DNA from: Escherichia phage phiA2-1
Reading direction: 5' to 3' (one strand)
Length of the DNA: 44,857 nt
Sequence record: OR861626.1
Shown: positions 1 to 44,857 of the stretch, piece by piece
Layout of the letters: every line of letters starts with the position of its first letter
Numbering within the stretch: position 1 is the stretch's first letter
Made by a program: the position numbers and the translations under genes
The notes under the pieces: generated by a model
What the model saw: the letters and a program-made list of their open reading frames with translations, nothing else
Told to the model about the DNA's origin: nothing
Databases searched by the model: none

Positions 1-600
1 AAAGGCCTGGCTGAGTTGTGTGATGATAGCGAAGGATTCGGTGCTGCTAGATTGCGGCTTGCCCAGGTTGATAACAATAGCGGAGTTGGTCAGGCAATTG
101 GCATTGACGCGGAGTCTGAAGAGTATAGCGTTCTAAACTCTGATATTGGCGGGATTGATGCGTTCCTGGATAAGAAGTTTGACAGAATCGTTGCGCTGAG
201 CGGTATTCATGAAATCATCCTGAAGAACAAGAACGTTGGTGGAGTGTCATCAAGCCAGAGTACAGCGCTTGAGACATTCCATAAGCTAGTCGACCGCAAG
301 CGTAACGCTGAACTACTGCCGATTCTCGGGTTCCTGATTCCGTTCATTTCAGACGAGCAAGAATGGTCAGTAGAGTTTAACCCCCTCGCTCAGGAGTCGA
401 GCAAGGATAAAGCTGAGATTCTGGAGAAGAACGTAAACAGCATTGCAGCACTAATTGCAGCTGGAGCTATGGATACTAACGAAGCACGTGATACACTACG
501 CACTATCGCACCAGAGATTAAGATTAGTGAAGCTTCAATTGTAACTGAGCAGCCAGTTCAGGAAGAATCACCAAAGGAGGAGATTGTAATTGAAAGCTAA
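1..600 (+). CDS. Portal protein, C-terminal part (continues in-frame from 44192..44857 across the window junction)
   Basis: Reading frame is open from nt 1 with no upstream stop; last complete codon of the 3'-end ORF ends at 44857 and phase continues at nt 1; combined length ~420 aa; sits between terminase large subunit and head genes. Confidence 0.6.
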   Translation, partial: KGLAELCDDSEGFGAARLRLAQVDNNSGVGQAIGIDAESEEYSVLNSDIGGIDAFLDKKFDRIVALSGIHEIILKNKNVGGVSSSQSTALETFHKLVDRKRNAELLPILGFLIPFISDEQEWSVEFNPLAQESSKDKAEILEKNVNSIAALIAAGAMDTNEARDTLRTIAPEIKISEASIVTEQPVQEESPKEEIVIES

Positions 601-1702
601 AATGCGTTACGACAGCGCTAAAGTTAAAGCGCGATTTGACGAAAACGGCTTTCTGGTAGACACGCCAGTTGTTGCTCGTGTAGGCGTGCAATCATACTAC
701 CTGCCAGATGGCTCGGAACGACGCGAATTTAGGCCAGCATCAGAGGTCTTTAAAGCAGATTCACTTGCCAGTTATCAGGGCAAGCCGATTACATTGGGTC
801 ACGTGTTTGTTAACTCTGATAACGCTAAAGATGTGGTTATTGGAGCAGTTTCAGGCGCAGCATTGCGTCAGGATTCAAATGTTGTGGTTCCACTAACAGT
901 TTATGATAAGGAGTCAATCGAGAAAGCTAAATCTGGCCTTGCCGCCGAGTTATCTGTAGGTTACTCAACTGTTGATGTTGAATCTCCAGGCTGGGGTAGC
1001 AATGATACTGGAGAGTACAAGTTAGATGGAGAGTATGATTCTCAAAACGACATTCCGCCTGACTGGGTTCGTTTTGATGCACTGCAAACTAACATTATTG
1101 TTAATCACGTCGCAATGGTATACAAAGGTCGGGCAGGTGTTGCAAAATTGAATATGGACGCAGAACAGGAAAACCCGTATACTGACAGCGTTGATTCTAT
1201 TAAAGAGGATGTTAAAGAAATGGTTAAGATTAAACTGGATGGCGCACAGGAGTTCGAAATCGCTCCAGAAGTTGCCGCACACATTGAAGCTATTAAAAAG
1301 GATGCAGTTGACGCTAAAACCAAAGCTGACTGCATTGAAGCTGAGCGTGACGCACTTAAAGCTAAAGTTGACGCGATGCCTGCTGAAATTGAGAAAGCTG
1401 TCAAGGCTGCTAAAGCTGATTCCGAAGCACTTGCCGCACTGGTTACTGTAGCCGCTGAAGCTGGTGTTAAGACTGATGGTCTGGATACTAAGGGCATCAA
1501 AGTAGCATACGTTAAAGAAGTTTCTGGCCTTGATGTTTCCGAGAAGTCTGACGCATACATCGACGCAGCGTTCGACATTGCCAAAGATTCTGATAAAATG
1601 GCTGAAGTTCGCAAAGCAACCGCAGCTTCCGACAAATCTGACGCTACCGACGCACCTAATAAATTAGACCCGCGCGCTCGTCTGGCTAAAATTAAAAAGT
1701 AA
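590..1702 (+). CDS. Head morphogenesis protein (scaffold/prohead-protease-like; Ala/Lys-rich coiled-coil C-terminal half)
   Basis: 370-aa ORF directly after portal; AAGGAGG 9 nt upstream of TTG start; C-terminal region of low complexity typical of scaffolding proteins. Confidence 0.4.
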   Translation: MKAKMRYDSAKVKARFDENGFLVDTPVVARVGVQSYYLPDGSERREFRPASEVFKADSLASYQGKPITLGHVFVNSDNAKDVVIGAVSGAALRQDSNVVVPLTVYDKESIEKAKSGLAAELSVGYSTVDVESPGWGSNDTGEYKLDGEYDSQNDIPPDWVRFDALQTNIIVNHVAMVYKGRAGVAKLNMDAEQENPYTDSVDSIKEDVKEMVKIKLDGAQEFEIAPEVAAHIEAIKKDAVDAKTKADCIEAERDALKAKVDAMPAEIEKAVKAAKADSEALAALVTVAAEAGVKTDGLDTKGIKVAYVKEVSGLDVSEKSDAYIDAAFDIAKDSDKMAEVRKATAASDKSDATDAPNKLDPRARLAKIKK

Positions 1703-1713
1703 GGAGATAGACA

Positions 1714-2208
1714 ATGGCAATTCGTTCTGTAGCACTGGCAGGCATGGTAGCTGATACTTCCCTGTATAATATCGATGGCGCTTGCGTTGTTGGCGGCACG
1801 GATCCAATCAATGTTGGTGTAGCCGTTTCCGTAACCGAAGACCCTGCAATTGATGGTCACAAGGTTGTTAGCGCAGTAAATAAAGAAGGTAGCGCTTACG
1901 GTGTGGTCGTTCGCTCTCATTACGAGACTCCAGATGGCACCGCTAAAGCTAAGGAGGCTGTTAACGTAATGACAGCTGGTCGCATTTGGATGAAGGCAGC
2001 AGCAGCAATTACCGCCGCAAATCGCGCTGTTGGTAAACCAGTATCTGTTAATGCCGCAGGTTTGGTTGTTAATGAAGCATCCGCTCGTGCAGGAGCTTTC
2101 ACTACCGGATGGACTTTTGCTGGCGGCTACATCGCTAACACTGGTAGTGACCCGCAAAACCTTAGCGTAGATGGCGCTCTGGTTGAGGTTCAGGTCAAGC
2201 AGAAGTAA
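1714..2208 (+). CDS. Putative head structural/decoration protein
   Basis: 164-aa ORF with RBS (AAGGAG), between scaffold-like and capsid genes; Gly/Ala/Val-rich. Confidence 0.3.
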   Translation: MAIRSVALAGMVADTSLYNIDGACVVGGTDPINVGVAVSVTEDPAIDGHKVVSAVNKEGSAYGVVVRSHYETPDGTAKAKEAVNVMTAGRIWMKAAAAITAANRAVGKPVSVNAAGLVVNEASARAGAFTTGWTFAGGYIANTGSDPQNLSVDGALVEVQVKQK

Positions 2209-2227
2209 TAAATATCTCAGCATAAAT

Positions 2228-2252
2228 AAACCTCCTTCGGGAGGTTTTTTTT
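2228..2252 (+). terminator. Rho-independent terminator
   Basis: GC hairpin AAACCTCC-TTCG-GGAGGTTT followed by T8. Confidence 0.55.
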
Positions 2253-2308
2253 GTGATCAAATCACGCCTATGTTATATTTAAACCTCACTTAATAAAGGG
2301 TATTAATT

Positions 2309-2881
2309 ATGGCTTATACCGAAGTTAAGGCTATCAGTGCAGATAGCGAACGATTCAATACACTGCTTCAAGATGCCATCGATGCTGGTTTTCAGCCGGT
2401 AAGTAAAATCACGGTAAATGGCTCTCAGTCATATTCCGTCGTTGTCGCGAAAGGTGCCGACAGTTCGATCACAAATGCAAAGGTGATCACCTCCACCAAT
2501 ATGCGCAAGCTGTTCGAAGCTATTGAAGCTGCATCTGATGACGGCTTCACCATTGACACATCAAACCTGAGCCTTACTGCCGGTCAGTTCTTTGCTTATG
2601 CATATAAAGGCAGTGTTGGCGGTTCTGTTTCTGTGGCGTGGGGAGACGTAACTGGCAAGCCAACCACTTTTGCGCCAATTGTTGGCGCTGGCGCTACTGA
2701 CGCAATGCCAGGTAACAAGTTTGTTGCTGGCGCAGCAGTTGATAAAGTTGGCGACCAGACTGTGACTGGCGCTGATGCAGGAGAGGTGGCAGAAACAGCT
2801 ACAAAAGCTGTTAACGCGGTAGCTGCCAAGTTAAATGAACTTCTCGAACAGCTGCGAGTCACCAAGATCATTGCGGGCTAA
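2309..2881 (+). CDS. Hypothetical structural protein
   Basis: 190-aa ORF in head gene block. Confidence 0.3.
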   Translation: MAYTEVKAISADSERFNTLLQDAIDAGFQPVSKITVNGSQSYSVVVAKGADSSITNAKVITSTNMRKLFEAIEAASDDGFTIDTSNLSLTAGQFFAYAYKGSVGGSVSVAWGDVTGKPTTFAPIVGAGATDAMPGNKFVAGAAVDKVGDQTVTGADAGEVAETATKAVNAVAAKLNELLEQLRVTKIIAG

Positions 2882-2972
2882 CACCAGATGGCGGCCAACT
2901 TATCTGTTGATTTGTGGTCGCCCTGCTGTATAATTGATTCGTACATACCTAACTGAAAAGGAATAAACAAGA

Positions 2973-3914
2973 ATGGCCATTAAATTTGATGCAGAACAAG
3001 CAAAAATCACCGCTCACCTTGAGCAAATGGGTGTAGATAAAGCTGATGCTGCTGGTATCTGGACTGTCAAGCAGTTGACCGCCAACCTGGCGCGTGCGTA
3101 CGAAGCAGAGTATTCGGAAAACTCCGTAGTTAATATCTTCCCAGTAACTAACGAAATCCCGGCCCACGCAAAGTATTTTGAGTATCCTGAGTTTGACGGA
3201 ACCGCAATCGCACAGATTATCGCTGATTACTCTGATGACTTGCCGCTGGTTGATGCGTTCATGACTGAGAAACAAGGTAAAGTGTTCCGTTTTGGTAACG
3301 CATTCCTGATCTCCACTGATGAAATTAAAGCTGGTGCAGCAACTGGTCAGTCACTGTCATCTCGCAAACAGGCTCTGGCATTCGAAGCGCACGACAACCT
3401 GCTCGACAAACTGGTATGGTCTGGATCTGCACCGCACGGCATTCCTAGCGTATTCAATGCGCCGAACGTTAACCAGGTTGTTGCTGGTGTGTGGAACTCC
3501 GCGGCTGCTGCTATGACTGATATCACGGCACTTATCGATGCTATCGAAACAGCGACAAATGGCGCCCATACCGCGACTGATATCCTGCTGCCTGCTTCTG
3601 CTCGCCGCCTGATGCAAGAACTGGTTCCGAACACCTCTATCAGCTACGCGCAGTTGTTTGCAACCAATAACTCCGGCATTACTCTGCGCTATCTGCAGTT
3701 CCTGGATAACTACGATGGTGCTGGCGGTAAGGCTGCACTGGCATTTGAAAAGAATCCTCTCAACATGAGTATTGAGATTCCGGAAGCTACTAATGTGCTC
3801 CCTGGTCAGGCGAAAGATTTGCACTTCAAGTACCCAGTCACCTCAAAAGCGACAGGTTTGATTATCTATAGACCGCTAACTGTTTCCGTCCTTAAAGGTA
3901 TCACCTACGCCTAA
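2973..3914 (+). CDS. Major capsid protein (putative)
   Basis: 313-aa ORF in the expected position; preceded by a TATAAT -10-like element and followed by a strong terminator, consistent with a highly expressed late gene. Confidence 0.55.
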   Translation: MAIKFDAEQAKITAHLEQMGVDKADAAGIWTVKQLTANLARAYEAEYSENSVVNIFPVTNEIPAHAKYFEYPEFDGTAIAQIIADYSDDLPLVDAFMTEKQGKVFRFGNAFLISTDEIKAGAATGQSLSSRKQALAFEAHDNLLDKLVWSGSAPHGIPSVFNAPNVNQVVAGVWNSAAAAMTDITALIDAIETATNGAHTATDILLPASARRLMQELVPNTSISYAQLFATNNSGITLRYLQFLDNYDGAGGKAALAFEKNPLNMSIEIPEATNVLPGQAKDLHFKYPVTSKATGLIIYRPLTVSVLKGITYA

Positions 3915-3920
3915 TAAATT

Positions 3921-3943
3921 GCCCTCTACTGAGGGCTTTTTTT
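3921..3943 (+). terminator. Rho-independent terminator
   Basis: GCCCTC-TACT-GAGGGC hairpin plus T7. Confidence 0.55.
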
Positions 3944-4007
3944 CGCCTGTACCAAAATGATATGATGGGTTATAATCAACCATCAATTAATAAAAGGAGA
4001 GCAACAA

Positions 4008-4253
4008 ATGATTCGTTTAGAACACACTGGCGCTTGCATGATTACATTTCGCGGTGTGAATTATATGCCAGGTGAATTCATCGAGGTTGAGGAAATCAAC
4101 GCTGGACTTAAAAGCCTGATTGCAGAAGGCCGCTTGCAGATTGATGGTGACACCAAGGCAACTAAAGAAATTGTCGCAGATGTTAAATCAAAGTCTAAGC
4201 GCAAAGAACCTAAGACTATTGACGAAGCTCAGACTGGTCAGGAATATAAATAA
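4008..4253 (+). CDS. Hypothetical protein
   Basis: 81-aa ORF with AAGGAG RBS; preceded by TATAAT element. Confidence 0.35.
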   Translation: MIRLEHTGACMITFRGVNYMPGEFIEVEEINAGLKSLIAEGRLQIDGDTKATKEIVADVKSKSKRKEPKTIDEAQTGQEYK

Positions 4254-4260
4254 CCAAATG

Positions 4261-4283
4261 GGCGCTTCGGCGTCCGTTTTTTT
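4261..4283 (+). terminator. Rho-independent terminator
   Basis: GGCGC-TTCG-GCGTCC hairpin plus T7, followed by GGAGG RBS of the next gene. Confidence 0.5.
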
Positions 4284-4294
4284 ATGGAGGTTTT

Positions 4295-4693
4295 ATGAAC
4301 GAACAAGCATTAGCCTTTATGAGGTCACTTGTTCCTGCTCTGCGTAATGTTCCAGATGAAACGTTGGACGTATGGCTTGAACTGGCTAAGCTTTACATCT
4401 GCACAGGTAAGTTTGGTGACGACGCTTACAAGGCTCTGGCGCTATACACTTTGCACATTGCCTTTCTTGACGGCGCGCTTAAGCAGAATGAGTCGCTGGA
4501 TGATTACGGGAAGAAAGTGGCAAGTTACTCTCTGAGCGGTGAATTCTCTATTAGCTATGAATCTACATCTCAAACTCAATCATCGCTTACGGCTACCCCA
4601 TGGGGACGACTTTACTGGAATCTTCTGCGTAAGAAAGGTGGCGGCTTTGGGTTGATTACTTCCGCTTCTGGCGGTGGGTGCGGTTGCCGATGA
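4295..4693 (+). CDS. Head-tail connector protein (putative)
   Basis: 132-aa ORF between capsid and tail genes; stop overlaps next start (ATGA). Confidence 0.35.
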   Translation: MNEQALAFMRSLVPALRNVPDETLDVWLELAKLYICTGKFGDDAYKALALYTLHIAFLDGALKQNESLDDYGKKVASYSLSGEFSISYESTSQTQSSLTATPWGRLYWNLLRKKGGGFGLITSASGGGCGCR

Positions 4694-5061
4694 ACTACAA
4701 CGAAATCGAATCAATCACTCGCGCTGGCATTAACTTCTTTAGTGATGCAAATGGCGTTTACGAAATGAGCACTGGCGATGGATATGTTGAAATCGTTAAC
4801 GGCGTTGAAGTAGAGGTGCCAGCGCAAACATTTCAGCTTAATGGTTTGGTGCGAGAAATAAAGACGCGAGATATCGATGGTGAGTTTATCCAGTTTGGCG
4901 ATAAGCGCGGAATCTTCACGGCCCAGGCAGAAATCAAGCAGGGTTATCAGATTAAGGTTGATGGTGAGACTTTTGTTGTTGTTGATCCCCGCCCAGTTAA
5001 ACCGACTGGTACAGTTGTTGGGTATAGACCGATTCTTCGTAGGGTGGCTACTTATGGCTAG
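4690..5061 (+). CDS. Head-tail adaptor / head closure protein (putative)
   Basis: ORF in track from 4678; ATG at 4690 overlaps the upstream stop (ATGA). Confidence 0.3.
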   Translation: MNYNEIESITRAGINFFSDANGVYEMSTGDGYVEIVNGVEVEVPAQTFQLNGLVREIKTRDIDGEFIQFGDKRGIFTAQAEIKQGYQIKVDGETFVVVDPRPVKPTGTVVGYRPILRRVATYG

Positions 5062-5491
5062 AAATATTGGAAGCGTCGCTACGTTTGAGAAATCTATTGC
5101 TGACTGGATTAACAGAGCAGATAATGGATTTGAAATTGTAGTCGCCAGCACGGTTACCAAGACAGCCAACGCAATTGTGGACCTATCCCCGGTCGATACT
5201 GGTAGGTTCAAGGCTAACTGGCAAATCACCGCAAACTCACCAGCTCAGCAATCACTGAATGAGTACGATCAGACTGGTGGGCAGACAAAAACATATCTCG
5301 CCAGACAGGCTAGAGCGGTCGCTAACTCAAAAGCTACTAGTGTTATTTATATTACTAACCGACTTGATTACGCTTCCGACCTTGAGTATGGGGCTTCGAA
5401 TCAGGCTCCGGCTGGCGTACTTGGCGTGGTGCAAGCAAGGTTGGGTAGGTATTTCCAGGAAGCGGTAGAGGAGGCTCGTCGTGCAATATGA
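5054..5491 (+). CDS. Tail component (HK97 gp10-like, putative)
   Basis: Track ORF 4877..5491; likely start ATG 5054 (MARNIGSV...) overlapping upstream stop. Confidence 0.35.
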   Translation: MARNIGSVATFEKSIADWINRADNGFEIVVASTVTKTANAIVDLSPVDTGRFKANWQITANSPAQQSLNEYDQTGGQTKTYLARQARAVANSKATSVIYITNRLDYASDLEYGASNQAPAGVLGVVQARLGRYFQEAVEEARRAI

Positions 5492-5882
5492 ATTATCATT
5501 GGCAGCAAGGGCATTCGTCGACGATTTGTTGGTAAATGAATTTCCGGTCAGATATCCAGTTGCTTGGGAGAACGCTGCCTTTGCGCCTCCTGCGGACGGC
5601 TCAATCTGGCTTAAGTACGACTACACAGAAGTTGACACAGTAACATACGGGTTAAGCAGGAAGTGCAAATACTACGTTGGCATGGTGCAGATTTCAGTGT
5701 TCTTCAGTCCGGGGACTGGGATTGATAAGCCGAGACAAATAGCTAATCAATTGGCAGAATCTATCGTTGATGGTACAATGCTTGACAGCGGGACCATTTA
5801 TGAGTCTGGAGTTGTTAACCCGGTTATCAAATCCAAGTCTGGGTGGTTTATCCCGGTTCGTTTTTATGTTCGTCTAGACTAA
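5481..5882 (+). CDS. Tail completion/terminator protein (putative)
   Basis: 133-aa ORF, GTG start with GAGGAGG RBS, directly before major tail protein. Confidence 0.3.
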   Translation: MQYELSLAARAFVDDLLVNEFPVRYPVAWENAAFAPPADGSIWLKYDYTEVDTVTYGLSRKCKYYVGMVQISVFFSPGTGIDKPRQIANQLAESIVDGTMLDSGTIYESGVVNPVIKSKSGWFIPVRFYVRLD

Positions 5883-5897
5883 CAAAAGGAAAAATAA

Positions 5898-6554
5898 ATG
5901 GCCCATCTCAGCAATGGCACGCAGGTCTTCGTAGAAGGCTCTCGCGGAGCTGCAATCGACGTAACTGCAATTTCTAACGCAGTTACCCCTGTTTTAACTG
6001 TATCTGACGCGTCTGGTTTGGTCGTTGGTGATTACCTGCTTTTCACCTCTTCTGCTTCAACGCTTCTAGCTGACAAGCAAGTTCGAGTGACTGCAATCAC
6101 TGGTACGTCAGTAACTGTTGAAGGTATTGATACCTCCAGCACCACAAAGTTCCCGGCTGGCTTAACTGGTGAAGTTGTCAAGATCACCTCCTGGTTCGAA
6201 GTTCCGTGCGTTCAGGACGTATCTACTGACGGTGGCGAACAGCAATTCGTTAACTTCCAGTGCTTGTCCGATGACCGTGAACAGCAGATTCCGACCTATA
6301 AATCTGCGGTAACTAACACCTTCACCTTCGCTCACGAGTACACCAACCCTGTATATCCGGTTCTGCGTAACTACGATGAGTCTGGCCAGGTTGTTGCGAT
6401 TCGTCTGTTCGTACCTCGAGCTAGCGAAATGCGCTTGCAGTCCGGCACTATCTCTTTCAACGACACCCCTACCATTGGTGTTAACGAAATCGAAACGGTA
6501 TCCATCGCAGTATCAATTCGTGGTCGCCTGTCCTCTGTGGCAGCTGAAGTTTAA
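5898..6554 (+). CDS. Major tail protein
   Basis: 218-aa ORF upstream of the chaperone and tape-measure genes; AAGGAAA RBS; strong terminator downstream. Confidence 0.5.
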   Translation: MAHLSNGTQVFVEGSRGAAIDVTAISNAVTPVLTVSDASGLVVGDYLLFTSSASTLLADKQVRVTAITGTSVTVEGIDTSSTTKFPAGLTGEVVKITSWFEVPCVQDVSTDGGEQQFVNFQCLSDDREQQIPTYKSAVTNTFTFAHEYTNPVYPVLRNYDESGQVVAIRLFVPRASEMRLQSGTISFNDTPTIGVNEIETVSIAVSIRGRLSSVAAEV

Positions 6555-6559
6555 AACAC

Positions 6560-6582
6560 AAACCCTCTTCGGAGGGTTTTTT
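6560..6582 (+). terminator. Rho-independent terminator
   Basis: AAACCCTC-TTCG-GAGGGTTT hairpin plus T-run. Confidence 0.55.
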
Positions 6583-6587
6583 ATTGC

Positions 6588-6650
6588 ATAGCACTTTTTG
6601 CTAAAGCACTTATTCAGCTTTACTGTATAGTTATCTCATCGAAACGAAAT
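6588..6650 (+). promoter_or_regulatory. Conserved promoter-like cassette (ATAGCAC-N4-TTGCTA box, 22-nt spacer, TATAGT, CATCGAAACGAAA leader)
   Basis: ATAGCACTTTTTGCTAAAG at 6588; TATAGT 22 nt after TTGCTA; ATCGAAACGAA at 6638..6648; ATG at 6665. Confidence 0.5.
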
Positions 6651-6664
6651 GAGAGATTAAAGAA

Positions 6665-6913
6665 ATGAATAACGTTAAAAACATCATCAAACTTGCTGCA
6701 GTTCTTGTTGCTTTTTATGCAGTAGTTCAGATTGTTAACCCAACTGGTGAGGCTGATGCCAATAGCAAGGCAAACAAATATACCGTTGAGTTCGCTAAAG
6801 CTGAGCGAGCATGTCAGGAGCTTGTGGGTAGTAAAGTTGACCAAATCATGAAATATGGCAAAGAGGTCTGCAAGGACTCAGCTGCTAAGATTGCAAAAGA
6901 AAACACTAAGTAA
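6665..6913 (+). CDS. Small secreted protein (signal peptide, no lipobox)
   Basis: 82-aa ORF; N-terminal hydrophobic segment KLAAVLVAFYAVVQIV; own promoter-like cassette upstream. Confidence 0.45.
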   Translation: MNNVKNIIKLAAVLVAFYAVVQIVNPTGEADANSKANKYTVEFAKAERACQELVGSKVDQIMKYGKEVCKDSAAKIAKENTK

Positions 6914-6952
6914 TAGAATACATACTCACAAACAATAAGAGGATTAACTAAG

Positions 6953-7267
6953 ATGGCTAAGTTCAAACTTTCACTGGCAGCACTCCCTGACTTCAAGCTT
7001 CCGGTAAAATTCAAGCTGGCTAACGACCAGGATGTAGAGGTTATCTTTACAGTCAAGCATAAGAAAACATCTGAGCTTCAGGAGCTTTTGCAGAAAGAAG
7101 ACTTGAGTACTAAAGAATTGATTATGGCAATCGCCTCTGATTGGGATTTGGAAGAAGAATACAACGAGGATAACGTTAATGAGTTCTCCGACCTGTTCCC
7201 AGCGTCAACGGTTGCACTGACTACCGCTTACATGCAGGCACTGGCAGGCCAGCGGGTAAAAAACTAA
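6953..7267 (+). CDS. Tail assembly chaperone (lambda G-like)
   Basis: 104-aa acidic ORF immediately before tape measure; downstream ORF in the -1 frame. Confidence 0.5.
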   Translation: MAKFKLSLAALPDFKLPVKFKLANDQDVEVIFTVKHKKTSELQELLQKEDLSTKELIMAIASDWDLEEEYNEDNVNEFSDLFPASTVALTTAYMQALAGQRVKN

Positions 7268-7587
7268 AGAGGGCGGTGTATCTACAGTACCAGTCAGATC
7301 CAACTGATGCCGAACTGGAAGCTATTGGGATGCGCCGCTCTGATTACGAAGATGAAGAGCCTGAAGTTTTACACTTCGACGACAACATGATGAAGGCTTG
7401 GGACATTTATTGTTCAATGGCCACGCAATGGAGGGTTGGAGCTAACGGAGCTACAGGGTTAGATTACAACGTGCTAAATTTCCTCTTTAGAGTGTATAAT
7501 GTCTCAGAAGAAGAATTGGTGCTCAGTGATTTACGCATCCTTGAAGCTAAGGCTCTCGAGATGATGGATAATCTGAGAAAAAAATAA
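7258..7587 (+). CDS. Tail assembly chaperone frameshift extension (lambda GT-like; expressed by -1 frameshift from 6953)
   Basis: Slippery heptamer A_AAA_AAC at 7258..7264 just before the G stop; -1 frame is open through to 7587. Confidence 0.4.
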   Translation, partial: KKLKRAVYLQYQSDPTDAELEAIGMRRSDYEDEEPEVLHFDDNMMKAWDIYCSMATQWRVGANGATGLDYNVLNFLFRVYNVSEEELVLSDLRILEAKALEMMDNLRKK

Positions 7588-7608
7588 CCCGCTTCGGCGG
7601 GTTTTCTA
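7588..7608 (+). terminator. Terminator-like hairpin
   Basis: CCCGC-TTCG-GCGGG plus TTTTCTATT; followed by GGAGG RBS of tape measure gene. Confidence 0.4.
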
Positions 7609-7622
7609 TTATGGAGGCTTAG

Positions 7623-10598
7623 ATGGCAACAAATGAATTAGCCGGAATCACACTAGCCGTAGACGTCTCGCAGGTAGACAGAGGTACACAGTCCCTGCGG
7701 AAGTTCAGGCAGGCAAACCAGCAGGCCGCTTCCGGCATTAGTGAGTTCGTCAACGCCGAGCAGGTTGCAAAGAATCAAGCCAGAGACACAGCTCGCGCAC
7801 TGGCTGAACAGCAATCATCTTTGGCTAAATTGCAAACGGCTATTGACCCAACTGCGGCAAAGTTCCGTAAACTCCAGGAGGCTGCTGTAGGTCTTGATAA
7901 GGCTTTCGCGGCTGGAGTAGTTCCTGATGAGGAGTTTTTCCGCTTAGGTGAGGCGCTTGAAACGCAGAACGCAAAACTTGCTCGTTCACGTGCGGCACTA
8001 ACTGAAGAGGGTAGAGCGGCGGCGCAAGCTGCAAAGGATAAGGCAAAGGCAAAGGCTGAAGCGGATAGATTCATTGCATCACTTGAGCGTCAGGCTCAGG
8101 CGGCAACATTGACGCGAGAGGAGTACCTAAAGTTACAAGCGGCCCAGCTTGGCGTAAGTTCTCAGGCGGCGCCTATTATTGACAGAATCGCCGATGCATC
8201 ACGGAAGGCAAACACCCAGCTAATTGCTCAGAGCAAGGCCTTTCAACGCTCTGGCTTAAGCGCAGGTCAATACAAGGCTGCAATCTCTCAATTGCCAGCG
8301 CAGATTACAGATATTGGGACATCACTTGCTGGCGGCATTCCGATTTGGCTTATTGCAATTCAGCAAGGTGGACAAATTAAGGATGCATTTGGAGGTATTG
8401 GTAACACATTTAGTTTTGCGCTTGCTGCTTTAAACCCGTTCAACGTAGCAGTTGGGGTTCTCGGTGGCGCGCTTGTTGCTTTAGGCGTCGGTGCTGCGCA
8501 GGCTGAAAGTGAATTCAGGGCGTTAAACTCCGCCATTGCGTTCTCAAACAACTCCACAATCGCATCAATCTCGCAGGTTAGAGAGTTGGTTAGCTCTGTT
8601 TCTGATGCCACTGGTGCAACCAGAGGACTTGTGACTAGCATCGCAACAAGCCTTGTTGAGCAAGGAAACCTTACGCTAACGCAGATTGACAAGATTACTA
8701 AATCAACAGCCAGATGGGCTCAGTTGACAGGTAAGGATGCAAAGGAAATTACTGGTTACTATAACCAGATTGCGAGCGACCCAATTCAAGGACTTGCTGA
8801 TTTAGACAAGAGGTTTAACTTCCTTACACAGGGGCAGTTAACAACAATTGAAAGATTGAGAGAGACTAGGGGTGAGGTTGAAGCCGTAACTGCTGCTATT
8901 GATATATTTAGCAAATCACAAGAGGCAAACCTTAACGATATTGCAGCCCAGCTTACTCCTCTTGAATTGGCCTGGAATGACTTCAGGAAGTACATATCTG
9001 ATGTATGGGATGCAATTAGTCGCAGAACGGTTGGGGCGCTAAACCTGTTTGTTGACGTAATCGCCGGAACAATTGAGCAAATTAGGGTCTTCATCAACCA
9101 GGGTGATGTGCTGATTGGTGAATTCGTAATTAGCGCAACACAGGCACTGCAGAACATCCCCGGCCTTGATGGTGTTGGTGATGATGTTGTCAAGGGACAG
9201 CAGAAGATTATCGATGCCGCTAAGAAGCAAAACATTGAGCTAGAGAAGTCTATCAAGGAGCGCGATGCCAGAATCAGAGAAGGAGAACTTGGCTACGTTA
9301 CTCGCAGAGAAAATCAGAATACCAATGAGCAGTCAGGCACGGATGAGGAGTTTGCAAAAAGGAAGAAAGCGCTTCAGGATGAACTTGATGCGATCAAGAA
9401 GAGCAGGAAAGAAGAAAATGGTAGGGTTAAAGAGCAAAGAGACCTTACAATTGGTTACGAATCTGGCGTACTTGCACTACAGGCACAACTCAAGGTGCTT
9501 CAGGAAAACAGGGATATTGGCGCAGTAATAAGCAATGAGCGCAAGCAGTATCTTCAGGAGGTTGCAAAATTCCAGATTCTTGAGCAAAGGCAGCGTGATG
9601 GCTCAATAAAAAAAGAGCAAGCAAGACTTCTCATTGAAAAGGATAAAGTTCTTGAGTTGGCCAGGCAGAAGGCTGAGCTAGGTGATCAGATTGTTTTGCA
9701 AGAAAGAGCCAATAAGTTGGCTGAAGATAACCGCAAGAAGATTCTTCAGATTAACAATGAGGCAAGCAATATTGATTTGGGTACTGGATTATCATCTCGT
9801 GAACTGCAAAGAGCCAAAGAGATTCAGGCTCTTCAGTCCAATCAGGTCAATGCTGGTGGCTCTCTTGATGACGTTGATTTTCAGCAGCTACTGGAAGCAA
9901 GACGTAACTTTTATGCCCAGGAGGATGCGCTACGTGAAAACTGGCTCGCTGGTGTTAATCAATCCTTTGCCAATTGGGCTGAGAGCGCGACGGATGCATT
10001 CTCAATTGCTGGAAGTTTAACCACAACAGTCTTTGAAGGCATTACCGACCAGATTACAAACCTCGTAACAACTGGCGAAACAAACTTCAGAGAGTTTACT
10101 GTTAGCATCCTTAAACAGATTGCTAAGATTGCAACTCAGCTTCTTGTTGTAAAGGCCATCGAATCTAGCTTAAGTAGCTTCGGTGGTACTGGTGGCGCTA
10201 TTGGATCGATTGCATCTGGCTTGGGTTTTGCTGGTGGCGGCTACACCGGCAATGGCGGCAAGTACCAACCGGCAGGAACGGTACACCGTGGTGAATTTGT
10301 ATTCACAAAAGAAGCGACGAGCCGAATTGGTGTGAAAAACCTTTACGCGCTAATGAAAGGTTACGCAAACGGCTGCGCTGTAGGTGGTCCTTCAGGCTAT
10401 GCAAATGGGGGTTTGGTTTCTGGTGGAACAGATGTTAATGTTAGCGGAATAACTGTTAACGTTAATGGCGGTGTTGGTAGCGACCCAGAACAAGCCAAAG
10501 CATTGCAGAGTGGCGTTAAGGCAATCGTAGCGGAAGAGATTGCTCAGTCCTTCCAGCAAGGAGGAAAAGCGTATGCCTATCTGAGAGGTTTTAACTAA
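7623..10598 (+). CDS. Tail tape measure protein
   Basis: 991-aa ORF; long Ala/Gln/Lys-rich coiled-coil regions; follows the G/GT chaperone pair. Confidence 0.75.
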   Translation: MATNELAGITLAVDVSQVDRGTQSLRKFRQANQQAASGISEFVNAEQVAKNQARDTARALAEQQSSLAKLQTAIDPTAAKFRKLQEAAVGLDKAFAAGVVPDEEFFRLGEALETQNAKLARSRAALTEEGRAAAQAAKDKAKAKAEADRFIASLERQAQAATLTREEYLKLQAAQLGVSSQAAPIIDRIADASRKANTQLIAQSKAFQRSGLSAGQYKAAISQLPAQITDIGTSLAGGIPIWLIAIQQGGQIKDAFGGIGNTFSFALAALNPFNVAVGVLGGALVALGVGAAQAESEFRALNSAIAFSNNSTIASISQVRELVSSVSDATGATRGLVTSIATSLVEQGNLTLTQIDKITKSTARWAQLTGKDAKEITGYYNQIASDPIQGLADLDKRFNFLTQGQLTTIERLRETRGEVEAVTAAIDIFSKSQEANLNDIAAQLTPLELAWNDFRKYISDVWDAISRRTVGALNLFVDVIAGTIEQIRVFINQGDVLIGEFVISATQALQNIPGLDGVGDDVVKGQQKIIDAAKKQNIELEKSIKERDARIREGELGYVTRRENQNTNEQSGTDEEFAKRKKALQDELDAIKKSRKEENGRVKEQRDLTIGYESGVLALQAQLKVLQENRDIGAVISNERKQYLQEVAKFQILEQRQRDGSIKKEQARLLIEKDKVLELARQKAELGDQIVLQERANKLAEDNRKKILQINNEASNIDLGTGLSSRELQRAKEIQALQSNQVNAGGSLDDVDFQQLLEARRNFYAQEDALRENWLAGVNQSFANWAESATDAFSIAGSLTTTVFEGITDQITNLVTTGETNFREFTVSILKQIAKIATQLLVVKAIESSLSSFGGTGGAIGSIASGLGFAGGGYTGNGGKYQPAGTVHRGEFVFTKEATSRIGVKNLYALMKGYANGCAVGGPSGYANGGLVSGGTDVNVSGITVNVNGGVGSDPEQAKALQSGVKAIVAEEIAQSFQQGGKAYAYLRGFN

Positions 10599-10650
10599 TA
10601 GCACTAAATGGTAAAGCCAAAAGGATTTGGCTTGCTACAATTAGTGAAAA
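10598..10650 (+). promoter_or_regulatory. Promoter-like cassette variant (ATAGCACTAAATGGTAAAG, 22 nt, TACAAT)
   Basis: Box overlaps tape measure stop; TACAAT at 22-nt spacing; hairpin GCCAAA-AGGA-TTTGGC in the spacer. Confidence 0.4.
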
Positions 10651-10669
10651 TTAACATGAGGTTTAAAAG

Positions 10670-11140
10670 ATGAACTGGAATTATGTTTTTGAGTATAGAG
10701 AGGGTGTTCTTTATTGGAAGGTAAAACCAGCCATACAATACAATATTGGCGATGTTGCTGGTTTCTTTTGTGAAAAGAGAGGTTACATAATCGTTCAATA
10801 CAGGCGTGTAAAGGTAATGGCCCATAGGGTTGTATGGGAAATGTTTAATGGAAGAATAGCTGATGACATGGAAATTGATCACATTGACCACTCTAGAAAA
10901 AACAACAACATATCAAACCTAAGACTGGTAACGAAGAGTGATAACATGAAAAACAAAAGCATGTACTCATCAAATAAAACTGGCGTTGTCGGGGTTAGTT
11001 ACTGCAAAACAAAGAAAAAATTTATATCAAAGATAGGTAAGAGAATTCTATTAACAACAAGCAATTTTGAAGAGGCTGTAAAAGCGAGAAAAATCGCAGA
11101 GATAGCCCTTAATTATCACAAAAATCACGGGAGTAAATAA
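10670..11140 (+). CDS. HNH homing endonuclease (HNH plus AP2-like DNA-binding region)
   Basis: Motifs HRVVWE, IDHIDH, NLRLV...N..N; AT-rich gene inserted between tape measure and tail protein M. Confidence 0.7.
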   Translation: MNWNYVFEYREGVLYWKVKPAIQYNIGDVAGFFCEKRGYIIVQYRRVKVMAHRVVWEMFNGRIADDMEIDHIDHSRKNNNISNLRLVTKSDNMKNKSMYSSNKTGVVGVSYCKTKKKFISKIGKRILLTTSNFEEAVKARKIAEIALNYHKNHGSK

Positions 11141-11141
11141 T

Positions 11142-11492
11142 ATGGCTCTAGATACGTTTAATTTTTGTACTCAGGTTCAGAGTGGCGGCGGCTCATTTAC
11201 CAACGCAAGCAACGTGAGGAGTGTTTCATTCGGTAATGGCTACACCCAAATTGGAACCGGAGGCTACAGAACTAACAAGCGCACTTACAACATGACCTAC
11301 ACCAACACTAACTGGAAGGAAGTGTTAGACTTCTGTTTTGCGCACATCATTACACCTTTTGCGTGGACCACGCCACAAGGCGATACATCAATGTTTGTTA
11401 TTCAGCAGGATAGCATTAGCGTCACACCACTCAGTAAGGAAGTTCAGACTGTAAATATGCAATTCGTAGAAGTTTTTAGCTCAATGCGTTAA
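11142..11492 (+). CDS. Minor tail protein M (lambda gpM-like)
   Basis: 116-aa ORF; RSVSFGNGYTQ and WTTPQGD resemble lambda M; position before L. Confidence 0.6.
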   Translation: MALDTFNFCTQVQSGGGSFTNASNVRSVSFGNGYTQIGTGGYRTNKRTYNMTYTNTNWKEVLDFCFAHIITPFAWTTPQGDTSMFVIQQDSISVTPLSKEVQTVNMQFVEVFSSMR

Positions 11493-11497
11493 ACTAA

Positions 11498-11519
11498 GCC
11501 CCATTAGGGGCTTTTTTTA
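11498..11519 (+). terminator. Rho-independent terminator
   Basis: AGCCCC-ATTA-GGGGCT plus T7. Confidence 0.55.
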
Positions 11520-11531
11520 TTGGAGAAATAT

Positions 11532-12287
11532 ATGTTAAGTCCAAAGTTTGAAAATCAGTTGCAAAGCCTTTTCCCTGGAGAGATTGTGACTCTAATTCAG
11601 GTTGACGGCACGTCGTTTGGTTCTCGCGTTTACAATTTCCACAATGAGAACATTTCATACACACCTGAAGAAATCATGCTAGCCCAAATGAATGGCGAGC
11701 CACTACCAGAGAAAACCATCACCTTTCGTGGTGAAGAGTATGGCCCCAGACCTTTTGGTATCTCGGGCATCAATATGACCTCTGACGGCAAAGCCAACAA
11801 AGTGACGCTAACGGTGTCAAACGTAGACCAGCGCATTAGCGCATTGATTCGAACATACAACGGACTTGTTAAAGCTAAGGTTACCATCTGGATTACTACG
11901 CGAGATAACATCAATGAAGACGGAAGCATTGCTGATGGGGATTATCGCAGATTCGTTTACTTCATTGAGCGACCTAAGCAGGTTGATTACAAGACGGCAT
12001 CGTTTGAGCTAAGTAGCCCGATGGATATGGATGGTATTTACATTCCAGCAAGACTTGTTCAGTCTGTTTGCTACTGGGCTTCAAGGGGCTGGTATCGCAG
12101 CGGTAATGGTTGTGCTTATGCTGGTAATAGATACTTCAATAAGGATGATGAGCCAGTGTCAGACCCTTCATTGGATTTCTGCGCCGGAACGGTAAATAGC
12201 TGCAAGATTAGGTTTGGTGAGAATAATCAGTTGGATTTCGGTGGCTGCGCTGCAGCAAGTCTTCAGGCTAAAGCCAATCAATCATAA
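11532..12287 (+). CDS. Minor tail protein L (lambda gpL-like)
   Basis: Track ORF from 11520; ATG at 11532 after GGAG; ...TLTVSNV... motif resembling lambda L. Confidence 0.6.
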   Translation: MLSPKFENQLQSLFPGEIVTLIQVDGTSFGSRVYNFHNENISYTPEEIMLAQMNGEPLPEKTITFRGEEYGPRPFGISGINMTSDGKANKVTLTVSNVDQRISALIRTYNGLVKAKVTIWITTRDNINEDGSIADGDYRRFVYFIERPKQVDYKTASFELSSPMDMDGIYIPARLVQSVCYWASRGWYRSGNGCAYAGNRYFNKDDEPVSDPSLDFCAGTVNSCKIRFGENNQLDFGGCAAASLQAKANQS

Positions 12288-12311
12288 AAAAGGCCCCGAA
12301 AGGGGCCAAAA
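12286..12311. terminator. Bidirectional terminator between L (+) and rha-like gene (-)
   Basis: GGCCCC-GAAA-GGGGCC hairpin flanked by A-run and T/A-run. Confidence 0.5.
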
Positions 12312-12809
12312 TTACCATCCAAGAGTTAACTGTGCTTCCTTGTAAAGGTTCTCCATTTCTTCTTTCCGCTGCTTCTTGACCCTCTTCCACTCAGATAGTG
12401 TCTTTCCGCAACTGCTAGCAATCTCAACCTCTGACTTTAACGTTCCGATTAACTCATTGCATTTCTGCATTACTGATTTATTTTCTTCTTTATACTCCTC
12501 TTTAAGAATTCGCTCCATTTCGTTAAAAGCATTAATGTAAGCTTCCTTCCACTTTGCTGCCTCCTTTCCGGTAAAGCCCATTGCTAGGAATGAGAAACCA
12601 TCACGTGTAATGTCATAGCAATCTAACTTCTTGTTTTGCTTGGAAATATAAGATGAGGGCCGAAAATTAGGCTCTCTAAATTCTTCGCTACAATCAAGTC
12701 CTCGAATAGCATCAAGCACGTGCTTGTGCGACTTACCAAACTTTTCTGAAACATCCTTTGATGTGACTGTAATGCGACCATCTTTGCCTAAAGATACTAA
12801 ATCGTTCAT
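12312..12809 (-). CDS. Phage regulatory protein, Rha family (antirepressor-like)
   Basis: Track ORF 12312..12854; likely start ATG 12809 (MNDLVSL...); Rha-type motifs SEKFGKSHKHVLDAIRGL and FLAMGFTGKEAAKWKEAYINAF. Confidence 0.65.
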   Translation of the reverse strand: MNDLVSLGKDGRITVTSKDVSEKFGKSHKHVLDAIRGLDCSEEFREPNFRPSSYISKQNKKLDCYDITRDGFSFLAMGFTGKEAAKWKEAYINAFNEMERILKEEYKEENKSVMQKCNELIGTLKSEVEIASSCGKTLSEWKRVKKQRKEEMENLYKEAQLTLGW

Positions 12810-12853
12810 AATATACCTACCTGGTGAGTTGATTATTTGTTTATGGAGATTCA

Positions 12854-12882
12854 AATATAAAACTCCTAATAGGATTTGTCAA
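12854..12882 (-). promoter_or_regulatory. Sigma70-type promoter for the rha-like gene
   Basis: On minus strand: TTGACA, 17-nt spacer, TATATT, about 45 nt upstream of ATG 12809. Confidence 0.5.
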
Positions 12883-12905
12883 ATCTTAAAATCATAGAGG
12901 TGAAG

Positions 12906-13664
12906 ATGTTAACACCAAAAGTTAAACTGGAAATCTTCCAGCACGCAAAAGAAGTTTACCCGCACGAATGTTGCGGGGTTGTCACGCAGAAAGGTCGCGC
13001 GCAGAAATACCACAGAATCAAGAACGCCAGCAAAGACCCAGAGAATGAATTCATCCTTGATTCAAATGAGTATGCAGACGTTCTCTTTGAGTTGGCTCAC
13101 AACGAGTCAATTGTTTATGTAGTTCACTCTCATACAGGCGATGGAGCCACAACAAGACCAAGCCCAGCGGACATTTGCAGCTGCAATGAGTGCGAGATTC
13201 CTTACGTTATCGTCAGCATTCCGGAAGGAGACATGCGGATCCTTGAACCTTCAACCATGCCACTGATTGGTCGCCCATGGGGTCTTGGTAGCTTTGACTG
13301 CTGGGAGTTGGTAATGGCATTTCACAAGAAATACGGCGTCAAACTGAATGACTACCGCGTTAATTACCCGTGGTGGGAGAAGCGATACAATGAGAATATC
13401 TATGAAGACAACTGGATTAAGGAAGGATTTGAGCTAGTAAAAACTTCAGATATTCCTATTGGCTCAATGATTATGATGCAGGTTCAAAGTGAGGTGACAA
13501 ACCACGCCGGAATCTATATTGGCAACAACAGATTCATTCATCACCTTTATGGTAAAATGAGTTCAGTTGATATCTACTCCGATTACTGGCGAGAGCGCAC
13601 TGTGCGAATCGTTCGCCATAAGGATTTACCAGAGGATGTAATTTATGACCCAGAAACTGATTGA
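12906..13664 (+). CDS. Minor tail protein K (lambda gpK-like)
   Basis: Track ORF from 12876; ATG 12906 after GAGGTG; starts MLTPKVKLEIFQHA; HECCG and HSH motifs as in lambda K. Confidence 0.65.
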   Translation: MLTPKVKLEIFQHAKEVYPHECCGVVTQKGRAQKYHRIKNASKDPENEFILDSNEYADVLFELAHNESIVYVVHSHTGDGATTRPSPADICSCNECEIPYVIVSIPEGDMRILEPSTMPLIGRPWGLGSFDCWELVMAFHKKYGVKLNDYRVNYPWWEKRYNENIYEDNWIKEGFELVKTSDIPIGSMIMMQVQSEVTNHAGIYIGNNRFIHHLYGKMSSVDIYSDYWRERTVRIVRHKDLPEDVIYDPETD

Positions 13665-14217
13665 TATTAAGTTAGGCTTGTCTCTAGGCCGCAAGTTTGG
13701 AAAGATTCACCAGATGGCAGTGAATAGCGTGCCAGAGGCTATGCGAGCGCTTTGCTCTCAGATTCCTGCATTCAAGGAGTTCATGAGCAGCCACGTTGGG
13801 CAGAACACAAGATACGCAGTCTTTGTAGATGGTAAAAATGTGAACGAGCATCAAATCTCTGATTTTAGTGCCGTTCAGGAGATACGCATCTTGCCAATCC
13901 CGCAAGGCCGAAAGTCCGGCGGTTTGTTTCAGACAATTTTAGGTGCAGCGCTTATCACGGTTGGCATCTTCACTGGGCAGATTTATCTTGTTGGTGCTGG
14001 CGTATCTTTGGCAGCAGGTGGTATTTCCCAGCTACTCTCACCGCAGGCAACTGGATTAAAGACCCAGAACAACCAAACAAGCAACAGAGCATCTTACGCA
14101 TTTGGCTCGGCCGTGAACACTGTAGCTGCTGGTTATCCAGTTTGCCTTCCATACGGCTATCGAACTGTTGGCGGGTCTGTATTTAGTGCAGGCAGTTATA
14201 GTGAAGATATTTCTTGA
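13645..14217 (+). CDS. Tail assembly protein I (lambda gpI-like)
   Basis: 190-aa ORF overlapping K stop; Gly-rich hydrophobic C-terminal half; position between K and J. Confidence 0.5.
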   Translation: MTQKLIDIKLGLSLGRKFGKIHQMAVNSVPEAMRALCSQIPAFKEFMSSHVGQNTRYAVFVDGKNVNEHQISDFSAVQEIRILPIPQGRKSGGLFQTILGAALITVGIFTGQIYLVGAGVSLAAGGISQLLSPQATGLKTQNNQTSNRASYAFGSAVNTVAAGYPVCLPYGYRTVGGSVFSAGSYSEDIS

Positions 14218-14274
14218 TAATTAAATTATTCTGCATTACAGTCACCTTAAGATTTACTCTTTTGGTGACTTAAA

Positions 14275-14763
14275 ATGCAAAAATTCGAGAATTACCTTTA
14301 CGAGATTGATGGAAAGCTATACTGGAAGGAGGCGAGAAACAACTCGGCCAAAATAGAGTCAGAGGCTGGATTTATTCATCATTCTGGCTATAGGTATGTT
14401 AAATTGAATGACAAACAGACTTCATCTCACAGGATTCTTTGGTACTTAAGAAATGGATTCAAGATGCCACCTAAAGGCATGGAGATTGACCATATAAATG
14501 GAAACAGGCTTGACAACTCAGCTAGTAACTTACGGATTGTATCTTCATCGGTAAACTCAAAAAACAGGTCAAAAAGGTCAGATAACTCAAGCGGCGTTGC
14601 GGGAGTTGGATTTCATAAGTTAACTGGAACGTGGTGGGCTACGATATCAATAAACAAAAAGAGAAAGCACTTGGGGCTATTCGTTGATTGGTTTGAAGCA
14701 GTGTGCGCCAGAAAGAGCGCTGAGAACTTAAATGGTGAGTACACCTATAGACATGGTAAGTAA
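14275..14763 (+). CDS. HNH homing endonuclease (HNH plus AP2-like region)
   Basis: Motifs HRILWY, IDHINGN, NLRIV...N..N; inserted between I and J; inverted repeat AGTCACC/GGTGACT (14240..14270) just upstream of start. Confidence 0.7.
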   Translation: MQKFENYLYEIDGKLYWKEARNNSAKIESEAGFIHHSGYRYVKLNDKQTSSHRILWYLRNGFKMPPKGMEIDHINGNRLDNSASNLRIVSSSVNSKNRSKRSDNSSGVAGVGFHKLTGTWWATISINKKRKHLGLFVDWFEAVCARKSAENLNGEYTYRHGK

Positions 14764-14769
14764 AATCAG

Positions 14770-14792
14770 AACCCGCCTGGCGCGGGTTTTTT
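14770..14792 (+). terminator. Rho-independent terminator
   Basis: AACCCGC-CTGG-CGCGGGTT plus T-run. Confidence 0.55.
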
Positions 14793-14804
14793 ATTTACTG
14801 TAGA

Positions 14805-17800
14805 ATGGCACAAATGATCAAAACAAACATGAGGCTTTGTGATATGGCTGAAGAGATTAAGATTTATGGTGCCAAGGGTGGTAGCCAAAAGCAGCATCAA
14901 CCAGTGGAGCAGGAAGATAACCTAATTTCACTTAACAAGGTTAAGGTTCTTTTGGCGGTTGCTGACGGTGAGGTGGATCCTAACTTCTCATTGAAGGATT
15001 TATACCTTGCTGACGTTCCGGTACAAAATCAGGATGGTAGCTACAACTATGAAGGTGTTCGCGCTGAGTTCCGTGCTGGCACGCAGTATCAGGACTATAT
15101 CGCCGGGCTTGACGGTGCTAACTCAGAGATTCAGGCATCCAGAGAAATCAAGAACGATACCCCGTACATCATTGCAGTTAACAATACTCAGCTTTCAGCA
15201 ATTCGAGTTAAGCTATTCTGGCCTCGACTGGTTAAGCAAGAAAGCAATGGAGACCTGAACGGAACAACCTGCGAGTATGCAATTGACCTTTCTGTTAATG
15301 GTGGCGCTTACCAGGAATACACTCGCGGAGTTGCTAACGGAAAGACCACTACAGGTTACGACCGAAGCATTCGCGTAAACCTTCCGGCAGAATTTGATAG
15401 CGCGCTTGTTCGCATCCGTAAGATTACGCCGGATTCAACAAGTAGCACCCTGGTTAACGGTATGCAGATTACAACCTATCAGGAAGTAATTGACGCTAAA
15501 TTCCGCTATCCGCTTACGGCTCTGGTTTACGTTGAGTTTGGTTCTGACTTGTTCCCTAACGGCATCCCAACAATCTCAATCAAGAAGAGATGGAAGTTGA
15601 TTCAGGTTCCTACAAACTATAACCCTGAAACCAGAACTTATAGCGGCACATGGAATGGTCTATTCAAGATGGCATGGTCAAACAACCCAGCATGGGTTCT
15701 TTATGACCTAGTAACAAACCGCCGTTACGGACTTGACCAGCGAGAGCTGGGTGTAGAGATTGATAAGTGGGGCCTGTACGAAGCTGCACAATTCTGTGAC
15801 CAGATGGTTCCAGATGGCAAGGGTGGCTTAGAGCCGCGTTACCTTTGCGATATGGTTGTACAGAACAAGGTTGAGGCTTACACGCTAATTCGTGATATCT
15901 GTTCAATCTTTCGCGGCCTGACTTTCTATGACGGCGAAAAGATTGGCATCGTGGTTGATAAGCCTCGCAACCCATCTTACATCTTCACCAATGATAACGT
16001 TGTAAACGGATTGTTCAGTCGCACATTTGCCAGCGATAAAAGTCTTTACACCACGGCAAACGTTCAGTTTGATGATGTAGAGAACAACTATCAGCAGGAT
16101 GTTGAGCCAGTATTTGAGCTTGAGGCTACTCGCAGGTTCGGGTTTAATCCAGTCGACCTTACGGCAATTGGCTGCACTCGCAGAAGTGAAGCAAACAGAC
16201 GCGGCAGATGGCTCCTAAAAACCAACCTGAGAAGCGAAACTATCAGCTTCACTACCGGGTTGGAAGGCATGATTCCGATGATTGGCGAGGTTATTGCAGT
16301 TAATGATGCGGCATGGTCGAGCAACTATCAGTTGAACCTTTCCGGCCGCATTGAATCAGTGCAGGGGCTACAGGTTTTTACACCGTTTAAAGTTGACGCA
16401 GCGCCGGGTGACAGAATTCTTCTTAACAAGCCAGACGGAAGCCCGGAGGCAAGAACTATTGCCAGTGTTTCGGAAGACGGCAGAACAATCAACCTTAACA
16501 CTGCTTTCAGTTTTGTAGCTCAGCCAGACACTGTGTTCGCAATTGATAAGGATAACCTTGCGCTTCAGCAGTATGTTGTGACCGGGATTCAAAAGGCAGA
16601 TACTGACGGCTCTGATTCATTTCAGTACACGATTACTGCGGTGGAGTATGACCCTAACAAGTATGACGAGATTGACTACGGCGTTAATATTGTTGACCGT
16701 CCAACTTCAGTCGTAGAGCCTGATAGATTGTCGCCACCTGAGAATTTAACAGTGTCAAGCTACAGCAAGGTTGTTCAAGGATTATCAGTTGAGACGATGG
16801 TTATCGGGTGGGATAAAGCGCCATACGCTAAAACCTACAATGTTCAGTGGAGAAAAGAGAATGGCAACTGGATTAACGTACCAAGAACAGCTAGCACAGA
16901 GGTTGATATCGAAGGTATTTACGCAGGAATTTATGACGTTAGGGTTCGCAGCGTATCAGATACTGAAAACGTGTCTGCCTGGTCTGGTATTGTAACGGTA
17001 TCGCTAACTGGCAAGATTGGTCGCCCATCGGCACCTACGGTTATCACGGCGTCAACTGATGAAGTATTTGGTATCCGTGTTAAATGGGGATTCCCTGAAG
17101 GCTCTGGCGATACTGCTTACACTGAGCTTCAGCAGGTTCCAGATAATGGTGATGGTACTTACAATCCTGATAATGCAAGTTTGCTTACGTTACTTCCTTA
17201 TCCTGCCTACGAATACTGGCATACGCCAATTCAGCCAGGTAAGGTGATTTGGTATCGCGCAAGATTGATTGACAGAATCGGAAATACCTCTGATTGGTCT
17301 AATTTCGCAAGAGGCATGAGTACTGACGACGCAAACATTATCAATGATTTCATCAAGGTTGATATTGAAGGTTCAGAAGGATTCAAATACCTCGAGCAGA
17401 ATGCGATTCAAAAGAATCAGGACATTCAGAATCAAGCTGAGGCAATTATCGAGAACGCACTGGCTAATGATGGCGATGTTCGCAGAATGACAAAGGAGAA
17501 CGGCAAGCGTAAGGCTGAATATGTTCAGGCTGTGAATCTCATAGCCGATGAAACTCAGGCGCGCGTAGAGGCTCTAACGGCCCTTAAGGCGCAGATAGAT
17601 GATGAAGTTGTAGCATCGATTACAGAAGTTCAGACTGCATTAGCCACAGAGACAGAAGCAAGGACTACTGCAGACACGACTCTATCAGCAAGACTTGGTG
17701 AAAATGAGGCGGCTTTAAACCAGAAGCTGGACGCATTCTCTAATGCCACATCGACTGGTGTGCAGTACGGAATTAGTCTTGGCCTGAAATACAATGGACA

Positions 17801-18161
17801 GACTTATTCATCCGGTATGAGCATGGAGCTTGTCGGCACTGGTGACAATGTTCGTAGTCAATTCATTTTTGACGCAAACAGATTCGCTATCAGTAACGGC
17901 ATTGGTTACGGCTCCGGTCAGTGGCAACTCCCCTTCGTTGTCGAGAATGGAAACGTAATCATCAAGAGTGCAGTTATCGGCGATGGCTCAATCAGTAACG
18001 CGAAGATTGGTAACTTTATTCAGTCTAATGACTGGGGTACAAATTCAGGCTGGAGGCTAGATAAGGATGATGGATTGACGCTTAGGGGTTCCGATCGTGG
18101 CAAGATGAGAGTCCTGGACCGGAATGGAGTGGTTAGGGTAAAATTAGGATACTTGGGTTAA
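14805..18161 (+). CDS. Tail tip / host specificity protein (lambda J-like central tail fiber)
   Basis: 1118 aa; strong resemblance to lambda J, e.g. NYNPETRTYSGTWNG...AWVLYDL...RYG...DKWGLYEAAQFCDQMVPDGKGGLEPRY; ATG at 14844 is a plausible alternative start. Confidence 0.8.
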   Translation: MAQMIKTNMRLCDMAEEIKIYGAKGGSQKQHQPVEQEDNLISLNKVKVLLAVADGEVDPNFSLKDLYLADVPVQNQDGSYNYEGVRAEFRAGTQYQDYIAGLDGANSEIQASREIKNDTPYIIAVNNTQLSAIRVKLFWPRLVKQESNGDLNGTTCEYAIDLSVNGGAYQEYTRGVANGKTTTGYDRSIRVNLPAEFDSALVRIRKITPDSTSSTLVNGMQITTYQEVIDAKFRYPLTALVYVEFGSDLFPNGIPTISIKKRWKLIQVPTNYNPETRTYSGTWNGLFKMAWSNNPAWVLYDLVTNRRYGLDQRELGVEIDKWGLYEAAQFCDQMVPDGKGGLEPRYLCDMVVQNKVEAYTLIRDICSIFRGLTFYDGEKIGIVVDKPRNPSYIFTNDNVVNGLFSRTFASDKSLYTTANVQFDDVENNYQQDVEPVFELEATRRFGFNPVDLTAIGCTRRSEANRRGRWLLKTNLRSETISFTTGLEGMIPMIGEVIAVNDAAWSSNYQLNLSGRIESVQGLQVFTPFKVDAAPGDRILLNKPDGSPEARTIASVSEDGRTINLNTAFSFVAQPDTVFAIDKDNLALQQYVVTGIQKADTDGSDSFQYTITAVEYDPNKYDEIDYGVNIVDRPTSVVEPDRLSPPENLTVSSYSKVVQGLSVETMVIGWDKAPYAKTYNVQWRKENGNWINVPRTASTEVDIEGIYAGIYDVRVRSVSDTENVSAWSGIVTVSLTGKIGRPSAPTVITASTDEVFGIRVKWGFPEGSGDTAYTELQQVPDNGDGTYNPDNASLLTLLPYPAYEYWHTPIQPGKVIWYRARLIDRIGNTSDWSNFARGMSTDDANIINDFIKVDIEGSEGFKYLEQNAIQKNQDIQNQAEAIIENALANDGDVRRMTKENGKRKAEYVQAVNLIADETQARVEALTALKAQIDDEVVASITEVQTALATETEARTTADTTLSARLGENEAALNQKLDAFSNATSTGVQYGISLGLKYNGQTYSSGMSMELVGTGDNVRSQFIFDANRFAISNGIGYGSGQWQLPFVVENGNVIIKSAVIGDGSISNAKIGNFIQSNDWGTNSGWRLDKDDGLTLRGSDRGKMRVLDRNGVVRVKLGYLG

Positions 18162-18202
18162 TAAATTATTGGCGGGTAAATCCCGCCTAAGGTTTTATTT
18201 GT

Positions 18203-18574
18203 ATGGCTGGTTTGTATGGTTGGGAGATGTACGATTCTGCGGGGCGGCTTGTAGCTGACAATAGCAGCATAATGAGCAGGAGGCTATTCACTTATAGCGT
18301 GCCACTGATAAGGGCTTTATCTGCAAACATACCATGGGAAGTCTCATTTAATGTTAACTTCTCAAATGGAACGCCTTATGCGCATTGCAATACCAGAACA
18401 GGGGTGGTGGTCCCTGCATCTACTAACTGGTATCCAGTATCACCTGATATAATAATATCTGGAAATGCAGTTACACTCAGGTATACAAACAGGCATGTTT
18501 CCTATCCGGACGATCTTGGGTACATACTTGCAGTTGGTGGTGTTGATGTTCACTTAGGAGTTTATAATAAATGA
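18203..18574 (+). CDS. Hypothetical protein (tail-associated by position)
   Basis: 123-aa ORF downstream of J; stop overlaps next start. Confidence 0.3.
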   Translation: MAGLYGWEMYDSAGRLVADNSSIMSRRLFTYSVPLIRALSANIPWEVSFNVNFSNGTPYAHCNTRTGVVVPASTNWYPVSPDIIISGNAVTLRYTNRHVSYPDDLGYILAVGGVDVHLGVYNK

Positions 18575-19368
18575 GTGATTATGGTGTTGAACTAATAAAT
18601 GACTATGGTTTAAAGGTTGCTGACGCAGAGGATGTAAATTACGTACTAAGAAGTTCTGGTACATTTAATGATTCAAATTTCTACTCATATGCAAACTCCA
18701 CATCTGCAATTAGCCTCATGACCACAGGAATGAATTCGCCTCTTCTATTTCTAAAGATGAACGAAAGTAGGTCAAGGATAAGCCAGAAGCCTGGAGTTAA
18801 CAAAATATCACCTGATTTTGTTAACCCAAATACCACAATAACAAAGACAAGCATAGACCTATTCAAGTGGTGGAACATACCGCTAGGAACTGTAGAGTAT
18901 TACATATTTGACAAGTGGATCCCGCCAGAAAGAAGTGATTATGGAATGCAGATATTTAATGAATCTGGTTCTATAATCTTTGATTCTGGCTGGTACTTCC
19001 TCAAACTTAGGGATGTGCTATGGCTTGATCCAAGTTATCCAAACCATTCAGATCAGGAAGGTGGTAGTAACTGGACTAACGTCGGGAATATTGTCAACTC
19101 CGCGAACGTATCAAACTCAGCATTATCAATGCCTGTTGGTAGGGGGTGGGTTGAAACATCATTGCAGGGTGGGTACTACTATAATGAATGCTGTCACCTT
19201 GACTCATCCGGTAATCTATTTATATCCATAATACCTACAGGTATATACCTTGATGTTTCACCAACTGGCGGCTGGGTTGGCAATATGAGGACGCAAGTTA
19301 TGGTTTGCGACACCTCGAGGCTGCCTCTTAATTACAATCCAGTTGAGATAAGAAAGGAAAACAAATAA
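18571..19368 (+). CDS. Hypothetical protein, Asn/Ser/Gly/Trp/Tyr-rich (tail-associated by position)
   Basis: 265-aa ORF, last gene of the plus-strand late block. Confidence 0.3.
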   Translation: MSDYGVELINDYGLKVADAEDVNYVLRSSGTFNDSNFYSYANSTSAISLMTTGMNSPLLFLKMNESRSRISQKPGVNKISPDFVNPNTTITKTSIDLFKWWNIPLGTVEYYIFDKWIPPERSDYGMQIFNESGSIIFDSGWYFLKLRDVLWLDPSYPNHSDQEGGSNWTNVGNIVNSANVSNSALSMPVGRGWVETSLQGGYYYNECCHLDSSGNLFISIIPTGIYLDVSPTGGWVGNMRTQVMVCDTSRLPLNYNPVEIRKENK

Positions 19369-19390
19369 AAATAAGGCCCTTAATGGGCCT
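19362..19390. terminator. Bidirectional terminator-like hairpin
   Basis: AAGGCCC-TTAAT-GGGCCTT between convergent genes. Confidence 0.4.
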
Positions 19391-19565
19391 TCTTGTTAAA
19401 ACAATATCCAGCTGGTAAAACCGAATAAAGATTTTGATTTACCTCTCCATTGCTGTATTCACAACCTCTAATTGTAACTGAGTAGTCACTGATAAGAACT
19501 ATAGTTCTTTCACCGCCTGAACAACCAGCTAAAATCATTGCAGTGATAACGATTAATTTTTTCAT
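19380..19565 (-). CDS. Small outer-membrane lipoprotein, Cor-like superinfection-exclusion candidate
   Basis: 61 aa; lipoprotein signal MKKLIVITAMILAGC (lipobox LAGC); last gene of a minus-strand operon. Confidence 0.45.
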   Translation of the reverse strand: MKKLIVITAMILAGCSGGERTIVLISDYSVTIRGCEYSNGEVNQNLYSVLPAGYCFNKKAH

Positions 19566-19566
19566 C

Positions 19567-19671
19567 TTAGAACCCTTTAAAGTTGCTAGCCAGCATCAGA
19601 AGCCATACGAAGAAACCAGTAGCTGCTACACCGAAGATTGCAGAGATTACGTTAGTAGTTAAGTTAGTCAT
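19567..19671 (-). CDS. Small hydrophobic membrane peptide (34 aa), not in ORF track
   Basis: Hand translation MTNLTTNVISAIFGVAATGFFVWLLMLASNFKGF; AAGGAA RBS; stop 1 nt before the lipoprotein ATG. Confidence 0.3.
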   Translation of the reverse strand: MTNLTTNVISAIFGVAATGFFVWLLMLASNFKGF

Positions 19672-19689
19672 TTTGTATTCCTTAGTAAG

Positions 19690-19755
19690 TGTGTTTCGTT
19701 TCGATGGAAAGATAATACCGCATCCTTGCGATAAGTGTTTAGCAATTAGTGCTAT
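19690..19755 (-). promoter_or_regulatory. Promoter-like cassette (minus orientation)
   Basis: Minus strand reads AATAGCACTAATTGCTAAA, 22 nt, TATTAT, then CATCGAAACGAAACACAC leader before the small peptide gene. Confidence 0.5.
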
Positions 19756-20024
19756 TAGTGAATATCCTCACAGCCAGGAATGGACTTAACATTGTAATGC
19801 CGATAAGCGAATATCAAGTTAAGAGCCTGCTCGACCGTGCATTTAAGGGCGCCAGAGATAATAAATGAAGACTCAGTGATGTGATTTATTAACTCATTTC
19901 TGACAGGGTCGTCATCTGCTAGTAACTCTGCGCGCTTAACAAAAAGAGCGTTGTTTACCAGGATTGTCACAACCTTTTCATTGAGCTCTTTCTTCGCTTT
20001 TGCAATCTCTTTCTCGTAGTTCAT
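19755..20024 (-). CDS. Hypothetical protein
   Basis: 89-aa ORF; stop codon lies inside the downstream cassette box. Confidence 0.35.
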   Translation of the reverse strand: MNYEKEIAKAKKELNEKVVTILVNNALFVKRAELLADDDPVRNELINHITESSFIISGALKCTVEQALNLIFAYRHYNVKSIPGCEDIH

Positions 20025-20166
20025 CTTATACCGCCTTGTTTTCGATTTGCATTACGCTATTAACTGACATCATAACATTCCGATTCTGCTGCTGAGTAGT
20101 GGTTACTACATGCTGCATTTTATTGCAGTCACTTTAAATGACCACATCTTATTGTGGTCATTAGTG

Positions 20167-20832
20167 CTACTTATCTTTAAGTAGCAACTTGATATCAATT
20201 CCTAGATTATTCTCAATCAATCCAGTCAGTGCACCTACCTTTTCCTTAAGTGCGAAGCACTGTGTTTCATACTTGAATCTCAACTCCATCTCATCAGAGC
20301 GACTTGACCAGCACTGCCGAGCCTCGCACGCTAGCTCATCAATCTTCTTGTCAAGTTCCTTATCTGACAGGGTGATTTCAGTAATTCGCTGCTCAGCTAC
20401 GATTCTCTGGATCAAGTGAGCATTCTGCGCTTGCAGGTATCCATTCTTCATTCTTTCCTCTTTAAGTTCATCAATGCTTACCATCTGACTGATTACTTCC
20501 GCTTGCTTGTTGATGGTGCTTTGCATTTCTTTAAGCTTAGCAAGCACTGCGCGACGAACGAACTTTGATTCTCTCATCCCAATCAAAAGCATCTGTTCCA
20601 TATTGAGCACTGGTGAGTTGATTGACTTTCTATAACCTCCTCTACCCTCACTCTTGATTACGAAACTTTCGTAGTCAAACTCAAACCCTTCAAGCTCATC
20701 CTCTATTCTCTCAACAAAGTCATTGTGTCGAACATTGGACTCCCCAGCGATCAACCTCGCTGGGTTGATAACTTCATTTAAAAACTGATAACTATTCATT
20801 TTTACGTCTTCATTAAGTAATGCTAAGTTCAT
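20167..20832 (-). CDS. Rha-family-like regulatory protein with coiled-coil C-terminal half (putative)
   Basis: Track ORF to 20856; likely start ATG 20832; SNVRHNDFVERIEDEL and MLLIGMRESKFVRRAVLAKL resemble Rha motifs. Confidence 0.4.
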   Translation of the reverse strand: MNLALLNEDVKMNSYQFLNEVINPARLIAGESNVRHNDFVERIEDELEGFEFDYESFVIKSEGRGGYRKSINSPVLNMEQMLLIGMRESKFVRRAVLAKLKEMQSTINKQAEVISQMVSIDELKEERMKNGYLQAQNAHLIQRIVAEQRITEITLSDKELDKKIDELACEARQCWSSRSDEMELRFKYETQCFALKEKVGALTGLIENNLGIDIKLLLKDK

Positions 20833-20856
20833 TTTCGTCTCTCTTTTGTTTTTCAT

Positions 20857-21467
20857 TCCTAAGATTTGAGGAGTTAACTAAGTTCTTTTCCTCAATTTGA
20901 GGAGGAGTTGACAGCACCATTGCCGCCACGCGCCTAAATATACCTAAAGATAGCCAGTTGTCTTTAGCAAATCGTGCTATTTATCGACAATTTCACCATA
21001 AATCACAGTTACACGTAACCGATGTAACTCGATGTATACAATCTCATCCGCGGGAAATGATATACGCGCTGTTACGCCAATTTACGCATTGGTTACATTA
21101 AAATATCTATATATATCAACCTTTTACTCTTATTATTATTATTATATATATTACTGTGTATATCATGTAACTACTTCTATAGAGTGTTCCGGTTATAATT
21201 TTAATATCATGTGGATTTATACAGTATTGCGCGGCAGCTATACCAATGCACCCTCAGCGAGAAACGGCATACACGATATACACGATGTTTACATTGAGCT
21301 ATGGCTGGCTTGAGATGCCAAAAAGCGTAACTAGTGCCAATGCCTACACGAAATTACAAAGATTCACGCGTAAACTTAAATCAACGATTTGCAAAACCAA
21401 TTGGACTGGTTACGGTGCTGAATATATAGTTACCTCATCGAAAGCAATCAACCAGAGAGATATATAA
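20857..21467. promoter_or_regulatory. Large AT-rich divergent control region with (TTA)n and (TA)n tracts
   Basis: 611 nt without a credible ORF; (TTA)5 near 21127..21145; TATATATAT; palindrome CCTCAAATTGAGG; separates minus-strand block from plus-strand early block. Confidence 0.4.
20920..20981 (-). promoter_or_regulatory. Promoter-like cassette (minus orientation) for the 20832 gene
   Basis: Minus strand AATAGCACGATTTGCTAAAG, 22 nt, TATATT. Confidence 0.45.
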
Positions 21468-21662
21468 ATGACCTACTACATTATCAAAGAGAAAAACAAT
21501 GCACTGTTCGGCGACTGCTACTTTGGCGGCCAGGCTGGATACACCACAGATAAGAGTGAGGCCGACAGGTTCGAGACAAAGGAAGAGGCCAAAGGACTGC
21601 TGACAGGATACTTCACTGAAGAAGATTTGAAGGCAATCAAGATTGTTAAAATTAAGGTTTGA
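21468..21662 (+). CDS. Hypothetical protein (first gene of plus-strand early block)
   Basis: 64-aa ORF after GAGAGA RBS-like sequence. Confidence 0.35.
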   Translation: MTYYIIKEKNNALFGDCYFGGQAGYTTDKSEADRFETKEEAKGLLTGYFTEEDLKAIKIVKIKV

Positions 21663-21665
21663 GCC

Positions 21666-22637
21666 ATGACATTTAAAGTTTACACGAACGACGAACTAAC
21701 CAACGAGGCTTATCACGAAGAGCAAGACCATATCTCTGGCTCATCACTGGCTGAGATTCTCGCAACCTCACCAGCTAAATGGAAATTCAAGCAGCGCAAT
21801 AACTCCAGCGCAGCACTTAAGTTTGGCACTCTGAGTCATACGATGATGCTAGAGCGCGAGGTTTTCGATTCAACCTACATGCGAGCCACTGACTTTGACG
21901 AAGTTGAAGGATTGATCACAAGCCAAACAGCTTTATCAGCAGCACTTAAGAAAGTTGGTGTTTCTGGTACGTCAGGAGAGGGCTATAACGAGCTCGTGGA
22001 GATGATGTATAAGTCTGGCGAGGATTGGCCTGTTAAATGGCTAATTGAGCAGCAGGAGAGCGCTGAGGCATTGATTAGTGGCAAGGAGTTGGTTACTGCG
22101 AAAGATTACGACAAGGTAATCTCAATGCGCGAGGTTCTGACCAATATTCCAGCTTACGATTCGGTCATTAATTCACCAACAGCACAGAAAGAGTTATCCA
22201 TCTTTGGTGAGATTTTAGGTTGTGGCGTAAAGGTTAGGCTTGATCACGTTGATGTTGTTGATGGCGTTGTCTACATTACTGACTATAAAACGACGGCAGA
22301 CGCAAGCCCTCGATGGTTTGGTAAGTCGGCTTATGACCATGGATACCTTTGCAAGATGGCACTTCAACGCGATTTGTTTGTGAATGCATTCAGCGAGAAG
22401 CGCAAGGTTGTGGTTCGCCTCCTGGCGCAGGAGAAAACTGAGCCTTACTTACCTATGTGCTACACGCTTACAGATGAGCAGCTTCGCATTGGGCGCATTC
22501 AGTATCTTGAAGCACTGGCTACATACAAACAGTGCAAGGAACTTGATGTGTGGCCTGGTTACAGTAATGGGATTACAGAGCAAGATTTAATGATTCCTGA
22601 GTGGGTAAGTAAAAAGTATCAAGAATTGCTGAAATAG
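21666..22637 (+). CDS. PD-(D/E)XK-family exonuclease (recombination exonuclease, putative)
   Basis: RLDHVDVVDGVVYITDYKT contains a D...D/E-x-K nuclease signature; adjacent to Erf-family gene. Confidence 0.55.
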   Translation: MTFKVYTNDELTNEAYHEEQDHISGSSLAEILATSPAKWKFKQRNNSSAALKFGTLSHTMMLEREVFDSTYMRATDFDEVEGLITSQTALSAALKKVGVSGTSGEGYNELVEMMYKSGEDWPVKWLIEQQESAEALISGKELVTAKDYDKVISMREVLTNIPAYDSVINSPTAQKELSIFGEILGCGVKVRLDHVDVVDGVVYITDYKTTADASPRWFGKSAYDHGYLCKMALQRDLFVNAFSEKRKVVVRLLAQEKTEPYLPMCYTLTDEQLRIGRIQYLEALATYKQCKELDVWPGYSNGITEQDLMIPEWVSKKYQELLK

Positions 22638-22700
22638 CACTAATTGCTAAAGAAAAAGTTAACTGGTGGGGTATCATTACCTCACCAAAACGAAAGAGAG
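22634..22700 (+). promoter_or_regulatory. Promoter-like cassette
   Basis: ATAGCACTAATTGCTAAAG, 22 nt, TATCAT, then CCAAAACGAAAGAGAG leader; box overlaps upstream stop TAG. Confidence 0.5.
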
Positions 22701-22707
22701 ATAGGTA

Positions 22708-23358
22708 ATGAAGACTTCAGAGCAAAACAAGCAAGTATTGAAGGCGTTATTTGAGGCTAAATCAAAGTTTGCCAAGGCTGAAAAATCAAAGCAGAACTCG
22801 CACCTAAAGAACAAGTACGCCACTTTAGATGATGTTTTAGCGGCGGTTGAGCCGGGCCTGGCGGATAGCGGATTGGTAATGTTTCAGTCAATGGTTGATG
22901 ATGATGTTAGCTCTCGTATTAAGGTTGAGACTACCGTATACCATGCCGAGTCTGGAGAATGGGTTAGCTTCCTGACAATCGTCCCAATCAGCAAGCAAGA
23001 TGCTCAAGGTTATGGCTCATCACTCACATACGCTCGCCGTTACGCAATTACAGCGGCATTAGGATTAAGCCAAGCAGATGATGATGGTCAGCTGGCAGTT
23101 AAAGGAATTAACTCATTTAAGAAGGATTTGGCTAAGTGCAATACGCTTGATGACCTTCGTGATGTTTACAAAGAAGCGAAACAGTCACTTGATTCAGCAG
23201 GCTGGCTAGTGCTCGAGCCTCACATCATCGAGAGGAAAGCTGAGATTCAGGCTAATGCAACTAACGGTTTTAATCCTGCAAAACCTAAGCAAGTTGCACA
23301 AAAGAATGTTCAAGAAGAAAAAGTTGAAGTACAATCTCAAGAAATCGATACATTCTAA
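22708..23358 (+). CDS. erf: Erf-family single-strand annealing protein
   Basis: 216 aa; GSSLTYARRYAITAALG resembles the Erf signature; sits between exonuclease and SSB. Confidence 0.7.
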   Translation: MKTSEQNKQVLKALFEAKSKFAKAEKSKQNSHLKNKYATLDDVLAAVEPGLADSGLVMFQSMVDDDVSSRIKVETTVYHAESGEWVSFLTIVPISKQDAQGYGSSLTYARRYAITAALGLSQADDDGQLAVKGINSFKKDLAKCNTLDDLRDVYKEAKQSLDSAGWLVLEPHIIERKAEIQANATNGFNPAKPKQVAQKNVQEEKVEVQSQEIDTF

Positions 23359-23398
23359 TTTAACGGGGCTGCGGCCCCAACATTAAGAGAGAAAGAAA

Positions 23399-23830
23399 AT
23401 GAGTCACGTAATCACTGGTGTTATCCGTCGCGCTCCGTTCACTAAAGAAGGTCAGAATGCCAATGGCACCTGGAAGATGTACGCAGTTGATTTAAACGAG
23501 CGATACAAGGATAAAGATGGACAGGCGCATTATAGCAACTATCGCGCCGTGTTCTTCGCCAAAGAATCAATGCTTGCTTGGTACGATGAGGCTTTCCAGG
23601 AGGGGAAGGTTGTTAGCGTAAGTTGTGAAACATTGGCTGTAGACGTTCGTGATAAAGATGGTAAAACTTATGTAACAATCAACATGAACAACCCGCGACT
23701 TGAGTTTAGTCAGCGTGGTGAAGGTGTCCAGCAACAACAGCAACAGCAAAAACCACAACAGCAACAGCAACAACAGCAGCAGCGTCAACCTCAACAGCAG
23801 AAGAACTTCGAGGATGATATCCCCTTCTGA
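23399..23830 (+). CDS. ssb: Single-stranded DNA-binding protein with Gln-rich linker
   Basis: 143 aa; OB-fold-like N-terminus; poly-Q linker; acidic C-terminal tail ending DDIPF. Confidence 0.75.
   Translation: MSHVITGVIRRAPFTKEGQNANGTWKMYAVDLNERYKDKDGQAHYSNYRAVFFAKESMLAWYDEAFQEGKVVSVSCETLAVDVRDKDGKTYVTINMNNPRLEFSQRGEGVQQQQQQQKPQQQQQQQQQRQPQQQKNFEDDIPF
23720..23800 (+). repeat. (CAR)n trinucleotide repeat encoding the poly-Q linker of SSB
   Basis: CAGCAACAACAGCAACAGCAA...CAACAGCAGCAGCGTCAACCTCAACAGCAG. Confidence 0.6.
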
Positions 23831-23839
23831 TAAAAGACA

Positions 23840-23864
23840 AAGCCCCTTTCGGGGGCTTTTTTAT
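23840..23864. terminator. Bidirectional terminator between ssb (+) and tail fiber gene (-)
   Basis: AAGCCCC-TTTC-GGGGGCTT plus T-run. Confidence 0.55.
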
Positions 23865-24949
23865 GGCATATTTACTCGAATTGAAACGAAAGAGTCAGAA
23901 GGAATATCTATAGGATCGCCGTTACTAAAACCTTCAACTTTATTTCTTGCAAAGGACGGGGATGAATCGTGAGTTCGATGGTAAGTTTTTACTACTATTG
24001 ATCCATTAGACTCAACCTCATAATCTAGCCATATTCTTGGCTGCTTGTTTGCATCTAAAGGTATCTCAAAGCCACCATTAACACCACCCCAGGAGGCATC
24101 CGAATTTAGACCAAGCACACCTGATACCCTATAAACACCAGTGGAAACTCTCTCCACTGTAGCTCCCTTTGATTGCTCGTTTGTTTCAAAACCACCATCA
24201 CTGAAGACTTTAATTATAGGAGAAGCCTTTTTAAGGAAACCGTTAGAGTCTACGGTTACGTTTTGTGAGTGGTAAAGTTCCATGAACCCAAGGCCGTTAT
24301 TATAAGTTGAGTTAGCTATATAGCATCTCCTTTCCGCATAAGAAACGGCAAGCTGAGCCCACTCTCTAGCAGTTGGTCCAGGCATATCCATAAATACAAC
24401 ATAATCTAGGTAGTATAAGTTGGTTGGACTAATAGGTTCATATCCATACGTCCAGGTTGTTTTGGGCTTGTCGGTTCGCATTATCCTTGATCCAAAAACT
24501 AGTTGAACTTGCCCAGGTTCATAGCCATGATCAATGACAGCAGAAGTTCCAAGCCCGAGGTTGTTACGCGCTTCAGGTGCTGTACTAGCTCCTGTTCCTC
24601 CGTTCTCTAATTTTACATTCCCATCATCACCACCGCTCACATAATTATTTGACTGATAAAATCTAAGCGTCTCGGCTACGTCCTGTGCCAAACCCTGAAC
24701 TGTAATACCATCATGAAGAAGAATGGCGTAACCAGTTCCAGCAGCAACGGTTTCAGAATTAGGGTTGTAAACATTAATCTGCGTGTCGCTGATGATTTCA
24801 GAGATAGTGTAAATCTTCACTGGTTCAGTCTTGAAAACAATAGTGGCGCCAACACGAATCAGCGTAAGCGGAGCCATCCAGGTAGTCCCAACACCAGTTA
24901 CAGTGCCGTTAGCTGCCAGGCTGGCTGTTCCAGCGTCATAAATTGCCAT
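23861..24949 (-). CDS. Tail fiber protein (putative receptor-binding fiber)
   Basis: Track ORF to 24979; likely start ATG 24949 after GGAG (MAIYDAGTASLAANGTVTG...); GGTGASTAPEARNNLGLG fiber-type motif. Confidence 0.5.
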   Translation of the reverse strand: MAIYDAGTASLAANGTVTGVGTTWMAPLTLIRVGATIVFKTEPVKIYTISEIISDTQINVYNPNSETVAAGTGYAILLHDGITVQGLAQDVAETLRFYQSNNYVSGGDDGNVKLENGGTGASTAPEARNNLGLGTSAVIDHGYEPGQVQLVFGSRIMRTDKPKTTWTYGYEPISPTNLYYLDYVVFMDMPGPTAREWAQLAVSYAERRCYIANSTYNNGLGFMELYHSQNVTVDSNGFLKKASPIIKVFSDGGFETNEQSKGATVERVSTGVYRVSGVLGLNSDASWGGVNGGFEIPLDANKQPRIWLDYEVESNGSIVVKTYHRTHDSSPSFARNKVEGFSNGDPIDIPSDSFVSIRVNMP

Positions 24950-25012
24950 TGTAAGGTCTCCATTTGTAAAATAGCACAATTTGCTAAAACTAATTCTACC
25001 ATCTTTAATGCA

Positions 25013-25036
25013 ATAAAAAACCTCCCGAAGGAGGTT
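25013..25036 (-). terminator. Rho-independent terminator (minus strand) after the primase-like gene
   Basis: ACCTCC-CGAA-GGAGGT hairpin with A-run on plus strand (U-run on minus). Confidence 0.45.
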
Positions 25037-25958
25037 AGTTTATTAAGTCGTTGGCTTTGTACACTTTCTTGCGTATGCCTGTTTTAAATGACTTACCGTC
25101 ATTGGGAATCACCACATCAACATTGCGATCGTCAGCAACAGCAAGGATATCGATATCATAATCATGGCAAGCAATTCTGAACTTCCTTGACTTGTCGCGG
25201 TGTATAACCATCTCCATATTGTAACAGGAGAAAGCAACAAACACCTCGCGACCCCCAGTAGCAAGGTGAACACGTACGCCATCAATATAATTGTCAACAA
25301 CATAAGTATAACTATTGTCCTGCCTAGAACCAATGACAGCAACAGAATCACGAGTATAATCACCAGCAAGGAACTTAACATTTGAATCCTCATCAATAAA
25401 CATTACGTTACAGAACTCATCACCAAGCCCATCCTCATAAACCATGGAGCAAGGCACGGCATGAATCATTGAACCATCTTTAGCTATACCAACATCAAAA
25501 CCAGATTCAGAGTATATACCCTCATATGTCGTGAGTGGACTTGAGTCAACTCGCTGAGTTCTCCCCATGACCTCCAAAACTTTTTCATGGTCTACTTGAG
25601 CGCCCATCTTATAACGATGAGTTCTGGATGCTTGCTTGTTTGCTTTAACTATAACCTCAATTGGTGTTAAGTTCAGCCAGTCACCAAGCAAATTTACTGA
25701 ATCGGCGAAGGACGATCCAGTGCACTTCATGACCCATCCTATACCGGAGTCACTTCCGCATTTCGAACAAACTGCCGCGCCATTTCCTTTTTCACTGCCT
25801 ATTTCGTCGGTAAATCTGAATCTGTCAGTGCCAAAGCAGTATGGGCATGGTCCGTGCTTCTTACTTAGGTGTCTATCATTCCAACCAAGTTCCTTTGCAT
25901 AAAATGATTTCCACAATCCGGCCATCTTAGGTATAACTTCATTCTTATCGTAATTCAT
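25035..25958 (-). CDS. DNA primase-like protein (zinc-ribbon plus TOPRIM-like region)
   Basis: CPYC...CSKCG zinc-binding motif; acidic AVADDRNVD segment; located in replication block. Confidence 0.45.
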   Translation of the reverse strand: MNYDKNEVIPKMAGLWKSFYAKELGWNDRHLSKKHGPCPYCFGTDRFRFTDEIGSEKGNGAAVCSKCGSDSGIGWVMKCTGSSFADSVNLLGDWLNLTPIEVIVKANKQASRTHRYKMGAQVDHEKVLEVMGRTQRVDSSPLTTYEGIYSESGFDVGIAKDGSMIHAVPCSMVYEDGLGDEFCNVMFIDEDSNVKFLAGDYTRDSVAVIGSRQDNSYTYVVDNYIDGVRVHLATGGREVFVAFSCYNMEMVIHRDKSRKFRIACHDYDIDILAVADDRNVDVVIPNDGKSFKTGIRKKVYKANDLIN

Positions 25959-26434
25959 TTGCTTAACCCGTGATTTTCGTGAAAGTTGTATTTTCTCTCT
26001 GCTTCAATTCTTACTTTATACGCCTGCTCTGGAGTATCGAAGTTCCCAAGGTGTAGCTGCTTGCCGTCAACCTTGATGTGAGCCTTAAATTTTCCGTGAT
26101 TTAGCTTTACCACTCCACAATAACCAGTTGTTGATAAAACGCTAAGATTGCAATTTCTTGAGTTACCTTGATTTGTTGTTACTCTTAGGTTTTCTATTCT
26201 GTTATCTAATTTGTTATGGTTTATATGATCAATGTAGTCGCCATTTTGAAGTTCTCCATTAAACATCTCCCACACAACTCTATGTACATAAGTCCTAAGG
26301 CCATTAACAGACACTTTGTAATAGCCAGATGTAGATAGTGAGTTGCACTCATCGCCAACCTTAACACGTCTTGCAGTGCTAATCTTCCAATGCAATTTGC
26401 CATCTACATAGTAAAAATAATCATGCCAGTTCAT
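25955..26434 (-). CDS. HNH homing endonuclease (HNH plus AP2-like region)
   Basis: Motifs HRVVWEMFNG, IDHINHN, NLRVT; third paralog of the same family. Confidence 0.7.
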   Translation of the reverse strand: MNWHDYFYYVDGKLHWKISTARRVKVGDECNSLSTSGYYKVSVNGLRTYVHRVVWEMFNGELQNGDYIDHINHNKLDNRIENLRVTTNQGNSRNCNLSVLSTTGYCGVVKLNHGKFKAHIKVDGKQLHLGNFDTPEQAYKVRIEAERKYNFHENHGLSK

Positions 26435-26449
26435 TTTCTTCTCTCCAAT

Positions 26450-26480
26450 AAAAAAAGGATGTACCGATTATGGCACATCC
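26450..26480 (-). terminator. Rho-independent terminator (minus strand)
   Basis: GGATGTGCC-ATAATC-GGTACATCC hairpin followed by U7 on the minus strand. Confidence 0.45.
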
Positions 26481-26486
26481 AATTAT

Positions 26487-26960
26487 TTAATCTTTAGCTT
26501 TTCGTGCTGCCTCGTTAGCAATCTTATTCTTGCGCCATGGTCGACATGATGGCTTAGTTGCTAGTTCGGCTTCGGTAACTACGCGAAGCATATGGCGTTT
26601 CTTGCATCGAAGTGTTAGCGGCTTTCCATTCCCGTCGAATTGCAAGTCAGGTCGGCAGAATGTAGCTCGAAAACCTTCCTTATTTCGCTTGTACGCATTG
26701 TGAGCTTTCTGCGCACCTCGAGCTGAAATCATGCCGCGATCAAACCACTGCTCTACAGTCTGGTGAGATACATTTAACTGTTTTGCGATGTTCGCCTTTG
26801 TGCCGTAGAAATCAAGAACCATCTCCAGACGTGCCCTGAGGCCAGCCCTCACCTCATCCTTTAATACGTAGTAACCTGAAGGTCGTTTGCGCTGCTTCTT
26901 GTCTTGTGTGCGTACCGTTCCGTTATTACCGTTAATTGTTCTCTTGTCAATTTCACACAT
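26487..26960 (-). CDS. Putative HTH DNA-binding protein
   Basis: 157 aa, basic; HTH-like segment TKANIAKQLNVSHQTVEQWFDRG. Confidence 0.4.
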   Translation of the reverse strand: MCEIDKRTINGNNGTVRTQDKKQRKRPSGYYVLKDEVRAGLRARLEMVLDFYGTKANIAKQLNVSHQTVEQWFDRGMISARGAQKAHNAYKRNKEGFRATFCRPDLQFDGNGKPLTLRCKKRHMLRVVTEAELATKPSCRPWRKNKIANEAARKAKD

Positions 26961-26972
26961 CTCATTACCTCA

Positions 26973-27040
26973 ATAGCACTTTTTGTTAAACAATAGGTTC
27001 GATAATTGTTATTATACAGCAATGCAACGAACTAACAAAC
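26973..27040 (+). promoter_or_regulatory. Promoter-like cassette
   Basis: ATAGCACTTTTTGTTAAA, ~21-22 nt, TATTAT/ATTATA, upstream of helicase ATG 27057. Confidence 0.45.
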
Positions 27041-27056
27041 TGTCAGGATATTTAAA

Positions 27057-29051
27057 ATGCATCCAGTAGAGCGCTTAGTAGCCAACTTTGATCAAGAGAA
27101 GATTAAGCAGATTCAGAAGGATTATCAGTTTGGAAATATTACGCCGTATCCATTCCAGTGCGTGACATTCGACCAAATAGGTAAGCACATTGCTAAGTAC
27201 GAAGCGCCATTCATAGCAGACCTTTCTGTATCTGCTGGTAAGACAATCATTCTTGCCATGATTGGGAAACGCATGGAGCAGCTTGGCCTTCCTTATATGG
27301 TGCTATCTCGCCAGTCTGAGATTATCAGCCAGAACGCTGAAGAGCTTCGTAACTTCGGCATCCGTAATAGCGTATATTGCGCTGGCCTTAACGTTAAATC
27401 AGTTTACTACCCAACTATAGTGGCTAGTGAGGGAACGGCTGCCAACGGCTTGTTTAAGGGCCTTGGTGACTACGTTCCTGCTGTTATCGCGATAGATGAG
27501 GCGCACATGGTGGACCACATGGATATCGTAGAAGCTGAAGAGAACGAGGAAACATTCGAGCAGATGAGCACAAAGAAAGGTGAGATGGTTTTCAAGGATG
27601 GAGTGAATACCGGATTGCTTGGCACTGGTCGTGCGAAGTACACGCTAATCATTACCGAGATGAAGCGACGCTGCAAAGAGAAGTATGGTCGCGAGCTACG
27701 TATTTTCGGTTTGACTGGTAGCCCGTACCGTAACAACGACCACATTGTAGTTAGTAACCCAAATGTTCGTGGATTCTGGCGTAAGACGGTAATGCAGGTT
27801 CCAACCAGTTACCTTGTTGAATTTGGCTTCGTGGTTCCTACTGTTTACGGCGAGGTTGGCGATTTGGGTTATGACCTTAGTGAGTTCGCGCCTGATGGAA
27901 GTGATGGCGTTAAGGATTTCAGCAAAAAAGAAATGGACGCAATGGCTGAAAAGATTCATGAAAACCAGACCATGACGCAGAAAATTATGAAGTTCGTTAT
28001 CAAGCTACTTGAAACGCGTAACGCCGCATTGGTAACTTGCGCTAGCAAAATGCACTGTAGCGAAGCGGCAGCCGCGCTACCTGATGGCTATCCTTACGCG
28101 ATAATCACTGATTCTACTGGTGAGAAGAAAAGAAGGGAGATTCTCGATGAATGCAATAAAGGAAAGTACAAGATCATATTCCAGATTGGGTGCTTAACAA
28201 CAGGCGTGAACCAACCTTTGTGGGATACTAGTGTGATTCTTCGCAAGATTGGTAGCCTTACACTCATGATTCAGTTACTTGGTAGGGGGATGCGTAAGCT
28301 TAAAAAATGTCACGTTGAAGCTGGATTCCAGAAGGATGACCATGTGGTTCTTGACTTCGCTGGCGCTCTTGATGATATGGCTGAGATTTACTTTGACCCG
28401 ATTATTGAAGAGATTCAGAATGAGAAATTCAAATCATCACGCAATGGTGGAGATGAAGTAAGGATGTGTCCTCAATGTGGTTATGAGAATTCACCGTTCG
28501 CTCGACGTTGCAACAATAAGATAGATGGAGTTAGGTGTGATCACTTCTTTACTTTTGCATTATGTGAAGATATAAAGGATACGCAGACTGGAGTTATTAC
28601 CAAGAAGGGTTGTGGTGCTCGTAACGATATAGCAGCTAAGTGCTGTCGAGAATGCGGCGAGCAAATGAAGGACCCGAATGCCAACCTAACCGGTAAGATG
28701 TACCGCCGCGGAGATTACCTTCGTGTTTACGGATTTGAACTTGGACTTAGCAAGAACCAGTCAGGAATCGTAGTTAAGTACGATATCATGGCTCACACCG
28801 GTGAGCGCTTTAATGCATGGGAATTCTTCAATCCAGAGTCTGAACATAGGGTTTGCAGTGTTCTATGGAAGAACTTTTGCCTTGCTCATATAGAGAGTCG
28901 CGCTGAGGCCACAAGAATTGGCATACTTCGCAATGCGAGAATGATTATGACGAATGCCAGCAAGTTTCGAGCGCCAGTACAAGTTACACACAGAAAAAAC
29001 GGCAAGGGTAAAGATGTTATAGCTCATAAAATATTTGGAGAATTGCAATGA
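27057..29051 (+). CDS. ATP-dependent DNA helicase (SF2, DEAH-type) with C-terminal zinc-ribbon motifs
   Basis: Walker A SAGKT, motif II AIDEAHM, QLLGRGMR; C-terminal CPQCG and CCRECG. Confidence 0.7.
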   Translation: MHPVERLVANFDQEKIKQIQKDYQFGNITPYPFQCVTFDQIGKHIAKYEAPFIADLSVSAGKTIILAMIGKRMEQLGLPYMVLSRQSEIISQNAEELRNFGIRNSVYCAGLNVKSVYYPTIVASEGTAANGLFKGLGDYVPAVIAIDEAHMVDHMDIVEAEENEETFEQMSTKKGEMVFKDGVNTGLLGTGRAKYTLIITEMKRRCKEKYGRELRIFGLTGSPYRNNDHIVVSNPNVRGFWRKTVMQVPTSYLVEFGFVVPTVYGEVGDLGYDLSEFAPDGSDGVKDFSKKEMDAMAEKIHENQTMTQKIMKFVIKLLETRNAALVTCASKMHCSEAAAALPDGYPYAIITDSTGEKKRREILDECNKGKYKIIFQIGCLTTGVNQPLWDTSVILRKIGSLTLMIQLLGRGMRKLKKCHVEAGFQKDDHVVLDFAGALDDMAEIYFDPIIEEIQNEKFKSSRNGGDEVRMCPQCGYENSPFARRCNNKIDGVRCDHFFTFALCEDIKDTQTGVITKKGCGARNDIAAKCCRECGEQMKDPNANLTGKMYRRGDYLRVYGFELGLSKNQSGIVVKYDIMAHTGERFNAWEFFNPESEHRVCSVLWKNFCLAHIESRAEATRIGILRNARMIMTNASKFRAPVQVTHRKNGKGKDVIAHKIFGELQ

Positions 29052-29467
29052 AAATTACAGATAAGGTTGATTACCTTGAGTTCTACGGAGGCGCAGTTGA
29101 GTCATGCCCAAAGGAAGACGACGAACAAATCTTTTGCTCTGACTGGGTTAAGTATAACTATCCGCAAGTTGTTTACTGGCACACAGTTAATGAATCAATG
29201 AAGAGTATTGGTCAGGCAAGGAAAGACCAGGCTAAAGGACTCCTTAAAGGAGTATCAGACTGCTTATTCTTAATACCTGAGTCATTGCGAGGTAGTTATC
29301 CATTTGGAGCCATAGAATTGAAGAGGGCAGGTAAAACACAAGCTAGTCCGGTAAGTGACGAGCAGAAGTCATTCCTAAAAAGTGTAAGAGAATCAGGAGG
29401 TTTCGCCGCTGTAGCCTATGGCAGGGAGGGTTTTCTTGCTGCATTCGAAGAGATGATCAGGAAATAG
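29048..29467 (+). CDS. VRR-NUC-like nuclease (PD-(D/E)XK fold, putative)
   Basis: 139 aa; GVSDCLFLIPE...GAIELKR segment; overlaps helicase stop. Confidence 0.5.
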   Translation: MKITDKVDYLEFYGGAVESCPKEDDEQIFCSDWVKYNYPQVVYWHTVNESMKSIGQARKDQAKGLLKGVSDCLFLIPESLRGSYPFGAIELKRAGKTQASPVSDEQKSFLKSVRESGGFAAVAYGREGFLAAFEEMIRK

Positions 29468-29529
29468 CACGAATCGCTAAAGACGAATCGGTGAGTTGGT
29501 GTATTATCAACTCATCGAAACGAAACACA
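29464..29529 (+). promoter_or_regulatory. Promoter-like cassette
   Basis: ATAGCACGAATCGCTAAAG, 22 nt, TATTAT, ATCGAAACGAAACACAC leader identical to the 19690 copy. Confidence 0.5.
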
Positions 29530-29545
29530 CAAAGAGAGAAACAAA

Positions 29546-29740
29546 ATGGATACTATCTATACTGGAAAAATGTACGAATCACGCAAAACTGGTTACGAGT
29601 ACGAATTAGTTATCACCCAGGAAGGATACGTACTTGATGACAATGATGGTTACGCATTCGAAGTTAGCCCGACTTACAAAGACGATTTAGAAACGGTTAA
29701 AAACCAATTTGGCGAAAAATTTGATGAGGTATCAGAATAA
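29546..29740 (+). CDS. Hypothetical acidic protein
   Basis: 64-aa ORF with GAGAGA RBS-like leader. Confidence 0.35.
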   Translation: MDTIYTGKMYESRKTGYEYELVITQEGYVLDDNDGYAFEVSPTYKDDLETVKNQFGEKFDEVSE

Positions 29741-29961
29741 TGGCAATTTTAACTTTTGACAAGCAGTGGGAGCTATTTAAAGCGATTGCGGCCCAGGAGC
29801 TACACAATGCTGGATATAAAGGTGATGTTTGGGATATGGCTCTATGCCTTGACTACAGCTTTGAGGAAGATTATTTGCGAACTGATATCGAGACGTGGCG
29901 CGAACGCATGGTTGCAGACATTAACGAGATGAAAAAAGATTGCCCGGATGATTTCGAATGA
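29740..29961 (+). CDS. Hypothetical acidic protein
   Basis: 73-aa ORF; start overlaps upstream stop. Confidence 0.35.
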   Translation: MAILTFDKQWELFKAIAAQELHNAGYKGDVWDMALCLDYSFEEDYLRTDIETWRERMVADINEMKKDCPDDFE

Positions 29962-30149
29962 TTGGAATCTGCGTGAAAACAAATGGAAGGTTTACACTTC
30001 TTGAGGATTACGAAGTTAACTTTAATTCAGGTGGCGAAATAATAGTAAAAGGAGACGATGAATTACATTGGTTCCTTAGTTATCAAGGTGATGGCTACTA
30101 CGTGTGTATAGATTGTCACGGAAAAGAGGTAAGTTTCTTGGTTGAATAG
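29958..30149 (+). CDS. Hypothetical small protein (member of a three-copy paralog family)
   Basis: 63 aa; shares C-V...G.G.Y...DG.Y pattern with ORFs at 32292 and 32492. Confidence 0.4.
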   Translation: MIGICVKTNGRFTLLEDYEVNFNSGGEIIVKGDDELHWFLSYQGDGYYVCIDCHGKEVSFLVE

Positions 30150-30210
30150 CACTTTTTGTTAAAAAATAAATCCATGGATGGATTATATTAAAAACATCAA
30201 CAACGCAGAG
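30146..30210 (+). promoter_or_regulatory. Promoter-like cassette
   Basis: ATAGCACTTTTTGTTAAAA, 22 nt, TATATT; box overlaps upstream stop TAG. Confidence 0.45.
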
Positions 30211-30219
30211 GATTAAGAG

Positions 30220-30345
30220 ATGAGAATCGTAGATAAAGAGATGTTCGAGATTGCTCAAATTTATGCGAAGCAAGCAGTTAGAGATAATGACAATTATTGC
30301 TGGATGCTGGCAAAAGAGTATATAAAAATGGCATACGGCTTATGA
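30220..30345 (+). CDS. Small ORF (41 aa), not in ORF track
   Basis: GAGGA RBS 8 nt upstream of ATG; stop overlaps next start (ATGA). Confidence 0.3.
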   Translation: MRIVDKEMFEIAQIYAKQAVRDNDNYCWMLAKEYIKMAYGL

Positions 30346-30584
30346 TAGTTGAAACTGGAAGGGACGCAGTATGGGCGCACTGTGCAGAGGCTGGCATTCA
30401 GGATGACATAAAGATGATATCTAAGTACTTCGACATAAAAGATATCAGCGTCATTTTCAACGGTAAGTTTACATACATGGATGAAAGACCTCGCAAGTAT
30501 GTCAGGGTTAAGCCTGGTGTCACGATAAACACGAATGAGTTCCTGAAAGAGCAGGGATTCAAATTTAAGATAACAAAGGGTTAG
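30342..30584 (+). CDS. Hypothetical protein
   Basis: Track ORF from 30297 (TTG); ATG at 30342 coupled to upstream small ORF. Confidence 0.35.
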   Translation: MIVETGRDAVWAHCAEAGIQDDIKMISKYFDIKDISVIFNGKFTYMDERPRKYVRVKPGVTINTNEFLKEQGFKFKITKG

Positions 30585-30586
30585 CT

Positions 30587-30838
30587 ATGTTTGGATTAGA
30601 TTTTCAGCCTGAACACTATGATTTAGTTCATGGTAGTAGTGGCGACAAGTTTAGAGTGATACCTATTTCTGACTGGTTTCCACCTGACTATGTGGATGTT
30701 AATGCGAAGACAAAGGATGGTAAATGGGTACAGATTTACTATTCTCCAGCGTGCGGAAATTTGTGCATGACTGACCTTGACCAGAAATTAGCAATTAGTG
30801 CGGATTTAATCGACTTCTGGTTGAAAGAAGTTGTATGA
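30587..30838 (+). CDS. Hypothetical protein
   Basis: 83-aa ORF. Confidence 0.35.
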   Translation: MFGLDFQPEHYDLVHGSSGDKFRVIPISDWFPPDYVDVNAKTKDGKWVQIYYSPACGNLCMTDLDQKLAISADLIDFWLKEVV

Positions 30839-30919
30839 AGTACGCCACCCTAGTAGCATTAGTACCACTGTTTAGCTTTACTATCTTATATTTTATCGTG
30901 ATGAACTAAGGACTTGAAA

Positions 30920-32056
30920 ATGGCAGTAGCAAAAATTAGCAACGAGCAGTTGACAGAAGAATTGAGAAATGGCCTAACAAACAAGGCGATTGCGGAGAAG
31001 TATGGCATGAACATTCGCAATGTTGAGCTTCGTCGCAGCAAGTTGGCCAAGAGTGGACTATTCGGGCACGGAAATGAAGGTATCAAGAAGCTAGTGCCTG
31101 ATGGCTATATGGTAAAAGGCACTTCGACAATGATTGATGCGGAAGGGAGAGAGAAGCTGCGCTGGGTTAAGACTTCCATTGATTCAGAAAAACAAGAAGA
31201 GATGCTTCAGCAGATTGTTCAGGCCCTTACTGATGAGGTTCCTCGCGAGGCTCCGAAGCCGCTCAGTGAATCAAGCTATGAGGACACTTTAAGTCTCTAC
31301 CCTGTATTTGATATGCACATTGGCGCGATGGCTCACCATGCGGAGTGCGGAGAAAACTACAGCACAGAAATTGCTGAGCGAGTACTTAACCAGTACTTTG
31401 ATTATGCGGTCGCAAAAGCTCCAAATTCATCGAAGGCCGTGTTACTAATTGGGGGTGACTTCTTGCATTCAGATAGTCTGGAGGCTGTGACACCAACAAG
31501 CAGGCACTCATTAGACCAAGATAGTCGATATCATAAGTTAGTCTATGTTGCTGTGCGATCAACTCGCAGAGCTATCAGCAGGATGCTTGATAAGCACAAG
31601 GAGATTGAGGTGCAAATCATCCCAGGCAACCACGATTTAAGTGGTATGATTTGGCTTCGAGCCGCTATGGCCGCTTTTTACATGGATGAGCCGCGCGTAA
31701 ATGTTGATGCTTCACCAGCAGCGCTTCACGTTACACATTTTGGCAAGACGCTTTTGGGTTATTGTCATGGTCATGAGTTGCGTAAGCCTGACACTCGTCT
31801 TTCAACACTTGCGCGAGACCACCGCAAAGCATTTGGTAGTGCTGAGTATGTTTATACACACAGCGGCCATTACCACCATCAGACAGTTACTGAGGGTAAT
31901 TTAGGTATTGATGAGTCGCACGGACAGTTGGGTTGTAAGGATGCGTACAGCGCAAACGGAGGGTATCGTTCTTATCGTCAGGCTTCAGTAATCATCTATA
32001 GCCCAGAGTATGGTGAAGTTGGTCGATTCACTTGCCGTCCTGAAATGTTTAAGTAA
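30920..32056 (+). CDS. Metallophosphoesterase-domain protein with N-terminal HTH-like region
   Basis: Track ORF from 30914; ATG 30920 after AAGGA; GDFLH, GNHD, GHELR, GHYHH motifs; N-terminal LTNKAIAEKYGMNIRNVELRR. Confidence 0.55.
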   Translation: MAVAKISNEQLTEELRNGLTNKAIAEKYGMNIRNVELRRSKLAKSGLFGHGNEGIKKLVPDGYMVKGTSTMIDAEGREKLRWVKTSIDSEKQEEMLQQIVQALTDEVPREAPKPLSESSYEDTLSLYPVFDMHIGAMAHHAECGENYSTEIAERVLNQYFDYAVAKAPNSSKAVLLIGGDFLHSDSLEAVTPTSRHSLDQDSRYHKLVYVAVRSTRRAISRMLDKHKEIEVQIIPGNHDLSGMIWLRAAMAAFYMDEPRVNVDASPAALHVTHFGKTLLGYCHGHELRKPDTRLSTLARDHRKAFGSAEYVYTHSGHYHHQTVTEGNLGIDESHGQLGCKDAYSANGGYRSYRQASVIIYSPEYGEVGRFTCRPEMFK

Positions 32057-32116
32057 TAGCACTTTTTGTCAAAACATAGCGACTAAAAGTCGCTATTATT
32101 GTTTTATCGAAACGAG
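32056..32116 (+). promoter_or_regulatory. Promoter-like cassette containing a perfect 9-bp-arm palindrome in the spacer
   Basis: ATAGCACTTTTTGTCAAAA, 22 nt (includes ATAGCGACT-AAA-AGTCGCTAT), TATTAT, ATCGAAACGAG leader. Confidence 0.5.
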
Positions 32117-32134
32117 ATGAGAGAGGAAAACAAA

Positions 32135-32275
32135 ATGATTCTAATTGGTATACTGACCGCTTTTTTCTATTATGCTACAGGTCTAACCTTTTTGATGTCC
32201 TTAGGTGCAGCCATAGGTACTTACTTCGTATCTGCTTTACTTGCCTTAATCGTGGGGGCACTGCGCAATCGCTAA
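32135..32275 (+). CDS. Small hydrophobic membrane peptide (46 aa), not in ORF track
   Basis: Hand translation MILIGILTAFFYYATGLTFLMSLGAAIGTYFVSALLALIVGALRNR; GAGAGAGG RBS-like leader. Confidence 0.3.
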   Translation: MILIGILTAFFYYATGLTFLMSLGAAIGTYFVSALLALIVGALRNR

Positions 32276-32291
32276 AATGAGAGAGAAAAAA

Positions 32292-32474
32292 ATGAACAAC
32301 GTTAAACTTAAGTGTGTATCAAACTCATCTAAGTCACTTGATTTTATCACTGGTGACACCTATGAGGCTCAGAATCGTGGCGATGGATTGTACAACGTGA
32401 CCACATCAAAAGGTTGGTGCTTGATTTGCCCACTTGACGGTTATTTCGTTAAGTTTGCTGAAGTTTCAGAATAA
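32292..32474 (+). CDS. Hypothetical small protein (paralog family)
   Basis: Track ORF from 32277; ATG 32292 has the better RBS; similar to 29958 and 32492 ORFs. Confidence 0.4.
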   Translation: MNNVKLKCVSNSSKSLDFITGDTYEAQNRGDGLYNVTTSKGWCLICPLDGYFVKFAEVSE

Positions 32475-32491
32475 ACAATAGAGAACTCAAA

Positions 32492-32665
32492 ATGACTAAA
32501 TTATACTGCGTTAAAAACAACTCAAAAACCCTTCCGTTTACCGAAAACCAGCCATATAGCGGAGAGGCTCTTGGCAGTGGTTACTACAAGATTTACGGCG
32601 ATGACATGACGCACATCCTTGCGCCTATTGATGGCTCTTTAGTGGAATTTATTATCGCAGATTAA
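32492..32665 (+). CDS. Hypothetical small protein (paralog family), not in ORF track
   Basis: Hand translation MTKLYCVKNNSKTLPFTENQPYSGEALGSGYYKIYGDDMTHILAPIDGSLVEFIIAD. Confidence 0.35.
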   Translation: MTKLYCVKNNSKTLPFTENQPYSGEALGSGYYKIYGDDMTHILAPIDGSLVEFIIAD

Positions 32666-32689
32666 CACATTAAAAACATATATTTGCAA

Positions 32690-32717
32690 GTGGGGGGCCT
32701 TTTGGCTCCCCTTTTTG
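32690..32717 (+). terminator. Rho-independent terminator
   Basis: GGGGGGCC-TTTT-GGCTCCCC plus T5. Confidence 0.5.
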
Positions 32718-32720
32718 TGC

Positions 32721-32749
32721 TTACAATCCACACCGGCCTAATGTATTAT
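32721..32749 (+). promoter_or_regulatory. Sigma70-type promoter upstream of lysis genes
   Basis: TTACAA, 17 nt, TATTAT. Confidence 0.4.
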
Positions 32750-32792
32750 ATTTACACTATCTATTGACAAATTAGGATTTTAAGGTGATCAC

Positions 32793-33008
32793 ATGAGGGA
32801 AGTACTTAACGCTGCTACGGCATCAACTGGCGGGGCAGCTGTAACTGGCGCCGCAACTGGTCAAATGACCATCGCAATAATCAGTATTATAGCTCTTGTC
32901 GTTTTTGGGTTATGGGGCGCTTACTGGAAGTTTAAGGATAGCCAGGCAATTAGACGGGCGCTTGAATCAGGAGACCTAAAGAAGGCAATAAAGATAAGGA
33001 GTAAGTAA
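32793..33008 (+). CDS. Holin (pinholin-like)
   Basis: 71 aa; Gly/Ala-rich weak TM segment then strong TM (MTIAIISIIALVVFGLWGAYW); charged C-terminus; directly before endolysin. Confidence 0.6.
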   Translation: MREVLNAATASTGGAAVTGAATGQMTIAIISIIALVVFGLWGAYWKFKDSQAIRRALESGDLKKAIKIRSK

Positions 33009-33493
33009 TGAAGCAGAAGCTTGTGATTAGTGCAGCGACGGCAGCGGCAATATACATCGCAGCGCCGATTATTGAGCTTGTTGAAGGTGTTGAGTACAGG
33101 CCTTATAAGGATATAGCAGGGGTGTGGACAATTTGCAGTGGGATAACTGGCCCAGACGTTATTATCGGAAAGACATACACAAAATCAGAGTGTAGGAGAT
33201 TGTTAGAAAAGCACATTCAGATTCACGGAAAGTATGTGCAGGATGCAGTTACCTATCCAATAGCACCAGAAACAATGGCGGCTTTAATCAGCTTTAGCTA
33301 CAACGTTGGCGGTTCCGCGATGAGGAAGTCAACGGCTGTCAGGTTGATTAACCAGGGTAAGATTGAGGAAGGATGCAAGGCTCTCGGGATGTGGAATAAA
33401 GCTATGGTTAATGGCAAGCTGAAGGTTATCAAGGGCCTAGCAAACAGGCGTAACGAGGAAATCAAATTATGCTTAAGCGGGGTGGGTAAATGA
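33008..33493 (+). CDS. SAR endolysin (T4-lysozyme-like muramidase)
   Basis: N-terminal Ala/Ile-rich SAR-like segment; catalytic-type spacing E-x8-D-x5-T (ELVEGVEYRPYKDIAGVWT). Confidence 0.7.
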   Translation: MKQKLVISAATAAAIYIAAPIIELVEGVEYRPYKDIAGVWTICSGITGPDVIIGKTYTKSECRRLLEKHIQIHGKYVQDAVTYPIAPETMAALISFSYNVGGSAMRKSTAVRLINQGKIEEGCKALGMWNKAMVNGKLKVIKGLANRRNEEIKLCLSGVGK

Positions 33494-33876
33494 GGGCTGT
33501 GGTAATTGCTGCGGTAATTCTGCTTTCCGGCTGTTCGGCAACATCTGCACTGACCGGGTTAATTGGCAGCAAACCGGAGATAAGTGCTCAGGCAGGTGCG
33601 GAGAATAACAAGGTTGGCGTTGGCCTGACTAACAAGGTTGATTCAAGTTCCAGCGCAAAGGCTGAAGTGAAGAACTCAAAGGTTGACACCCTTGATAGCT
33701 CGAGCGGAAAGAAGACTGCTGACAACTCAATCAAAGCGTCAACAATCACGGCAGAGAAGATTGAAATCACCAATAATGATTCGTCTGCCATACCGTGGAT
33801 TGGAAGCGGAATCATGTTGTGCATCATCATCATTCTGCTTTTAGTTATATTCAGGAAAAACAAAAAAGCCCCGTAA
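33490..33876 (+). CDS. Unimolecular spanin (lipoprotein signal plus C-terminal TMD)
   Basis: Lipobox LLSGC at N-terminus; C-terminal TM IMLCIIIILLLVIF; last gene of lysis cassette. Confidence 0.6.
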   Translation: MRAVVIAAVILLSGCSATSALTGLIGSKPEISAQAGAENNKVGVGLTNKVDSSSSAKAEVKNSKVDTLDSSSGKKTADNSIKASTITAEKIEITNNDSSAIPWIGSGIMLCIIIILLLVIFRKNKKAP

Positions 33877-33890
33877 TGGGGCTATTTTTA
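33860..33890. terminator. Bidirectional terminator
   Basis: AGCCCC-GTAA-TGGGGCT flanked by A-run and T-run. Confidence 0.5.
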
Positions 33891-34223
33891 TGCAAACAAT
33901 TCTTCGTCACTCATGGTTGTTATGTTCATCATCTCATTTATATAATCACTAGACTTACCATCAAGACTCATGAGCTCAAACTGGAATGGTCTCTTGCTTG
34001 GACCTTTTGACCAGTAAACACCATTAACTCCATCAAGGTATCCAGCCGTTAGCATTCTCGCCATAAACTCCTTCGAGCAACTTGAGGCAAAGTATCTTTC
34101 ATTAACTCCTGCTGCCTTAGCCATCCTTGCACAATCCTTGTGCTTGTAGATGAATCTTGCGAGGTGCTGGCGGTTGAAGTTTTTGTATCCTTCGCAGAAC
34201 TTGTACACGTCGAGTAGAAACAT
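33888..34223 (-). CDS. Hypothetical protein
   Basis: 111-aa ORF. Confidence 0.35.
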   Translation of the reverse strand: MFLLDVYKFCEGYKNFNRQHLARFIYKHKDCARMAKAAGVNERYFASSCSKEFMARMLTAGYLDGVNGVYWSKGPSKRPFQFELMSLDGKSSDYINEMMNITTMSDEELFA

Positions 34224-34226
34224 CTA

Positions 34227-35810
34227 TCACCCCAACAGTCGTGGATTAATGTAAATCTTATCGCCAATCAGGCACGTATAGTTTTTCTCATCAAGCATCG
34301 GAACCAAGTGGTCTTTTATGCGAGTCATGACTCCAGCCTGAGCTTCGAAAGGCTTAACCTTGCGCGCTGCTTCATATAATGAGCGAATACCAACAACGCC
34401 CTTCCCATTCTTGCCCTGCTTAATCAGGATATCAACCAGCTTGTTCATCTCCGCATTGTCACCAGCATGACCAGCAGCACTAGCAGATGACAAATACGTC
34501 TTGCTTAGTTCGTGGAAAATCATAACCGCTTCCTGCATTGTCTCAAGTTCAATCTCTCTGGACTTCTGAGGACTCGACCCGGCTGGCGCGAACCAGTTGC
34601 GAATAACATGCAGAACAGAAGCGATACGAATTGCTTGCTTATCAAACTTACCTAGCGCACCACGTAACATTGTGTGGGAATACTTACCGCCATCACCAAG
34701 ATGCGGCTCCATCTCCTGACGAGCGCGGTTGAGGTAACGCATGGATGACGCACTTACAGTCAGTTTCACTTCAACTTCATTCATAATCTCATGAACGAGC
34801 CGGAAGTAATCAGCCTTCAACCCACCATCAATAGCCTCATAGGTTGAATCTCCATTCTCATCAACAAACACACGGTCGCCAAGGAATGACTTTTCACGCA
34901 CCAGAAGAAAACGTTCAGATACACCAATACCACGCGCACCAGCATTCATAATAGCATTGATTGTTTCATCCTGAGCAATTACAGAAATACATCCCATAGC
35001 CACAAAACTCATGTTGTTTTCTGCGTTAGCGCGCGCAATAGATACGTTACCAGCATCCCACGCCTTAAGCACTAGCTCGCTGTTCGTTTTCTTTGAGCCA
35101 TCTCCGTATGTCATGCCAAGCAGTGAGTTTACGCTTGTTGCCTCATCCGAGATTACAGCAAAGTTTCCCTGTCGGTTGTTTATTCGCGCAAGACCTTCCG
35201 GCGTAGTATCGGAGACCGGGAATACTATATCGCATAGCTTCTCGAGCTTTTCCTCTAAATCCTCCTTCTCTTCAAATAGTGATGCCATCTCAGAAGGTGA
35301 CTTCTCCTGCTTCATCTCTTTTGATAGAGCGGATAGCTTAGCCATAATCTTTTTGCGGTCACGCTTGCGCACTTCATTCAACCGCTCAGTCTCAGCGATC
35401 ATTGGCGCAATAGATAGTGAGTTGATGGCAGATTTACCAGTTGAGGGAGGCTGGCTTGTTACAACGTACAAAGATGTTGGCTGCTGAGTTCCATGATATT
35501 CAACCGTAAAGCGCCCAAGCATTGCAGCAGACACGCAACCCAGAAAGTGCATGTAAGCTGAAGACTCTGGAAACTGAACTGAACGAGCAATATTGGCAGA
35601 TAGCTTACCAACGATATCAATGTCATTACCTAATGATATGACAGGATACTTGTCATTACCTGCATCAATCTCGACAGGTGTTTTCCAGAATGATTGTGAT
35701 TGTCGATAACCATTTGCATTAATGGCCACGCGCAGGGGTGGGAGGTTGTCATTGGCGGCAATTGCCATAACCTGTTCAACAGATAGTTTATCTTCGTTGA
35801 AATCAAACAT
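34227..35810 (-). CDS. P-loop NTPase, putative replicative helicase
   Basis: 527 aa; Walker A-like SQPPSTGKSA; N- and C-termini repeated in the truncated paralog at 38698. Confidence 0.45.
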   Translation of the reverse strand: MFDFNEDKLSVEQVMAIAANDNLPPLRVAINANGYRQSQSFWKTPVEIDAGNDKYPVISLGNDIDIVGKLSANIARSVQFPESSAYMHFLGCVSAAMLGRFTVEYHGTQQPTSLYVVTSQPPSTGKSAINSLSIAPMIAETERLNEVRKRDRKKIMAKLSALSKEMKQEKSPSEMASLFEEKEDLEEKLEKLCDIVFPVSDTTPEGLARINNRQGNFAVISDEATSVNSLLGMTYGDGSKKTNSELVLKAWDAGNVSIARANAENNMSFVAMGCISVIAQDETINAIMNAGARGIGVSERFLLVREKSFLGDRVFVDENGDSTYEAIDGGLKADYFRLVHEIMNEVEVKLTVSASSMRYLNRARQEMEPHLGDGGKYSHTMLRGALGKFDKQAIRIASVLHVIRNWFAPAGSSPQKSREIELETMQEAVMIFHELSKTYLSSASAAGHAGDNAEMNKLVDILIKQGKNGKGVVGIRSLYEAARKVKPFEAQAGVMTRIKDHLVPMLDEKNYTCLIGDKIYINPRLLG

Positions 35811-35829
35811 TACTTCTCTCCGTGTTGTT

Positions 35830-35889
35830 TCTGAGCGGCCATTATATCAACAGCCGCTTATTATGCATTATCAATTCGTGCTAATTATC
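35830..35889 (-). promoter_or_regulatory. Degenerate promoter-like cassette (minus orientation)
   Basis: Minus strand AATTAGCACGAATTGATA, 22 nt, TATAAT, upstream of ATG 35810. Confidence 0.3.
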
Positions 35890-36237
35890 GGTATTGAGCT
35901 TCAAATCTGTAGTCGCCGCAGATTGTAATAAAACCTACCTCCTCATCTCTTAAAAGCTGCCAGGCATTGCCTTCCTTGTCGTAAATATATCCAGCTCGCT
36001 GACCAAGGCCAGCATGGATGTCAACTTGATACCGCTTTCCTTCAGTGAAGTATTTGCGAATAGATGATCGATGGTTAACCTTTGTACAGTAAAGCGTTTT
36101 AGTCTTAATGTATTTGCCGCGCTCTTCAAGATTAATCCACTTGTCATCTTTTTTGATTTGTTCGATACCATCTTTAACGCGAGCTTTAAACAGTTGATTG
36201 TCTTTACTAATCCAGTTTTTTGTAATCGTAGTGGTCA
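35885..36237 (-). CDS. Hypothetical protein
   Basis: Track ORF to 36262 (GTG); ATG at 36237 overlaps stop of upstream small ORF (TAATG). Confidence 0.35.
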
Positions 36238-36399
36238 TTACTTTACTCTCTTTGTTGTCCACATAAATTTGTTTGGTACTGATTTTCGCACGATACGCAC
36301 AACAATCTTATCAGTCTTCTGAACTAATCCGTAAATCTTTCCATCTAGTGAAGCTCTGAAAACAGCCTCTTCCATCGCGTCATAAAAGTTGTCGAACAT
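36238..36399 (-). CDS. Small ORF (53 aa), not in ORF track
   Basis: Hand translation MFDNFYDAMEEAVFRASLDGKIYGLVQKTDKIVVRIVRKSVPNKFMWTTKRVK; follows cassette at 36413..36475. Confidence 0.3.
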   Translation of the reverse strand: MFDNFYDAMEEAVFRASLDGKIYGLVQKTDKIVVRIVRKSVPNKFMWTTKRVK

Positions 36400-36412
36400 G
36401 CTTACTTACTCT

Positions 36413-36475
36413 ATTTCGTTTCGATGAAGTAACTATACAACAAAAGCCCCGAATGGCTTTAGCAATTAGTGCTAT
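36413..36475 (-). promoter_or_regulatory. Promoter-like cassette (minus orientation)
   Basis: Minus strand AATAGCACTAATTGCTAAAG, 22 nt, TATAGT, CATCGAAACGAA leader. Confidence 0.5.
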
Positions 36476-36620
36476 TTCTCGCCTTCTCAATCGCCTTCAG
36501 CATAACCTCGTGAGACTCAAGCAGATCCTCGTTGAACCAGTCTCCGCAAGGCCAACCATTTCCGCTGTATGCGGCCACAACACTTAAGTCGTAGTAGTTA
36601 ATATCAGATGGTAATAGCAT
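36471..36620 (-). CDS. Small ORF (49 aa), not in ORF track
   Basis: Hand translation; stop TAA lies within the cassette box. Confidence 0.25.
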
Positions 36621-36622
36621 TA

Positions 36623-36823
36623 TTAAATCACCTTAAAAGTTGCAATACCGTGGATGATGACGTAATCAAGGCATTTAAGCGCCTGAAACGTATCGTGATG
36701 CTTGTGTGGGCGGTCTCCTGTAACAAGGCACATGTCATCTTTGAAATCGGTAGCATTGTATTCAGACCCCTTATTGAATGCGTCTTTAAAGTCTTTAATG
36801 ATGTTAGTGCAAAGAAGTTTCAT
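36623..36823 (-). CDS. Hypothetical protein
   Basis: 66-aa ORF. Confidence 0.3.
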   Translation of the reverse strand: MKLLCTNIIKDFKDAFNKGSEYNATDFKDDMCLVTGDRPHKHHDTFQALKCLDYVIIHGIATFKVI

Positions 36824-36824
36824 G

Positions 36825-37043
36825 TTAATCCTCTAAAATTTCAAAAATCAATCGACCTTTAATCGCAGCAATAACAAGGCCATTTTCGATGTAGCAGAAA
36901 ATTGGTCTGAAGTTATCGCCAAACACGTAACCATGAACTTCATCATAACTGTAATGCTTCCCACTGCTAAATTCCCAGGTTCCATCATTAAGATTATTTA
37001 AGCACTTAACTTTCATTTCTTCATTCCTTACCAGGGTAAACAT
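36825..37043 (-). CDS. Hypothetical protein
   Basis: 72-aa ORF. Confidence 0.3.
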   Translation of the reverse strand: MFTLVRNEEMKVKCLNNLNDGTWEFSSGKHYSYDEVHGYVFGDNFRPIFCYIENGLVIAAIKGRLIFEILED

Positions 37044-37249
37044 TCATAGCAACCAAGGCCATCACAACATAGATAATCATCATCTGACTGGAATTGCTTA
37101 GCCAGGTCAATATCGATGCGTCCGCGCAAAACCATATCAGTGTAATCATGGTTAAGTCCAATCAGCGAACATTCCTGCTTTAGTTGCTCAAGTGCTTCAC
37201 CTTTAAGTTTCATATTAGCTCCAGGAGTTGATGTAAATTGAGTTGTCAT
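37028..37249 (-). CDS. Hypothetical protein
   Basis: 73-aa ORF. Confidence 0.3.
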   Translation of the reverse strand: MTTQFTSTPGANMKLKGEALEQLKQECSLIGLNHDYTDMVLRGRIDIDLAKQFQSDDDYLCCDGLGCYECLPW

Positions 37250-37439
37250 TTAACAGGATAATCATCTCAGCGCGATTAAGGCTGCGAACGATTGAGCCCG
37301 TGTGAGTGCCAATAACGTATCGGTAGAACTCACGGCGCGTGATGGTGATTTGACTTACTCCAGCCGAACGGCCCAGCTTGATAACTGCGTGACCCCTGGC
37401 TTCGATATGCATCATTACGTTCTGGGCTTTGATTGACAT
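37215..37439 (-). CDS. Hypothetical protein
   Basis: 74-aa ORF, first gene downstream of minus-strand cassette at 37450..37521. Confidence 0.3.
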   Translation of the reverse strand: MSIKAQNVMMHIEARGHAVIKLGRSAGVSQITITRREFYRYVIGTHTGSIVRSLNRAEMIILLNDNSIYINSWS

Positions 37440-37449
37440 TTTTACTTCC

Positions 37450-37521
37450 TCTTATGTACTTCGTTTCGATGAGATGATTATGGTCTCCTTGCCAATGAAT
37501 GTCTTTAGCAAAAAGTGCTAT
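37450..37521 (-). promoter_or_regulatory. Promoter-like cassette (minus orientation)
   Basis: Minus strand AATAGCACTTTTTGCTAAAG, ~24 nt, CATAAT, CATCGAAACGAAG leader. Confidence 0.45.
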
Positions 37522-38149
37522 TCGTTGGATTTATTGATTGTTGAAGCTACTGCAATGATTCACATCATTATTGCACGTATAGCAATATTGCATTTAATGC
37601 AATGATGTTTTTGATTGTTGCAGAATTTGCAATGATTGATGTGGGATTGAATGAATAGAGGATGGACTACCATACAAGTTGATTTTGATTCTGGCTGAGC
37701 CACTTTTCTGTATACGCGTAACGCCTGTATACTCACTGTAGTCACAAAAGTAAGTGACCACTAACATACGTTTTTTACGCAGCATATACACTTGACATAC
37801 ACTATAAGTATATAATATATATATACTTCTTCTTTATTATTATTATTATTATTATATGTATACCGTGTATACCGCTCATTGATGGAATAGTTGATATGTT
37901 CCTCTGTTATATTCTGACACACGTCAGAATTGGATGACACTTGTCAGAATAAAAAGGCGCATATATAGGAAATCAGCTCAAAAAACCGTATACAGAGGAT
38001 ACTGCAAGGTTACAACCAGTGCTGGCGCGGCTTTGAGTGCCGAAGGGCGTAACTATGATGAAATATACTAAAATATACATTGACAGACACGTAAATCACT
38101 GGCACTATAGCAATCACTGAAACGCAGTACACAACAACGAGGTATTGAG
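37522..38149. promoter_or_regulatory. Large divergent control region with direct repeats, inverted repeats and a (TTA)7 tract
   Basis: TGCAATGAT x3 (about 37550, 37597, 37627); TGTATAC x4; GTCACAAAAGTAAGTGAC; TTGACA and TATAAT; (TTA)7 at about 37834..37856; GTCAGAAT x2. Confidence 0.45.
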
Positions 38150-38698
38150 ATGCAGAAAGTAACGCTTGGTGAAGTTATTCGTGAGATGGTACGAAAGGCG
38201 ATGGAATCGGAAAGTGGTGAGTTTAAGGTTCCAGTCAGCCAGATATTCAAAATGATTCGCGGAAGGTCGTACCCGGAAATGGAGTATGACACTGAGACGG
38301 ATGAGATATTGAATTTGGCAGACCGGTCATTACCTGAGCTTAAGAACTCATACATCTACAACACCGTGTCACGAATGACAGACTTACGAGACGCAAACAA
38401 GAGGGCGCGATATAAATTTATCTGGATTGATGACGAAGGAGAGCAGACAAACGCAAGGCAATTTGATGGTGATGGTGCTGATAAGTACTTGGTTATATAC
38501 ATTGAGAACGGTGCGCACTGGACTGGCAATCGGGAGAAGAAGAAACAAGAAGCTCAGAAAGAGGCGACCACCATTGAAAGGTTCAAGGCCAGAATCCTGA
38601 AACTCATGCCATCAGTGACTGAATTTGAAGGCGATGAGATTTCCGGTGCTATCAAGGCAATCAAAATGTACCAGGAAATGATTAAGGAGACAAAATAA
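38150..38698 (+). CDS. Hypothetical protein (first gene after control region)
   Basis: 182-aa ORF. Confidence 0.4.
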   Translation: MQKVTLGEVIREMVRKAMESESGEFKVPVSQIFKMIRGRSYPEMEYDTETDEILNLADRSLPELKNSYIYNTVSRMTDLRDANKRARYKFIWIDDEGEQTNARQFDGDGADKYLVIYIENGAHWTGNREKKKQEAQKEATTIERFKARILKLMPSVTEFEGDEISGAIKAIKMYQEMIKETK

Positions 38699-39120
38699 TG
38701 TTTAACTTTAGCGATAACAAGCTCACCACTGAAGAAATTATTAAAATCGCTGAGAGTGATGGGCTTCCAGTTATCAGCGTGGCAATCGAAGCGAATGGAT
38801 ACAAGCACTCTCAATACTTATGGGGTCACATTGGTGTATATGATGTTTTCAAGGGTAGCGACCTTGCGATTATTATTAAGAATCTCGAAAAGTTCAGCAA
38901 AAGCGGAAGCTATGTGGTTACTGTGAAGACACTGCACGAAAGCGTATTCGCCATGCGAGAAATCGGGCCACATGAAAGGCTTCATGATGAACTTATTCCG
39001 CAACTTGAGGTGATGAACATTGCTTTCCTTATCGGCAATAATATTTACATTAATCCTGCTCTTGCAGATTCAAGCTGGAATCCTAATTTTAAAGCCCGAG
39101 AAGATGAGCACCCTAGTTGA
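38698..39120 (+). CDS. Truncated paralog of the 34227..35810 helicase (N- and C-terminal segments only, no ATPase core)
   Basis: MFNFSDNKLTTEEIIKIAESDGLP...AIEANGYKHSQ aligns with MFDFNEDKLSVEQVMAIAANDNLP...AINANGYRQSQ; C-terminal LIGNNIYINPAL aligns with LIGDKIYINPRL. Confidence 0.45.
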   Translation: MFNFSDNKLTTEEIIKIAESDGLPVISVAIEANGYKHSQYLWGHIGVYDVFKGSDLAIIIKNLEKFSKSGSYVVTVKTLHESVFAMREIGPHERLHDELIPQLEVMNIAFLIGNNIYINPALADSSWNPNFKAREDEHPS

Positions 39121-39205
39121 CTACCATACCACCTACGGCACAATGAGGGAGAGGTTGAGGCTGCAATAGAGTTCTATTGGAAAGCTAAATTACTCCTGAA
39201 CGGAA

Positions 39206-39260
39206 AATGGCACGAATTGTCAAACCTTCCTCAAGGCCATTTGATATAGTGGCCTTATTG
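39206..39260 (+). promoter_or_regulatory. Promoter-like cassette variant
   Basis: AATGGCACGAATTGTCAAAC, 22 nt, TATAGT; inverted repeat AAGGCCA/TGGCCTT spans the -10. Confidence 0.45.
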
Positions 39261-39282
39261 AAGCAAAGTTAGAGAGGATAGA

Positions 39283-39513
39283 ATGGAGAGGAATAAATAT
39301 GAAAGAGAAATTATTGGGCTTAATGGCGAGCGTGCTATTATTGATGTGTATCGCACGCTATCAGCATTCGACGTTACAGACCCAGCGTGCCAACATGCTA
39401 TCAAAAAGCTATTGTGTATGGGGCTGCGAGGCCACAAAGACATTATAACAGACCTTGATGACGCAATAGACTCACTAAACAAGATGAAAACTTACCTGGA
39501 GCAAACGAAATGA
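39283..39513 (+). CDS. Hypothetical protein
   Basis: 76-aa ORF. Confidence 0.35.
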   Translation: MERNKYEREIIGLNGERAIIDVYRTLSAFDVTDPACQHAIKKLLCMGLRGHKDIITDLDDAIDSLNKMKTYLEQTK

Positions 39514-39743
39514 TTACAATTAACCTGTCAGACAAGCAAGCCACAATTCTTAAGCAGCTAATCTCAAGTCAGCCAATGCAGTGCTCGGCGGTCGAGTTCT
39601 CAGAGATGGTCAAAGAGGTTTGTACTCAAATCAACAATCAGCAGTTCGATGTGTCAGACTTCGAGTCATCACGCCAGTACGAATCTCTAAGCATTAAGAA
39701 TGCTGGATACCTCGATAACTGGGATAAGGCGACTAAGAAATGA
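39510..39743 (+). CDS. Hypothetical protein
   Basis: 77-aa ORF overlapping neighbours. Confidence 0.35.
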   Translation: MITINLSDKQATILKQLISSQPMQCSAVEFSEMVKEVCTQINNQQFDVSDFESSRQYESLSIKNAGYLDNWDKATKK

Positions 39744-39928
39744 AAGATATTAAAACTACAGATAGAAGCGATGACGCCATGACGTTCCAGGTGAGCAGCC
39801 AGACAGCAAAAGAGCACATGAACAAACTGGAGTCATTTGGGATTGACGTTTCTGGATTTGGTGTTAATTGCACAAGTGCAGCTAATACAACCAAGAGTTG
39901 GAGATTTGATAAGGAGTTCAATAAATGA
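39740..39928 (+). CDS. Hypothetical protein
   Basis: 62-aa ORF. Confidence 0.35.
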   Translation: MKDIKTTDRSDDAMTFQVSSQTAKEHMNKLESFGIDVSGFGVNCTSAANTTKSWRFDKEFNK

Positions 39929-40074
39929 TTTACATCCACACGTACTACACTGGCAAATTCAACAGCGTTAAGCACGTTTCGGTGCATCAGAAGAAGAGCG
40001 ACGCAATTAAGCAATATGAGGTTCTTGGCGGTGTAGTTATTGAGGTAATGAAAGCCAGATTGATCCTGAGCTAA
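39925..40074 (+). CDS. Small ORF (49 aa), not in ORF track
   Basis: AAGGAG RBS; ATG overlaps upstream stop (ATGA). Confidence 0.3.
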   Translation: MIYIHTYYTGKFNSVKHVSVHQKKSDAIKQYEVLGGVVIEVMKARLILS

Positions 40075-40075
40075 A

Positions 40076-40140
40076 AATAGCACGAATTGCTAAACAATCG
40101 CCGGAGCAATCCGGCATAATTACCACTTCGAAACGACAGG
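40076..40140 (+). promoter_or_regulatory. Promoter-like cassette
   Basis: ATAGCACGAATTGCTAAAC, 22 nt (contains CCGGAGCAATCCGG), CATAAT, CTTCGAAACGACA leader. Confidence 0.45.
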
Positions 40141-40158
40141 AGGAGGGGAGGAGGGGAA

Positions 40159-40338
40159 ATGAGATTTCAACAATCAGAACCAAAACTACAAGCTAACCAC
40201 TTCGATGGTTACGCAACATTCATCATTGCCCAGGTATGCGGGATGAGTGACGAGCCACAGGTTCACACTGTTCACTTAACCGAAGAGCAAGCTCGAGAGA
40301 TGGCATACGAAATTCTTGAGCAATTGAATAAGATTTAA
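40159..40338 (+). CDS. Small ORF (59 aa), not in ORF track
   Basis: Preceded by purine-rich GGAGGAGGGGAGGAGGGG RBS region. Confidence 0.35.
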   Translation: MRFQQSEPKLQANHFDGYATFIIAQVCGMSDEPQVHTVHLTEEQAREMAYEILEQLNKI

Positions 40339-40835
40339 CGCTTCTAGAACGAATTCTAACGAACAATAATTTAAGTAAGGTGATTCATCATGGAAGCACA
40401 AGAAAGCCCTGTAGAGTGGTGCAGGAGAATGCAGGACGAAGCAAAGACTGGTGAAGAGGCGATGGCCTACTACGAGCTGGCTAAAATGTGGATGGAGCGG
40501 GGGAAGAAACAATGAGCTTAACTGAATACGTTATCGCATGTGAACGACTGGTCTTTGATATGAAGACTTTCCACTTGTTCATCATTAATGATTTAATTAA
40601 GCCTTATAAGCAGGGTGTGAAACCTGAGGAATTTATCAAGAACTTCTATAGCACTAAAAGCTAAATACAGCCGCCACGGATGGCATACAATAACCCAATC
40701 AACACAACGAGAGATTGAGATATGACAAGTTATGGTTCTTACACACTTGGTGAGCTATATGACGCTTATTACTCATGGGGTTCAGCATCAGAATGCGATG
40801 CAGACACAAAGTCAGTAATAATTGAGGATTGAGAA

Positions 40836-41072
40836 ATGTTCGGACTAAATGAAGCGATGTTCAATGCGGTAAAGCGTCAGGCAGATAGACTTAACGACGA
40901 GTACGGGAAGCTAGGCACAAAAAAGAAGGATGATAAGGTTGTGGCTGCACTGATTACTCAGGTTTGGGGACCGGTATCAACACTAATTGCTCGAGACAAA
41001 TTTATTTGGATTGCTGGTTATCGAAAAGGTCGCGTTGGTCATGACGAGAATGGGAATAGTCTTTATGAGTAA
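40836..41072 (+). CDS. Hypothetical protein
   Basis: 78-aa ORF. Confidence 0.3.
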   Translation: MFGLNEAMFNAVKRQADRLNDEYGKLGTKKKDDKVVAALITQVWGPVSTLIARDKFIWIAGYRKGRVGHDENGNSLYE

Positions 41073-41655
41073 ATTAGATGACGCTTTAGCATGGTTCGCT
41101 TACGGGTTGATTGTTGGTGGGGGGATAACTTTAATATGCCTGGTGGTGGTGCTATGAGTGAGTTAACAATCTGGTTTATCGCAGGGCTGGTTACTTGGGC
41201 TTACTTCCTGGTGGCAGCATGAGAGCGTTGAGAAAGATTTTTTACGGCTGCAAAAAGCATCACTACGTTTACTTTCGTGATATTGAATGGTTCGAGGAGG
41301 CTAATTGAAAGTATGGTTTTAAAACAAAGTTAATATGCAAGAAATGCCGGCACATTGAGAGCAGCAGGGTTGGCGTGATGATTTGCCGCAGCACACTTGA
41401 CGACATTGCGTATGGAAAGCTCAAACATCCACCAGTTAAGCCTTAACTGTTAAAAAGAGCTTGCATCACTGACTGGAAACTTCTAATATTAACCACGTAG
41501 ACAAACGAGGCCACCATGTGGCAACGGCGCACGGAGCGCAACTACTAAGTCCGTTGCTCATTAAGTAGCGTATGCGGCATTAAGACCTAGCGCAAATAGG
41601 CATATTAACCGGCTGTATCAGGCAACCCCGGAGCCGTAACCGGGACTCATTCAAG

Positions 41656-41733
41656 GCTCTGCTAGCTCAATTGGATAGAAGCAACGACCTTCTAAGTCGT
41701 AGGTTACTGGTTCGAATCCAGTGCGGAGCGCCA
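41656..41733 (+). tRNA. tRNA-Arg (anticodon UCU), CCA encoded
   Basis: Hand-folded cloverleaf: acceptor GCTCTGC/GCGGAGC (one G-U), D-arm with GG, anticodon stem ACGAC/GTCGT with loop CTTCTAA, T-arm ACTGG-TTCGAAT-CCAGT, 3' GCCA. Confidence 0.7.
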
Positions 41734-41748
41734 ATAAAGGAGTTCATT

Positions 41749-41931
41749 ATGTGGGATGTGAAGTTGTCCATTCGCTTAATGGGCCGCAGTTGCAAGAGTT
41801 GCACTCAAGATTACATCGCGTCAGTTGCCGCAATCAGCGCTGAGGATGCGGTAGCGAAAGTAAAAGAGATGTCGGGCGCTGACCCTGGCACTCACAAATT
41901 CCTGGTAGCTTACGTTCGTGAGCGAAAGTAA
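41749..41931 (+). CDS. Hypothetical protein
   Basis: Track ORF from 41671 overlaps the tRNA; ATG 41749 with AAAGGAG RBS is the credible start. Confidence 0.4.
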   Translation: MWDVKLSIRLMGRSCKSCTQDYIASVAAISAEDAVAKVKEMSGADPGTHKFLVAYVRERK

Positions 41932-41975
41932 AAAGTGTTATACCCTCGTTAAGTTTCGTTTCTCTCGTTGTTTTT

Positions 41976-42000
41976 AGCCCTCGCTTGAGGGCTTTTTTTC
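41976..42000 (+). terminator. Rho-independent terminator
   Basis: AGCCCTC-GCTT-GAGGGCT plus T7. Confidence 0.55.
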
Positions 42001-42010
42001 GTCTGTAATA

Positions 42011-42019
42011 TGGTATAAT
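42011..42019 (+). promoter_or_regulatory. Extended -10 promoter element (TGGTATAAT) upstream of the terminase genes
   Basis: TGnTATAAT match; similar terminator/TATAAT/AAGGAG arrangement to that upstream of 4008. Confidence 0.35.
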
Positions 42020-42043
42020 CTGGCATCAACAAAGGAGGATTAA

Positions 42044-42550
42044 ATGAGCAAAGCAGCATTAAAGATGGGTGAGGGAAACTTCAAGGCGCTTTACAACAAG
42101 AAGTATGGCGATATTGCTATGGTTGCAATCAACCGCAAGTACACGCCAGAAGAGGTGTTTAATTTTGCCGTTAGATACTTCTCCTGGGCTGAGGGTGAGG
42201 CAATTAAAGCTATCGAGACAGCGGCTTTCCAGGGTGTGGTTAGTGAAAGCCTGGTGCACAAGCCTCGGGTATTCACCTTAACTGGCCTGGCACTCTTCAT
42301 GGGTGTTAATATCAATAGGTTCGCTCGCTGGCGCGGTGAGGCTGGGTACTCTGACGTGATGGAGTTTATTGATAACGTAATCTATGAGCAGAAATATCAG
42401 CTTGGCGTTGCAGGTATTATCAACTCCACCATCGTTGGTAAAGAGCTTGGCATTGATAAGCCGCAGGAGATTACCATTAGCAACAACTCCACAGCTAACG
42501 ACGTTGATAGCATGAAGGAAGCGCTGGAATCTGTGATAAGTAAGTTATAA
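42044..42550 (+). CDS. Terminase small subunit (putative)
   Basis: 168-aa ORF immediately upstream of terminase large subunit; AAGGAGG RBS; HTH-like FTLTGLALFMGVNINRFARWR. Confidence 0.55.
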   Translation: MSKAALKMGEGNFKALYNKKYGDIAMVAINRKYTPEEVFNFAVRYFSWAEGEAIKAIETAAFQGVVSESLVHKPRVFTLTGLALFMGVNINRFARWRGEAGYSDVMEFIDNVIYEQKYQLGVAGIINSTIVGKELGIDKPQEITISNNSTANDVDSMKEALESVISKL

Positions 42551-42568
42551 CAACAAGAGGGCATAACA

Positions 42569-44143
42569 ATGAGTGACGTTTTGGTCTGGGAGGAACTATC
42601 CCAATCAGAGAAGCAAGCCGTCAAGCTTCTGTCTACGCATAACTTCGAGACTTTCCTTCGGGTATGGTTTAGCCTTACCCAGGGCCAGAAGTACATAATG
42701 AACTGGCATCATAGATACCTGTGCAGAATAGTTGACGAAATTATAAGCGGTGAGAGAAAGGATACAATCATTAACGTATCGCCTGGAGCTGGTAAAACCG
42801 AGATTACATCCATCCACTTTCCAGTTTACAGTTATCTAAAACTACCAAAAGTGCGAAACCTTAGCCTGTCATTCTCTGACAGCCTGGTTAAGCGAAACTC
42901 AAAGCGAGTTCGTGACCTAATTAAGTGCCAGGAGTTTCAGGAGCTATTCCCAAGCAAGTTTGGCACTTGTAAGGATGACGAAATTCAGGTTCTTGATGAG
43001 TCAGGCAAAGTGCGGTTTGAGTCGATATCAAAGGCTATTGGTGGCCAAATAACTGGGTCACGCGGCGGCTACATTACCGACACTTACAGTGGCTGTCTAA
43101 TGCTGGATGACGTTGATAAAGTCGATGATATGCTCAGTAAGGTTCGCCGCGAGTCGGTTCATATGCTTCTGAAGAACACCATTCGCTCTCGTAGGGCCAG
43201 CTCGGTCAAGGGGAGGGCCACGCCAATTATTTCCATACAGCAGCGATTGCATGTTAACGACTCAAGTTGGTTCATGGCTGAATCTGGCGGCATGGGGATA
43301 GATTTCGATGTGGTGAAGATTCCAGCAATCGTAACCGAGGATTACATCGACACACTTCCTGACTGGTTAAGGCCACACTTCGAGGCTGACGTTCTATCTA
43401 GCGAGTACATCGAGCGGGATGGGGTTAAATACTACAGCTACTACCCACAGAAGGAATCAATTCACGATTTAATGGCAATGCAAGACGCCGACCCATACAC
43501 GTTCGCAAGTCAATATATGCAAAGCCCCATAGCTCTCGGCGGCAACATGGTGGATACGGATTGGTTTATTCGTTACGGTGGGGATTTGCGAGCGCCATTG
43601 AAGTATGATTACCGATTCATTACTGCGGATACCGCACTTACCACGAAGTCATACAGTGACTTTAGCGTATTCCAGTTATGGGGAGTAAAAGATAGGAAGC
43701 TATACCTTCTTGATATGGTTAGGGGTAAGTATGAAGCACCCGAGCTTGAGGCGACGCTATTGGATTTTGAAGCAAAAGCAAGAGCCACAAGTCGCGAGGA
43801 GGGAATACTCCGTAAGGTAATTATCGAGAAGAAGGCATCTGGTATTGGCCTAATTCAGTCCGCTGGTAGAGTTATGCGCACACCTATTGAGCCATTCATA
43901 CCAGATACAGATAAGGTTACCAGAGTGCTGTCGGCAATACCTCAGATTAAGGCTGGCAATGTAATGATTCCAGAATCAGCACCGTGGATGAGTGCATTCA
44001 TCTCTGAGTTTTCAGCATTTACAGCAGACATGAGCCACCGCCACGACGACATTGTGGATACAACAACAATGGCAATCAACTGCGAACTAAACCTTGCAGA
44101 TGACCCTAAATCTCGAATGTTACGCCTCGCGGGAATTAAATAA
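42569..44143 (+). CDS. Terminase large subunit
   Basis: 524 aa; Walker A-like VSPGAGKTE; C-terminal nuclease-like acidic residues; followed by portal. Confidence 0.75.
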   Translation: MSDVLVWEELSQSEKQAVKLLSTHNFETFLRVWFSLTQGQKYIMNWHHRYLCRIVDEIISGERKDTIINVSPGAGKTEITSIHFPVYSYLKLPKVRNLSLSFSDSLVKRNSKRVRDLIKCQEFQELFPSKFGTCKDDEIQVLDESGKVRFESISKAIGGQITGSRGGYITDTYSGCLMLDDVDKVDDMLSKVRRESVHMLLKNTIRSRRASSVKGRATPIISIQQRLHVNDSSWFMAESGGMGIDFDVVKIPAIVTEDYIDTLPDWLRPHFEADVLSSEYIERDGVKYYSYYPQKESIHDLMAMQDADPYTFASQYMQSPIALGGNMVDTDWFIRYGGDLRAPLKYDYRFITADTALTTKSYSDFSVFQLWGVKDRKLYLLDMVRGKYEAPELEATLLDFEAKARATSREEGILRKVIIEKKASGIGLIQSAGRVMRTPIEPFIPDTDKVTRVLSAIPQIKAGNVMIPESAPWMSAFISEFSAFTADMSHRHDDIVDTTTMAINCELNLADDPKSRMLRLAGIK

Positions 44144-44149
44144 GCGTGA

Positions 44150-44180
44150 TAAACTAGCCTCGTGTATGGGGCTTTTTTAT
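44150..44180 (+). terminator. Weak terminator-like hairpin plus T-run before portal
   Basis: AGCCTCGTGTATGGGGCTTTTTTATTGGAG, resembling the cassette upstream of gene L (11498..11531). Confidence 0.3.
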
Positions 44181-44191
44181 TGGAGAAAAAC

Positions 44192-44857
44192 ATGGTCAAG
44201 ACAGACAGCTACGCCAACATCTTTCTCGGCGGTAGTGATGGTAGTGAGATTTACGGGAGTTTACAGAATCAGGCACCTACAATTCTGGCCTCGCTTTATG
44301 CGGATAATGCGCTGGTTCGTAGAATTATCGACACAATCCCGGAGACGGCATTAGCGGCAGGATTCCACATTGACGGCATTGATGACGAGCCTGAATTCTG
44401 GTCTCGCTGGGACTACCTCGAACTAACAAAACACATCAATGAAGCATGGTCGTGGGCTAGATTATTCGGCGGTTCTGCTATTGTTGCTATCGTTAAGGAC
44501 AATAGAGCACTGACAAGTCCGGTCAGAGAAGGTGCAGGACTTGAAACCGTTCGCGTTTACGACCGCACACAGGTGAAAGTGCAAGCTCGCGAGGAGAATC
44601 CACGTAACACACGTTTTGGTAAGCCTCTAACCTATCGCATCACCACAAACGAAAGCGATATGTTCTACGATGTGCATTACAGCCGCATTCACATCATCGA
44701 TGGCGAGCGAATCCCTAACGTAATGCGTCGGCAAAACGATGGATGGGGCCTTAGCGTTCTCTCCAGTGATATTCTTGACTCAATTAGGGATTACACCAAC
44801 TGTGAGCGACTTGCCACTCAGTTACTGAAGCGTAAGCAACAGGCGGTATGGAAAGCT
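44192..44857 (+). CDS. Portal protein, N-terminal part (runs off window end; continues at 1..600)
   Basis: ATG 44192 after TTGGAG; no stop before the window end; phase continuous with nt 1. Confidence 0.6.
   Translation, partial: MVKTDSYANIFLGGSDGSEIYGSLQNQAPTILASLYADNALVRRIIDTIPETALAAGFHIDGIDDEPEFWSRWDYLELTKHINEAWSWARLFGGSAIVAIVKDNRALTSPVREGAGLETVRVYDRTQVKVQAREENPRNTRFGKPLTYRITTNESDMFYDVHYSRIHIIDGERIPNVMRRQNDGWGLSVLSSDILDSIRDYTNCERLATQLLKRKQQAVWKA

What the first reader, a model, noticed from the sequence alone, without database searches (positions are those of the whole stretch)
29958..32665. Three-member paralog family of ~60-aa proteins, two in tandem
The ORFs at 29958..30149, 32292..32474 and 32492..32665 (the last not in the track) share a pattern: C-V near the N-terminus, a central G-x-G-x-Y motif and a C-terminal DG-x-Y/L-V-x-F. 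Duplicated small early proteins in phages are often host-takeover or anti-defence factors that diversify under selection.
Basis: seen in the sequence. Interest (0 to 1): 0.45.

Follow-up and report, generated by a model that had tools for sequence, protein, structure and literature searches.

The report
Two tandem SH3-like phage mini-proteins
Two of the three small proteins are a tandem pair from a known but uncharacterised T1-like phage family, the "standalone SH3" protein (DUF7244) encoded just before the lysis genes; the third belongs to a different small-protein family, so the finding is mostly ordinary.

Summary
The window is a T1/Rtp-like (Drexlerviridae) coliphage. All three ORFs exist at the stated coordinates.

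**B and C are true paralogs.** B is 32292-32474 and C is 32492-32665. They share 35% identity (E 2e-11, z 16 against shuffles). Both pass the Pfam DUF7244 threshold and match phrog_4788. An AlphaFold model of C (pLDDT 92) is a five-strand SH3-like barrel. This family was described in 2026 as the "standalone SH3" next to the Drexlerviridae lysis cassette. Its function is untested.

**A is not in that family.** A (29958-30149) belongs to phrog_3249. Its profile similarity to DUF7244 is above chance, but it rests almost entirely on one six-residue motif (QGDGYY), and the alignment register is unstable. Two other window ORFs (36825-37016 and 36623-36823, both on the minus strand) resemble DUF7244 at least as well.

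**The tandem pair is rare and not a local duplication.** No deposited phage genome hit by three family queries has two copies; only three metagenome contigs do. B arrived within a 400-bp cassette (a small membrane ORF plus B).

**Transcription and location.** A conserved terminator separates DUF7244 from the holin gene. The proteins are acidic and have no export signal. They are most likely cytoplasmic protein-binding modules whose partner is unknown.

The parts
29958..30149 (+). ORF A, 63 aa, phrog_3249. Acidic small protein and last gene of the helicase operon. Not a DUF7244 member.
   Evidence: Its stop codon lies inside the promoter-like 14-mer at 30146.
30914..32056 (+). Metallophosphoesterase / "DNA repair exonuclease" (phrog_704), the conserved left neighbour of the DUF7244 slot.
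   Evidence: same synteny.
32056..32069 (+). Promoter-like repeat ATAGCACTTTTTGT. It is the left boundary of the 400-bp cassette that carries B.
   Evidence: The DNA match to phage ES ends at 32072.
32076..32096 (+). Terminator-like hairpin just after the exonuclease gene.
32135..32275 (+). Small hydrophobic ORF (46 aa from the ATG with a GAGAGGAAA ribosome-binding site; the ORF opens at 32099). Predicted membrane protein, phrog_16572. Part of the cassette with B.
32292..32474 (+). ORF B, 60 aa, DUF7244 (PF23896, phrog_4788). Divergent "B-type" whose closest deposited relative is phage MM01 gp57 (64% identity).
   Evidence: dN/dS 0.09.
32492..32665 (+). ORF C, 57 aa, DUF7244. The common Rtp62-type standalone SH3 and last gene before the terminator.
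32692..32720 (+). Intrinsic terminator (GGGGGGCC-TTTT-GGCTCCCC followed by a T-run), 27 nt after the stop codon of C.
   Evidence: The equivalent hairpin with covarying stems is present in 27 of 28 related loci. It is annotated in MM01.
32793..33876 (+). Lysis cassette: holin (32793-33008), endolysin (33008-33493), spanin (33490-33876).
   Evidence: Phage_T1_holin, Phage_lysozyme.
36825..37016 (-). 63-aa ORF (MKVKCLNNLNDG...), a possible remote DUF7244 relative.
   Evidence: hhalign probability 61-88%, P 3e-6 to 8e-5. Only three close homologues in 5.8 billion proteins.
36623..36823 (-). 66-aa ORF (MKLLCTNIIKDF..., phrog_4448), a possible remote DUF7244 relative over its N-terminal half.
   Evidence: hhalign probability 83-84%. 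PHROG match.

Best explanation
B and C are two divergent copies of the Drexlerviridae "standalone SH3" protein (Pfam DUF7244). They are small acidic cytoplasmic five-strand beta-barrels.

**Transcription unit.** In this phage they form the 3' end of a short unit: promoter-like repeat at 32056, a small membrane ORF, B, C, then a strong terminator at 32692. The unit lies between the metallophosphoesterase gene and the holin-endolysin-spanin cassette.

**Origin of the pair.** The pair did not arise by local duplication. A 400-bp cassette (membrane ORF plus a B-type allele) was inserted or exchanged into the variable slot upstream of the resident C-type gene. In MM01-like phages the B-type allele is the only copy and occupies the terminal slot.

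**ORF A.** A belongs to a separate, horizontally mobile small-protein family and shares only a short beta-hairpin motif with B and C.

**Mechanism (inferred, not shown).** Each copy acts as an SH3-type protein-binding module. It would use the conserved RT-loop N-x-S-K-x-L-x-F and the A-P-L-x-G-H-Y segment to grip a peptide segment of a partner. My ranking of partners is:
- the cytoplasmic side of the lysis machinery, for example the +6 C-terminal tail of the pinholin, tuning lysis timing: about 30%;
- a host factor (defence or take-over): about 30%;
- a transcription-termination factor: about 10%;
- peptidoglycan: about 10%;
- something else: about 20%.
For: **Identity.** Pfam and PHROG matches. 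33 homologue clusters, all carrying PF23896. The family is named and placed in the SH3 clan in PMC13164509.

**Real genes.** dN/dS is 0.09 for B and 0.21 for C.

**Cassette origin.** The DNA match to phage ES breaks at 32072/32473. The match to L028 (80% identity) covers only 32280-32608. B-type is alone in the terminal slot in MM01 and in L031/L032. The tandem pair recurs in L028-L030 in a rearranged genome. Records equal places (186/186, 244/244 and 174/174) in three tblastn surveys of 50,697 phage records.

**Transcription.** The terminator is conserved with covarying stems in 27 of 28 loci. The promoter-like repeat occurs at 32056 and also ahead of the helicase operon. In Bas11 it lies about 60 nt upstream of gene 54, where upstream mutations lower expression (PMC11578894).

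**Cytoplasmic and acidic.** Family median pI is 4.9. No hydrophobic segment is present (max KD12 1.98, against 3.36 for the holin).

**A is separate.**
Against: - No experiment exists on any family member, so the binding partner is pure inference.
- B itself was not modelled.
- The strict position next to the holin is kept even in the rearranged L028 genome and in an Erwinia phage. This fits a lysis role. It could also reflect nothing more than family-wide synteny and the short distance to the terminator.
- The conserved terminator argues against co-expression with the lysis genes, but read-through cannot be excluded.
- An ancient in-situ duplication followed by loss in most lineages cannot be strictly ruled out.
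Confidence: 0.6

Rival explanations
1. Auxiliary lysis factor that binds peptidoglycan or the endolysin, by analogy with the SH3b cell-wall-binding domains of Gram-positive phage endolysins (the proposal of Eremina et al. 2026).
For: DUF7244 is always adjacent to the holin-endolysin-spanin cassette: in 188 of 188 carriers according to PMC13164509, and in every locus examined here that reaches the holin (27 loci plus the window; four more loci end before it). It stays with the cassette in the rearranged L028 genome, where the exonuclease is no longer upstream. Insertions always fall upstream of it, never between it and the holin.
Against: - There is no signal peptide or membrane segment. From established knowledge, T1-type lysis uses a pinholin and a SAR endolysin, and pinholes do not pass folded proteins, so a cytoplasmic 6-kDa protein has no obvious route to the murein before lysis.
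- A conserved intrinsic terminator separates it from the holin gene.
- The co-localisation is largely a single evolutionary observation, because all Drexlerviridae share gene order.
Confidence: 0.12
2. Host take-over or anti-defence factors kept in two diverged copies to cover two host targets.
For: - The genes are small, acidic, non-universal "shell" genes (188 of 522 Drexlerviridae).
- They sit in a cassette-exchange hot spot.
- They share a promoter-like motif with the early/replication operons.
Against: - There is no sequence relation to Gp54 or to any known anti-defence protein.
- Strong purifying selection (dN/dS 0.09-0.21) and a fixed genomic position are unlike typical fast-turnover anti-defence loci.
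- No phenotype has been reported.
Confidence: 0.25
3. All three ORFs (A, B, C) descend from one ancestral small beta-barrel, so A is a very divergent third member.
For: hhalign of A against DUF7244 gives P 3e-5 to 3.5e-4 and probability 37-72%. The score of 26.1 exceeds 200 column-shuffled nulls (max 18.2) and the other 23 pairs of the matrix (max 17.8). With the motif removed from both profiles, a collinear N-terminal alignment still scores 19.2.
Against: - Three runs give two mutually exclusive registers.
- The score falls to 15.5 once QGDGYY is removed from A.
- The same W...GDGYY...GK motif gives A's best PDB matches, which are to ricin-type beta-trefoil repeats. It is therefore a recurrent hairpin motif.
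- A matches a different PHROG and has no Pfam hit.
Confidence: 0.2
4. B and C arose by an in-situ tandem duplication that is ancient and was later lost in most lineages.
For: They are adjacent, on the same strand, 17 nt apart, and keep all family-invariant residues.
Against: - They are only 35% identical, about as far apart as either is from the Tempevirinae copy bas11_0041 (40-42%).
- B-type occurs alone in the terminal slot in MM01-like phages.
- No deposited genome hit by three family queries (186, 244 and 174 records) has two copies.
- The DNA-level mosaic boundaries flank B.
Confidence: 0.12
5. A KOW- or Sm-like small barrel that acts on transcription termination. For example, it could modulate read-through of the terminator 27 nt downstream into the lysis genes, or bind a host termination factor.
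Against: The fold similarity is generic for SH3-like barrels. The proteins are acidic, which does not suit RNA binding. There is no sequence match to KOW families.
Confidence: 0.07

Closest known systems
DUF7244 (Pfam PF23896, SH3 clan), the "standalone SH3" of the Drexlerviridae lysis-module neighbourhood (Eremina et al., Int J Mol Sci 2026, PMC13164509); includes Rtp gp62, phiEB49 gp10 and bas11_0041
   Same: B and C pass the family threshold. They have the same length, the same predicted SH3-like fold, the same conserved residues, and the same slot between the exonuclease and the holin.
   Different: This phage carries two copies in tandem. One is a rare divergent type (64% identical to MM01 gp57, 32-41% to the common type). 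No deposited phage genome hit by three family queries (186, 244 and 174 records) has two copies, and the paper does not mention duplication.
Gp54 of phage Bas11 (PDB 9AXB), the direct trigger of the CapRelSJ46 defence protein (PMC11578894)
   Different: There is no sequence similarity. Gp54 has six strands. It is encoded in the leftward early cluster, not beside the lysis genes. The window has no Gp54 homologue.
SH3b cell-wall-binding domains of endolysins (for example Listeria phage PSA, staphylococcal lysins)
   Same: General SH3-like barrel, and encoded near an endolysin gene.
   Different: SH3b domains are fused to an exported or released enzyme and act on exposed peptidoglycan. B and C are free-standing, lack any export signal, match no SH3b Pfam family, and are separated from the lysis genes by a terminator.
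phrog_3249 (Rtp gp57-like small proteins), the family of ORF A
   Same: A matches at E 1.7e-23 over its full length. It has the same position after the VRR-NUC and small-ORF block in Rtp, IME253, Sd1 and Bas01.
   Different: This is a different family from B and C. It also occurs in rV5-like myoviruses (between nrdD and nrdG) and in mEp021-like temperate phages (as a tail-region moron), so it is laterally mobile.

Membership tests
DUF7244 (PF23896) / phrog_4788 | Score above the Pfam gathering threshold (27 bits) over the full ~57-residue model | tested here: met
   B 78.5 bits and C 93.6 bits. phrog_4788 E 4e-13 and 4e-29.
DUF7244 (PF23896) / phrog_4788 | The same test applied to ORF A | tested here: not met
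   No PF23896 or phrog_4788 hit for A. None for 17 A-family members. My own DUF7244 HMM gives A E 0.033 among 268 ORFs.
DUF7244 (PF23896) / phrog_4788 | Minimal five-strand SH3-like beta-barrel | tested here: met
DUF7244 (PF23896) / phrog_4788 | Encoded between the DNA-repair exonuclease and the holin, next to the lysis cassette | tested here: met
   Window gene order. Same order in ES, Bas11, MM01, Snitter and L028-L032.
SH3b cell-wall-binding domains | Sequence membership in an SH3b family (SH3_3, SH3_5 and similar) | tested here: not met
   No such Pfam hit at E up to 1.
SH3b cell-wall-binding domains | Access to peptidoglycan (fused to an endolysin, or carrying an export signal) | tested here: not met
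   Free-standing ORFs. No hydrophobic N-terminal segment: max KD12 is 1.4 for B and C and at most 1.98 in 58 family members.
SH3b cell-wall-binding domains | Binds peptidoglycan | not testable with these tools
   Needs a sacculus-binding assay.
Gp54-Bas11 family (CapRel trigger) | Sequence homology to Gp54 | tested here: not met
   BLASTP of bas11_0054 against all window ORFs finds nothing below E 0.038, and that hit lies in a tail-gene region. hhalign probability is 0.2-1.2%.
Gp54-Bas11 family (CapRel trigger) | Activates CapRelSJ46 | not testable with these tools
   Needs a co-expression toxicity assay.
phrog_3249 (ORF A) | Full-length profile match | tested here: met
   E 1.7e-23, residues 1-63 against profile positions 2-65 of 65. 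90 phage records by tblastn.

The most novel reading that the evidence does not exclude
This 45-kb phage carries an expanded repertoire of at least four or five free-standing SH3-like mini-barrels: B, C, the minus-strand ORFs at 36825-37016 and 36623-36823, and possibly A. They would be shuffled between phages as promoter-bounded cassettes and would serve as a diversified set of protein binders aimed at host defence or physiology. The precedent is Gp54 of Bas11, a related-fold mini-barrel that a bacterial immune sensor recognises directly.
Probability: 0.12. Interest if true: 0.55.

Novelty: new member of a known kind. Interest (0 to 1): 0.25.

Why it matters
The family is widespread in T1-like phages (188 of 522 genomes in the published survey, and more with a sensitive profile), yet nothing is known about what it does.

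A natural phage that keeps two diverged copies side by side, both under purifying selection, is a convenient handle. Single and double deletions could show whether the copies are redundant or have different partners.

The conserved terminator and the lack of an export signal also put a concrete constraint on the only published hypothesis, that the protein is a peptidoglycan-binding lysis helper.

Beyond that, the finding is a routine annotation result. It corrects a three-member family to a two-member one.

Tried and rejected
- **A as an SH3 domain.** The first A profile had weak SH3 hits in the PDB (E 0.23). They disappeared with a richer profile.
- **A as a beta-trefoil repeat.** The richer profile hits the designed ThreeFoil protein at E 4e-6. 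That value comes from summing three identical repeats (E 0.83 each), and Pfam ricin families are not matched. I treat it as a motif resemblance.
- **Large multi-stretch hits** of the DUF7244 profile. The one I read (P0073, 160 aa, four stretches) is a lectin-type repeat that shares the GDGxY hairpin. The seven larger ones (334-1647 aa) were not read. I do not count any of them as homologues.
- **IMG/VR scans** returned only close relatives.
- **Literature search** for Drexlerviridae transcript timing gave nothing usable.
- **Independent genomic contexts** for DUF7244 outside Drexlerviridae: none found. Even the Erwinia phage has the same synteny.
Full report
**Setting.** The window is a T1/Rtp-like siphovirus of Escherichia coli (family Drexlerviridae). 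The 3.6-kb region around the finding matches about 100 such phages, with Escherichia phage ES (Braunvirinae) among the closest. The gene order on the plus strand is as follows:
- helicase (27057-29051);
- a VRR-NUC-like protein;
- small ORFs, including A (29958-30149);
- four more small ORFs;
- a metallophosphoesterase annotated as "DNA repair exonuclease" (30914-32056);
- a small hydrophobic ORF;
- B (32292-32474) and C (32492-32665);
- holin, endolysin and spanin.

B and C are clearly related.
- BLASTP gives 35% identity over 51 ungapped residues, E 2e-11.
- Their local alignment score is 16 standard deviations above 5000 shuffles.
- Both pass the curated threshold of Pfam DUF7244 (78.5 and 93.6 bits against 27).
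- Both match phrog_4788.

A is a different matter.
- Pairwise E-values are 0.049 against B and 0.002 against C. Shuffle p-values are 0.08 and 0.0018.
- A matches phrog_3249, not phrog_4788, and has no Pfam family.
- I ran a DUF7244 HMM against all 268 ORFs of the window. A scored E 0.033, level with an ORF on the other strand.

**Is A a remote relative?** I built richer profiles: 17 A-family sequences, including rV5-like and mEp021-like homologues, and 58 DUF7244 sequences.
- The profile-profile score (26.1) is above 200 column-shuffled nulls (mean 10.0, sd 2.2, max 18.2).
- It is also above the other 23 pairs of the matrix of small proteins from these phages (max 17.8).
- However, three hhalign runs gave probabilities of only 37-72% and two incompatible registers. 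In one, A's QGDGYY aligns with the central GxGYY of C. In the other, it aligns with C's C-terminal DGSLV.
- Deleting the six residues QGDGYY from the A profile drops the score to 15.5, which is background level.
- The same W...GDGYY...GK hairpin gives A's best PDB matches, which are to ricin-type beta-trefoil repeats. It is a recurrent motif, not a family signature.
- An exhaustive DUF7244 profile search of 1.84 billion representatives found 33 proteins. None of the 26 small ones I read is an A-family member. The seven large multi-stretch hits were not read.
- The AlphaFold model of A is poor (pLDDT 62), so fold comparison cannot decide the question.

I conclude that A shares a short motif with B and C. 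Common ancestry is possible (about 0.2) but not shown.

Two other ORFs match the DUF7244 profile at least as well as A does. They are 36825-37016 and 36623-36823, both on the minus strand, with probabilities of 61-88% and 83-84%.

**What B and C are.** DUF7244 belongs to the Pfam SH3 clan. A 2026 paper described it as a "standalone SH3" gene lying between the exonuclease and the pinholin in 188 of 522 Drexlerviridae genomes. The authors proposed an auxiliary lysis role by analogy with SH3b cell-wall-binding domains, without experiments (PMC13164509).

Gp54 of Bas11 is the small non-essential barrel that directly activates the CapRelSJ46 defence protein (PMC11578894). It has no sequence relative in this window, so the link is fold-level only.

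**The tandem pair is rare and is not a local duplication.**
- In three tblastn surveys of 50,697 phage records, every matching record had exactly one copy: 186, 244 and 174 records gave the same number of places.
- The B-type is rare. Its only deposited relative is MM01 gp57 (64% identity). There it is the sole copy and occupies the terminal slot before the terminator and the holin. The same holds in two metagenome contigs.
- A B-type plus C-type tandem occurs in three Logan contigs (L028-L030).
- Compared with phage ES, the window matches up to 32072 and again from 32473. The 400 bp in between (hairpin, membrane ORF, B) replace an ES segment that carries a 63-aa ORF and a 184-aa ORF (annotated only as hypothetical in ES; phages TR1-TR3 and Rao1 list a polynucleotide kinase in this region).
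- Compared with L028, only 32280-32608 (B and the first 39 codons of C) match, at 80% identity.
- In L028 the upstream genes are homologues of the window's minus-strand small-gene cluster, so that genome is rearranged. The pair nevertheless still abuts the holin.
- B and C are as distant from each other as either is from the Bas11 copy (40-42%).
- Both are under purifying selection: dN/dS is 0.09 for B (dS 0.59) and 0.21 for C (dS saturated).

**Transcription architecture.** A GC-rich hairpin with a T-run lies 27 nt after the stop codon of C (32692-32720). An equivalent terminator, 21-31 nt after the last DUF7244 gene and with covarying stems, is present in 27 of 28 related loci. It is annotated in the remaining one, MM01.

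A 14-17-nt repeat, TAGCACTTTTTGYYAAA, is followed after about 20 nt by TCATCGAAACGA. It occurs:
- at 26973, ahead of the helicase operon;
- at 30146, overlapping A's stop codon;
- at 32056, overlapping the exonuclease stop codon;
- at 6588;
- at 37508 on the minus strand, ahead of the leftward small-gene operon.

The repeat is conserved in relatives. Bas11 has nine copies, one of them about 60 nt upstream of gene 54. In that region, escape mutations "probably within its promoter" lower Gp54 expression (PMC11578894).

I therefore read B and C as the end of a short operon with its own promoter-like element, terminated before the lysis genes. This step is inferred from sequence and is not shown by transcript data.

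**How it most likely works.** The family is acidic (median pI 4.9; C has net charge -3 and B -1). It has no hydrophobic segment that could act as a signal peptide. From established knowledge, T1-type lysis uses a pinholin and a SAR endolysin, and pinholes do not pass folded proteins. This makes a periplasmic, peptidoglycan-binding role unlikely before lysis.

The invariant residues (N9, S11, K12, L14 and F16 in the first loop; Y22; P45, G48, V51 and F53 near the C-terminus) correspond by position to the RT loop and the 3-10 region that form the ligand groove of SH3 domains. This mapping is an inference and I did not compute it on coordinates.

My best reading is a cytoplasmic SH3-type binding module made independently of the lysis genes. 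I cannot identify its partner. The fixed position beside the holin, kept even after rearrangement, and the strongly basic cytoplasmic tail of the holin (+6) make a lysis-timing partner plausible. A host target is equally plausible. The probabilities are given in the explanation sections.

**ORF A.** A is the last gene of the helicase operon. Its family is also found in rV5-like myoviruses between nrdD and nrdG (52% identity). In mEp021-like temperate phages it is a terminator-flanked insert among tail genes (about 46% identity). That distribution is typical of a laterally mobile accessory gene. Its function is unknown.

**Verdict.** The finding reduces to a rare tandem arrangement of a known but uncharacterised family, plus an unrelated small ORF. 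It is a new member or arrangement of a known kind, of modest interest.

Noticed in passing
window 6588-6601, 26973-26986, 30146-30159, 32056-32069 (+) and 37508-37521 (-): A repeated intergenic element, (A)TAGCACTTTTTGYYAAA, is followed after about 20 nt by an AT-rich box and then TCATCGAAACGA. It stands ahead of operon starts: 5 copies against 0.64 expected. It is conserved in other Drexlerviridae. Bas11 has nine copies, one about 60 nt upstream of gene 54, whose upstream mutations reduce expression. It is probably a phage promoter class, and it coincides with a cassette-exchange boundary at 32072.
   Followed up: partly
window 36825-37016 (-) and 36623-36823 (-): Two adjacent small ORFs (63 and 66 aa) begin MK-x-K/L-C-x-N and carry F..G..Y. 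They match the DUF7244 profile at 61-88% and 83-84% hhalign probability, and each other at 71%. This is better than ORF A does. The first has only three close homologues in 5.8 billion proteins and no PHROG.
   Followed up: partly
window 29958-30149; loci L022 (rV5, 2501-2737) and L023 (mEp554, 2501-2686): The ORF A family (phrog_3249) is shared by three unrelated groups of E. coli phages: Drexlerviridae, rV5-like myoviruses (between nrdD and nrdG) and mEp021-like temperate phages (a tail-region moron with its own terminator). In several records it is mis-annotated as "putative minor capsid protein".
   Followed up: partly
window 32135-32275: A 46-aa strongly hydrophobic ORF (two predicted membrane helices, phrog_16572, weak holin-family hit at E 0.019) travels in the same 400-bp cassette as B, upstream of the lysis cassette.
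   Followed up: no
L028 2199-3378 versus window 36459-37249 (-): In the Logan contig SRR14663583_200, homologues of the window's minus-strand small-gene cluster lie on the plus strand directly upstream of the B+C pair. This is a genome rearrangement that keeps DUF7244 next to the holin but removes the exonuclease from its left side.
   Followed up: partly
window 10670-11140 (+), 14275-14763 (+), 25955-26434 (-): Three HNH_3 homing-endonuclease paralogs (Pfam E 3e-20, 1e-13, 4e-18) share an N-terminal Y..G.L.WK motif. Two are inserted among tail genes and one is next to the primase. This is a genuine three-member paralog family in the window.
   Followed up: partly
A-family profile (alignment A5), residues 31-52 of ORF A: The segment DDxxxW-x5-GDGYY-x5-GK resembles the QxW / GDGYY repeat of ricin-type beta-trefoil lectins. 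The best PDB hit is the designed ThreeFoil protein (E 0.83 per repeat). This is not significant, but it may explain why a GDGYY motif recurs in unrelated small beta proteins.
   Followed up: partly
window 30162-30191 and 32076-32096: Two copies of the promoter-like element carry a short hairpin in the spacer after the 14-mer: AATCCATGGATGGATT, which I read off the sequence at about 30168-30183, and ATAGCGACTAAAAGTCGCTAT at 32076-32096, which the scan reported. The second scores as a terminator-like site. Their role is unclear.
   Followed up: no

What the first reader, a model, noticed from the sequence alone, without database searches (positions are those of the whole stretch)
30920..32056. 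Metallophosphoesterase fused to an N-terminal HTH-like domain
Calcineurin-like phosphoesterase motifs (GDFLH, GNHD, GHELR, GHYHH) follow an N-terminal segment resembling a DNA-binding HTH. The combination suggests a DNA-targeted nuclease or phosphatase, for example for repair, or a nucleotide-signal-degrading enzyme that would be relevant to anti-defence.
Basis: partly seen in the sequence, partly recalled or inferred. Interest (0 to 1): 0.45.

Follow-up and report, generated by a model that had tools for sequence, protein, structure and literature searches.

The report
HTH-tethered nuclease-type metallophosphoesterase of T1-like phage
This phage gene encodes a two-metal phosphoesterase with a DNA-nuclease-type active site joined by a flexible linker to a small DNA-binding domain; it is a typical member of a very large, conserved phage family that nobody has tested experimentally, so it is fairly ordinary but its role is still open.

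Summary
Window 30920-32056 (+) is a 378-aa gene of Escherichia phage phiA2-1 (Drexlerviridae); the window is its whole genome. The protein has an N-terminal three-helix HTH (res 8-44), a flexible linker, a conserved beta-hairpin plus helix (61-106), and a complete calcineurin-like metallophosphoesterase (MPE) core (120-377).

All seven metal ligands are conserved in 78-81 of 81 relatives at 30-40% identity. So are two histidines (H183, H238), at the positions shown to be essential for DNA cleavage in Pseudomonas nuclease MPE.

A confident AlphaFold model (pLDDT 92.5) is closest to the PolD DP1 exonuclease, Mre11 and SbcD. It has no capping domain, and the genome encodes no Rad50/SbcC partner.

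The family is PHROG 704, labelled "DNA repair exonuclease". It occurs in more than 2000 phage genomes, is core in Drexlerviridae, and also sits in the nin-like region of a prophage.

Best reading: a stand-alone, HTH-tethered DNA nuclease of phage DNA metabolism. This is inferred, not shown. The anti-defence, signal-degrading reading has no support.

It is a new member of a known but uncharacterised family. The most interesting open possibility is that it is the unidentified host-DNA-degrading nuclease of T1-like phages.

The parts
30908..30912 (+). Shine-Dalgarno-like AAGGA, 7 nt upstream of the ATG
   Evidence: Read directly from the sequence. It supports ATG 30920 over the in-frame TTG at 30914.
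30920..32056 (+). Whole coding sequence: 378 aa plus TAA stop. HTH-metallophosphoesterase, PHROG 704.
   Evidence: ORF list. phrog_704 E=9e-146 with full-length coverage. Identical to the hypothetical protein of Escherichia phage phiA2-1.
30941..31051 (+). N-terminal three-helix HTH domain (res 8-44). The putative recognition helix is res 32-44 (IRNVELRRSKLAK).
   Evidence: AF2 helices 8-16, 21-28 and 32-44, pLDDT about 94. Profile hit to GerE 1fse, E=0.02. Pfam HTH families hit in family members. pI 10.0.
31052..31099 (+). Flexible linker (res 45-60)
   Evidence: pLDDT 59-69, with 50-52 below 50. Variable in length across the family: the N-terminal region before W82 ranges from 66 to 116 aa.
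31100..31237 (+). Family-specific conserved beta-hairpin (res 63-87; G76, W82 nearly invariant) plus helix 89-106
   Evidence: AF2 strands 63-72 and 78-87 and helix 89-106. W82 is 79/81 and G76 is 73/81. Distant phage homologues begin to align here.
31277..32050 (+). Metallophosphoesterase catalytic core (res 120-377)
31307..31318 (+). Motif I, FDMH (metal ligands D131, H133)
   Evidence: Both 81/81 conserved.
31454..31468 (+). Motif II, GDFLH (bridging ligand D180; nuclease-type H183)
   Evidence: D180 is 81/81 and H183 is 79/81. H183 is positionally equivalent to P. putida MPE His81 (PMC7826289).
31487..31528 (+). Family-specific conserved insert between motifs II and III, VTPTSRHSLDQDSR (T191, D199, D201, R203)
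   Evidence: T191 81/81, D199 80/81, D201 74/81, R203 77/81. This is the most conserved non-motif segment. Its function is unknown.
31625..31636 (+). Motif III, GNHD (ligand N237; general-acid H238)
   Evidence: Both 81/81. H238 is equivalent to MPE His113.
31766..31783 (+). Motif IV, HGHELR (ligand H283)
   Evidence: H283 is 81/81; H285 is 67/81.
31865..31879 (+). Motif V, GHYHH (ligands H317, H319)
   Evidence: H317 is 78/81 and H319 is 81/81.
32076..32096 (+). Terminator-like hairpin 20 nt after the stop codon (weak T tail)
   Evidence: Pattern scan and a perfect 9-bp inverted repeat. This is a consensus match only.

Best explanation
The gene encodes a catalytically competent binuclear (probably Mn2+-dependent) metallophosphoesterase. 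Its active site is of the DNA-nuclease type seen in Mre11, SbcD, PolD-DP1 and bacterial nuclease MPE. A basic three-helix HTH domain is attached to it through a roughly 15-residue flexible linker.

Proposed mechanism:
- The HTH docks the enzyme on DNA.
- The two metals, held by D131, H133, D180, N237, H283, H317 and H319, activate a bridging water.
- H238 protonates the leaving group, and H183 positions H238 or a flanking phosphate.
- A DNA phosphodiester is cut.

The enzyme would work alone, without a Rad50/SbcC-like ATPase and without a capping domain. It is probably transcribed with the early/middle helicase operon. It would serve phage DNA metabolism, for example by trimming or opening ends, hairpins or branched replication/recombination intermediates alongside the phage RecE-like exonuclease, Erf and SSB.

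Shown here: the domain architecture, conservation of the catalytic residues, the fold, and the genomic contexts. Inferred: the substrate (DNA), the metal, the expression timing and the biological role.
For: - Full catalytic set conserved in 81 relatives at 30-40% identity.
- The family profile's best MPE-type sequence hits in the PDB are Tm Mre11/SbcD (E 0.14-0.15) and Nuclease MPE.
- H183 and H238 occupy the positions of MPE His81 and His113, which are essential for DNA cleavage but not for bis-pNPP hydrolysis (PMC7826289). That paper also documents a monomeric MPE nuclease with no capping domain and no Rad50 partner.
- The HTH is present throughout the family, including divergent long-N-terminus members, and is basic.
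- Context in the window: helicase, about 10 small ORFs, then this gene, with RecE-like exonuclease, Erf, SSB and primase nearby.
- Context in an Ectopseudomonas prophage: it follows NinB and a RusA-like resolvase, i.e. the nin recombination region.
- Two other phage MPE families have been shown to cut DNA in vivo or in vitro: T5 A1 (bioRxiv 10.64898/2026.04.02.716235) and mycobacteriophage Gp48 (PMC12287305).
Against: - No activity has been measured for any member of the family.
- Sequence profiles do not link the family specifically to SbcD (hhalign 2.6%), T5 A1 (1.6%) or Bxb1 gp47 (13.6%).
- The catalytic core is slightly acidic (net -4, pI 6.5), and several family-specific conserved residues are acidic (D185, D199, D201, D341). 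That is not what one expects of a DNA-binding groove.
- The GNH histidine is also common in non-nuclease diesterases.
- An HTH could serve regulation rather than substrate targeting.
- Co-transcription with the helicase operon is inferred only from the absence of a predicted + strand promoter nearby.
Confidence: 0.5

Rival explanations
1. Host-chromosome-degrading nuclease. The protein would be the so-far unidentified enzyme by which T1-like phages break down host DNA for nucleotide reuse, acting like T5 A1 or mycobacteriophage Gp48. It would be a third, independent phage MPE lineage doing this job.
For: - T1 and TLS degrade the host genome, and the responsible gene product has not been identified (PMC11447400).
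- TLS gp66 is the 58%-identical ortholog at the same position.
- The T5 MPE A1 is essential and sufficient for host DNA degradation.
- Cluster A mycobacteriophage MPE Gp48 degrades genomic DNA in vivo and in vitro.
- The gene is core in Drexlerviridae and lies in the early/middle region.
Against: - The family also occurs in temperate-type phages and prophages: Xanthomonas PBR31, which has a repressor and Q, and an Ectopseudomonas chromosomal prophage. Wholesale host DNA destruction is not expected there.
- There is no specific homology to A1 or Gp48/Bxb1 gp47 beyond the superfamily.
- Other nucleases in the genome (RecE-like, HNH) are equally untested candidates.
- The classical T1 host-degradation mutants were viable. 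I recall this rather than having checked it.
Confidence: 0.18
2. Regulatory phosphatase, or a DNA-bound regulator. This would be a fused functional analogue of the adjacent lambda genes ninH (Fis-like HTH) and ninI (Ser/Thr phosphatase). Sitting at the early/late boundary, it would modulate transcription or host proteins rather than cutting DNA.
For: - Recurrent position just upstream of lysis or packaging genes in unrelated lineages: Drexlerviridae (before holin), Dhillonvirus JL1 (before TerS/TerL), Xanthomonas PBR31 (after Q, before TerL), Rhizobium RHEph19 (after lysozyme), and the prophage L011, where it takes the ninH/ninI slot after NinB and RusA.
- The HTH matches Fis-type HTH_8 in 17 of 81 members and aligns to lambda NinH over the HTH core (hhalign 50%, E 1.6e-4).
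Against: - No similarity to NinI (hhalign 0.5%).
- Motif II is GDxxH, not the PPP-type GDxVDRG.
- The HTH is the least conserved part, while the catalytic site is invariant.
- The NinH match is generic HTH similarity over 25 columns.
Confidence: 0.1
3. Anti-defence phosphodiesterase that destroys cyclic-nucleotide or other nucleotide immune signals.
For: - A weak NCBIfam hit to 'anti-phage phosphoesterase' DS9_1 (E 0.027, 13 bits against a cut-off of 420).
Against: - Core, syntenic, single-copy gene in 508 of 522 Drexlerviridae and present in more than 2000 phage genomes. Known anti-defence genes are usually accessory and patchy.
- A DNA-binding HTH has no obvious role for a soluble small-molecule substrate.
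- No PADLOC hit.
- Nucleases outrank the cNMP phosphodiesterases structurally.
- The NCBIfam hit is far below its cut-off.
Confidence: 0.06
4. DP1-like 3'-5' proofreading or primer-trimming exonuclease that assists the host replisome. T1-like phages encode no DNA polymerase.
For: - TLS authors label the ortholog 'proof-reading exonuclease (gp66)' (PMC11447400).
- The window contains a primase and two helicases but no polymerase among the annotated ORFs.
Against: - There is no DP2-like partner.
- The family also occurs in phages that encode their own polymerase nearby, such as Rhizobium RHEph19.
- The label in the TLS paper is an annotation, not an experiment.
Confidence: 0.08

Closest known systems
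PHROG 704 ('DNA repair exonuclease'), e.g. TLS gp66, phiEB49 gp12, JL1 gp03
   Same: Full-length match at E=9e-146. 58% identity to TLS gp66 at the same genomic position. Same HTH, hairpin and MPE architecture across the family.
   Different: Nothing of substance: this protein is a typical member. The family name is a computational label, and I found no experimental study. The deposited record for phiA2-1 calls it 'hypothetical protein'.
Mre11 / SbcD nuclease subunits
   Different: No capping domain, since the protein ends 58 residues after motif V. No Rad50/SbcC-like ATPase is encoded in the genome. It has an N-terminal HTH and hairpin instead. There is no specific sequence-profile relationship (hhalign 2.6% to E. 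coli SbcD).
Pseudomonas putida nuclease MPE (PdeM), a stand-alone Mn2+ ssDNA endonuclease (PDB 6NVO)
   Same: A stand-alone MPE nuclease with no capping domain and no Rad50. The His at D+3 of motif II and the His at N+1 of motif III, both essential for DNA cleavage, are conserved here as H183 and H238. Weak sequence hits: TIGR04123 PdeM at E 6.5e-4 and 6nvo at E 0.8.
Archaeal PolD small subunit DP1 (3'-5' proofreading exonuclease)
   Different: DP1 has an OB-fold and works only within the DP1-DP2 polymerase. Identity is 12%, and no such partner is present here.
Phage MPEs shown to attack host DNA: T5 A1 (phrog_1745) and cluster A mycobacteriophage Gp48 / Bxb1 gp47 (phrog_221)
   Same: Early-region phage MPEs with all five motifs. 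They provide the functional precedent for DNA degradation.
   Different: They are different families: hhalign probability is 1.6% for A1 and 13.6% for Bxb1 gp47, and the PHROGs are separate. The HHMER/PHROG matches show no shared HTH-hairpin N-terminus. Motif I of Gp48 is at residue 10, and A1 is 556 aa.
Lambda NinH plus NinI (Fis-like HTH protein followed by a Ser/Thr phosphatase)
   Same: An HTH and an MPE side by side at the same genomic position: the end of the nin region, before the late genes. The HTH core aligns weakly with NinH.

Membership tests
Calcineurin-like metallophosphoesterase superfamily (Pfam clan of PF00149) | Five ordered motifs supplying seven metal ligands: DxH, GDxx(D/H), GNH(D/E), H, GHxH | tested here: met
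   D131, H133, D180, N237, H283, H317 and H319 are present and conserved in 78-81 of 81 relatives.
Calcineurin-like metallophosphoesterase superfamily (Pfam clan of PF00149) | Beta-sandwich MPE fold | tested here: met
Calcineurin-like metallophosphoesterase superfamily (Pfam clan of PF00149) | Pfam PF00149 score above the gathering threshold | tested here: not met
   18.6 bits against a cut-off of 21.5. Only 16 of 81 relatives hit at E below 0.01. This reflects the limited sensitivity of the HMM and does not contradict the fold and motif evidence.
PHROG 704 | Significant full-length match to the family HMM | tested here: met
   E=9e-146, residues 4-377 against profile positions 2-389 of 390.
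Mre11/SbcD nucleases | C-terminal capping domain following the phosphoesterase domain | tested here: not met
   The protein ends at residue 378, 58 residues after motif V. The model shows only core strands there.
Mre11/SbcD nucleases | Partner SMC-like ATPase (Rad50/SbcC) encoded alongside | tested here: not met
   All ORFs of 400 aa or more in the complete genome are the tape measure protein, tail protein J, two helicases and TerL.
Mre11/SbcD nucleases | Specific sequence-profile relationship | tested here: inconclusive
   The family profile hits Tm Mre11 only at E 0.14-0.4. hhalign to E. coli SbcD gives 2.6%. Mre11 and SbcD are nevertheless among the top structural matches.
Nuclease-type MPE active site (Mre11, SbcD, P. 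putida MPE) | His at D+3 of motif II and His at N+1 of motif III, required for DNA cleavage | tested here: met
   H183 is 79/81 and H238 is 81/81. The positions are defined by MPE D78/H81 and N112/H113 in PMC7826289. This is necessary but not sufficient for nuclease activity.
Nuclease-type MPE active site (Mre11, SbcD, P. putida MPE) | Metal-dependent cleavage of DNA | not testable with these tools
   Requires biochemistry.
PPP-type Ser/Thr phosphatases (lambda NinI) | GDxHG, GDxVDRG and GNHE signature, and PPP fold | tested here: not met
Class III cyclic-nucleotide phosphodiesterases (CpdA, Rv0805) | MPE fold with cNMP-PDE-specific similarity | tested here: inconclusive
T5 A1 family (phrog_1745) | Sequence homology to A1 | tested here: not met
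   hhalign probability 1.6%, with only the GNHD motif aligned. A1 maps to a different PHROG.
Tri-helical HTH DNA-binding domains (LuxR/GerE, sigma-70 region 4, Fis-type) | Three-helix bundle with an HTH sequence signature | tested here: met
   AF2 helices at 8-16, 21-28 and 32-44. GerE 1fse at E 0.02. Pfam Sigma70_r4_2 at 1.5e-9 and GerE at 2.4e-8 in relatives. For this protein alone there are only weak FixJ and TtrR hits, E 0.04-0.07.
Tri-helical HTH DNA-binding domains (LuxR/GerE, sigma-70 region 4, Fis-type) | Actual DNA binding and its specificity | not testable with these tools
   The only supporting observation is basic charge (pI 10.0). No palindrome was found upstream of the gene.

The most novel reading that the evidence does not exclude
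PHROG 704 is the missing host-genome-degrading nuclease of T1-like phages, the function that the TLS/T1 literature says is still unassigned. It would be a stand-alone, Rad50-independent, HTH-tethered Mre11/DP1-like nuclease. That would make it a third independent metallophosphoesterase lineage, after T5 A1 and mycobacteriophage Gp48, recruited by phages to destroy or silence host DNA. It would also be the likely producer of the mononucleotide danger signals sensed by systems such as Metis and PUA-Cal-HAD.
Probability: 0.15. Interest if true: 0.55.

Novelty: new member of a known kind. Interest (0 to 1): 0.3.

Why it matters
The family is one of the most widespread uncharacterised enzyme families in tailed phages. 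It appears in 2048 phage records and 5440 50%-identity clusters, and it is a core gene of Drexlerviridae, which includes many therapeutic and laboratory-contaminant coliphages.

Assigning its substrate would correct a propagated, untested label. The current annotations are 'DNA repair exonuclease', 'oxidoreductase', 'protein phosphatase' or 'hypothetical'. It could also identify how T1-like phages process their own DNA or degrade host DNA.

For this particular window, the finding is an ordinary member of that family rather than something unusual.

Tried and rejected
- **Direct PDB sequence search with the single protein:** no hit even at E of 10.
- **PADLOC:** no hit.
- **Homology to T5 A1, lambda NinI, E. 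coli SbcD and Bxb1 gp47 by profile-sequence hhalign:** only motif-level or weak matches, at 1.6%, 0.5%, 2.6% and 13.6%. I therefore do not file the protein in any of those families.
- **The search for related loci on bacterial genomes with alignments A2 and A3:** failed because no stretch was conserved enough. A single-protein query with the Xanthomonas phage homologue worked and gave one clear prophage.
- **Search for an operator-like palindrome upstream of the gene:** none found.
- **Literature searches for experimental work on this family:** nothing was found in Drexlerviridae or in defence-escape studies. The m6dAMP-sensing papers map escape to T-even denA, not to this family.
- **Idea that the gene belongs to the lysis cassette, as the 'exonuclease-holin-endolysin-spanin module' wording suggests:** rejected as a functional link. 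A hairpin at 32076-32096, a strong terminator at 32692-32711 and promoter-like sites at 32720-32778 separate it from the holin gene.

Full report
**What the window is**

The query protein is 100% identical to a hypothetical protein of Escherichia phage phiA2-1, whose contig is 44,857 bp, the same length as the window. The nearest phage records are Braunvirinae of the Drexlerviridae: phage ES shares 84.7% nucleotide and 93.4% amino-acid identity. PHROG annotation of the window gives a standard T1-like map:
- head protease, major head protein, tape measure protein and tail protein J;
- RecE-like exonuclease (21666-22637), Erf (22708-23358) and SSB (23399-23830);
- tail fibre (-), primase (-, 25035-25958), HNH (-) and a regulator (-);
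- a helicase (27057-29051), followed by about ten small + strand ORFs;
- the gene in question (30920-32056);
- three small ORFs, then holin, endolysin and spanin (32793-33876);
- a second helicase (-), and TerS/TerL (42044-44143).

**Checking the observation**

The ORF runs from ATG 30920 to TAA 32056 and encodes 378 aa. An AAGGA sequence 7 nt upstream supports this start over the in-frame TTG at 30914.
- D131-x-H133 (motif I);
- G-D180-F-L-H183 (motif II);
- G-N237-H238-D (motif III);
- H283-G-H (motif IV);
- G-H317-Y-H319-H (motif V).

Pfam's Metallophos model scores only 18.6 bits, below its cut-off of 21.5. None of the 120 closest database homologues carries a precomputed Pfam domain either. 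This explains the 'hypothetical protein' labels.

The assignment is nevertheless secure:
- PHROG 704 matches at 9e-146 over the full length.
- A profile search of 1.84 billion representative proteins finds 5440 clusters at E of 1e-3 or better and 1386 at 1e-30 or better. Most are 370-420 aa.
- In an alignment of 81 representatives only 30-40% identical to the query, D131, H133, D180, N237, H238, H283 and H319 are invariant, H317 is 78/81 and H183 is 79/81.

**Structure**

A first AlphaFold2 model built from 34 close homologues was mediocre (pLDDT 74). A second, built from the 81-sequence alignment, is confident (pLDDT 92.5, pTM 0.79). It shows:
- three helices at 8-16, 21-28 and 32-44;
- a low-confidence linker at 45-60;
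- a beta-hairpin at 63-72 and 78-87, then a helix at 89-106;
- the MPE core at 120-377.

**The N-terminal domain**

For the query alone, the only sequence signals are weak hits to the LuxR-type HTH of FixJ and TtrR (E 0.04-0.07). At family level the signal is clear:
- The profile hits GerE (1fse, E 0.02) and several response-regulator HTH domains over residues 10-59.
- Individual relatives hit Pfam HTH_1 (18 members), HTH_8 (17), Sigma70_r4_2 (9, best 1.5e-9) and GerE (4, best 2.4e-8).
- Relatives with longer, poorly aligning N-termini still carry an HTH.

The domain is basic, with pI 10.0 and net charge +4, whereas the core has pI 6.5. It is the least conserved part of the protein. The hairpin (W82 79/81), an insert between motifs II and III (VTPxSxHxLDxDxR, with T191 invariant) and the loop at 320-353 are family-specific and strongly conserved.

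**What kind of enzyme**

In Pseudomonas putida nuclease MPE, His81 lies three residues after the motif II aspartate and His113 follows the motif III asparagine. Both are essential for DNA cleavage but dispensable for bis-pNPP hydrolysis. That enzyme is a monomer with no capping domain and no Rad50 partner (PMC7826289). The equivalent residues here, H183 and H238, are conserved in 79/81 and 81/81 relatives.

The protein cannot be filed as Mre11/SbcD:
- It ends 58 residues after motif V, so it has no capping domain.
- The complete genome has no SbcC/Rad50-like gene.
- hhalign to E. coli SbcD aligns only motif III (2.6%).

**Genomic context elsewhere**

tblastn finds the family in 2048 phage records from Escherichia, Klebsiella, Salmonella, Vibrio, Campylobacter, Flavobacterium, Rhodobacter and other hosts. 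[quoted passage not shown] TLS gp66 is the ortholog, at 58% identity and the same position. The TLS authors call it a 'proof-reading exonuclease' without experimental support.

In other lineages the gene again lies at the early/late boundary:
- before TerS/TerL in Dhillonvirus JL1;
- after Q and before TerL in Xanthomonas PBR31;
- after the lysozyme gene in Rhizobium RHEph19;
- near endolysin and head genes in a Vibrio phage.

In a chromosomal prophage of Ectopseudomonas composti it follows O-like, DnaC-like, NinB and RusA-like genes and precedes the terminase. That is the slot occupied in lambda by ninH (a small HTH protein) and ninI. The NinH/NinI parallel is positional only. NinH aligns over 25 HTH columns and NinI does not align at all.

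In the window itself, a hairpin at 32076-32096, a strong terminator at 32692-32711 and promoter-like sites at 32720-32778 separate the gene from the holin gene. No + strand promoter-like site is predicted between 30043 and 32145. The gene is therefore more likely the last large gene of the helicase operon than part of the lysis unit.

**Interpretation**

The best-supported reading is a stand-alone DNA phosphodiesterase (nuclease), tethered to DNA by its HTH and serving phage DNA metabolism. I give it a confidence of about 0.5. Architecture, catalytic competence and fold are shown here. DNA as the substrate and the biological role are inferred.

A specific and more interesting version is that this is the nuclease by which T1-like phages degrade host DNA. 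TLS authors state that this function is still unassigned, and two unrelated phage MPE lineages perform it. The presence of the family in temperate phages and prophages argues against this as the family-wide role, so I put it at about 0.15-0.2.

The remaining readings are less likely:
- The regulator or phosphatase reading rests only on gene position and the HTH (about 0.1).
- The anti-defence signal-degrading reading has no positive evidence. It is disfavoured by the gene's core status, the universal HTH and the structural ranking (about 0.06).

**Verdict**

This is a normal member of a very large, already annotated but experimentally untouched phage family, not an unusual feature of this genome. 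Interest is modest (0.3). Its value lies in flagging a tractable, widespread enzyme whose substrate is unknown.

Noticed in passing
window 38698-39120 (+) versus 34227-35810 (-): A 140-aa ORF looks like a 'mini' copy of the 527-aa helicase. Its first 42 residues are 50% identical to the helicase N-terminus, and its residues 35-122 are 34% identical to the helicase C-terminus (439-525). The roughly 400-aa ATPase core is missing. It could be a decoy, a regulator or a remnant.
   Followed up: partly
window 32277-32474 and 32492-32665 (+): Two tandem paralogous small ORFs (65 and 57 aa, 35% identical, both phrog_4788) lie between the phosphoesterase gene and the holin gene. This is the position where a 2026 paper (PMC13164509) describes a standalone SH3/DUF7244 protein in Drexlerviridae. 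Here it appears duplicated. I did not verify that phrog_4788 equals DUF7244.
   Followed up: partly
window 32692-32711 and 33867-33883: A strong GC-rich terminator-like hairpin with a T tract lies just before the lysis cassette. A hairpin that scores as a terminator on both strands lies right after the spanin gene, where + and - strand transcription converge. These are pattern matches only.
   Followed up: no
window 25955-26434 (-); TLS endY (L015 9966-10637); L003 7128-7598; L005 7064-7573: HNH homing-endonuclease genes are scattered through the replication region. In several relatives (TLS, Salmonella ST521_1H4, Vibrio 98E30-1) one sits directly next to the phosphoesterase gene. PHROGs also contains half-length families (phrog_20703 and phrog_20762) matching only the N- or C-terminal half of this protein, which suggests split or interrupted copies in some phages.
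   Followed up: no
window 20167-20856 (-): A 229-aa ORF matches an 'anti-repressor' family (phrog_8235, E 6e-83), in a phage lineage generally regarded as virulent.
   Followed up: no
family alignment A4 (relatives with 400-480 aa): In longer family members, the consensus between the HTH and the catalytic core seems to contain two copies of the 'PxG...S...D..G' hairpin motif. The conserved hairpin may therefore be duplicated in some lineages.
   Followed up: no
phage database annotations of homologues: The same family is variously annotated as DNA repair exonuclease, oxidoreductase, protein phosphatase, calcineurin-like phosphoesterase, metallo-dependent phosphatase-like or hypothetical. 'Oxidoreductase' is almost certainly a propagated error.
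   Followed up: partly

What the first reader, a model, noticed from the sequence alone, without database searches (positions are those of the whole stretch)
32793..33876. Lysis cassette of pinholin-like holin, SAR endolysin and unimolecular spanin
The holin has a weak Gly/Ala-rich first TMD and a strong second TMD. The endolysin has an N-terminal SAR-like segment and E-x8-D-x5-T catalytic spacing. The third gene combines an N-terminal lipobox (LLSGC) with a C-terminal TMD, the architecture of a unimolecular spanin, which is much rarer than two-component spanins.
Basis: partly seen in the sequence, partly recalled or inferred. Interest (0 to 1): 0.4.

Follow-up and report, generated by a model that had tools for sequence, protein, structure and literature searches.

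The report
Ordinary T1-type phage lysis cassette
The three genes are the standard lysis cassette of a phage T1 relative (holin, membrane-tethered lysozyme, single-chain spanin), already deposited and annotated this way in public databases, so the finding is correct but ordinary.

Summary
There are three translationally coupled + strand genes: 32793-33008 (71 aa), 33008-33493 (161 aa) and 33490-33876 (128 aa). They sit between two hairpin terminators. The window is a Drexlerviridae (T1-like) coliphage, and gene order and sizes match phage T1 genes 13-12-11.

- **Gene 1** belongs to the small T1-type holin family (59% identical to T1 gp13). It has a weak Gly/Ala/Ser/Thr-rich segment directly followed by a strong TMD.
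- **Gene 2** is a GH24 lysozyme closest to the solved SAR endolysins R21 and RrrD (E about 3e-32). It has E26-x8-D35-x5-T41 and a Cys-free, Ala-rich N-terminal anchor.
- **Gene 3** is a homologue of T1 gp11, the experimentally characterised prototype unimolecular spanin. It has lipobox LSGC, Ser at +2, no periplasmic Cys and a C-terminal TMD.

The exact proteins are in NCBI as holin, lysozyme and unimolecular spanin of Escherichia phage phiA2-1. Published surveys already state that T1gp11-family spanins sit in pinholin plus SAR-endolysin cassettes.

The pinholin label is the least secure part, because it rests on sequence inference and the protein shows no similarity to the phage 21 pinholin. 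Novelty: already known. Interest is low.

The parts
32692..32711 (+). Hairpin terminator ending the upstream operon. It separates the DUF7244 genes from the holin gene.
   Evidence: The pattern scan finds an 8-pair stem with 7 G-C pairs followed by a T-run. The RNA fold is -20.9 kcal/mol, z = -3.65. An equivalent hairpin lies before the holin gene in TR3, T1 and MM01.
32720..32778 (+). Two overlapping sigma-70-like promoter candidates for the cassette: CTTACA-18-TATTAT and TTTACA-16-TAGGAT.
   Evidence: Each matches the consensus at 9 of 12 positions, and identical hexamers are present in TR3. This is a consensus match only and the count is not significantly above shuffles.
32793..33008 (+). 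Holin of the T1 gp13 family, 71 aa. It has a weak G/A/S/T-rich segment at residues 4-23 (nt 32802-32861), a strong TMD at residues 25-45 (nt 32865-32927) and a basic C-terminal tail (+8/-3). The Shine-Dalgarno AAGGTG is at 32782-32787. There is a single start, because an in-frame TAA lies at 32781-32783.
   Evidence: searches (PHROG 2877, 2e-36; 59% identical to T1 gp13), 15, 38, 56, and 40 (deposited as holin WRH07508.1).
33008..33493 (+). SAR-type endolysin, a GH24 T4-lysozyme-like muramidase of 161 aa. The signal-anchor-release segment is residues 5-22 (nt 33020-33073). The catalytic residues are E26 (33083-33085), D35 (33110-33112) and T41 (33128-33130). The start overlaps the holin stop as TAATG.
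   Evidence: Phage_lysozyme, 1.3e-36; 47% identical to T1 gp12; R21 3HDE/3HDF and RrrD 4ZPU at E about 3e-32, motif aligned; WRH07509.1.
33490..33876 (+). Unimolecular spanin of the T1 gp11 family, 128 aa. The lipoprotein signal peptide is residues 1-14. The lipobox L12-S13-G14-C15 is at nt 33523-33534, with Ser16 at +2. The Cys-free periplasmic segment runs from about residue 16 to 102. The C-terminal TMD is about residues 103-121 (nt 33796-33852). The start overlaps the endolysin stop as ATGA.
   Evidence: PHROG 1804, 2.6e-46; 39% identical to T1 gp11 over 122 aa, E 2e-24; WRH07510.1, 'unimolecular spanin'.
33867..33883 (.). Bidirectional hairpin terminator overlapping the spanin stop codon. 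It closes the cassette and also the convergent minus-strand operon.
   Evidence: One search finds it on both strands. The folds are -12.2 kcal/mol on + and -14.4 kcal/mol on -. Terminators are annotated at the same position in T1 and MM01.
32277..32665 (+). Two tandem DUF7244 (standalone SH3-like) genes, 32277-32474 and 32492-32665, upstream of the cassette. A 2026 paper proposes this family as an auxiliary lysis-module component. Membership in the functional unit is not established.
   Evidence: Pfam DUF7244 scores are 78 and 94 bits against a cutoff of 27. The two are 35% identical to each other. The proposal is in PMC13164509. Neither protein has a signal peptide, and a terminator separates them from the holin gene.

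Best explanation
This is the late lysis cassette of a T1-like (Drexlerviridae, Braunvirinae-related) coliphage. It is orthologous to phage T1 genes 13, 12 and 11.

Proposed mechanism, with shown and inferred steps marked:

1. The three genes form one unit between two hairpin terminators and are translationally coupled through overlapping stop and start codons. This is shown by the sequence.
2. The 71-aa holin accumulates harmlessly in the inner membrane. At a programmed time it triggers and collapses the proton motive force. Most probably it starts as a two-helix hairpin whose weak Gly/Ala/Thr-rich first helix leaves the bilayer, letting the second helix oligomerise into small holes. This is inferred by analogy with the phage 21 pinholin, which is not a homologue.
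3. The endolysin is exported by Sec and held inactive by its N-terminal signal-anchor-release helix. Depolarisation releases it into the periplasm, where it refolds and cleaves peptidoglycan using E26/D35/T41. This is inferred from homology to the structurally and functionally characterised R21.
4. The third protein is lipidated at Cys15 and sorted to the outer membrane, since it has Ser at +2. Its C-terminal TMD stays in the inner membrane, so one chain spans the periplasm through the murein mesh. Once the murein is gone, it collapses and fuses or disrupts the outer membrane. This is inferred from homology to T1 gp11, for which complementation of lambda Rz/Rz1 and the requirement for both anchors were shown experimentally.
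For: - **Coordinates and coupling:**
- **Identity of the window:** it is a Drexlerviridae phage. The locus is 87% identical at nucleotide level to phages TR1-3, CY1 and Rao1, whose genes are annotated holin, lysozyme and u-spanin.
- **Synteny with T1:** exonuclease ... DUF7244 - holin(71) - endolysin(162) - spanin(133) - terminator - convergent helicase operon.
- **Pairwise BLASTP to T1 gp13/12/11:** 59% (6e-32), 47% (3e-43) and 39% (2e-24).
- **Family matches:** PHROG and Pfam hits.
- **Endolysin:** it matches the solved R21 (3HDE, 3HDF) and RrrD (4ZPU) at about 3e-32, with the catalytic motif aligned.
- **Spanin features in close homologues:** of 120 listed (68-95% identical), 114 carry LSGC, LTGC or FSGC. 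The other 6 have LPGC, LYGC or LFGC, which my pattern missed. 113 of the 114 have Ser at +2 and all 114 have no periplasmic Cys.
- **No second spanin system:** the only other lipobox ORF in the window is a Cor-like gene near the tail genes. The ORFs embedded in or antisense to the cassette have no family match.
- **Terminators:**
- **Literature:** PMC6139136, PMC11447400 and PMC13164509 describe exactly this pinholin / SAR endolysin / u-spanin module for T1-like phages.
- **Deposited annotation of the identical proteins:**
Against: - Nothing contradicts the overall assignment.
- The holin's first segment is only weakly hydrophobic (KD about 0.9). It has essentially no loop before TMD2, and the T1 record annotates a single TMD.
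- The holin has no similarity to S21 and no dual-start motif.
- AlphaFold2 did not fold the spanin periplasmic domain (mean pLDDT 52; 40-47 across residues 21-100). The beta-rich character therefore rests only on period-2 hydrophobic alternation and on homology.
- Identity to T1 gp11 is 39%, just under the 40% single-link threshold used by Kongari et al. Linkage through intermediate members is evident.
- No function was tested here.
Confidence: 0.93

Rival explanations
1. The holin is not a two-TMD pinholin. It has a single TMD (residues 25-45) in N-out/C-in topology, and its conserved Gly/Ala/Thr-rich N-terminal 24 residues are periplasmic or interfacial from the start. The rest of the cassette would work as described.
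For: - The N-terminal segment has KD about 0.9 and an estimated insertion dG of about +6 kcal/mol.
- Only Gly-Gln lies between the two segments.
- The T1 and MM01 records annotate one TMD.
- There is no similarity to S21.
- I found no experimental topology data for this family.
Against: - By the same scale, the experimentally established SAR TMD1 of S21 68 is even less hydrophobic, with no 17-residue window above KD 0.6, and it has the same 55% G/A/S/T content.
- The uncharged run is a constant 42 residues, enough for two helices, in 6 of the 9 family members compared (44 in a seventh). In the other 2 a Glu splits it into pieces of 18-25 and 20-21 residues, as expected for a hairpin turn.
- The Young laboratory and later authors classify T1-type holins as class II pinholins.
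- The end state of a pinholin, with TMD1 out, has the same topology. The two models therefore differ only in the starting state.
Confidence: 0.2
2. The N-terminal hydrophobic segment of the endolysin is an ordinary cleavable signal peptide. The enzyme would then be secreted constitutively and not be a membrane-tethered SAR endolysin.
For: The segment is short at 18 uncharged residues, is preceded by two Lys, and contains Ala-rich stretches (AAA, IAA) that resemble AXA sites.
Against: - The best candidate cleavage site, IAA|P, has Pro at +1, which blocks signal peptidase I. This rests on established knowledge.
- The catalytic E26 lies only 4 residues after the segment.
- The alignment to R21 extends into its SAR region, query residues 11-158 against chain residues 19-163.
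- The paired holin is of the type found with SAR endolysins.
- T1 gp12 and TLS gp68 are predicted SAR endolysins.
Confidence: 0.06
3. The third gene is a generic membrane-anchored lipoprotein, for example a superinfection-exclusion factor. Outer-membrane disruption would then be done by something else.
For: Pfam and NCBIfam have no family above threshold for it, and AlphaFold2 gives no confident fold.
Against: - It is homologous over its full length to T1 gp11, which has been shown experimentally to be a spanin.
- It matches PHROG 1804 at 2.6e-46.
- It is invariably the last gene of the lysis cassette, coupled to the endolysin by an ATGA overlap.
- The window contains no two-component spanin candidate.
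- A separate Cor-like lipoprotein is already present at 19380-19565.
Confidence: 0.02

Closest known systems
Phage T1 lysis cassette: gp13 holin, gp12 endolysin, gp11 u-spanin (NC_005833; Kongari et al. 2018, PMC6139136)
   Same: Gene order, gene sizes (71/162/133 aa in T1 against 71/161/128 aa here), flanking genes and the terminator positions are the same. The LSGC lipobox is identical. The proteins are homologous at 59%, 47% and 39% identity.
   Different: This phage belongs to a different subfamily (Braunvirinae-like rather than Tunavirinae). Its spanin signal peptide is shorter, with Cys15 against Cys22 in T1. It has no HNH endonuclease gene upstream, and it has two DUF7244 genes instead of one.
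Escherichia phages TR1, TR2, TR3, CY1, Rao1, ES and AN_ECEAS, and the deposited record of Escherichia phage phiA2-1
   Same: phiA2-1 carries the identical proteins on a 44857-bp contig, named holin, lysozyme and unimolecular spanin. The other phages are 84-88% identical at nucleotide level across the locus, with 90-95% identical proteins and the same annotation.
   Different: There is no functional difference. In TR3 the upstream region carries polynucleotide kinase and ATPase genes and a single DUF7244 gene.
Phage 21 lysis cassette: S21 pinholin, R21 SAR endolysin, Rz/Rz1
   Same: The endolysin is a true homologue of R21 (E 2.8e-32, catalytic E/D/T aligned, Cys-free SAR domain). The holin has the same size (71 aa) and the same weak-TMD1 / strong-TMD2 / basic-tail layout.
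   Different: The holin shows no sequence similarity to S21. It has no dual-start antiholin and no polar loop between its two hydrophobic segments. Phage 21 uses a two-component spanin, not a unimolecular one.
Lambda Rz/Rz1 two-component spanin
   Same: It has the same role and the same end topology: a lipoylated outer-membrane anchor linked to an inner-membrane TMD across the periplasm. T1 gp11 complements a lambda RzRz1 defect (PMC6139136).
   Different: This is a single polypeptide. It has no coiled-coil helices, no periplasmic cysteines and no embedded gene, and it has no sequence similarity to Rz or Rz1.

Membership tests
T1 gp11-type unimolecular spanin | N-terminal lipoprotein signal peptide with a lipobox and an invariant Cys | tested here: met
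   The N-terminus is MRAVVIAAVILL-SG-C15, with lipobox LSGC identical to T1 gp11 (PMC6139136). Cys is invariant in 30 aligned homologues.
T1 gp11-type unimolecular spanin | Outer-membrane sorting signal, meaning no Asp at +2 after the lipidated Cys | tested here: met
   Ser16 is at +2. Ser occupies this position in 113 of the 114 close homologues whose lipobox my pattern detected.
T1 gp11-type unimolecular spanin | C-terminal transmembrane domain followed by a basic cytoplasmic tail | tested here: met
   Residues 103-121 have KD 2.93 and summed Hessa dG -4.6, followed by RKNKK. AlphaFold2 predicts a helix at 103-123; the 10-residue pLDDT block 111-120 averages 86.
T1 gp11-type unimolecular spanin | Periplasmic domain without cysteines, with a short helix followed by several beta elements and no coiled coil | tested here: inconclusive
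   The absence of periplasmic Cys is met. A short amphipathic helix at about residues 17-24 is predicted. Four stretches show period-2 hydrophobic alternation (24-34, 36-44, 49-59, 78-91) and parallel those in T1 gp11. AlphaFold2 gave pLDDT 40-47 for this domain, so no fold was obtained.
T1 gp11-type unimolecular spanin | Sequence homology to T1 gp11 | tested here: met
   BLASTP gives 39% identity over 122 aa with E 2e-24. PHROG 1804 matches at 2.6e-46 over profile positions 7-133 of 136. tblastn finds T1 itself and 1125 phage records.
T1 gp11-type unimolecular spanin | Last gene of the lysis cassette, directly after the endolysin gene | tested here: met
   It overlaps the endolysin stop as ATGA and is followed by a terminator. 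The position is the same in T1, TR3 and MM01.
T1 gp11-type unimolecular spanin | Actual lipidation, and outer-membrane disruption shown by Rz/Rz1 complementation and spherical cells on deletion | not testable with these tools
   This needs wet-lab work. It was shown for T1 gp11 only (PMC6139136).
SAR endolysin, R21 type (GH24) | T4-lysozyme-like catalytic domain with the E-x8-D/C-x5-T triad | tested here: met
   Pfam Phage_lysozyme matches at 1.3e-36. E26, D35 and T41 were read from the sequence and align with the EGV..YKD..VWT motif of R21.
SAR endolysin, R21 type (GH24) | N-terminal weakly hydrophobic TMD rich in Gly/Ala/Ser/Thr, preceded by basic residues and not cleaved | tested here: met
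   K2 and K4 precede L5-I22, which has 50% G/A/S/T and KD 2.05, comparable to the R21 SAR segment at KD 2.29. Non-cleavage is inferred from Pro20 at +1 of the only AXA-like site. It was not tested.
SAR endolysin, R21 type (GH24) | No Cys in the SAR domain, implying steric or refolding regulation rather than P1 Lyz-type disulfide isomerisation | tested here: met
   There is no Cys in residues 1-25. The closest solved relatives are R21 and RrrD. The link from this feature to the regulatory class comes from my own knowledge of Sun et al. 2009 and Kuty et al. 2010.
SAR endolysin, R21 type (GH24) | Membrane tethering and release on depolarisation | not testable with these tools
   This requires fractionation with and without an uncoupler.
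Pinholin (class II holin, S21 68 paradigm) | Two TMDs, N-in/C-in, with the first being SAR-like | tested here: inconclusive
   TMD2 is clear. Segment 4-23 is uncharged, G/A/S/T-rich and more hydrophobic than S21 TMD1 on the KD scale. The 42-residue uncharged run is conserved, with a Glu at the junction in two divergent members. However, the estimated insertion energy is unfavourable, and some database records list one TMD.
Pinholin (class II holin, S21 68 paradigm) | Sequence membership in the phage 21 S family | tested here: not met
   BLASTP finds no alignment at E <= 100. The protein belongs instead to the T1-type holin family: PHROG 2877, precomputed Pfam PF27028, and only 10 representative clusters in 1.8 billion proteins. 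It may work like a pinholin but is not an S21 homologue.
Pinholin (class II holin, S21 68 paradigm) | Genetic pairing with a SAR endolysin | tested here: met
   The adjacent, translationally coupled gene is an R21-like SAR endolysin.
Pinholin (class II holin, S21 68 paradigm) | Dual-start holin/antiholin motif (typical of the family, not obligatory) | tested here: not met
   There is a single ATG. An in-frame TAA lies four codons upstream, and the next Met is M25, inside TMD2.
Pinholin (class II holin, S21 68 paradigm) | Formation of small (about 2 nm) holes that depolarise but do not pass proteins | not testable with these tools
   This needs a lysis assay pairing the holin with a cytoplasmic endolysin and, separately, with a SAR endolysin.

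The most novel reading that the evidence does not exclude
The T1-type holin family has 10 representative clusters worldwide, is unrelated in sequence to S21, and to my knowledge has never been dissected experimentally. It may not be a pinholin in the S21 sense. It could be a distinct class: one true TMD plus a strongly conserved Gly/Ala/Thr-rich N-terminal segment (AATxSTGGAxxxGAATGQ) acting as a periplasmic or interfacial timing element, evolved independently to work with SAR endolysins and u-spanins. A smaller point: a conserved terminator lies between the DUF7244 (standalone SH3) genes and the holin gene, and those proteins lack any export signal. Both facts argue that the SH3 protein, recently proposed as an auxiliary lysis factor, is not co-expressed with the cassette or co-localised with it.
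Probability: 0.15. Interest if true: 0.3.

Novelty: already known. Interest (0 to 1): 0.08.

Why it matters
It adds little. The cassette is the standard lysis module of T1-like phages, described in the literature, and it is annotated the same way in the deposited record of this very phage. Its practical value is correct annotation, and it gives one more sequence for studying how unimolecular spanins fuse or disrupt membranes, a mechanism that is still poorly understood. The only open scientific point it touches is the untested topology and hole size of the T1-type holin family.

Tried and rejected
- **AlphaFold2 on the spanin.** I used a 30-sequence alignment. Mean pLDDT was 52 and the periplasmic domain was unfolded. 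No fold search was run because matches would be meaningless.
- **Pfam and NCBIfam.** Neither has a family above threshold for the holin or the spanin in the local copies. PHROGs does.
- **Holin homologue searches.** The word-indexed search found only 9 close homologues. The exhaustive representative search found 10 clusters and no bridge to S21 or other holin families.
- **Direct BLASTP of the holin against S21.** Nothing was found.
- **Kongari et al. 2018, J Virol (PMC6206483).** This paper covers gp11 localisation and internal starts. It is not held, so the inhibitory internal-start product reported for T1 gp11 could not be mapped. In this gene the only internal candidate in the periplasmic part is GTG at codon 60, preceded by AAAGG. 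This remains unverified.
- **Hidden two-component spanin or embedded o-spanin.** I rejected this. ORFs embedded in or antisense to the cassette have no family match. The only other lipobox ORF (19380-19565) is Cor-like and sits beside the tail genes.
- **Small hydrophobic ORF at 32099-32275 as antiholin or second holin.** I rejected this as well. The Pfam holin hit is far below threshold (E 0.019; 15.5 bits against a cutoff of 28.4). In related phages the gene lies far from the lysis cassette.
Full report
**Observation.** The stop and start codons overlap as TAATG and ATGA, and each start has a Shine-Dalgarno-like sequence (AAGGTG, AGGAG, GGGGTGGG). The holin has only one possible start, because an in-frame TAA lies four codons upstream.

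A strong hairpin with a T-run lies 80 nt upstream at 32692-32711 (-20.9 kcal/mol, z = -3.65). A bidirectional hairpin terminator at 33867-33883 overlaps the last stop codon. Two promoter-like hexamer pairs lie between the upstream terminator and the holin start. They are consensus matches only.

- **Holin.** Residues 4-45 form one uncharged run of 42 residues. The first half (VLNAATASTGGAAVTGAATG) is weakly hydrophobic, with best 17-residue KD 0.91 and summed Hessa scale about +6 kcal/mol. The second half is a strong TMD, with KD 2.6 and about -2.5 kcal/mol. A basic tail (+8/-3) follows.
- **Endolysin.** K2 and K4 precede an 18-residue Ala-rich uncharged segment, L5-I22. The motif E26-x8-D35-x5-T41 is present as stated.
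- **Third protein.** It has MRAVVIAAVILL-SG-C15 (lipobox LSGC), Ser at +2, no further Cys before the C-terminal TMD at about residues 103-121, and a basic tail, RKNKK.

**What the window is.** The locus is 84-88% identical at nucleotide level to Escherichia phages CY1, TR1-3, Rao1, ES and AN_ECEAS. TR3 is classified as Drexlerviridae, Braunvirinae. Several of these records annotate the three genes as holin, lysozyme (or SAR endolysin) and u-spanin.

An exact-sequence look-up shows all three proteins are already deposited from a 44857-bp contig, the same length as the window. They are holin WRH07508.1, lysozyme WRH07509.1 and unimolecular spanin WRH07510.1 of Escherichia phage phiA2-1.

Synteny with phage T1 is complete: DNA-repair exonuclease, small DUF7244 gene, holin gene 13 (71 aa), endolysin gene 12 (162 aa), gene 11 (133 aa), terminator, then a convergent operon ending in a helicase (window neighbours identified). 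BLASTP against the T1 proteins gives 59% (6e-32), 47% (3e-43) and 39% (2e-24) identity.

**Gene by gene.**

*Holin.* It matches PHROG 2877 'holin' end to end (2e-36), and homologues occur in 824 phage records. The family is compact. An exhaustive HMMER scan of 1.84 billion representatives found only 10 clusters.

Nine diverse members share the same layout. It is a 42-residue uncharged run (44 in one member), or in two divergent members two runs of 18-25 and 20-21 residues split by a Glu at the junction. The N-segment KD is 0.8-1.3 and the TMD KD is 1.9-2.9, followed by a basic tail.

There is no similarity to the phage 21 pinholin. I verified that sequence against the phage 21 record. By the same scale, however, the experimentally established SAR TMD1 of S21 is even less hydrophobic and equally G/A/S/T-rich. 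The two-helix, pinholin-like reading is therefore reasonable. It is also the one given in the literature for T1-type holins (PMC6139136; PMC11447400; PMC13164509). It remains an inference. The original T1 and MM01 annotations list a single TMD, and I found no experimental topology study.

*Endolysin.* It is Pfam Phage_lysozyme (1.3e-36). Its closest solved structures are R21 (3HDE, 3HDF) and E. coli RrrD (4ZPU) at about 3e-32. The alignment runs from inside the N-terminal hydrophobic segment to the C-terminus, and the EGV..YKD..VWT catalytic motif is aligned. The SAR segment has no Cys. From my knowledge of the field, that places it with the R21-type refolding-regulated enzymes rather than the P1 Lyz disulfide-isomerisation type.

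*Spanin.* It matches PHROG 1804 full-length (2.6e-46). tblastn finds 1125 phage records, including T1 itself. Of the 120 listed close homologues, 114 carry LSGC, LTGC or FSGC; 113 of those have Ser at +2 and all 114 have zero periplasmic Cys. The other six have LPGC, LYGC or LFGC.

AlphaFold2 predicted only the signal helix, a short helix at 17-24 and the C-terminal TMD helix. The periplasmic domain had pLDDT 40-47. A simple hydrophobic-moment scan shows one short alpha-type stretch followed by four stretches with period-2 alternation, paralleling T1 gp11. This agrees with the published pattern of a short helix followed by four or more beta elements.

The mature periplasmic segment has about 88 residues. 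It could span a periplasm of about 20-25 nm only in a largely extended conformation (88 x 0.33 nm is about 29 nm, against about 13 nm as a helix). This is my inference.

**No alternative spanin system.** ORFs embedded in or antisense to the cassette have no family match. A scan of all 1055 possible ORF starts in the window found only one other lipobox ORF, at 19380-19565 on the minus strand. That ORF sits next to the tail-tip genes and is weakly Cor-like.

**Mechanism.** The unit is shown to be a compact, translationally coupled, terminator-bracketed cassette. The remaining steps are inferred from homology.

1. The holin accumulates in the inner membrane and triggers, collapsing the membrane potential, most probably through small holes after its weak first helix leaves the bilayer.
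2. The Sec-exported, membrane-tethered endolysin is released, refolds and degrades the murein.
3. The spanin, lipid-anchored in the outer membrane and TMD-anchored in the inner membrane, is freed from the murein mesh and disrupts or fuses the outer membrane.

Step 3 is supported by experiments on T1 gp11. It complements lambda RzRz1, and a lipobox substitution test has been reported (PMC6139136). Step 2 is supported by work on R21. The pinholin detail of step 1 is the least certain.

**Comparison and novelty.** This is the textbook T1-type module. Kongari et al. state that the T1gp11 family is the largest u-spanin family and that all but two of its members sit in pinholin plus SAR-endolysin cassettes. 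A 2026 analysis found the exonuclease-holin-endolysin-spanin module in 508 of 522 Drexlerviridae genomes. The finding is therefore correct but already known, and I score interest at 0.08.

**Surroundings.**
- **DUF7244 genes.** Two tandem DUF7244 genes lie upstream at 32277-32474 and 32492-32665 (78 and 94 bits against a cutoff of 27). They are only 35% identical to each other. This family was recently described as a standalone SH3 domain and proposed as an auxiliary lysis factor.
- **Doubts about that proposal.** Both proteins lack any signal peptide. A hairpin terminator separates this gene from the holin gene here and in TR3, T1 and MM01. Both facts argue against co-expression with the cassette and against access to the periplasm before lysis.
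- **Small hydrophobic ORF.** The ORF at 32099-32275 is not lysis-linked in related phages.

**Limits.** No function was tested. TM and lipoprotein calls rest on hydropathy scales and pattern matching, not on dedicated predictors.

Noticed in passing
window 32277-32474 and 32492-32665 (+): Two tandem genes of Pfam DUF7244, the standalone SH3-like domain at the T1 gene 14 position. They are only 35% identical to each other. The upstream copy is 63% identical to the single copy of Rogunavirinae phage MM01, so this looks like two divergent alleles side by side, not a recent duplication. T1, TR3 and MM01 each have one copy. Neither protein has an export signal.
   Followed up: partly
window 32692-32711 (+); L002 1668-1694; L001 2593-2612; L003 2434-2455: A hairpin terminator lies between the DUF7244 gene and the holin gene in phages of three Drexlerviridae subfamilies. 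This suggests that the SH3-like gene, proposed in PMC13164509 as a lysis-module component, ends the preceding operon rather than being co-transcribed with the lysis genes.
   Followed up: partly
window 19380-19565 (-): A 61-aa ORF with a lipoprotein signal (MKKLIVITAMILAGC) lies just downstream of the tail-tip and receptor-binding genes on the opposite strand. It has weak PHROG matches to Cor superinfection exclusion (7e-5) and to an Rz-like spanin family (1e-4). Identical copies occur in only 5 phage records, all annotated hypothetical. It is probably a receptor-blocking superinfection-exclusion lipoprotein.
   Followed up: partly
window 32099-32275 (+): A small, very hydrophobic ORF (58 aa, about two TMD-length segments) with a weak match to PHROG 16572 (unknown function) and a sub-threshold Pfam holin-X hit (E 0.019). 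Homologues occur in only 4 related phages, and in TR3 at least far from the lysis cassette, so here it appears to have moved or been inserted between the exonuclease and DUF7244 genes.
   Followed up: partly
window 33490-33876, codon 60 (GTG at 33667-33669): This is the only internal start candidate in the periplasmic part of the spanin gene, a GTG preceded by AAAGG. From memory of the abstract of Kongari et al. 2018 (J Virol), T1 gp11 makes an inhibitory shorter product from internal starts. Whether this site corresponds could not be checked because the paper is not held.
   Followed up: no
one search hits (for example Klebsiella phages KpV48, SU552A, F19, about 43-44 kb): T1gp11-family u-spanins also occur in several hundred Klebsiella phage records, including podophage-named records (vB_KpnP_*). 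Holin-family hits are fewer (824 records against 1125), so the spanin family travels with other holins as well.
   Followed up: no

What the first reader, a model, noticed from the sequence alone, without database searches (positions are those of the whole stretch)
37522..38149. Repeat-rich divergent control region: candidate early promoters and/or replication origin
About 630 nt without coding potential contain TGCAATGAT three times, TGTATAC four times, GTCAGAAT twice, several perfect inverted repeats (GTCAC-N8-GTGAC, TTCTGAC-ACAC-GTCAGAA), consensus TTGACA and TATAAT hexamers and a (TTA)7 tract. Iteron-like direct repeats next to an AT-rich tract are typical of origins, and the region is flanked by divergent gene blocks.
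Basis: seen in the sequence. Interest (0 to 1): 0.5.

Follow-up and report, generated by a model that had tools for sequence, protein, structure and literature searches.

The report
T1-type phage packaging site and promoters
This repeat-rich gap between two outward-facing gene blocks of a T1-like coliphage most likely holds the site where DNA packaging starts plus the outward promoters, and also one of two copies of an AT-rich module of unknown role; it is mostly ordinary for this phage family.

Summary
Every listed motif is at the stated place, and the 710-nt gap (37440-38149) is the densest local-repeat cluster and the AT-richest spot of the genome.

The window is a T1-like (Drexlerviridae, Braunvirinae) phage, and the gap has four parts.

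1. A leftward promoter (PL) sits at the left edge. It is one of about 15 identical promoter modules in the genome.
2. A block at 37525-37686 is near-invariant in relatives and holds the TGCAATGAT repeats. Record ends or mapped DNA termini of five relatives (T1, Rtp, TR1, MSK, SU57) project into or right at the end of it. I read it as the pac site, not as iterons.
3. A ~430-nt module (37690-38110) has an AT-rich core with (TTA)7, TTACGC repeats and palindromes. It has a paralog at 20981-21468, and every relative examined carries two copies, T1 included. Its function is open: early-transcription control or a replication origin.
4. A rightward sigma-70 promoter (PR) reads TTGACA-17-TGgCACTAT.

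No DnaA or IHF signal, conserved ORF or structured RNA was found in the gap. GC skew only mirrors gene direction.

Side finding: the genome-wide promoter module fits the E. coli MarA/SoxS/Rob marbox in class-II geometry.

The parts
37477..37521 (-). PL, the leftward promoter. It has a 20-bp marbox-like element (37521..37502, ATAGCACTTTTTGCTAAAGA) overlapping the -35 position (AAGACA, 37505..37500). A 19-nt gap separates the box from the -10 hexamer CATAAT (37482..37477). Downstream lie the leader TCATCGAAACGAA, an RBS and the ATG at 37439.
   Evidence: The -10 position is kept in 11 of 11 phages with A2 and T6 invariant. PL is one of 16 such modules in the genome.
37525..37686 (+). Near-invariant non-coding block, proposed to be the pac site (terminase recognition and first cut). 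It contains two TTGATTGTTG...TGCAATGATT units (37533-60 and 37610-37). It also holds the palindromes TGCAATGAT-N7-ATTATTGCA (37551-75), GCAATATTGC (37582-91) and ATTGCAT-TTA-ATGCAAT (37587-603), plus TGAATGAA (37648-55).
   Evidence: The block is 83-90% identical in all Braunvirinae examined, while the flanking genes are not conserved. Record ends or mapped termini of relatives project to 37580 (Rtp), 37586 (T1), 37662 (TR1), 37670 (MSK) and 37687 (SU57). Word use is strand-asymmetric: TGAT 7 versus ATCA 1, and GATT 7 versus AATC 0.
37659..37686 (+). Asymmetric, almost invariant segment AGGATGGACTACCATACAAGTTGATTTT (core 27-mer from 37660). It is the probable cut or recognition core of pac.
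   Evidence: Both PhageTerm termini of relatives fall inside it. Conservation stops abruptly at 37687 in 18 distinct sequences.
37690..38110 (.). One of two paralogous ~430-nt non-coding modules; the other lies at 20981-21468. Function is unresolved: early-operon control region or replication origin.
   Evidence: Region 1 and region 2 of six genomes align along their whole length. Every genome has exactly two (TTA)n>=4 tracts, each inside such a module. T1 has the same design.
37713..37780 (.). TACGC-type sites: the palindrome TACGCGTA (37713-20) and ATACG-N5-TTACGC (37764-80). The lineage-specific palindrome GTCAC-N8-GTGAC (37741-58) lies between them.
   Evidence: TTACGY/RCGTAA occurs 4 times in region 1 and 5 times in region 2, against 0.7 expected in each. 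In relatives, 2-3 copies are spaced 10-11 nt apart.
37774..37803 (+). Candidate internal rightward promoter (Pmid), TTTACG-18-TACACT, directly upstream of the AT-rich core. It is a weak call.
   Evidence: The -10 TACAnT is kept in 11 of 12 module copies, but the -35 is poorly conserved.
37798..37872 (.). AT-rich core containing (TTA)7 (37834-54), followed by TGTATACCGTGTATAC (37857-72).
   Evidence: It is the AT-richest stretch of the genome. It is conserved in relatives and in the paralogous module.
37912..37950 (.). The 7-4-7 palindrome TTCTGAC-ACAC-GTCAGAA, plus a further half-site repeat TGACACTTGTCAGAAT 20 nt downstream. It is a likely binding site for a dimeric protein and is specific to region 1.
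   Evidence: The arms are conserved while the centre varies. In RobRod40 and MSK both arms are changed in concert (TTCCTAC/GTAGGAA).
38080..38149 (+). PR, the rightward promoter. It has -35 TTGACA (38080-85), a 17-nt spacer containing ACACGTAAA, and an extended -10 TGg-CACTAT (38100-08). Downstream lie the leader TCACTGAAACGCAG, an RBS and the ATG at 38150. An A/T-rich stretch lies just upstream of the -35.
   Evidence: It is the top-scoring position-conserved promoter in 11 of 11 phages. The -10 reads TATAAT or TATGAT in the most diverged ones.

Best explanation
The gap is the junction region of a T1-type genome map, and it holds several cis-acting elements side by side.

1. **PL (left edge).** Host RNA polymerase starts leftward transcription at PL. 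PL is a promoter with a poor -35 hexamer, overlain by a marbox-like activator site.

2. **pac block (37525-37686).** I read it as the pac site. The terminase has a P22-gp3-type small subunit encoded 4.4 kb to the right. It would recognise the block on replicated concatemers and make the first cut near 37660-37690. It would then fill heads rightward, towards the small early genes and the terminase genes. This would give terminally redundant, partly permuted chromosomes.

3. **PR (right edge).** A near-consensus sigma-70 promoter with an extended -10 starts the rightward operon of small genes.

4. **The ~430-nt module between pac and PR.** It holds TTACGC sites, an AT-rich core with (TTA)7, GTATAC repeats and palindromes. 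It is not part of pac, because a paralogous copy sits upstream of the recombination genes. It is a shared control module whose role is undecided: protein-bound regulation of the two rightward early operons, or initiation of replication.

**Shown:** the presence, conservation and paralogy of the elements, and the projection of relatives' termini into the block.

**Inferred:** terminase binding, promoter activity and packaging direction in this particular phage.
For: **Identity of the phage.** The closest records are Braunvirinae. TerS (PF16677, PHROG 606) and TerL lie at 42044-44143.

**Evidence for pac**
- The T1 record starts inside the homologous gap and annotates a 2.8-kb terminal repeat from position 1. 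That start projects to window 37586.
- Rtp's record end projects to 37580.
- TR1: PhageTerm called headful packaging with a site at 3615, and the GenBank record carries a matching note. It projects to 37662.
- MSK: PhageTerm called headful packaging on the forward strand at 36,862 with p = 1.6e-9. It projects to 37670.
- SU57: the end was set at an abrupt change in read depth and projects to 37687. Its authors place pac in this untranslated region.
- The block is an island of 83-90% identity among non-conserved small genes.
- Conservation ends exactly at 37687.
- Word use in the block is strongly strand-asymmetric.
- T1 keeps two GATTGTTGC-N6-TGCAA(TG) units there.

**Evidence for the promoters**
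- PL and PR are position-conserved in 11 of 11 phages, and the diagnostic -10 bases are invariant.
- PL belongs to a genome-wide module with a fixed 18-nt gap to a -10 hexamer and a shared leader.

**Evidence that the module is not pac**
- It occurs as two copies per genome.
Against: - No read data exist for this phage, so its own termini are unknown.
- The TR2 paper reports a PhageTerm site at 18,637. In record coordinates that is a terminator hairpin between the SSB and recombinase genes, not this block.
- PhageTerm found no termini for the T1-likes KanT1 and 7WV.
- The block does not co-vary with TerS. It is 87-88% identical in TR1, TR2 and Sd1, whose TerS is only 64-66% identical. It tracks the neighbouring DUF3987 helicase instead (90-99%).
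- The T1 and Rtp record starts may be conventions rather than measured ends. I could not read those papers.
- The projected termini spread over about 100 nt.
- The block was not found in E. coli chromosomes or plasmids, so no satellite is seen borrowing it.
- No promoter here has a mapped transcription start.
Confidence: 0.6

Rival explanations
1. The AT-rich core with its flanking TTACGC/GCGTAA sites is a replication origin, one of two per genome (the other near 21.1 kb). A phage or host protein would bind the helically phased TTACGC repeats. The (TTA)n tract would melt, perhaps helped by a transcript from the adjacent Pmid promoter, as at phage T4 oriF/oriG or the T7 primary origin (my own knowledge). 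The phage primase and helicases would then load.
For: - These are the two AT-richest stretches of the genome.
- 2-3 TTACGC units lie 10-11 nt apart directly upstream of the core. The site is about 6-fold enriched in both modules, with mirrored orientation around the core.
- The architecture is kept as far as T1.
- A promoter-like TTACG...TACAnT sits directly upstream of the core.
- Genes point away from both modules.
- No origin has been identified for this family.
- A DUF3987 helicase lies on the left arm, and a small paralog of it lies on the right arm.
Against: - No DnaA-box cluster is present; such words are depleted genome-wide.
- No IHF core lies in region 1 of this phage.
- The repeats are short (6-7 bp) and few.
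- One GCGTAA-type site lies in the PR spacer, which fits an operator as well as an iteron.
- Both modules sit about 250-300 nt upstream of rightward promoters, as a control region would.
- The GC-skew minima are explained by gene orientation alone.
- No initiator has been identified.
Confidence: 0.3
2. One reading: the TGCAATGAT direct repeats are iterons of an origin lying next to the AT-rich tract.
For: Three exact copies are unique to this region. An AT-rich tract lies about 170 nt away. The block's conservation tracks the neighbouring DUF3987 helicase rather than TerS.
Against: - The spacing of 47 and 30 nt is not regular.
- The third copy is absent from most relatives, which read GTGAAATGAAG there.
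- The repeats are parts of palindromes and of a longer 28-nt unit, not simple iterons.
- Mapped termini lie in the same block.
- The paralogous AT-rich module near 21 kb has no TGCAATGAT repeats.
Confidence: 0.08
3. The whole gap is purely a transcription-control region. The conserved block would be a set of operator or activator sites for PL and for early regulators. The coincidence with reported termini would be an artefact of record conventions and imprecise PhageTerm calls.
For: - The block lies at -45 to -215 relative to the predicted PL start and is made of palindromes typical of dimeric regulators.
- PhageTerm calls in this family are inconsistent.
- Many records are simply opened to match T1 or Rtp.
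- The phage encodes a Cro-like HTH protein.
Against: - Two independent PhageTerm calls from different laboratories land 8 nt apart in the same invariant 27-mer.
- SU57's end came from a read-depth step.
- The second divergent control region near 21 kb has the same promoter layout but lacks this block.
- The strong strand asymmetry fits a directional process.
Confidence: 0.12
4. The conserved block encodes a small protein (as annotated in TR1, BEK1-1, BEK6 and TR2) or a small RNA.
For: Short CDSs are annotated there in four records. The block is highly conserved.
Against: - The annotated ORF starts at a GTG inside the marbox, and I saw no Shine-Dalgarno sequence upstream of it (by eye).
- It ends at different places because of a 1-nt indel, and it is absent from the window, JeanPiccard and RobRod40.
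- Rfam gives nothing below E = 0.96.
- I did not fold the block itself as RNA. The adjacent stretch (37870-38115) showed no structure signal.
Confidence: 0.03

Closest known systems
pac region at the genome-map junction of T1-like phages (T1, Rtp, SU57, TR1, MSK)
   Same: The locus is homologous. It is the same divergent gap between the leftward small-gene/DUF3987-helicase arm and the rightward small-gene/terminase arm. The block is 83-90% identical. Published termini or record ends fall in it or at its right edge.
   Different: None of the papers I could read defines the pac sequence. TLS pac was guessed from a P22-like AGATTT, and, as relayed by the MSK paper, ATATA repeats were proposed for T1 pac. 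T1 itself lacks the 27-mer and shares only the GATTGTTGC...TGCAATG units. Nothing has been measured for the phage in the window.
Composite pac sites of other headful phages: P1 pac (about 160 bp with repeated hexamers flanking the cut), SPP1 pacL-pacC-pacR, P22 pac (22-bp asymmetric site). These descriptions are from my own knowledge.
   Same: The size (about 160 bp), the repeated short motifs on one side of the cut, an asymmetric core of about 25 bp, and a P22-gp3-family small terminase.
   Different: There is no sequence similarity. Here pac lies 4.4 kb upstream of terS, rather than inside or next to it as in P22 and SPP1. No IHF core or GATC sites occur in the block.
Class-II marbox promoters of the E. 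coli mar/sox/rob regulon
   Same: The PL upstream element fits AYnGCACnnWnnRYYAAAY with one mismatch. It is in forward orientation, overlaps the -35 position and lies 19 nt from the -10 hexamer.
   Different: It is a phage promoter, repeated about 15 times with far less degeneracy than the host boxes. Dependence on MarA, SoxS or Rob is untested. A phage protein could be the binder instead.
Paired operator regions of lambdoid phages (OL/PL and OR/PR), or paired origins such as SPP1 oriL/oriR. These descriptions are from my own knowledge.
   Same: Two homologous non-coding control modules lie about 17 kb apart. Each sits at a divergent gene junction and shares short protein-site-like repeats.
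   Different: The phage is virulent. The modules are about 430 nt long with an AT-rich microsatellite core. No binding protein has been identified, and there is no sequence similarity to lambda or SPP1 elements.

Membership tests
pac site of a headful-packaging phage | The phage encodes a headful-type terminase (small and large subunits). | tested here: met
   42044-42550 is PF16677 GP3_package / PHROG 606. 42569-44143 is a terminase large subunit.
pac site of a headful-packaging phage | A unique, over-represented virion DNA end (the first cut of a packaging series) lies at the site in this phage. | not testable with these tools
   No reads or virion DNA are available for the window phage.
pac site of a headful-packaging phage | The homologous position holds mapped termini in relatives. 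| tested here: met
   TR1 3615 projects to 37662, MSK 36,862 (forward) to 37670, SU57 to 37687, and the T1 and Rtp record ends to 37586 and 37580. Contrary or null reports exist for TR2, KanT1 and 7WV.
pac site of a headful-packaging phage | Specific recognition by the small terminase, tested here as co-variation of site and TerS. | tested here: inconclusive
   Block identity (83-90%) is independent of TerS identity (64-98%). The TerS alignment shows a conserved core and a variable N-terminus in all lineages.
Iteron-type replication origin | Three or more regularly spaced direct repeats that bind an initiator. | tested here: not met
   This row concerns TGCAATGAT. Its spacing is 47 and 30 nt, and the third copy is not conserved. 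The TTACGC repeats (2-3 copies at 10-11 nt) remain possible.
Iteron-type replication origin | An adjacent AT-rich unwinding element. | tested here: met
   37781-37860 is 84% A+T, the richest stretch in the genome. An equal element exists near 21.1 kb.
Iteron-type replication origin | Host initiator or architectural sites (DnaA boxes, IHF). | tested here: not met
   No exact DnaA box lies in the gap, and one-mismatch words are depleted genome-wide (67 against 107 expected). No IHF core lies in region 1.
Iteron-type replication origin | Replication initiates at the site. | not testable with these tools
   This needs marker-frequency data, 2D gels or a plasmid assay. GC skew is confounded by gene orientation.
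Sigma-70 promoter | -35 and -10 hexamers at 16-18 nt spacing, conserved in relatives. | tested here: met
This holds for PR (TTGACA-17-TGgCACTAT) and PL (AAGACA-17-CATAAT) in 11 of 11 phages.
Sigma-70 promoter | Transcripts start there. | not testable with these tools
   I found no transcription-start data for any T1-like phage.
Class-II marbox (MarA/SoxS/Rob) promoter | Match to AYnGCACnnWnnRYYAAAY, in forward orientation, overlapping the -35. | tested here: met
   There are 15 matches at one mismatch or fewer, against 1.06 expected. Fourteen of them belong to the 16 promoter modules, and 15 of those 16 modules have a -10 hexamer 17-19 nt after the box (13 at exactly 18). The 18-19-bp spacing rule for class II is from my memory of Martin et al. 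1999.
Class-II marbox (MarA/SoxS/Rob) promoter | Activation by MarA, SoxS or Rob. | not testable with these tools
   I found no paper linking marboxes to phage promoters.
Known RNA family (Rfam) | Covariance-model match. | tested here: not met
   The best hit has E = 0.96, well below the gathering score. The stretch 37870-38115 has a folding z-score of -1.1 and a consensus structure energy of -0.9 kcal/mol.

The most novel reading that the evidence does not exclude
The AT-rich/(TTA)n module with phased TTACGC sites, present here and again near 21.1 kb, is one of two transcription-primed replication origins of T1-like phages. A weak promoter would fire into the easily melted tract, as at T4 oriF/oriG. 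No origin has been identified for this family in the papers I could read, so this would place the first candidate sites next to the packaging site and next to the recombination genes.
Probability: 0.25. Interest if true: 0.6.

Novelty: new member of a known kind. Interest (0 to 1): 0.4.

Why it matters
T1-like phages are common laboratory and fermenter contaminants, generalized transducers and therapy candidates. Yet in the papers I could read their pac sequence, origin and promoters have been placed only approximately or by guesswork.

This analysis offers four things.
- A sequence-level candidate for pac, namely the block 37525-37686 with a 27-mer core. It could be tested directly and used to orient genome records.
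- Two specific early promoters.
- The finding that the AT-rich "origin-like" part is a duplicated module, which narrows where to look for an origin or a master early regulator.
- The marbox-like design of about 15 phage promoters. If real, it would mean a virulent phage routes much of its transcription through a host stress regulator.

Tried and rejected
- **Rfam scan of 37300-38300:** nothing.
- **RNA folding of 37870-38115 and an 11-sequence consensus fold:** no signal.
- **Tool promoter scan:** it missed PR and PL-type sites because of its strict -10 rule. I replaced it with a PWM scan on the alignment.
rejected. The spacer is 13 nt and the pair is not conserved.
- **A sigma-54 reading of TGGCAC near PR:** rejected by eye, because the GG-GC spacing is wrong.
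- **A LexA-box reading of CTGTATAC:** rejected by eye, because there is no CTGT-N8-ACAG.
- **Block in E. coli genomes and the whole gap in plasmids:** no match.
- **IMG/VR scan with TerL:** only 2 useful loci. Scans with block words returned mostly the same isolates.
- **TerS co-variation:** not informative.
- **IHF and DnaA scans:** no support.
- **Rtp genome paper:** not held. I did not attempt the T1 genome paper.
- **Literature searches for T1 origin or transcription-start mapping:** nothing found.
- **PDB, NCBIfam and Pfam for DUF7174, the DUF3987 helicase and the small flanking proteins:** no functional lead.
- **AlphaFold on the 140-aa helicase paralog without an alignment:** pLDDT 38, unusable.
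- **Conserved small ORF:** rejected.
Full report
**What the window is.** The window is essentially a whole genome of a T1-like siphovirus (Drexlerviridae, Braunvirinae). Megablast of the region and of the first 25 kb finds only such phages: TR1, Sd1, IME253, Rtp and others. A leftward block of small genes plus a 527-aa DUF3987 helicase (33888-37439) faces a rightward block (from 38150). That rightward block runs through many small genes to the terminase small and large subunits at 42044-44143. The finding lies in the 710-nt gap between these blocks.

**Observation.** A genome-wide count of locally recurring 8-mers puts 10 of the 12 top windows in this gap. The AT-richest 80 nt of the genome start at 37781. 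No ORF in the gap is conserved in frame among 11 aligned relatives. Rfam finds nothing.

**Comparative anatomy.** An alignment of the gap from 11 phages, and of its left part from 18 distinct sequences, splits it into parts with different behaviour.

*Part 1, left edge (37477-37521, minus strand).* This is one copy of a module found 16 times in the genome. The module reads ATAGCAC-N3-TTGCTAAA, then 17-19 nt (18 in 13 copies), then a TATAgT-like -10. A conserved leader (TCATCGAAACGAAA), an RBS and an ATG follow. In the 11 phages the -10 varies (CATAAT, TATAGT, TATGAT, TATACT, TATATT), but its A2 and T6 never do. This is the promoter of the leftward block (PL).

*Part 2, the block 37525-37686.* It is 83-90% identical in every Braunvirinae phage examined. 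This holds even where the neighbouring small genes, and the rest of the gap, are unrelated. These are really parts of two 28-nt units (TTGATTGTTG...TGCAATGATT) and of three palindromes built on GCAAT/ATTGC. The third TGCAATGAT is missing from most relatives. The block ends in an almost invariant asymmetric 27-mer (GGATGGACTACCATACAAGTTGATTTT), after which conservation stops at 37687. Word use is strongly one-stranded: TGAT 7 versus ATCA 1, and GATT 7 versus AATC 0.

*Part 3, the module 37690-38110.* It holds the GTATAC pairs, GTCAC-N8-GTGAC, TTACGC-type sites, the AT-rich core with (TTA)7 and the TTCTGAC-N4-GTCAGAA palindrome. It is conserved in one group of relatives (TR1, Sd1, 12210I and others) and replaced by a diverged version in another (Rtp, MSK, IME542, TR2, RobRod40). 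It travels with the variant of the first rightward gene, a DUF7174 protein.

*Part 4, right edge.* TTGACA (38080) - 17 nt - TGg-CACTAT (38100-08) is the best position-conserved sigma-70 match in all 11 phages. It reads TATAAT or TATGAT in the two most diverged ones. It is followed by a leader resembling that of the other promoters. This is PR.

**Why the block is most likely pac.**
- The T1 record starts inside the homologous gap and annotates a 2.8-kb terminal repeat from position 1. Its junction projects to window 37586, and Rtp's to 37580.
- For TR1, PhageTerm reported headful packaging with the site at 3615. The GenBank record says the same in a note. That position is window 37662.
- For MSK, an independent laboratory reported a forward-strand PhageTerm start at 36,862 with p = 1.6e-9. 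That is window 37670.
- SU57's end, set at an abrupt change in read depth, is window 37687. Its authors state that pac of T1-likes lies in this untranslated region.
- Two independent nt apart inside the invariant 27-mer, and conservation stopping just beyond them, are hard to ascribe to chance.
- The forward direction reported for MSK points towards the terminase and head genes.
- The size and layout resemble composite pac sites of other headful phages: about 160 bp, repeated motifs on one side and an asymmetric core (my own knowledge of P1, SPP1 and P22).

**Caveats on pac.**
- A PhageTerm site reported for TR2 (18,637) does not map here. In record coordinates it is a terminator hairpin.
- PhageTerm gave no termini for two other T1-likes.
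- The block does not co-vary with TerS.
- I could not read how the T1 and Rtp ends were set.
- The block is absent from E. coli chromosomes and plasmids.

**The AT-rich part is a duplicated module.** The only other spot as AT-rich and repeat-rich is near 21.1 kb. Reading it showed a paralog of the finding's right-hand part. It lies in the other large divergent gap, between the leftward gene at 20167-20856 (in relatives the cor/lipoprotein genes lie at this junction) and the rightward recombination genes. A marbox-type leftward promoter again sits on its left.

Every whole genome examined (the window, MSK, T145P1, Rtp, TR2, RobRod40) has exactly two (TTA)n>=4 tracts, one in each gap. The two gaps align over about 430 nt. 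The shared order is:
- a TACGCGTAA-type palindrome,
- CCGCGG,
- 2-3 TTACGC units 10-11 nt apart,
- GGTTACAYT,
- the AT-rich core with (TTA)n,
- a TGTATA repeat,
- GCGTAA-type sites, one of which lies in the PR spacer.

TTACGY/RCGTAA is about 6-fold enriched in both modules. T1, from another subfamily, has the same design. The second copy has no GCAAT repeats and no 27-mer, so this module is not part of pac.

The module shows no conserved RNA structure. It has no DnaA-box cluster, and no IHF core in region 1. Two readings remain.
- It could be a protein-bound control region for the two rightward early operons. The site in the PR spacer, the palindrome whose two arms change together in RobRod40 and MSK, and the Cro-like HTH protein at 26487-26960 all fit this.
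- It could be a replication origin. The phased short repeats next to the most meltable DNA, the weak promoter (TTTACG-18-TACACT) firing into it, and the absence of any known origin in the family fit this.

I cannot decide between them with sequence alone. I put the origin reading at about 0.3.

Cumulative GC skew has a local minimum at 37-38 kb. Equal minima occur at about 21 kb and 27 kb, wherever genes switch from leftward to rightward. Skew here reports gene orientation, not replication.

**Side finding.** The genome-wide promoter module fits the E. coli MarA/SoxS/Rob marbox consensus AYnGCACnnWnnRYYAAAY.
- There are 15 matches at one mismatch or fewer against 1.06 expected, and no shuffle exceeds 5.
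- The box is in forward orientation, overlaps the -35 position and lies 17-19 nt before a -10 hexamer in 15 of 16 modules, 18 nt in 13 of them.
- This is the class-II arrangement (the 18-19-bp rule itself is from my memory).
- The TLS paper describes the same 21-nt repeats as elements of unknown function.
- I found no paper linking them to the marbox.

**Verdict.** The region is real and functional-looking, but largely what one expects at this locus of a T1-like phage: the packaging start site and divergent promoters. The origin idea is unsupported for the TGCAATGAT repeats. It remains open only for the duplicated AT-rich module.

Noticed in passing
window 6588+, 10598+, 19755-, 20980-, 22634+, 24971+, 26973+, 29464+, 30146+, 32056+, 35884-, 36475-, 37521-, 39207+, 40077+, 40648+ (start and strand of each module): A genome-wide promoter module, ATAGCAC-N3-TTGCTAAA, fits the E. 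coli MarA/SoxS/Rob marbox consensus. There are 15 hits at one mismatch or fewer against about 1 expected. The box is forward-oriented, overlaps the -35 position and lies 17-19 nt (18 in 13 copies) before a -10 hexamer in 15 of 16 copies. This is class-II marbox geometry. It suggests that the phage uses a host stress regulator (or a mimic) at about 15 promoters. The same repeats are called function-unknown in the TLS paper.
   Followed up: partly
window 20981-21468: A second divergent non-coding region is paralogous to 37690-38110. It has TTACGC repeats, an AT-rich core with (TTA)5 and TGTGTATATCATGTAAC. Two IHF-core matches lie at 21114 and 21379, and its own rightward promoter sits before the gene starting at 21469. 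It is nearly invariant among relatives, whereas the copy in the finding varies.
   Followed up: partly
window 38698-39120 (+) and 34227-35810 (-): The 140-aa protein is an internal-deletion paralog of the 527-aa DUF3987 helicase. Its N-terminal 42 aa are 50% identical and its C-terminal ~90 aa are 34% identical to the helicase, and the ATPase core is missing. The two genes flank the finding on opposite arms.
   Followed up: partly
downstream of most promoter modules, e.g. 37467-37454 (minus strand), 6632-6645, 36431-36418: A conserved transcript leader, TCATCGAAACGAAA, starts about 6-8 nt after the -10 hexamer of many promoters. PR has the variant TCACTGAAACGCAG, and T1 has TCATCGTAAACGAA. Its function is unknown.
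   Followed up: no
window 24971-24990 (+): An orphan marbox-like element has no -10 hexamer at the usual distance. It is followed by a GC-rich hairpin (CCTCCCGAAGGAGG) and lies on the plus strand among leftward genes.
   Followed up: no
whole window: GATC occurs only 45 times, against roughly 170 expected from base composition (my estimate). The TLS paper reports over 200 methylated GATC sites for T1 and 254 for TLS. DnaA-box-like words are also depleted (67 against 107 expected).
   Followed up: no
window 37912-37929; L029 (RobRod40) and L025 (MSK) homologous positions: The 7-4-7 palindrome TTCTGAC-N4-GTCAGAA is replaced by TTCCTAC-N4-GTAGGAA in RobRod40 and MSK, with both arms changed together. 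BEK6 and SU57 carry hybrid, imperfect versions. This looks like a switch in the specificity of a dimeric binding protein.
   Followed up: partly
L028 (TR2) 18600-18660: The published PhageTerm packaging site of TR2 (18,637) falls on a terminator hairpin between the SSB and recombinase genes in GenBank coordinates. It does not fall in the conserved block. Either a different numbering was used or the call is an artefact.
   Followed up: partly
L015 (T1) 100-121; L014 (Rtp) about 530-555: T1 and Rtp each carry two leftward marbox-type modules around the block. In T1 the second lies to the right of the block, so the pac region there would be transcribed leftward.
   Followed up: no

What the first reader, a model, noticed from the sequence alone, without database searches (positions are those of the whole stretch)
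39925..41230. Dense array of very small, translationally coupled ORFs (22-59 aa) missed by the ORF track
Hand translation finds consecutive small ORFs with good RBSs and overlapping stop/start codons: 39925..40074, 40159..40338, about 40390..40515, 40512..40664, 40722..40832, then two tiny hydrophobic ORFs at about 41062..41157 and 41158..41221. Early-region micro-proteins are a common hiding place for host-takeover and anti-defence functions.
Basis: seen in the sequence. Interest (0 to 1): 0.45.

Follow-up and report, generated by a model that had tools for sequence, protein, structure and literature searches.

The report
Small-gene block of a T1-like phage
The tiny ORFs are real, conserved genes of the small-gene block that T1/Rtp-like coliphages carry in front of their terminase genes; most are already annotated as hypothetical proteins in relatives, and the only fresh point is that the two tiniest encode single-pass membrane peptides sitting in a slot where such mini-genes are swapped between phages.

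Summary
The window is a complete Rtp-like coliphage (Drexlerviridae, Braunvirinae). All seven ORFs exist, on the + strand, at or within 4 nt of the stated coordinates. They have Shine-Dalgarno sites and 4-8 nt stop/start overlaps.

- Four are homologues of Rtp genes annotated since 2006: rtp9, rtp11, rtp12 and rtp13. All five belong to PHROG families of unknown function.
- Against 13 relatives pN/pS is 0.14-0.44.
- The 36-aa ORF recurs only in phage BEK2.
- The 22-aa hydrophobic ORF (MSELTIWFIAGLVTWAYFLVAA) is present in 106 phage records of the Braunvirinae and Rogunavirinae (pN/pS 0.21). It is rarely annotated and is lost or broken in three lineages.
- The 30-aa hydrophobic ORF has one diverged homologue of equal length, in IME542.
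- Both lie in a cassette slot behind the rtp15 homologue. Its junction CTTTATGAGTRA joins the stop of one gene to the start of the next.
- Other phages hold other membrane peptides, zinc-ribbon mini-proteins or an HNH endonuclease in or just behind this slot.

No function could be assigned: there is no Pfam, NCBIfam, PADLOC, PDB or fold match. Early timing and an anti-defence role remain untested. Verdict: real but ordinary, a new member of a known kind.

The parts
39925..40074 (+). o49, 49 aa; homologue of Rtp rtp9 / T1 gp04 (phrog_3955). Last gene of a four-gene coupled unit 39283-40074 (76, 77, 62 and 49 aa, all joined by ATGA overlaps).
   Evidence: (E 5e-20). Homologue in 13/13 relatives; pN/pS 0.44, with the N-terminal 36 aa conserved. 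Fused to an o78-like domain in Rogue1_0011.
40077..40094 (+). Drexlerviridae intergenic repeat ATAGCACGAATTGCTAAA, 82 nt upstream of o59. It overlaps a promoter-like TAAACA-18-CATAAT and a GCCGGA/TCCGGC hairpin at 40099-40116. Further copies lie at 39207-39224 (76 nt before the 39283 ORF) and at 40648-40665.
   Evidence: (23 matches against 6.5 expected). Consensus and the ~76-nt spacing are described for TLS, T1, Rtp and Rogue1 in PMC11447400.
40159..40338 (+). o59, 59 aa; homologue of rtp11 (phrog_7411). Very strong SD (GGAGGAGGGGAGGAGGGG).
   Evidence: E 3e-32; 12/13 relatives, pN/pS 0.14; -12.6 kcal/mol. AF2 model of low confidence, pLDDT 65: beta-hairpin plus helix.
40390..40515 (+). o41, 41 aa; homologue of rtp12 (phrog_1312). 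Close homologues carry Pfam DUF8272.
   Evidence: E 1e-15; 12/13, pN/pS 0.19. Also present in Rogunavirinae. PF26839 on 41-aa homologues.
40512..40664 (+). o50, 50 aa; homologue of rtp13 (phrog_22596). ATGA overlap with o41.
   Evidence: E 3e-32; 12/13, pN/pS 0.17.
40648..40665 (+). Third copy of the Drexlerviridae repeat (ATAGCACTAAAAGCTAAA, 2 mismatches), 74 nt upstream of o36.
40722..40832 (+). o36, 36 aa, acidic (net charge -6). It sits in a variable slot that holds unrelated ORFs in other phages (rtp14 in Rtp; 46-, 65- and 80-aa ORFs elsewhere).
   Evidence: Only homologue among the loci compared: BEK2 L012:1387-1497, 35/36 identical and unannotated. No PHROG or Pfam hit. Weakest SD, -3.0.
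40836..41072 (+). o78, 78 aa; homologue of rtp15 / T1 ST59 (phrog_303). Family-wide Drexlerviridae gene and the anchor of the cassette slot.
41065..41157 (+). t30, 30 aa, MSKLDDALAWFAYGLIVGGGITLICLVVVL. Predicted single-pass membrane peptide (GRAVY 1.65) occupying the slot. Its start overlaps the o78 stop (ATGAGTAA).
   Evidence: Single homologue in IME542, 30 aa, 46% aa and 54% nt identity. No hit in phage tblastn or IMG/VR.
41154..41222 (+). t22, 22 aa, MSELTIWFIAGLVTWAYFLVAA. Conserved single-pass membrane peptide of the Braunvirinae and Rogunavirinae.
   Evidence: 106 phage records. 17 unique DNA versions, length 21-22 codons, no indels. pN/pS 0.21. Rogunavirinae form MTELSIWFLAGMLTWIYFVVMA. 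Absent from T1 and Webervirus. Lost or broken in three lineages.
41219..41446 (+). CxxHH...CxxC zinc-ribbon-like mini-gene (74-78 aa in most relatives, up to 102), interrupted in the window by an in-frame TGA at 41306-41308. This leaves a 29-aa ORF, 41219-41308, coupled to t22 by ATGA.
   Evidence: PCEc3 has TGC in the same context. 23 homologous clusters, none with a Pfam domain.
41461..41655 (+). Putative promoter TTGCAT-17-TAATAT, read by eye (it failed the scan: 3 of 6 matches in the -35 hexamer), followed by a conserved 164-nt leader running up to tRNA-Arg. Downstream lie tRNA-Arg(tct) 41656-41733, the 60-aa rtp17 homologue 41749-41931, and a terminator at 41976-41993 followed by a T-run, ahead of TerS.

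Best explanation
The finding is the downstream half of the small-gene block that T1/Rtp-like phages (Drexlerviridae) carry between the divergent intergenic region at about 37.4-38.1 kb and the terminase genes.

Transcription (inferred). The block appears to be organised as short polycistronic units. Each is preceded, 74-82 nt before its first start codon, by the family-specific repeat ATAGCAC-N3-TTGnTAAA next to a weak sigma-70-like promoter. The units are 39283-40074, 40159-40664 and 40722-41308. A separate unit follows: promoter, leader, tRNA-Arg, 60-aa ORF, terminator.

Translation (shown from sequence). Within units, ORFs are linked by 4-8 nt stop/start overlaps and have SD sites, so ribosomes finishing one ORF can restart on the next.

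Products. They are real proteins under purifying selection (shown).
- Five are known hypothetical families, rtp9/11/12/13/15. Of these, o41 (rtp12), o49 (rtp9) and o78 (rtp15) are conserved across subfamilies, as is t22.
- Directly behind o78 lies a cassette slot defined by the junction CTTTATGAGTRA. Different lineages hold nothing there, one of at least two families of 30-36-aa single-pass membrane peptides, or a CxxHH...CxxC zinc-ribbon mini-protein.
- The conserved 22-aa membrane peptide follows the slot. Behind it come an optional zinc-ribbon gene or an HNH endonuclease.
- The window carries the rare 30-aa peptide, the 22-aa peptide and a nonsense allele of the zinc-ribbon gene.

Function (inferred, low confidence). 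t30 and t22 insert into the inner membrane as bare transmembrane helices and act by helix-helix binding to a host or phage membrane protein. They are dispensable, host-dependent accessory factors rather than essential genes. What the soluble mini-proteins bind is unknown.
For: Identity of the block: synteny with Rtp rtp5-rtp19 and with the BASEL phages Bas01-03; T1 ST77-ST55.

Families.

Selection and integrity.

Coupling and SD sites.

Repeat elements: with PMC11447400.

Terminator before TerS.

Slot and cassettes:
- One search gives the junction alignment.
- One search covers IME542 and DTL, one search covers IME253 and Rao1, and one search covers metagenome lineages, including an HNH endonuclease coupled to t22.

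t22: breadth. Hydropathy (GRAVY 1.56-2.07 for all the slot peptides). Codon-level conservation.

t30: the shuffle test, and a diverged homologue of equal length.

Dispensability of t22:
- It is absent from Rao1 and a Logan lineage.
- It carries a nonsense codon in IME542.
- An ENA lineage has ATG>ACG plus A10D and W15L.
Against: - No expression data of any kind; transcription units, promoters and timing are read from sequence only.
- The repeat element also precedes structural-gene modules, so it says nothing about early timing.
- Membrane insertion is inferred from hydropathy alone.
- t30 rests on two sequences, and o36 on two nearly identical ones (no synonymous changes, so no selection signal).
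- pN/pS values are all window-versus-relative comparisons and are not phylogenetically independent.
- t22 is open in frame upstream of its ATG in most phages (MTRMGIVFMSELT...), so its true start is uncertain.
- No partner or phenotype is known for any member.
Confidence: 0.62

Rival explanations
1. One reading: the array is an early-expressed island of host-takeover and anti-defence micro-proteins, each inhibiting a bacterial immune system or a host process.
For: - Position next to the presumptive left genome end, as in T1.
- 'Presumptive early' in PMC11447400.
- Presence/absence mosaicism of o36, t30, the zinc-ribbon gene, o59 and o50, typical of accessory genes.
- A small non-essential Drexlerviridae protein (Gp54 of Bas11) is known to interact with a defence protein (PMC11578894).
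Against: - No similarity to any defence-related model or to any PDB entry.
- DefenseFinder found no anti-defence genes in a T1-like genome (PMC13164509).
- Most Drexlerviridae are highly restriction-sensitive (PMC8594841).
- o41, o49, o78 and t22 are conserved between subfamilies at 44-63% identity, unlike typical fast-turnover counter-defence genes.
- Timing is untested.
Confidence: 0.25
2. The conserved members (o78 with t22, o41, o49, o60) serve a phage-intrinsic function tied to their position just upstream of the tRNA and terminase genes. Examples would be regulation of the switch to late or packaging gene expression, or a membrane-associated step of DNA replication or packaging. Only the cassettes would be accessory.
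For: - o78 is in 823 records, apparently the whole family, and is restricted to it.
- Gene order o78 - promoter/leader - o60 - terminator - TerS is kept from Rtp to T1 and Webervirus.
- o49 and o78 occur as one fused protein in Rogue1.
Against: - No DNA-binding or other recognisable fold in o78.
- t22 is lost or broken in three lineages that are otherwise intact.
- The fusion may be a simple deletion or an annotation artefact.
Confidence: 0.25
3. The membrane peptides are superinfection-exclusion or lysis-timing factors. They would block DNA entry of related phages at the inner membrane, or modulate the holin or membrane potential.
For: - Single-pass hydrophobic peptides.
- Several unrelated membrane peptide families compete for the same slot.
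- t30 has a GxxxG-type motif (GLIVGGG), read directly from the sequence.
Against: - They are not in the lysis cassette and not next to the receptor-binding locus, where Drexlerviridae exclusion genes (cor) are thought to lie (PMC8594841; PMC13164509).
- No lipobox.
- No homology to any known exclusion protein or holin.
Confidence: 0.15
4. The tiny hydrophobic ORFs are not separate genes. Either they are chance ORFs in a conserved non-coding or regulatory stretch, or they are reached by a +1 frameshift from o78 to make a membrane-anchored o78.
For: - The t30/t22 frame is open upstream of the ATG inside o78.
- Gene callers of the ENA and Logan assemblies never called them.
- An ENA lineage lacks the ATG.
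Against: - pN/pS of 0.21, fixed length and no indels over 17 distinct sequences and two subfamilies.
- t22 keeps its own start when displaced 90-180 nt from o78 by cassettes.
- No slippery motif was seen by eye at the junction.
- The t30 shuffle test gave P about 7e-4.
Confidence: 0.04

Closest known systems
Rtp genes rtp9-rtp15 (AM156909) and the T1 block ST60-ST55: the pre-terminase small-gene region of Drexlerviridae
   Same: Same order, strand and position upstream of tRNA-Arg and TerS. o49, o59, o41, o50 and o78 are 80-91% identical to rtp9, 11, 12, 13 and 15. The same intergenic repeat element is present.
   Different: The window lacks rtp10 and rtp14. It has o36 in the rtp14 position and t30 behind o78, and it carries a truncated zinc-ribbon gene that Rtp lacks. 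T1 has ST58 in place of t22.
Annotated versions of t22: EC3a_13 'putative membrane protein' (KY398841) and RobRod40 CDS0078
   Same: Same peptide core, MSELTIWFIAGL(I/V)TWAYF.
   Different: Those annotations start at upstream in-frame ATGs (44 and 29 aa). Most of the 106 records leave the ORF unannotated, or only the overlapping rtp15 homologue is listed. There is no PHROG family for it.
Bacterial and phage small membrane proteins of under 50 aa (for example E. coli AcrZ, MgtS and KdpF; type I toxin peptides). This comparison comes from general knowledge, not from a test here.
   Same: A bare single transmembrane helix with almost no soluble part. Such peptides generally act by binding larger membrane proteins or by perturbing the membrane.
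   Different: No sequence similarity. No antisense RNA or toxin-antitoxin context was seen. The peptides are encoded in a lytic phage operon and translationally coupled to a soluble four-helix protein.
Gp54 of phage Bas11, a 66-aa non-essential Drexlerviridae protein sensed by CapRelSJ46 (PMC11578894)
   Same: A small hypothetical protein of the same phage family that proved to be non-essential and relevant to immunity.
   Different: It is described as a six-stranded beta-barrel. o59, o49 and the o78 profile gave no significant PDB match (best E 0.061); the other ORFs were not searched and PDB coverage of Gp54 was not verified. o78 is helical.

Membership tests
phrog_3955 / rtp9 / T1 gp04 family (o49) | Significant match to the family HMM over most of its length | tested here: met
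   E 5e-20, residues 1-44 on profile positions 1-44 of 48; 80% identity to rtp9.
phrog_7411 / rtp11 family (o59) | Full-length HMM match | tested here: met
   E 3e-32, residues 1-59 on profile positions 2-61 of 61.
phrog_1312 / rtp12 family; Pfam DUF8272 (o41) | HMM match to the PHROG; Pfam PF26839 match | tested here: inconclusive
   The PHROG match is met (E 1e-15). The local Pfam scan gave no DUF8272 hit, but 41-aa homologues in fetched loci carry a precomputed PF26839 hit. The model may be missing from the local copy.
phrog_22596 / rtp13 family (o50) | Full-length HMM match | tested here: met
   E 3e-32, residues 1-47 on profile positions 1-47 of 47.
phrog_303 / rtp15 / T1 ST59 family (o78) | HMM match, and a conserved position upstream of the rtp17 homologue and TerS | tested here: met
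   E 6e-25; synteny.
Known anti-phage defence proteins | Match to a PADLOC model | tested here: not met
   No hit at E<=0.1 for any window ORF tested. The only hit was a marginal 2TM-effector match (E 0.037) to JeanPiccard's zinc-ribbon protein.
Known anti-defence proteins | Match to a curated anti-defence model (e.g. AntiDefenseFinder or dbAPIS) | not testable with these tools
   No anti-defence library was available. The literature reports no anti-defence genes found by DefenseFinder in a T1-like phage (PMC13164509).
Single-pass small membrane proteins (t30, t22) | One hydrophobic stretch of about 19 residues or more that can span the bilayer | tested here: met
   Best 19-residue Kyte-Doolittle window 2.43 (t30) and 1.93 (t22). 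This is hydropathy only; no dedicated topology predictor was available.
Single-pass small membrane proteins (t30, t22) | Demonstrated membrane localisation | not testable with these tools
   Needs cell fractionation or tagging.
Holins / lysis-cassette peptides | Location in the lysis module next to endolysin and spanin genes | tested here: not met
   The array lies directly upstream of tRNA-Arg and TerS. No PHROG lysis family was hit.
Cor/Llp-type superinfection-exclusion lipoproteins | N-terminal signal peptide with a lipobox cysteine | tested here: not met
   t22 has no cysteine. The only cysteine of t30 is at residue 25 of 30, in the context TLIC, which is not a lipobox (sequence).
Selenocysteine recoding (for the in-frame TGA at 41306) | UGA aligned with a conserved Cys, plus a SECIS hairpin downstream | tested here: not met
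   The aligned residue varies among relatives (Cys in five, Arg in two, Phe in one). A SECIS element was not searched for. The simplest reading is a TGC>TGA nonsense change.

The most novel reading that the evidence does not exclude
The stop/start overlap behind the rtp15 homologue (CTTTATGAGTRA, and the ATGA behind t22) could be a dedicated exchange point. There, Braunvirinae and Rogunavirinae phages would swap interchangeable 21-36-aa transmembrane peptides and zinc-ribbon mini-proteins, possibly helped by the HNH endonucleases found at the same spot. These peptides would then be a so far unrecognised class of membrane-acting host-range or counter-defence factors, with t22 as the ancestral, clade-wide member. 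The nonsense-mutated t22 in IME542, which carries the t30-type peptide, hints at functional replacement.
Probability: 0.15. Interest if true: 0.6.

Novelty: new member of a known kind. Interest (0 to 1): 0.27.

Why it matters
As a whole the array is ordinary. It is the known hypothetical small-gene region of T1/Rtp-like phages, and the finding mostly reflects a length cut-off in ORF calling.

Two things have modest value.

First, a 21-22-aa membrane peptide is conserved under purifying selection in about 100 sequenced coliphages of two subfamilies. Automatic gene callers systematically miss it, and it is absent from PHROGs. It is a clean annotation target and an easy candidate for tagging and deletion in the BASEL phages Bas01-03.

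Second, the slot around it shows how micro-genes are exchanged precisely at overlapping stop/start codons. This gives a small natural panel of interchangeable membrane peptides to test for effects on host range, exclusion or defence.

Tried and rejected
Family and structure searches that found nothing
- Pfam, NCBIfam and PADLOC scans of all ORFs: no credible hit.
- PDB sequence searches for o78 (as a profile), o59 and o49: nothing below E 0.06.
- Structure of o59: pLDDT 65, too poor to search. afdb50 was unavailable.
- The o78 profile against 1.84 billion proteins found 21 representatives, nearly all stand-alone proteins of 76-84 aa; the three longer ones (107, 504 and 2,530 aa) were not examined. 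I took no function-informing fusion from it.

Searches for t30 and t22 relatives
- t30 in the phage collection by tblastn: no true hit. Its IME542 homologue was missed there and found only by a local unfiltered tblastn.
- IMG/VR scans with a degenerate t30 pattern and with the junction pattern returned nothing, or contigs whose lengths match known GenBank phages.
- The search for related loci and the search for homologous proteins refuse queries as short as t30 and t22.

Other checks
- Rfam on 36.0-42.2 kb found only the tRNA.
- The Rtp genome paper could not be read.
- No transcriptome of a T1-like phage was found.

Ideas considered and rejected
- The long antisense ORFs 39733-40083 and 40276-40512 as real genes: no family hit, and they lie opposite conserved + strand genes.
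- Selenocysteine at the TGA: the aligned residue is not conserved.
- t22 conservation as part of the tRNA promoter: its distance to the promoter varies from about 15 to about 230 nt depending on the zinc-ribbon gene.
Full report
WHAT THE WINDOW IS

The 44.9-kb window is essentially a whole genome of an Rtp-like coliphage (Drexlerviridae, Braunvirinae). The region 39.5-41.7 kb matches 88 phage records at 80-95% identity. Among them are Rtp, the BASEL phages AugustePiccard, JeanPiccard and JulesPiccard, and the Veterinaerplatzvirus isolates.

The finding lies on the + strand. Upstream is a divergent AT-rich intergenic region at about 37.4-38.1 kb; downstream are tRNA-Arg(tct) at 41656-41733, TerS at 42044-42550 and TerL at 42569-44143. 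The homologous block of T1 (ST77 to ST55) starts 539 bp from the left end of the T1 genome record and likewise ends at a terminator before the terminase genes.

THE OBSERVATION

All seven ORFs are there.
- Five coordinates are exact.
- The two tiny ones are 41065-41157 (30 aa) and 41154-41222 (22 aa).

Stop/start overlaps are ATGA at 39925, 40512, 41154 and 41219, and ATGAGTAA at 41065. ORF 40836 starts 3 nt after the previous stop.

SD-antiSD duplex energies are -3.0 to -12.6 kcal/mol. The mean for all 864 ATGs in the window is -2.4, and 22% of those ATGs reach -4. Only the 36-aa ORF is weak.

The 116-aa and 78-aa ORFs on the opposite strand match no phage family. They are probably what a length-filtered ORF track would have shown instead.

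ARE THEY GENES?

Mapping onto annotated relatives:

| Window ORF | Rtp homologue | Identity | PHROG |
|---|---|---|---|
| o49 | rtp9 | 80% | 3955 |
| o59 | rtp11 | 86% | 7411 |
| o41 | rtp12 | 87% | 1312 |
| o50 | rtp13 | 82% | 22596 |
| o78 | rtp15 | 91% | 303 |

All five families are of unknown function. 41-aa homologues of o41 in related contigs carry Pfam DUF8272.

Nei-Gojobori comparisons of the window with 13 relatives give pN/pS of 0.44 (o49), 0.14 (o59), 0.19 (o41), 0.17 (o50), 0.27 (o78) and 0.21 (t22). Homologues are intact in 12-13 of the 13 relatives.

The 36-aa ORF is found only in BEK2, 35 of 36 residues identical and unannotated. Other phages hold unrelated ORFs of 46-82 aa at that position.

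OPERON STRUCTURE (INFERRED)

The repeat ATAGCAC-N3-TTGnTAAA has been described for TLS, T1, Rtp and Rogue1 as lying about 76 nt upstream of start codons (PMC11447400). In the window it occurs 23 times at up to three mismatches, against 6.5 expected. Three copies punctuate the small-gene block:

| Repeat at | First ORF start | Distance |
|---|---|---|
| 39207 | 39283 | 76 nt |
| 40077 | 40159 | 82 nt |
| 40648 | 40722 | 74 nt |

The 40077 copy overlaps a promoter-like TAAACA-18-CATAAT. By eye, each copy is followed by a short hairpin and a CATAAT/TACAAT-like box. The same element also precedes structural-gene modules, so it gives no information on timing.

A strong intrinsic terminator, 41976-41993 followed by a T-run, closes the region before TerS.

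THE TWO TINY HYDROPHOBIC ORFS

This is the only part that goes beyond existing annotation.

In every relative the rtp15 homologue ends ...GNSLYE*. The next ORF starts inside CTTTATGAGTRA, so that ATGAGT encodes Met-Ser.

In Rtp, RobRod40, AugustePiccard, T145P1, JeanPiccard, BEK1-1, BEK2 and 12210I that next ORF is t22 itself. Other phages have a cassette inserted in between, each with the same start and an ATGA (GTGA in DTL) overlap onto t22:
- A 31-36-aa hydrophobic peptide: MSKFIDCVIY... in PCEc3, EC3a, JulesPiccard and the metagenome contigs L033, L038 and L039; MSNLIGYVICIL... in DTL, which may or may not be related to it (relatedness not tested).
- A 60-62-aa CxxH(H)...CxxC protein in SU57, JulesPiccard and IME253.
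- The 30-aa t30, in the window.

t30 has a single homologue, in IME542:
- MSKLDKAFFRFAFCLVVAYSIGAVVFVVML is also 30 aa, with 46% amino-acid and 54% nucleotide identity.
- pS is 0.88 and pN 0.36, and the GRAVY is identical at 1.65.
- Only 0.07% of shuffles of the t30 interior are both open and as hydrophobic.

t22 is found by tblastn in 106 phage records.
- These are Braunvirinae plus Rogunavirinae, where it reads MTELSIWFLAGMLTWIYFVVMA. According to the BASEL paper these two subfamilies form one of the two major clades of the family (PMC8594841).
- It is absent from T1, where ST58 follows ST59, and from Webervirus NJS1.
- Its length is fixed at 21-22 codons with no indels over 17 distinct DNA versions.
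- It is not universal within its clade. Rao1 and a Logan lineage lack it. IME542 has a TGA at codon 15. An ENA metagenome lineage has ATG>ACG with A10D and W15L.
- It is rarely annotated: EC3a_13 as 'putative membrane protein' and RobRod40 CDS0078, both from upstream ATGs. The gene callers behind the ENA and Logan contigs never called it.
- It has no PHROG family.

Behind t22 there are three alternatives: nothing, with the tRNA promoter region following directly; a CxxHH...CxxC gene of 74-78 aa in most relatives (up to 102 aa); or an HNH endonuclease. The last two are joined to t22 by ATGA.

In the window the zinc-ribbon gene carries an in-frame TGA where PCEc3 has TGC in an otherwise identical context. 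The remaining 45 codons are intact. This points to a recent nonsense allele, or to a sequencing error.

FUNCTION

Nothing could be assigned.
- No Pfam, NCBIfam or PADLOC hits and no PDB sequence hits.
- The o78 family is present in 823 phage records but has only 21 cluster representatives among 1.84 billion proteins. It is therefore confined to this phage family.
- o59 models poorly, pLDDT 65.
- Rogue1_0011 is a natural fusion of an o49-like and an o78-like domain. This is a weak hint that the two act together.

My best reading follows. The conserved members (o41, o49, o78, t22 and the 60-aa rtp17 homologue) serve a conserved but dispensable phage-host interaction or regulatory role. The cassettes are accessory. 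t22 and t30 act as bare transmembrane helices in the inner membrane, binding a larger membrane protein. All of this is inferred and held with low confidence.

The anti-defence reading is possible for the variable cassettes but has no positive evidence. The family is reported as mostly very restriction-sensitive. DefenseFinder found no anti-defence genes in a T1-like genome.

COMPARISON AND VERDICT

This is the window's version of the Rtp rtp9-rtp15 and T1 ST60-ST55 block: a new member of a known kind.

The parts that are not in databases are the t22 peptide family (known to a couple of annotators, absent from PHROGs), the two-member t30 family, and the description of the slot. Interest is low to moderate (0.27).

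The most novel reading not excluded is a dedicated exchange point for membrane-acting micro-peptides with a role in host range or defence. I give it about 15%.

Noticed in passing
window 41219-41446 (TGA at 41306-41308): A zinc-ribbon-like mini-gene (CxxHH...CxxC; 74-78 aa in most relatives) is cut by a single in-frame TGA where PCEc3 has TGC in the same context. The other 45 codons are intact. It is a recent nonsense allele or a sequencing error. The aligned residue is Cys, Phe or Arg in relatives, so selenocysteine is unlikely.
   Followed up: partly
window 41461-41655; also L019 (T1) about 1125 and L018 (NJS1) about 1795: A putative promoter, TTGCAT-17-TAATAT, is followed by a 164-nt conserved leader up to tRNA-Arg. 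Its 5' box, ACCACGTAGAC, recurs with one or two changes in T1 (ATCCCGTAGAC) and unchanged in Webervirus, which have no tRNA there. One hairpin shows three compensatory pairs (GCCAC/GUGGC against CCAUC/GAUGG). There is no Rfam match, and the overall folding energy is not unusual (z -0.43). It may be an unrecognised leader or small RNA.
   Followed up: partly
window, 23 sites, e.g. 6588, 19738(-), 22634, 24971, 26973, 30146, 36458(-), 37504(-), 40077: The Drexlerviridae repeat ATAGCAC-N3-TTGnTAAA (described for TLS, function unknown) occurs 23 times against 6.5 expected. It lies ahead of both structural-gene modules and the small-gene block.
   Followed up: partly
L022 (IME542) about 1900-2100: IME542 is the only other phage found with a t30-type peptide, and its t22 has a premature stop (W15 to TGA) and an A10E change. 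This may mean one membrane peptide has replaced the other.
   Followed up: partly
L014 (Rogue1) 944-1321: Rogue1_0011, annotated 'putative fusion protein', joins an rtp9-like domain directly to an rtp15-like domain in one 125-aa ORF. In the window these are two separate genes (o49 and o78).
   Followed up: partly
L038 1902-2381 and L039 752-1231 (Logan metagenome contigs): A 159-aa HNH endonuclease gene starts with an ATGA overlap on the t22 stop, at the position where other phages have the zinc-ribbon gene. A homing endonuclease at the cassette boundary could drive the mosaicism.
   Followed up: no
L008, L012, L027 downstream of the leader: Some relatives appear to carry a different sequence at the tRNA position (GCTCGAGTGGCGAAAGTGG...CTTCTAATCT...), where the window has its tRNA-Arg(tct). 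I read this by eye from the sequence and did not run a tRNA scan on it. PCEc3 is annotated with an additional 102-nt 'tRNA-Ile'.
   Followed up: no
window 38698-39120 compared with 34227-35810(-): The 140-aa ORF starts MFNFSDNKLTTEEIIKIAESDGLP.... Its N-terminus and parts of its C-terminal region resemble the ends of the 527-aa helicase-like protein encoded on the other strand (MFDFNEDKLSVEQVMAIAANDNLPP...). It also hits phrog_2373, DNA helicase, at E 8e-12. It looks like a shortened paralogue.
   Followed up: no
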